Part shown: one piece after another, positions 1 through 7,267 of the stretch | Numbering within the stretch: position 1 is the stretch's first letter | Layout of the letters: each line of letters opens with the position of its first letter | Assembly: GCA_029856525.1 (NCBI GenBank) | Contig: JAHQXC010000065.1 | Location: 1 to 7,267, forward strand | Length of the DNA: 7,267 bases | Origin: Candidatus Odinarchaeia archaeon | GTDB taxonomy: Archaea; Asgardarchaeota; Odinarchaeia; Odinarchaeales; Odinarchaeaceae | Reading direction: 5' to 3' | Made by a program: the position numbers and the translations under genes | Notes under the pieces: generated by a model | What the model saw: the letters and a program-made list of their open reading frames with translations, nothing else | The model's database searches: none | Told to the model about the DNA's origin: nothing

Positions 1-177
1 AGTGTTGGAATATGCGCGAGTGTTAGGTGAGTGTAGTTGAAATATTCAAAACAAATATTCCCATACCATTCTATTTAAACATTTACAGCTAATTCAAACA
101 GCTGAAAAGCAAATAGTAAAAACAGTTTTCGATAAATTAATTAATTGCACCATTAACTTATATTCTTGGTGGGCTTG

Positions 178-1080
178 ATGTCTTACCGTGAATTATATTG
201 TACAAAGAACACTGGTTTCCTTAACTCGAACACCCCGTATAGGGACGCTGAATTTATAGTAGTCGGTGTACCTTTAGATATGACTTCTTCTTATATTTCA
301 GGGACACGATTCGGACCGGATTCTATTAGAAGAGCTTCAGTGAACATTGAAACATTCGACTATGAGAAGGGAGTCGATGTCAAGAAAATTAAATTAACTG
401 ATATAGGTGACGTCGACGTCGACTACTCTAGCATAGATTTAACACTTGATAAGATAACTAAAGTGTTATCTGAGATTCTCAACGACGGTAAGAGGCCGGT
501 TATATTAGGCGGAGAGCATACGATAACACTAGGGGTGTGTAGAGCTGTTAAACCACAGGCGATGATATGCTTCGACGCTCACTTAGATTTAAGAGAAGAG
601 TATGCGGGTGCGAGAATTTCACACGCCTCCTTCATGAAAAGGATTATTGAAGAGAGATTAGTTGAAAAAATACTTTTCATAGGAACTAGAGCCGTATGCA
701 AAGAGGAGCTTAAATTTATTAAAAATAATGGTGTACACCGTTTTATAAGCTCCAAGGATGTTTATAAAAATGAATTACCTTCCCTGATTAAATTTATTGA
801 AGATGAGCTTTCCAGCTACCGGTATGTTTATATTTCAATTGACATGGATGTTTTAGAACCGGCATTCTCACCATGGGTGGGGAATCCTGAACCCGGCGGG
901 TTAACTTATAATTTTGTAAGCGATATAATTGAGAAATTAGATAAATTAAACTTTATAGGCGTTGATGTAACTGAAGTGACACCTGTATATAACATTGATA
1001 TAACCTCTATATATGCGGCTAAGCTTCTATTTAAAGCAATTATCTCGATAAACGAATCTAAAACACGTATACGAAAATAA
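178..1080 (+). CDS. speB: Agmatinase / ureohydrolase (arginase family), about 300 aa
   Basis: Arginase-family motifs GVPLD..SSY..GTRFGP..IR, GGEHTIT, FDAHLDLR, SHAS and SIDMDVLEPAFSPWVGNPEPGGL. The ORF track opens at TTG 166, but GGTGG (168-172) is a well-spaced RBS for ATG 178, so 178 is preferred. It lies next to arginine decarboxylase. Confidence 0.92.
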   Translation: MSYRELYCTKNTGFLNSNTPYRDAEFIVVGVPLDMTSSYISGTRFGPDSIRRASVNIETFDYEKGVDVKKIKLTDIGDVDVDYSSIDLTLDKITKVLSEILNDGKRPVILGGEHTITLGVCRAVKPQAMICFDAHLDLREEYAGARISHASFMKRIIEERLVEKILFIGTRAVCKEELKFIKNNGVHRFISSKDVYKNELPSLIKFIEDELSSYRYVYISIDMDVLEPAFSPWVGNPEPGGLTYNFVSDIIEKLDKLNFIGVDVTEVTPVYNIDITSIYAAKLLFKAIISINESKTRIRK

Positions 1081-1528
1081 CAGCTACGCAGCCGTATTTA
1101 GCTGATTGAACTTCTAGAGAAGCTGTCTCGAATTTAAAACACTCCACAGTCATCCCCCGGCTAGCCGCCATTTCCTGTAAGCGTTCCCTGAGACTCTTCT
1201 CCAACACTTGGTTGTCTATAAAATTCTGCTGTGCTGTTACCACTAATCCCATTTTTTCACGGCCTCTGCTGGCTAAACCCCATATAAGTCCAGCTGATAT
1301 TCGATCCCCTCTAATCCCTGTGTTCTTGCTAATAACTGTGTAAACTATTTCTCCTGTTTCAAATCGTTTAGGGGGGGTTTCAACCGCTTCACCTGATATT
1401 ATAGAGGAGACAGGTACTATATTCACATTATCTAAGCCTGCTTGAATTAAAACTTTATCAAACGCGTTCACAGGGGATACATCACTTAACCCTGCACCTT
1501 TAACTATGAAGAAATTTTTAGCGTTCAT
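1058..1528 (-). CDS. pdaD: Pyruvoyl-dependent arginine decarboxylase proenzyme (PvlArgDC), 156 aa
   Basis: Signature NAFD..L..AG..NVNIVPVSSI with the Ser41-Ser42 self-cleavage site (nt 1408-1403), the guanidinium-binding Asp (AFD) and the processing Asn (NVN). It also has ISAG and a C-terminal YGCV. The catalytic Glu position is Thr (see findings). Confidence 0.88.
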   Translation of the reverse strand: MNAKNFFIVKGAGLSDVSPVNAFDKVLIQAGLDNVNIVPVSSIISGEAVETPPKRFETGEIVYTVISKNTGIRGDRISAGLIWGLASRGREKMGLVVTAQQNFIDNQVLEKSLRERLQEMAASRGMTVECFKFETASLEVQSAKYGCVAVIFVYVF

Positions 1529-1577
1529 ATACTCGCAGACCGCCTCTAAAATTTAATTTTCACATAGGCACCTAGAG

Positions 1578-1650
1578 TTTTTAAAGAGTAGTATGGAGAT
1601 CAAGATTATAAATCCAATAGTTTAAATATTAAAATCTATATCTTTAAATT
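1578..1650. promoter_or_regulatory. Divergent promoter region between pdaD (-) and rubredoxin (+), with several TATA-box candidates
   Basis: TTTTTAAA 1578-1585, TTATAAA 1606-1612, TTTAAATA 1621-1628 and TTTAAATT 1643-1650 in a 156-nt intergenic gap. Which box serves which gene cannot be determined from sequence. Confidence 0.45.
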
Positions 1651-1684
1651 TCTATCAAAAGTTTAATCGAAAAGGTGGTTTAAT

Positions 1685-1849
1685 TTGGCTAGATGGGAGT
1701 GTACTTTATGCGGGTATATTTATGATCCTGCAGTCGGGGATCCTGAAAACAATATTCCACCGGGAACAGCCTTCGAATCACTACCTGAAGACTGGGTTTG
1801 CCCTGTATGCGGTGCTTCTAAATCAGATTTCAGAAAGTTAGAAGACTGA
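1685..1849 (+). CDS. rub: Rubredoxin, 54 aa (absent from the supplied ORF track)
   Basis: Hand translation from TTG 1685 to TGA 1847-1849: [54 protein letters not shown]. It has the canonical C-x2-CGYIYD and F..LP.DW.CP.CG motifs, and RBS AGGTGG at 1673-1678. Confidence 0.96.
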
Positions 1850-1861
1850 TATCCCCAAGTA

Positions 1862-1896
1862 TTTTTACTCAAATCCATTGTTTATTTCCCTTTTCT
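1862..1896 (+). terminator. Candidate archaeal oligo-T / pyrimidine-rich terminator after rubredoxin
   Basis: TTTTT at 1862-1866 and TTTATTTCCCTTTTCT at 1881-1896, just downstream of the rubredoxin stop. Confidence 0.4.
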
Positions 1897-1910
1897 ATAA
1901 CGCAGATAAA

Positions 1911-1926
1911 GGATAGTATACTATCC
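1911..1926. promoter_or_regulatory. Perfect 16-bp palindrome GGATAGTATACTATCC, candidate operator
   Basis: Self-complementary over all 16 nt, intergenic, about 30 nt upstream of the TATA candidate at 1957. Function is inferred. Confidence 0.5.
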
Positions 1927-1956
1927 CTGATATTCTATCATTTTAGTAGAGTTAAT

Positions 1957-1964
1957 TTTATAAA
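1957..1964 (+). promoter_or_regulatory. TATA-box candidate TTTATAAA for the tfs-like / Lrp-like transcript
   Basis: Consensus-like archaeal TATA box about 55 nt upstream of the TFS-like start. RBS GAGGAG is at 2005-2010. Confidence 0.55.
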
Positions 1965-1978
1965 ACCTTAAAAGAGTA

Positions 1979-2001
1979 TTACTATACTAATTTTATAGTA
2001 A
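1979..2001. promoter_or_regulatory. 8-7-8 inverted repeat TTACTATA-ctaattt-TATAGTAA over the predicted transcription start
   Basis: Arms 1979-1986 and 1994-2001 are exact reverse complements and lie between the TATA candidate and the RBS. Confidence 0.45.
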
Positions 2002-2019
2002 AAAGAGGAGTTGAATGAT

Positions 2020-2319
2020 TTGGAGTTCTGCCCTAAGTGTGAAGCGCTGTTATTCCCTAAAAAAGAAGGGGATAAGGTAATATTATTCTGTAAAAAATGC
2101 GGCTTCGAAACTGAAGCTAAAGAAGGTGTAGACTATAAGTTAGTGGTTAACATACCGCACACTGAGAAAGATAAAATCGATGTTATTAAATTATCTGTTA
2201 AGAAAAGAGTTTCAGAAGAAGAGAGGGAGGCTTTCGAAGATTATTATCGCGGGTTAGAGGAAGCTGGTGAAGAATTTGAAGAAGAAGGAGAGGAGAGCGA
2301 GGGAGAAGATTATGAATGA
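2020..2319 (+). CDS. TFS/RpoM (A12.2/Rpb9/C11 family) paralogue with the N-terminal zinc ribbon and linker only, followed by an acidic tail; about 99 aa
   Basis: EFCPKC..LLFP and FCKKCGFE zinc ribbon plus the TFS-like linker YKL...IPH..KDKI.VI. There is no second CxxC pair and no QTRSADEP hairpin. The ORF track starts at TTG 2011, but RBS GAGGAG abuts that codon, whereas TTG 2020 has 9-nt spacing and gives the canonical MEFCPKC start. Confidence 0.82.
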   Translation: MEFCPKCEALLFPKKEGDKVILFCKKCGFETEAKEGVDYKLVVNIPHTEKDKIDVIKLSVKKRVSEEEREAFEDYYRGLEEAGEEFEEEGEESEGEDYE

Positions 2320-2342
2320 AAAATTTAAGGCGGGGAGCCTAT

Positions 2343-2585
2343 ATGGCTGAGAGAATAAAGGCTTTTATAAGCGTTACCACAGAGCACATGGAGCCTGAGG
2401 AAATCCGCGATACACTTGTTAAAGATTGTAAACCCGAGGAAATCTATTTTGTAACAGGCGAATACGATTATATTTTAAAGATTAGTGTAGATGATATGAA
2501 TGAGTTGAAAGAGATGGTTTCAAAGCTTAGAAAGCATTCATGGATTAAAAAAACTAACACTTCGATAATTCTTAAACAACTCTAG
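2343..2585 (+). CDS. Stand-alone Lrp/AsnC ligand-binding (RAM) domain protein without HTH, about 80 aa
   Basis: KAFISV, EIYFVTGEYDYILKI and KKTNTSIIL match the RAM domain (the VTGEYD motif). ATG 2343 has RBS GGGGAG at 2332-2337. The alternative ATG 2316 overlaps the upstream TGA (ATGA). Neither start leaves room for an HTH. Confidence 0.85.
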   Translation: MAERIKAFISVTTEHMEPEEIRDTLVKDCKPEEIYFVTGEYDYILKISVDDMNELKEMVSKLRKHSWIKKTNTSIILKQL

Positions 2586-2586
2586 T

Positions 2587-2618
2587 AAAAAATAAATTAA
2601 AAAATAATTGAAAAAAAA
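2587..2618 (-). terminator. Oligo-T terminator candidate for the glcD-glcF-like operon
   Basis: On the minus strand T8 (2618-2611), T6 (2604-2599) and T6 (2592-2587) begin 13 nt after the stop codon at 2632. Confidence 0.65.
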
Positions 2619-2631
2619 TTTAGCGTATAGC

Positions 2632-3807
2632 TTACTCGAATTCGTATTGAGGTATCTTATCTATTAATTCTAGTGAGAATGCTAGAACCTCCGAGATATC
2701 CACTATTTTTAAATCCTCCATGAAATTAGCTGAAGCAACTGACTGGAGATTGAATAAACATGTCCCGCATGGTGTAACTAAATATTCGGCTCCTGAAGCC
2801 TCAACCTCCTGGAGGGTTCTACCCGCTATTTCATTTCTGAAATCAACATATGGAACTCTGATAGGTCCACCGCAGCATCTCTGTAAATTCCTAGTTCGCT
2901 CAAGTTCGATGATCTGTAAACCTGGAATCGAATTTAAAACTATACGGGGAGCGTCGTATACACCTGACCATCTGCCAAGATGACATGAATCGAAGAATAC
3001 AACCTTCGCTGGAAGCTCTCTAGTGGGTTTAATCATTTTTTTAGCGAGTAGTTCAGCGTAAACCTCGGTGATATGCTGGATGGGTATATGTTTAGTCCAC
3101 GGATATTCTTTTTTCAAAGCAGCGTAGCACATAGGGCACACGGTGAATATTTTCTTAGGGTTAAGCCCCTCTATATGTTTAACGTTTTCAGCTGCTATTT
3201 TTGAAAAATCGCTTTCAACACCTTGAAGTTTAGCTACACCTGCACAGCATTTTTCATCCGGGTCAAGGCCGACAGTTAACCCGGCTTTTCTGAGAATGAG
3301 AATAGCGTTCTTCGCTAGATTAGTATAGTTTCGACCAGCCATACACCCTACGAAAAAGTAGTAGTCCGCGTCTTTAGGGGCGGTTGTGAAGAATTCAGCT
3401 AAGTCGCCTTCGTTAAGCTTACTCTCTTGGCCGAAAACGTTCCCTGTTTTCTTAATGGCCTCTATGGCTTGTTTCTGCTCTGGAACAGGGCCTACACCTT
3501 CCTCAGCTAATTTACCTCTCACAGCTTCAGCGATCTCCATGTATCTGACTTTAGGCGGACAAGTCTCCTCGCAGACACGGCATAACAGGCATGTGTAAAC
3601 TCTGTCAATGAAGGCTGGAGATGCTTCTATTTCACCGTTATTCCATGCCTTATATAACATTAGACGACCGCGCTCATTATAAGATTCTATATTCTTATAC
3701 TCGAATGTAGGGCATATCGACCTGCATTTACCGCATTGTGAACATTTTTGAAGCGCTTCTATAATAGATTTTGAAAGTTTAGGGCTAAGCTTACCTTTCA
3801 CAGTCAT
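2632..3807 (-). CDS. glcF: GlcF/HdrD-like Fe-S oxidoreductase (two [4Fe-4S] ferredoxin motifs plus two CCG domains), 391 aa
   Basis: Ferredoxin motifs CSQCGKCRSICP and CLLCRVCEETCP. CCG domains C-x31-CC-x35-CPMC and C-x35-CC-x34-CGTC. It starts 1 nt after the glcD stop. The symbol is family-level, and HdrD-like is equally possible. Confidence 0.85.
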   Translation of the reverse strand: MTVKGKLSPKLSKSIIEALQKCSQCGKCRSICPTFEYKNIESYNERGRLMLYKAWNNGEIEASPAFIDRVYTCLLCRVCEETCPPKVRYMEIAEAVRGKLAEEGVGPVPEQKQAIEAIKKTGNVFGQESKLNEGDLAEFFTTAPKDADYYFFVGCMAGRNYTNLAKNAILILRKAGLTVGLDPDEKCCAGVAKLQGVESDFSKIAAENVKHIEGLNPKKIFTVCPMCYAALKKEYPWTKHIPIQHITEVYAELLAKKMIKPTRELPAKVVFFDSCHLGRWSGVYDAPRIVLNSIPGLQIIELERTRNLQRCCGGPIRVPYVDFRNEIAGRTLQEVEASGAEYLVTPCGTCLFNLQSVASANFMEDLKIVDISEVLAFSLELIDKIPQYEFE

Positions 3808-3808
3808 T

Positions 3809-5188
3809 TCACATCTCTCCGAATATTTTTCCAGGGTTTAATATATTATATGGGTCCAGTGCTTTCTTGATCGCTTTCTGAGCGTTAACACTGCACGGAG
3901 AATGCTCTATTCCAAAGAATTTTATTTTAGAACAGCCTACTCCGTGTTCCCCTGTTATAGTCCCTTTTAAATCTAAGGCTGCTTTAAAAATCTCGTCTTT
4001 AACGAGCTCGGCTTTCTCTTTCTCCTCAGGGATATTTTCATCGTATAATATGTTTGGGTGAAGGTTCCCGTCACCCATATGCCCGAATGTTGCAATCATA
4101 ATACCGTATTTCTTTGATATTTCCTCGATTCGCTTAAACATCTCCGGGACTTTAGAGATGGGGACTGTGACGTCTTCTAGTTCTGTGGTTGGTTTATAAG
4201 TTGATAAAGCCGAGTAGGCTGCATGCCTGCTCTCAAATATTTTCTCGGCTTCATGCTCGTCTTTAGCGATTCTATAAGATATGGCGTTATGCTGTTTATA
4301 GATTTCCTCTAAGATTTTAAGTCTCTTTTTTATGCTATCTGTATCTCCGTCTAACTCGTTGACTACAACCGCCCCGCATTCCGGGAATGTTATACCGGTA
4401 AACTTGCTTACAGCGTCCATGGTTAAGCGATCCATTATCTCCGCTCCTGAAGGCTGTAACCCTCGTCTAATAGTTTCGTAAACGCATTTCCCCGCCTCTT
4501 CAAGTGTTTTAAAGTATGCTATAGCTGCAAGTCTCGCTTCAGGCAGTGGCGCCACCTTCAATAATGCTTTTGTAATTAATGCTAGAGTTCCTTCGGAGCC
4601 CACTATAAGCCTGTGCATCTCGTAGCCTGACGCGAACTTATATGTACCTGAACCGAACCATGCGATGTCACCGTTGGCTAAAACTACCTCCAATCCCATA
4701 ACCCAGTCTCTTGTCACACCGTATTTAACAGCTCTCATCCCTCCGGCGTTCTCAGCGATCATCCCTCCGATAGTACACCAGTCTTGGCTTGAAGGATCAG
4801 GGGGGAAGAATAAACCTAAGGGTTTAAGCTTTTTTTCAAGAGTTTTATAAACTACTCCAGGTTCAACTAAAACTTCAAAGTTATCTGTATCCACGTTTAA
4901 AATTTTATTCATTTTAGTGAAGTCCACTATTATACCGCCTTTTACCGCAACCGGGCCTCCGCTTAAACTGCTACCTGCGCCTCTAGGAACAACAGGGATT
5001 CTATTAGCGCTAGCGTATTTCATTATGTCTGATACTTGTTGGGTGGTAGTTGGGAAGATGACTATATTAGGCTTTGATTTTGTATGCGTAGCGTCGCTTG
5101 AATATACGACTAGATCCACAGGGTCAGTTAACATGTTTTCAGGTCCAACTATCTGCTCTAATTTTTTAGTATCTAAAGTTAATGTCAT
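3809..5188 (-). CDS. glcD: FAD-linked 2-hydroxyacid oxidoreductase (GlcD / D-lactate dehydrogenase family), about 459 aa
   Basis: PRGAGSSLSGG, PPDPSS, TIGGMIAENAGG.RAVKYGVTRD, metal-ligand motifs GHMGDGNLHP and GEHGVG, and a terminal NPGK. The ORF track opens at GTG 5197, but GGTG (5198-5195) fits as the RBS for ATG 5188. The exact substrate is not determinable. Confidence 0.9.
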   Translation of the reverse strand: MTLTLDTKKLEQIVGPENMLTDPVDLVVYSSDATHTKSKPNIVIFPTTTQQVSDIMKYASANRIPVVPRGAGSSLSGGPVAVKGGIIVDFTKMNKILNVDTDNFEVLVEPGVVYKTLEKKLKPLGLFFPPDPSSQDWCTIGGMIAENAGGMRAVKYGVTRDWVMGLEVVLANGDIAWFGSGTYKFASGYEMHRLIVGSEGTLALITKALLKVAPLPEARLAAIAYFKTLEEAGKCVYETIRRGLQPSGAEIMDRLTMDAVSKFTGITFPECGAVVVNELDGDTDSIKKRLKILEEIYKQHNAISYRIAKDEHEAEKIFESRHAAYSALSTYKPTTELEDVTVPISKVPEMFKRIEEISKKYGIMIATFGHMGDGNLHPNILYDENIPEEKEKAELVKDEIFKAALDLKGTITGEHGVGCSKIKFFGIEHSPCSVNAQKAIKKALDPYNILNPGKIFGEM

Positions 5189-5202
5189 ATAATACACCGA
5201 CC

Positions 5203-5225
5203 GTTACGAATTTAGTATTCGCAAC
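5203..5225. promoter_or_regulatory. Imperfect inverted repeat GTTaCGAAT-ttagt-ATTCGcAAC, candidate operator of the glcD operon
   Basis: 8 of 9 arm positions pair. It lies between the TATA candidate (5251-5260) and the glcD RBS. Confidence 0.45.
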
Positions 5226-5250
5226 TAACTGTTTAATAATTTATGTAATG

Positions 5251-5260
5251 TTTTTAAAAA
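5251..5260 (-). promoter_or_regulatory. TATA-box candidate TTTTTAAAAA for glcD-glcF
   Basis: TATA-like AT palindrome about 60 nt upstream of the glcD ATG, in a 105-nt intergenic gap. Confidence 0.5.
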
Positions 5261-5302
5261 GATATTGATGCCGTCTAATTTTTAATTTATAGGAAAAGTA
5301 GT

Positions 5303-7267
5303 TTAGATAAGGTCTTTATCCCTGATTTCTTTAGAAGAAGCCATCCACATAGGTCCGAGAACTCTGTGAACTAGTTGAACATAGGCGGGTTGATGTGATA
5401 CTAGTGCGACTATTTGTTGAGGCTGACCCGTGTTAGGTGCGAGTAAAACCTCTTCATTGTCTCTGGCACACCCGAAAAAGTCTCTTTCAGGTCTATCCCA
5501 TATTCTAATGTTCCCCTTCGATAATAGTTTTTTAATCGCTTCCATATCTGATTCAAGATTTAAACCGGTAACTAAATGTATTCTAATTCTAGGTTTTGTT
5601 TGAAGTAATACGTTGACTACAGTTTCATCTAATTCCGGCAGGACTATTGTAACCGTGGATTTTGTCCGATAAATCATATCGCATATATGCGTTAGCACAG
5701 CTACTCTAGAGATGAGATGCCATGTACCCTCCGCTTTTTCAAGAGTTGTATGGGAGGCTTCCTCCCATGCTGATTTTAATACAGCGGTGGATTGTAGAAC
5801 GCTGCGTGCAATATCGTTAAGAGGTTTCTCACATTTAGATTGAATACCGTCGATTAAATTTTCAAGGAGAGTGGAAGAGGAGTCAAGTTGATCTATACTC
5901 TGCTTCTCAACACTTTTAATATGGTTTACAGTTGATTCGCTTAATTTACTAGAATAATACGCGTATTTCTCTTTAAGATCGGTTTTAAGTTTTCCGAATA
6001 GGTTTTCTAATTCAACCTTTATATTAGAAGGTGTTACTGTAAAACTCTCACCAAGCTTGTTTTTAACTTCTCCAACACTGTTTTTAATGTTTAATATACC
6101 GGTTTCGAAAACATTTAAAGTCTCATGGCATGTGTGATCTGTTGCTTTCAAGTTTTCATCATGGCTGGCAGCTATCTTAGAATCGGTTTCAGCTGATATA
6201 TTTTCTATTAGGTCTACTGCGTCAGCCTCTATTTTTTCAATTATACTAATAGACTCTTTTAAACTTCTATCAAGCTCTGAGACTAACCGGTCTTTATTAT
6301 TTGAGATCAGTGTACGCGTATTTTCAGCTTTCAACTCGATTTCTTCGTTTAATTTTCGTGAACTCGTAGATAAATCAGCTTCTATTTTATCTAAGTTTTC
6401 GCTGATACCGGTTATATGCGACTCTATTTCACCCTCCAGAGTGGTTGACTGATTCCCTAGTAACGTTGAGACTGAATTCTTTATATTTGAAATATTCGAG
6501 CTGATTAATCTAGTTTTTTCACTGGTTTTTGATTCGAGTTCTCCTGTTAACTTAGATGAATCGGATTCAATTTTTCTAGTTACCGAGCTTATCTTCTCAT
6601 TTAATTGTTTATGTAAACCGTTGAGAAGAGTCTCCGCAGTATTATTCTTATCTTCAACAAGGCTCTCTATATTTGTTGAAGCCTCTTTTAAGCTTGTTTT
6701 AGCTTTATCTATTATTTTATCAAGTTTTACAGTACCGGATTCTTTAAACTCGCTTAAAGCCCGGCTGCTTTCACTCTGATATGATTGAAGGCTTTCCTCA
6801 ACATTCTCTTTAAATGAAATTATCCTCGAATTTACGGTATCTGCTACTGATTCAACCATTTTTAGAATTCGATTCTTAGAATTATTCACGTACTCGATTA
6901 AACTGTTATGAGTTGAAGCTAATAATTCTTTTAACTCTGATTTTAAGATTTGAAACTGCTCTATTATGTTTTTAAAAATTGATTCAATCTTTTCATCGGA
7001 GTCTTTTAAAGCTGCTTGTTGGAGGCTTATTAGATTCGCCAGCTCATCTTCAAGAGCGGCTCTGTTTTCAGGTATAGTTTTCTGTAGAATGCTTTGAATA
7101 TGTTCAGCTTCCTCTTTAACTCTCGCTTGGATGCCGCTAGCTGTCTCACCTAGCTTTCTGATGAGGGCTTCATATATCTGGCTGATGATTGCTGTTAACT
7201 CTGTTTGCTCAGTTATCAAATCCGTTTCTATACTAGCTATTTTATCATTAACCTCTTTTTTTAATCC
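5303..7267 (-). CDS. 5'-partial (at least 654 aa) long hendecad coiled-coil protein with a C-terminal TrmB-like / PLD-fold domain
   Basis: The frame stays open past TTG 7219 to the window edge (GLKKEVNDKIASIETD, no stop), so the real start is outside the window. About 500 helical residues contain only 3 Pro. The C-terminal ~140 aa (GTWHLISR..ICDMIYRTKSTVTIVLP, ARDNEEVLLAP, ALVSHQPAYV..W) resemble the TrmB effector domain by recalled similarity, not by a search. Confidence 0.8.
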   Translation of the reverse strand, partial: GLKKEVNDKIASIETDLITEQTELTAIISQIYEALIRKLGETASGIQARVKEEAEHIQSILQKTIPENRAALEDELANLISLQQAALKDSDEKIESIFKNIIEQFQILKSELKELLASTHNSLIEYVNNSKNRILKMVESVADTVNSRIISFKENVEESLQSYQSESSRALSEFKESGTVKLDKIIDKAKTSLKEASTNIESLVEDKNNTAETLLNGLHKQLNEKISSVTRKIESDSSKLTGELESKTSEKTRLISSNISNIKNSVSTLLGNQSTTLEGEIESHITGISENLDKIEADLSTSSRKLNEEIELKAENTRTLISNNKDRLVSELDRSLKESISIIEKIEADAVDLIENISAETDSKIAASHDENLKATDHTCHETLNVFETGILNIKNSVGEVKNKLGESFTVTPSNIKVELENLFGKLKTDLKEKYAYYSSKLSESTVNHIKSVEKQSIDQLDSSSTLLENLIDGIQSKCEKPLNDIARSVLQSTAVLKSAWEEASHTTLEKAEGTWHLISRVAVLTHICDMIYRTKSTVTIVLPELDETVVNVLLQTKPRIRIHLVTGLNLESDMEAIKKLLSKGNIRIWDRPERDFFGCARDNEEVLLAPNTGQPQQIVALVSHQPAYVQLVHRVLGPMWMASSKEIRDKDLI
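5777..7264 (-). repeat. Protein-level 11-residue (hendecad) tandem repeat of about 46 units, with traces of a 66-residue super-repeat
   Basis: Taking every 11th residue from -14 to 481 (ORF-track numbering), 38 of 46 are L/I/V/F with no register break. The +4 and +7 positions are also enriched in hydrophobic residues. No DNA-level tandem repeat is visible. Confidence 0.85.

Follow-up and report, generated by a model that had tools for sequence, protein, structure and literature searches.

A TrmB-type protein of Asgard archaea with a predicted hendecad rod of about 117 nm

The 7,267-nucleotide stretch of DNA analyzed here (the window) carries, on its minus strand, the coding sequence for the last 654 residues of an Odinarchaeial (Asgard) protein that is ~1028 residues long, and the sequence comparisons below indicate that the gene is whole in the organism. 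We are highly confident that this protein belongs to the TrmB family and that it is built from a winged helix, an expanded amphipathic helix and a phospholipase D (PLD)-like domain. Judged by sequence, the dimerization helix is enlarged about 25-fold, from ~30 residues in TrmB and TrmBL2 to ~790 residues. Our favored reading is that this helix would pair in antiparallel fashion with that of a second chain to form a fixed-length spacer of ~117 nm, and we put the probability of that whole chain of steps at roughly 0.45; an extended intermolecular rod in either orientation is, from the same sequence features, a likely outcome.

Results

Gene reconstruction

The features to which the text refers are these:

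Window 5303..7267, minus strand: last 654 codons and stop codon of a ~1028-codon gene; the frame stays open up to the window edge, where the contig end cuts off its 5' end.
Window 5753..7267, minus strand: hendecad rod, open-ORF residues 1–505 (~375–879 of the whole protein), comprising 46 of ~72 hendecads (Fourier analysis, constant phase).
Window 5306..5752, minus strand: junction and C-terminal alpha/beta domain of TrmBL2/TrmB type (PLD-like fold) with a conserved RDxEE motif (AF2 model, Foldseek).
Window 7217..7219, minus strand: internal Leu codon TTG, not a start (frame open upstream; ortholog continuous here).
Contig C121 4981–5931, same strand as the rod gene: cysteine-rich partner gene of 316 codons, 100 nt upstream of the rod gene.

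The window is the whole of a contig (C117) in a 1.32-Mb genome of 127 contigs. When open frames were scanned genome-wide for 11/3 periodicity, one other strong case appeared, a frame running off the end of contig C121. This second piece (P0002) has an ATG start, a TrmB winged helix (PF01978, residues 15–79, 49.1 bits against a gathering cut-off of 25.6) and then 280 residues of the same 11-residue repeat. Reference genomes searched for the C-terminal domain yielded a 1028-residue ortholog (P0157) from Candidatus Odinarchaeota J65_bin.29, residues 1–367 of which align with the C121 half at 60% identity and residues 376–1028 with the window ORF (P0001, 654 residues) at 66%, in both cases without a gap; there is no indel between the two Odinarchaeial orthologs over 1020 aligned residues. 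Because the alignment to both pieces is gapless, only ~6 residues are missing between them (ortholog residues 369–374 are uncovered), and a six-residue gap between the contig halves leaves the hydrophobic stripe in phase.

The preliminary description of the window had called a start at the TTG at 7219. That codon encodes an internal Leu and is no start codon, since the open frame reaches the window edge and is taken up again on another contig; the ortholog runs continuously through the position. The same description had expected the rod to extend past the window, which proved right, with a full rod of ~790 residues.

Could the two contig-end frames nevertheless be different genes, or a broken gene, with the window frame encoding a headless rod protein? 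In favor of this, we found no overlap between the ends of C117 and C121. Against it, both pieces are colinear and gapless with one 1028-residue ortholog, and neighbors match on both sides: gene order is identical in the two Odinarchaeial genomes (histidine biosynthesis, a gene of 316 or 329 amino acids, the rod gene, FAD oxidase, Fe-S/CCG). A public 21,044-nt contig, from a run that is probably the source sample, matches window positions 6000–7267 without differences and then continues for 13.9 kb past the window end, and full-length homologs with the identical architecture exist. We regard separate or broken genes as very improbable.

Periodicity and rod anatomy

The preliminary description had read the window frame as a hendecad rather than a heptad repeat, and Fourier analysis bears this out. 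Kyte-Doolittle power over open-ORF residues 1–505 peaks at 630 at a period of 3.67 residues and is only 5 at 3.5, compared with a mean of 10 and a highest value at any period of 144 in shuffled controls (n = 2000). This single strong peak is phase-coherent across the ~505 residues, and the peak falls at 3.62–3.74 in every 66-residue window slid along the first ~500 residues, in keeping with the earlier claim of a stripe without stutter; the 11/3 signal is gone in the final 150 residues of the open ORF. Numbered from the TTG at 7219 (residue 1, minus strand), the residues spaced exactly 11 apart (−14, −3, 8, 19 ... 481) are Leu, Ile, Val or Phe in 38 of 46 cases, a count that we reproduced. Chance would give 12.4 of the 46 at the rod's L/I/V/F frequency of 0.269 (binomial P = 5e-15), and the counts across the eleven registers are 6, 38, 5, 3, 12, 29, 6, 1, 19, 16 and 1. 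Our recount of prolines in the window rod likewise agrees (three, at 50, 397 and 466 in the same numbering), as does the length arithmetic of ~75 nm for the window's share of the rod, which contains 14 Gly per 505 residues.

In the J65_bin.29 ortholog, the 11/3 signal drifts in phase by no more than about one residue step between residues ~67 and ~870, which amounts to ~72 hendecads with neither stutter nor skip. The amphipathic helix, whose role in dimerization is putative, follows directly on the winged helix, with its seam starting at ~67–90 and ending at ~870; only two prolines (440 and 856) and nine glycines fall within its 791 residues, which at 0.148–0.15 nm per residue would measure 117–119 nm if extended. 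At core positions a, d, e and h, 73, 42, 54 and 74% of residues are hydrophobic, mainly Leu and Ile, whereas every other position is at most 24% hydrophobic and the seven non-core positions are mostly Ser, Thr, Asn, Glu and Lys. An 11/3 period in constant register and an a/d/e/h core are the sequence marks of a hendecad coiled coil, and both are present.

Between the two orthologs, the end domains are more conserved than the rod (78% and 83% identity versus 59%), and core positions are more conserved than non-core positions (69% versus 53%). The latter difference indicates, at the level of sequence, that the hydrophobic seam is under selection.

End domains and the DNA-recognition surface

The last 150 residues yield a confident AF2 model (pLDDT 93.7) of a single alpha/beta domain. 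Its best solved Foldseek matches are TrmBL2 (5bpd/5bpi/5box, E 3e-8), followed by TrmB (2f5t/3qph; 2f5t at 2.5e-7) and then PLD-fold proteins, with TM scores of 0.65–0.69 to the TrmBL2 and TrmB structures; in the solved TrmB, the counterpart of this domain is the first effector subdomain. By sequence, the domain has no match in Pfam or among PDB sequences, and it is recognized by fold alone. Across 100 homologs, E112 is invariant and T21, W22, R40, P50, R108, D109 and E111 are nearly so. The protein ends ~140 residues beyond the rod, directly after this PLD-like domain.

At the other end, the best solved sequence match of the N-terminal domain is again TrmBL2 (E 1.3e-3). Winged helix, dimerization helix and C-terminal domain, in that order, are common to TrmB and TrmBL2 (PMC4877046). 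Because the C-terminal domain of these proteins has the fold predicted for the last 150 residues, we describe the rod protein as TrmBL2-type with a ~790-residue dimerization helix. The preliminary description missed this membership because the winged-helix head sits on another contig.

Narrower identities were rejected. The protein is a distant relative of TrmBL2 and not its ortholog, scoring 22.8 bits with NCBIfam NF041141 against an equivalog cut-off of 530. It is not a TrmB sensu stricto or TrmBL1 sugar sensor either, since it is without the second, sugar-binding subdomain and scores 21.3 against 600 with NF040851. An SMC/Rad50-like protein was also considered: the Pfam and NCBIfam matches of either half include no Walker A/B head and no hinge or zinc hook family, and both ends are TrmB-type domains, so the earlier remark that no SMC-type ATPase or hinge is visible holds for the whole protein. 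The accompanying prediction that such proteins would be mislabeled SMC-like was not borne out, as the public (NCBI) annotation of relatives is 'helix-turn-helix domain-containing protein'.

The winged helix appears to have lost the residues by which its relatives read DNA. Tyr50 and Asp51 are the residues of TrmB and TrmBL2 in contact with DNA (PMC4158304), and their equivalents in the rod protein are Gln52 and Lys53. The recognition-helix Tyr is missing from all 83 long family members; 78% of the winged helices in these long members carry zero or negative net charge (mean domain net charge −1.2), and their recognition helix is acidic on average. The genome's two ordinary TrmB-like proteins retain Val-Tyr-Asp/Arg. 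Because the recognition-helix Tyr is lost, DNA binding by the rod protein looks doubtful from its sequence. Taken with the acidic or neutral heads, the lost signature suggests that the winged helix may have been turned into a protein-docking module, which would make a DNA tether only one possibility.

Relatives across Asgard archaea

A word-index search for longer homologs returned none, and an exhaustive, profile-free search afterwards yielded many: at least 215 cluster representatives carry the C-terminal domain, always at the extreme C-terminus, in proteins of 340 to 1907 amino acids. Their rods run from ~100 to 1700 residues with clade-specific lengths. Nearly all have periodicity maxima of 3.66–3.68 over the whole middle part, and some hold one register for more than 1000 residues. 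The TrmB head (PF01978) is present in 75 of the 125 members of at least 300 residues, and many head-less members among the other 50 are probably gene fragments. Among 25 loci in species-representative genomes, all but one belong to Asgard lineages or unnamed archaea (Odin-, Hod-, Hermod-, Hel-, Prometheo-/Loki- and Atabeyarchaeia). The exception lies on a contig labeled as part of a bacterial bin, with the same neighbors as at a Helarchaeota locus, and is probably misbinned. The Odinarchaeial genome under study also encodes one 468-residue paralog (on C21), whose 125-residue N-terminal extension matches no Pfam family; its two ordinary TrmB-like proteins have 250–275 residues.

The distance from the winged-helix anchor to the C-domain anchor is clade-specific, ranging from 102 to 1707 residues. 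Identical spacings recur, at 1098 residues in six representatives that are 14–45% identical, at 770 in four and at 730 in four, and spacing is equal in 10 of 31 independent nearest-neighbor pairs. For the clade with a spacing of 1098, the claim is limited to identical spacing; we do not call its rods gapless because MAFFT inserted many gaps into their alignment. Spacing modulo 11 shows no preferred class, and when nearest relatives differ in length the helical face is not kept (mean cosine −0.04, P 0.6); therefore, the two ends have no fixed rotational relation.

The upstream cysteine-rich gene

The partner gene directly upstream of the rod gene is arranged in the same way at the Odinarchaeota ortholog locus and in a subfamily of 836-residue rod proteins. 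Homologs of the partner occur in 277 of the 400 Asgard genomes searched, and of 20 loci sampled in different genomes, 13 have a TrmB-rod gene immediately downstream in the same orientation. Five of its cysteines (C49, C52, C59, C65 and C89) are invariant or nearly so. The protein matches no Pfam or NCBIfam family. Its structure model (pLDDT 86.9) has no clear solved fold by Foldseek and no Atlas match, and its AFDB relatives are all uncharacterized. The C-terminal subdomain resembles type III secretion chaperone/YbjN-like folds with Z of 7–8, a value within the range of chance arrangements. The partner is probably a cofactor or chaperone.

Discussion

In the reading that we favor, the rod helix would stay straight and pair via its seam with its counterpart in a second chain, with four chains possible if the C-domains tetramerize as they do in TrmBL2. 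This would yield a coiled-coil rod of ~117 nm with almost no twist, acting as a fixed-length spacer between its two end domains. Pairing would be antiparallel, as reported for the TrmB dimerization helix, in which the contacts given in a review (Phe81/Ile91' and Phe84/Leu88') describe an antiparallel pair (PMC4158304). A winged helix and a C-domain would then sit side by side at each rod end, and the dimer would link two targets separated by ~117 nm. These could be DNA, by descent, or proteins, which we consider because the DNA-recognition signature is lost.

We infer an intermolecular, nearly untwisted rod from the narrow Leu/Ile seam at a/d/e/h, its unbroken register, the lack of indels between orthologs and descent from a dimerization helix, a trait common to TrmB and TrmBL2 (PMC4877046). 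By sequence, these same features are the hallmark of coiled coils rather than of amphipathic helices that seek out surfaces or of charged single helices. For orientation, we correlated the deviations in core hydrophobicity with their own mirror image at 77–87 in-phase centers. The best mirror center lies 17 residues off the rod center (z 3.5–3.8 in the J65_bin.29 ortholog and 2.7 in the protein of this genome), and among 38 family members, which are related sequences, the best center falls within 45 residues of the rod center in 14 versus 8 expected. Because the family enrichment is weak and the sequences are related, we take this as a weak hint of two-fold symmetry near the rod center.

The nearest rival is a parallel, in-register coiled coil with the winged helices paired at one end on DNA or another target and the C-domains ~117 nm away, forming an anchored stalk or tether. 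A homodimeric seam of constant register would suit it equally well, and in TrmBL2 the helix sets two winged helices on adjacent major grooves, an arrangement that a long helix keeps only if it is parallel (PMC4877046). However, the reported TrmB contacts are antiparallel, the mirror signal, weak as it is, lies close to the rod center, and the signature for pair-wise DNA reading is lost anyway, so we consider parallel pairing rather unlikely. The missing modulo-11 constraint is neutral for parallel pairing. The mirror signal would be produced just as well by a central hairpin, and the chain might fold back on itself, once or several times, into a shorter two- or multi-helix bundle that brings head and tail together as in TrmBL2. 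Such a fold sits poorly with a seam phase that is unbroken through the center, where the power never collapses, and with the absence of a central Pro/Gly cluster or of any indel along the aligned orthologs. We judge folding back to be improbable.

The preliminary description had also offered an amphipathic helix of the apolipoprotein or perilipin type, and LEA-like proteins belong to the same idea of an 11-mer helix lying on a membrane or lipid surface in place of a coiled coil. An 11-residue periodicity is common to those proteins, and Pfam Apolipoprotein (PF01442) ranks first for both halves, with 59.4 and 44.6 bits. Both scores are nevertheless below the gathering cut-off of 90, and we rejected a relationship to apolipoprotein A1/A4/E. 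The hydrophobic face is narrow and dominated by Leu and Ile, with few aromatics and no Pro every 22 residues; both end domains come from a cytoplasmic DNA-binding family; and each clade keeps a fixed length, for which a surface coat has no need. A coiled coil fits these features better, and we hold a lipid-bound helix to be more improbable still than a folded-back chain.

The rods and the partner gene invite a broader and more speculative proposal. Rods derived from TrmBL2, each clade with its own fixed length between ~15 and 250 nm, could make up an Asgard-wide two-gene module with the partner. The module would build an intracellular scaffold or ruler, for example a tether keeping a set distance between the nucleoid, or some other structure, and a second structure in the cell, with the head repurposed for docking. 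We hold this proposal to be rather unlikely. If it is true, it would add a new kind of long-range architectural element to the closest archaeal relatives of eukaryotes. Eukaryotic cells are organized by long, rigid coiled-coil spacers such as tethers, lamins and components of the spindle and centrosome, and we know of few such spacers from archaea. Here, a small nucleoid-associated regulator appears to have given rise to predicted rods of defined length that would span a large part of a small cell, and this change from regulator to rod is retained throughout Asgard archaea and linked to a conserved partner gene. To our knowledge, these proteins are also by far the longest uninterrupted natural hendecad repeats, with more than 70 and up to ~155 repeats, and they should therefore be a useful model for non-heptad coiled coils. 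We found no description of giant TrmB-like rods in the literature searched; in a 2026 preprint on Asgard chromatin, TrmBL appears merely as a family color in a figure legend.

Comparison with known systems

Among characterized proteins, the closest in plan is TrmBL2, a chromatin protein of Thermococcales (TK0471/PF0496; PDB 5bpd, 5bpi, 5box and 5bqt). It has the same domain order and likewise no sugar-binding subdomain. It is, however, a protein of 264 residues with a helix of ~30, compared with 1028 and ~790 here; its DNA-contacting Tyr50 and Asp51 are lost in the rod protein, and the C-terminal domains are alike by fold only. TrmB and TrmBL1 (3qph and 2f5t) share the PF01978 head, the coiled-coil helix and the first effector subdomain, but they also have the second, sugar-binding subdomain that is absent here, and the rod helix is ~25 times longer than theirs.

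Outside this family, apolipoproteins A1/A4/E share the 11-residue amphipathic period and supply the best Pfam match of the rod, yet the rod differs from them in its sub-threshold score, its lack of Pro-punctuated 22-mers, its narrow seam and its cytoplasmic TrmB context. The tetrabrachion stalk and the peripheral stalks of A/V-type ATPases are hendecad coiled coils, and their rods measure some tens of nanometers at most. With these stalks the rod protein has in common the 11/3 period and the a/d/e/h core, which imply a nearly straight or slightly right-handed supercoil. It has no sequence relation to them, and its predicted rod is far longer, at ~117 nm here and up to ~250 nm in its relatives.

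Short family members and a paralogue

In the tree of end domains, members whose winged-helix and C-terminal anchors lie 102-145 residues apart are scattered between clades of long-rod proteins, as exemplified by P0056 (spacing 144), which is placed beside P0062 (spacing 1514). Such interspersed short members reflect either secondary loss of the rod or miscalled genes. The genome that holds the window also encodes a paralogue of the rod protein on a separate contig, C21:

C21 9437-10840, minus strand: 468-residue protein that shares the TrmB head and C-terminal domain of the rod protein

It has just a short linker helix, which shows no 11/3 peak, and carries an additional N-terminal region of ~125 residues, for which we found no Pfam family.

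The sole family locus from a bacterial bin, L024 (DATKTP010000090.1, labelled Candidatus Deferrimicrobium sp.), has gene neighbors that match those of the Helarchaeota locus L026, and its contig is therefore probably misbinned.

Gene neighborhoods

Other genes in the window include:

166-1080, plus strand: arginase-family (agmatinase-like) protein
1058-1528, minus strand: pyruvoyl-dependent arginine decarboxylase
2011-2319, plus strand: RPB9/TFS-type zinc-ribbon protein whose tail is highly acidic
2316-2585, plus strand: small protein consisting of an Lrp/AsnC ligand-binding domain only

The first two are convergent, overlap by 23 bases and together cover both steps from arginine to putrescine. 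The latter two overlap by 4 bases, and the same pair also adjoins the rod gene in loci of the 836-aa subfamily (L005-L007).

Directly 5' of the rod gene, on the contig that carries its 5' half (C121, locus L003), lies a conserved cysteine-rich gene of ~300 codons, with an orthologue in a second locus:

C121 4981-5931, plus strand: cysteine-rich partner gene
L004 4297-5286: its orthologue

Five of its cysteines (C49, C52, C59, C65 and C89) are invariant or nearly so, and the protein matched no known family in Pfam or NCBIfam. A search of 400 Asgard genomes found homologues in 277. A TrmB-rod gene comes next after the partner gene in 13 of the 20 loci sampled. In loci of the 1792-1807-aa subfamily (L008, L010, L013, L015, L016 and L018-L022), however, the partner is replaced upstream by two conserved genes of ~552 and ~387 codons, which lie on the same strand as the rod gene.

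Follow-up and report, generated by a model that had tools for sequence, protein, structure and literature searches.

We found that the open reading frame running off the end of the DNA analysed here (the window, 7,267 nt) encodes the C-terminal two-thirds of a TrmB-family protein, 1028 residues long in full, from an Odinarchaeial (Asgard) archaeon. A TrmBL2-type domain order is strongly supported: a winged HTH domain is followed by an amphipathic helix and a PLD-like C-terminal domain, without the sugar-binding subdomain. Both end domains are those of the TrmB family, the coil between them holds one unbroken register, the length of the protein is strictly conserved, and the family is distributed Asgard-wide. 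In the window, the gene and its parts lie as follows.

5303..7267, minus strand: C-terminal 654 codons plus stop of the 1028-codon gene (from the ORF list, synteny and the 1028-aa orthologues).
5747..7267, minus strand: hendecad (11/3) coiled-coil segment, fragment residues 1-507, approximately 375-881 of the full protein.
5306..5746, minus strand: C-terminal globular domain of PLD-like fold, fragment residues ~508-654 (from AF2, Foldseek and hhalign).

The frame has its stop at 5303-5305 and continues without another stop to the last base, 7267, giving 654 codons that are open at the 5' end, as the first-pass annotation had described. Because the window is the entire contig C117 of the assembly, this truncation is an assembly break. 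The 5' part of the gene, 368 codons, is found on contig C121 of the same assembly (L003:6031-7134, plus strand). Contig mapping showed that C121 followed by the reverse-complemented window is collinear with two genomes of the same genus (G002 and G001), with a 21-nt offset; by synteny, only ~16 nt are absent between the contigs at the junction, and about 6 codons are unassembled. In addition, an independent 21-kb Logan contig, from the probable source sequencing run, extends ~13.9 kb beyond the window end.

The first-pass annotation had raised the possibility that a TrmB winged HTH lies upstream of position 7267, at the head of an expanded dimerisation helix. Consistent with this, the fragment on C121, which adjoins the window by synteny, matches PF01978 at 49.1 and 51.5 bits (gathering cut-off, 25.6). 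A membrane anchor or an ATPase at the N-terminus would have pointed to a different role; both were looked for, and neither occurred: sequence inspection found no TM segment or signal peptide at the N-terminus, and Pfam and NCBIfam scans of either fragment gave no match to an ATPase or hinge family. Among homologues, PF01978 was matched in 24 of the 47 scanned (E<1e-3), and a family-specific HMM found the winged helix in 96 of 156. The best PDB sequence matches of the N-domain were TrmBL2 (E 1.4e-3, gapless, residues 4-98) and then TrmB.

TrmBL2 is the best PDB match at both ends of the protein: in sequence for the N-domain, in fold for the C-domain. The C-domain was modelled by AF2 with a pLDDT of 93.8, and in a Foldseek search of the PDB ranks 1-9 went without exception to chains of TrmBL2 and TrmB (E 3e-9 to 3e-7). 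The top matches were the TrmBL2 structures 5bpd, 5bpi and 5box (E 3e-9), followed by TrmB 2f5t (rmsd 2.8 over 139 columns) and 3qph, and then by proteins of the PLD superfamily, including Nuc, NucT, F13, Zucchini, PLD3 and FAM83. Similarly, a profile search of PDB sequences with the C-domain placed 3qph at the top (E 0.0067) and also recovered 5box and 2f5t, and hhalign against five canonical paralogues carrying PF01978 and PF11495 gave a probability of 92.9% (E 3.7e-7, 139 columns). Sequence identity to TrmBL2 is just 11-15%, and Pfam gave no match to the C-terminal 165 residues (fragment residues 490-654) even at E up to 10. PF11495 (Regulator_TrmB) was matched in 0 of 47 homologues at E<1e-3; one 1244-aa family member passes it, at 25.7 bits against a cut-off of 22.2. 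Because there is no Pfam match, the TrmB identity of the C-domain is verifiable solely by fold or profile-profile comparison, and it was by these routes that the suggested identity of the C-terminus, as the domain that follows the helix in TrmB and TrmBL2, was borne out.

The C-domain carries the conserved signature W..R.K....P...GN.R...RD.EEV.(L/I)AP and has the GN..R and D..EV motifs in common with TrmB. The HKD motif, HxK(x)4D, is absent: the conserved residues of the domain are W, R, P, N, D, E and E, with neither His nor Lys, no His-x-Lys occurs even at the near-invariant positions, and an acidic sequence, RD.EEV, occupies the corresponding site. The domain is thus predicted to be a catalytically dead PLD-like domain. 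The second, sugar-binding subdomain of TrmB (about 70 extra residues with G320/E326) is also absent, and because the protein ends right after the PLD-like domain, 4 residues past it, it is TrmBL2-like and not TrmB-like.

With TrmBL2 (5BOX, 5BPD, 5BPI, 5BQT) the protein shares the order of extended winged HTH, amphipathic dimerisation helix and PLD-like C-domain, and in neither is there an HKD motif or a sugar-binding subdomain. The helix, however, is ~30 residues long in TrmBL2 and ~790 here. With TrmB and TrmBL1 (3QPH, 2F5T), which are sugar-responsive regulators, it shares the PF01978 winged helix and a coiled-coil helix following the wing, as well as subdomain one of the effector-binding domain (the fit to 2F5T given above), but it differs from them in lacking the second subdomain and the VY recognition motif, and its coil is about 25-fold longer. 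TrmBL2 is a 264-aa protein that coats DNA as tetramers (PMC4877046).

In the TrmB family, an amphipathic dimerisation helix directly follows the wing (PMC4877046; PMC4158304). Here the amphipathic helix begins at residue 80, directly behind the wing motif PRYQANPPY, and the AF2 secondary structure of the full-length protein is helical from residue 80 to 880; the segment at 5747..7267 forms the C-terminal two-thirds of this ~790-residue rod. Over fragment residues 1-500, the hydrophobic residues gave a Fourier peak at period 3.66 with a power of 12.7, against a 99th percentile of 1.64 in the shuffle control, and the heptad signal was absent (power 0.18 at 3.50). Every 100-residue block, including the first block at the window edge, peaks at 3.67-3.70, and the autocorrelation has maxima at lags 11, 22, 33, 44 and 55. 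The hendecad register that had been noted as reaching the window edge is thus far beyond chance.

The same register extends through the whole coil. In the full-length orthologue P0157, one constant phase spans residues 81-860, and the phase stays constant within about 0.4 residue over 780 residues. The core positions a/d/e/h are 46-69% hydrophobic in P0157 (a and h ~68%, d and e 46-53%), and the non-core positions are polar or charged, leaving a narrow hydrophobic stripe. Only 2 Pro occur in 788 coil residues, and 71 consecutive hendecads follow one another without a stutter (up to about 140 in homologues). The helix had been put at 500 residues or more; the ~790 found exceed that proposal and lie beyond any length known for this helix in the TrmB family. 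We detected no internal duplication of the coil, either as a significant self-alignment or as DNA tandem repeats of note; it follows from the lack of internal sequence repeats that only the hydrophobic pattern is conserved.

Hendecad coiled coils are nearly straight, slightly right-handed, stiff rods. The same 11/3 periodicity and a/d/e/h core are found in the tetrabrachion stalk and in the E-G peripheral stalk of A/V-type ATPases, which are unrelated to this protein in sequence and in end domains; the peripheral stalk measures about 100 residues. Because the hendecad phase is constant over ~780 residues and prolines are few in the long homologues, we infer that the helices associate into a homo-oligomer, of which a dimer would be the simplest form, to give a nearly straight, stiff rod of ~115 nm, calculated at 0.15 nm per residue.

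A different arrangement of the coil could be read from the AF2 model of the full-length monomer (mean pLDDT 58.7, pTM 0.29), which contains five short helix breaks at low confidence; from this low-confidence model we used the secondary structure alone and disregarded the tertiary arrangement. If the helix folded back at such breaks into a compact bundle, the two HTH domains would lie close together, as they do in TrmB, the coil would be a sensor or stability module and not a spacer, and the protein would be an ordinary TrmB-type transcription regulator. That some family members have short linkers (73-155 residues) and grade into canonical TrmB sizes also speaks for this arrangement. We nevertheless consider it improbable. 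The hendecad phase passes through every predicted break, no conserved Gly or Pro marks these sites, and neither the hendecad phase nor the prolines of homologues revealed a conserved mid-coil break. The homologue P0003 has 0 prolines in 761 residues; most of the long homologues listed, with coils of 600-1500 residues, have 0-5, and a few have up to 17. Furthermore, the exact length is kept without indels, which would not be required of a bundle with loops, and the recognition helix is less conserved than expected for an operator-specific regulator.

The coil also resembles lipid-binding proteins in its periodicity. Its only significant Pfam match is to Apolipoprotein A1/A4/E (PF01442; 59.4 bits on the window fragment), a family with 11- and 22-residue amphipathic helical periodicity, and the homologue P0003 exceeds the PF01442 gathering cut-off (113 versus 90 bits). 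Together with weak ApoLp-III matches and the fact that the PLD fold is common to lipid enzymes, this match would suit an amphipathic protein of 11-mer repeats that coats lipids or membranes, as apolipoproteins, perilipins or LEA proteins do, with its helices on a lipid surface and its PLD-like domain binding a lipid head group. Several features make such a coat very unlikely: here PF01442 stays below the cut-off of 90 on the window fragment and on the N-terminal fragment (44.6 bits), the narrow stripe is a classic a/d/e/h coiled-coil core and not a broad lipid-binding face, the proline punctuation of apolipoproteins is missing, the context is the archaeal cytoplasm, and the acidic site found in place of the HKD motif is unsuited to phosphate. 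Most simply, the apolipoprotein similarity is a shared 11-residue periodicity, that is, mimicry rather than homology.

The length of the rod is conserved to the residue within the genus. All four same-genus orthologues are 1028 aa long and align with zero gaps, at 42-58% identity in the coil versus 71-87% in the end domains. Because the alignment is gap-free despite this low coil identity, these data suggest that coil length itself is under selection. Across the family, the linker from HTH to C-domain ranges from 73 to about 1550 residues; linker lengths mod 11 are uneven, and one subfamily with a fixed 267-residue linker dominates. Family rods differ widely in length, from ~86 to 230 nm, yet are fixed within lineages. 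Similar long-coil proteins had been suggested to occur in Asgard genomes, and we found the domain in 37 of the 41 Asgard genomes searched, usually in several copies per genome.

In this genome, the gene is flanked by genes for histidine and purine biosynthesis and for GlcD/GlcF-like oxidoreductases. Conservation of a 316-aa Cys-rich ORF upstream of it does not reach past the order, and in Atabeyarchaeia the downstream neighbour is an M20 peptidase. No conserved partner gene, DNA-related or other, was found next to the gene beyond order level. A search of sequencing runs for the gene listed none of RNA.

The sequence indications for DNA binding by the winged helix are mixed. In the gapless alignment, Gln52 and Lys53 sit opposite Tyr50 and Asp51 of the TrmBL2 recognition helix, and column 52 is E, Q, K or R across the family. 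Tyr50 of P. furiosus TrmB is reported to be essential for DNA recognition (PMC4158304), and canonical TrmB paralogues of the same genome retain the V-Y recognition motif. Among orthologues, even those of the one genus, no stretch of the winged helix varies more than the recognition helix, which across the family is frequently acidic (median net charge -1; the whole domain, -2). DNA binding is uncertain because the TrmB Tyr is Gln here and because the recognition helix is variable and often acidic. The remainder of the domain, including the wing, is nearly invariant: the family keeps the wing motif R-Y-x-A-x-P-P-Y and the basic positions 61, 65 and 73.

This pattern, a variable recognition helix that has lost the TrmB Tyr, in an otherwise nearly invariant domain, would also be expected if the winged helix had been re-used as a protein-binding or capping module. 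The protein would then be a spacer of a structural or cytoskeletal kind, without DNA binding, its rod linking two protein or membrane structures in the manner of long coiled-coil tethers and bacterial coiled-coil-rich cytoskeletal proteins. That genomes carry many paralogues, whose rods differ greatly in length while each lineage keeps its own, points the same way, as does a paralogue in the same genome that bears an extra N-terminal domain ahead of the HTH-coil-C-domain unit. FAM83, one of the fold matches of the C-domain, is a PLD-fold pseudo-enzyme that acts as a scaffold. We regard this alternative as unlikely, though a serious contender. Against it, both end domains are closest to TrmBL2 and TrmB, whose characterised members all bind DNA (PMC4158304), and the basic wing residues are conserved. 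In addition, no cytoskeletal or membrane gene was linked to the gene in the neighbourhoods examined, and the N-terminus has neither a TM segment nor a signal peptide.

We tentatively favour, at somewhat less than even odds, a reading in which this is a TrmB-family protein whose inter-domain dimerisation helix has expanded from ~30 to ~790 residues of uninterrupted hendecad coiled coil, so that the rod would act as a length-calibrated, ATP-independent DNA spacer or tether. The zero-gap 1028-aa orthologues, whose coils have diverged more than their end domains, speak for such a ruler. DNA would be bound by the winged helix, probably non-specifically as in the case of TrmBL2; this DNA role is proposed because of the homology with TrmBL2 and the conserved wing motif and basic positions. 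TrmBL2 itself is a non-specific chromatin protein that forms stiff filaments and stalls SMC (PMC4877046; PMC11840125).

What the tether would connect depends on how the helices pair. The first-pass annotation had pictured the heads at one end and an oligomerising tip at the other. The coil of canonical TrmB is a short antiparallel pair (F81/I91', F84/L88'; PMC4158304); antiparallel pairing of that kind would instead place one head at each end of the rod, and DNA would be fixed at a set distance from a second DNA segment. With a parallel coil, the fixed spacing would lie between DNA and the binding partner of the paired C-domains. Per-hendecad core hydrophobicity, compared with its own reverse in 13 homologues, showed no positive correlation (mostly -0.1 to -0.4), and these mirror-symmetry values fit a gradient along the rod. 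A complex prediction for a pair of C-domains lacking the helix scored 0.15 against a mark of 0.42, a score that speaks neither for nor against their self-association.

Partial precedents for such a tether exist. Sso10a of Sulfolobus, a winged-helix head on a coiled-coil dimer, offers a precedent for a possible mode of action: it binds DNA architecturally, by bending, bridging and stiffening, and is not operator-specific (PMC4941522). It is, however, small (about 10 kDa), its coil extends for a few nm, it has no C-terminal domain, and it lies outside the TrmB family. SMC, Rad50 and MukB organise chromosomes with rods of ~50 nm or more that join DNA-binding ends, but their heads are ABC ATPases, and their heptad coil is antiparallel within one molecule and hinged. 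In the present protein we detected no ATPase domain, the register is hendecad and there is no conserved hinge, and whatever it does would be independent of ATP.

The TrmB proteins known so far are compact regulators that sense sugars, and TrmBL2 is a DNA-stiffening chromatin protein of Thermococcales. The domains of the present family are thus already known; what appears to be new is their placement at the ends of an unbroken coil, an estimated ~115 nm apart. To our knowledge, this coil is among the longest uninterrupted hendecad coiled coils. We found no published description of the family in the literature on TrmB, hendecads, long coiled coils, apolipoproteins and Asgard archaea; its members are annotated only as 'hypothetical protein', and homologues such as P0003 could be mislabelled 'apolipoprotein'. 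The family lends itself to testing: its domains are small, and a rod of this length ought to show in EM.

Asgard cells described so far measure roughly 0.5 µm, and rods of up to about 230 nm amount to a sizeable fraction of that size. If the rods bind DNA, they would give the closest prokaryotic relatives of eukaryotes a new, ATP-independent way of organising chromosomes over long distances; otherwise, they would constitute a new class of archaeal structural protein built on a transcription-factor scaffold. A more speculative idea, which we think rather unlikely as it stands, is that Asgard archaea use multiple TrmB-derived paralogues as 'molecular rulers': stiff hendecad rods of lineage-fixed length (about 90 to 230 nm), bearing at one end or at both a winged helix that binds chromatin. 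They would set distances without ATP, either from one chromosome segment to another or from the nucleoid to some other structure. If true, this idea would make these proteins a prokaryotic counterpart of the long coiled-coil tethers of eukaryotes, such as the transverse filaments of the synaptonemal complex or lamina- and golgin-type spacers.

The source assembly comprises 1.32 Mb in 127 contigs (93% complete), and the window is the entire 7267-bp contig C117. Reading its frames, we found a minus-strand ORF of 654 codons that lacks a start: its stop lies at 5303-5305, and it stays open up to the final contig base. An assembly break thus truncates the gene, in keeping with the first-pass annotation, which had described it as open at the window edge. 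A word-indexed search for the N-terminus, with the C-terminal 175 residues as query, returned proteins of 605-1028 aa, two of which carry the TrmB HTH (PF01978). Both tblastn with these proteins and a PF01978 scan of the window's own genome pinpointed the 3' end of a second contig, C121. An ORF begins there with ATG; its 368 codons specify a TrmB winged helix (PF01978 score 51.5 bits; cut-off 25.6) followed by a hendecad coil that is still open where the contig stops. By tblastx, C121 and C117 (the latter reverse-complemented) are collinear and back to back on two same-genus genomes, one a closed 1,418,269-bp chromosome, with a gap of ~16 nt (6 codons). The parts sum to 368 + 6 + 654 = 1028 codons, and the orthologue is 1028 aa long in all three same-genus genomes. 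A 21-kb Logan contig from the probable source run also spans the window end, extending ~13.9 kb past it. Thus, the TrmB winged HTH postulated upstream of 7267 is present on the abutting contig, and the predicted architecture of TrmB HTH, expanded coil and TrmB-like C-terminus was right.

Our preferred reading, held tentatively, is that this protein is a rod of calibrated length whose winged helix tethers DNA, independently of ATP. In fragment residues 1-500, the Fourier spectrum of hydrophobic residues peaked at 3.66 residues (power 12.7, compared with 1.64 for the 99th percentile of shuffles) and showed nothing at period 3.5; autocorrelation maxima fell at lags 11, 22, 33, 44 and 55. Every 100-residue block peaked at 3.67-3.70, including that at the contig edge, which confirms the earlier observation that the hendecad register continues to the cut. 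In P0157, the full-length orthologue from the closed genome, the 11/3 phase drifts within only ~0.4 residue across residues 81-860, and the 788-residue coil, which contains 2 Pro, exceeds the 500 residues or more that had been proposed. When its core is written in 11-residue rows, positions a and h are ~68% hydrophobic, d and e 46-53%, and the others polar or charged, which is the canonical hendecad core. Homologue coils of 575-1531 residues have 0-5 Pro in most cases (11-17 in 3 of the 16 listed), a period of 3.645-3.685 throughout and no heptad signal. We found no internal sequence repeats in the coil, and self-identity was 11% at a lag of 11 and its multiples versus 8% at other lags; only the hydrophobic pattern is therefore conserved.

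The AF2 monomer, of low confidence (pLDDT 58.7), is helical over residues 80-880 with five short breaks. We set these breaks beside the reading of the protein as a compact regulator, which we consider improbable: the hendecad register crosses all five, and conserved Gly/Pro are absent there. A continuous helix, at 0.15 nm per residue, would make a rod ~115 nm long. Four same-genus proteins align without gaps, with identities of 42-58% in the coil versus 71-87% in the end domains, and gapless alignment despite so divergent a coil suggests that both the exact length and the register are under selection.

An 11-mer protein that coats lipid is a reading to which we give very little credence. On the coil, Pfam and NCBIfam hits were confined to periodic look-alikes that stay below threshold (Apolipoprotein, with 59 bits where 90 are required; SpiroCoCo; the ZorA tail). 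In one homologue (P0003, 1027 aa), residues 622-804 match Apolipoprotein A1/A4/E at 113 bits, over the 90-bit gathering cut-off; an "apolipoprotein" label placed on such archaeal hendecad coils by automated annotation would be a periodicity artefact.

The final 165 residues have no Pfam or NCBIfam match. We found that an AF2 model of this C-domain, built with 62 homologues (pLDDT 93.8), retrieved TrmBL2 (5bpd, 5bpi, 5box, 5bqt) and TrmB (2f5t, 3qph) at Foldseek ranks 1-9 against the PDB (rmsd 2.8 over 139 columns for 2f5t), followed by the PLD-superfamily proteins Nuc, NucT, F13, FAM83, Zucchini and PLD3. Similarly, the family profile best matched TrmB and TrmBL2 among PDB sequences, in the correct region, and hhalign gave 92.9% probability (E 3.7e-7) in a comparison with five short, canonical TrmB paralogues, all with PF01978 and PF11495 and one from the window's genome. 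One 1244-aa long-coil family member passes Pfam's PF11495 threshold. The C-domain lacks an HKD motif; its conserved site is RD.EEV. Because the chain stops directly after this domain, as in TrmBL2, the protein is TrmBL2-like and lacks the sugar-binding subdomain present in TrmB.

TrmBL2, a chromatin protein that binds non-specifically, builds stiff filaments and stalls SMC (PMC4877046; PMC11840125). In favour of DNA binding, TrmBL2 is the closest relative of both protein ends, and the family conserves the wing (R-Y-x-A-x-P-P-Y) as well as several basic positions. The main rival, a structural spacer that does not bind DNA, is less probable than the tethering rod but draws on the recognition helix. 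Tyr50 and Asp51 have been singled out for DNA recognition (PMC4158304); in a gapless alignment Gln and Lys face these TrmBL2 residues, whereas canonical paralogues of the window's genome retain V-Y. Orthologues differ most in this helix, the rest of the domain being nearly invariant, and across the family the helix is frequently acidic. The loss of Tyr/Asp and a variable, often acidic recognition helix make sequence-specific reading unlikely, but the wing and backbone contacts could plausibly support non-specific binding.

The long-coil gene appears to stand alone. Its flanking genes are housekeeping (hisA, hisF, hisI, purP-like, GlcD/GlcF-like oxidoreductases), and the gene downstream in Atabeyarchaeia encodes an M20 peptidase. 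Other genes of the window, of C121 (locus L003) and of a further contig, C21 (locus L004), are as follows.

Other genes in the window and the genome
Window 166-1080, plus strand: agmatinase (Arginase family, 253 bits)
Window 1058-1528, minus strand: pyruvoyl-dependent arginine decarboxylase (90 bits)
Window 2011-2585, plus strand: RPB9/TFS-type zinc-ribbon and Lrp/AsnC ligand-binding genes (102 aa and 89 aa; 4-nt overlap)
L003:4016-4336, plus strand: 106-aa ORF between hisF-like and hisI-like genes
L003:4981-5931, plus strand: 316-aa ORF, 99 nt upstream of the gene start, with Cys motif CVECESDRIRC...P.CG
L004:4435-5820, minus strand: paralogue of ~450-460 aa

The only conserved neighbour is the unannotated, Cys-rich 316-aa ORF, which has no Pfam match and is conserved to order level only: it lies directly upstream in Odinarchaeial genomes (69% identity) and an order-level relative (35%), whereas a more distant Asgard family lacks it at this position. 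The ORF may encode a partner specific to the lineage, or the synteny may simply have been conserved. The 106-aa ORF matches the Cas12f1-like TNB domain (PF07282; 33 bits, cut-off 26.3) and could represent a relic of TnpB/Cas12f or else a small protein of the zinc-ribbon type. In the window, the agmatinase and decarboxylase genes, convergent with a 23-nt overlap at their 3' ends, form a compact polyamine-synthesis pair; the 102-aa zinc-ribbon protein has a very acidic tail (EEAGEEFEEEGEESEGEDYE), and the 89-aa Lrp/AsnC domain stands alone without an HTH. The L004 paralogue, kept in three same-genus genomes (open frames of 462-477 aa), has an extra ~120-residue N-terminal domain with no Pfam match; a PF01978 winged helix (37 bits) comes next, and a linker of 125 residues joins it to the C-domain that the long-coil protein also has (22-24% identity).

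An exhaustive profile search yielded 575 cluster representatives (E≤1e-3), and a TrmB-type winged helix precedes the C-domain in 96 of 156 sequences examined. The first-pass suggestion that similar long-coil proteins occur in Asgard genomes proved accurate: the C-domain occurs in 37 of 41 genomes searched, with up to five copies per genome and open frames up to 2092 aa, and in 18 of 19 sampled families, the window's own not counted. More distant matching records come from Promethearchaeota, Hodarchaeota and Atabeyarchaeia, and the nearest ESM-Atlas clusters carry the label "hypothetical protein" and are 100% archaeal, Promethearchaeota being commonest. Our literature searches turned up no account of a long-coil TrmB family. 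Several Asgard homologue frames contain a lone in-frame TAG (G005:C79, G006:C39, G013:C55, G024:C39), a candidate gene boundary, pseudogene or recoding event. In a large subfamily (e.g. P0088, P0092, P0105, P0108) the wing-to-C-domain linker is exactly 267 residues and another 150-320 residues follow the C-domain; the TrmB-coil-PLD unit is therefore also an internal module elsewhere. From the wing PP to the first Trp of the C-domain, family sequences span 73 to 1554 residues, so that the family would grade from near-canonical TrmB proteins into rods of ~230 nm.

As to how such a rod might hold DNA, the first-pass annotation placed the DNA-binding heads and an oligomerising tip at opposite ends, one candidate arrangement. 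In TrmB, the short helix is antiparallel, because F81 pairs with I91' and F84 with L88' (PMC4158304). If the long-coil protein keeps this arrangement, each end of the tethering rod would carry one winged helix beside its partner's C-domain, making it a two-ended bridge.
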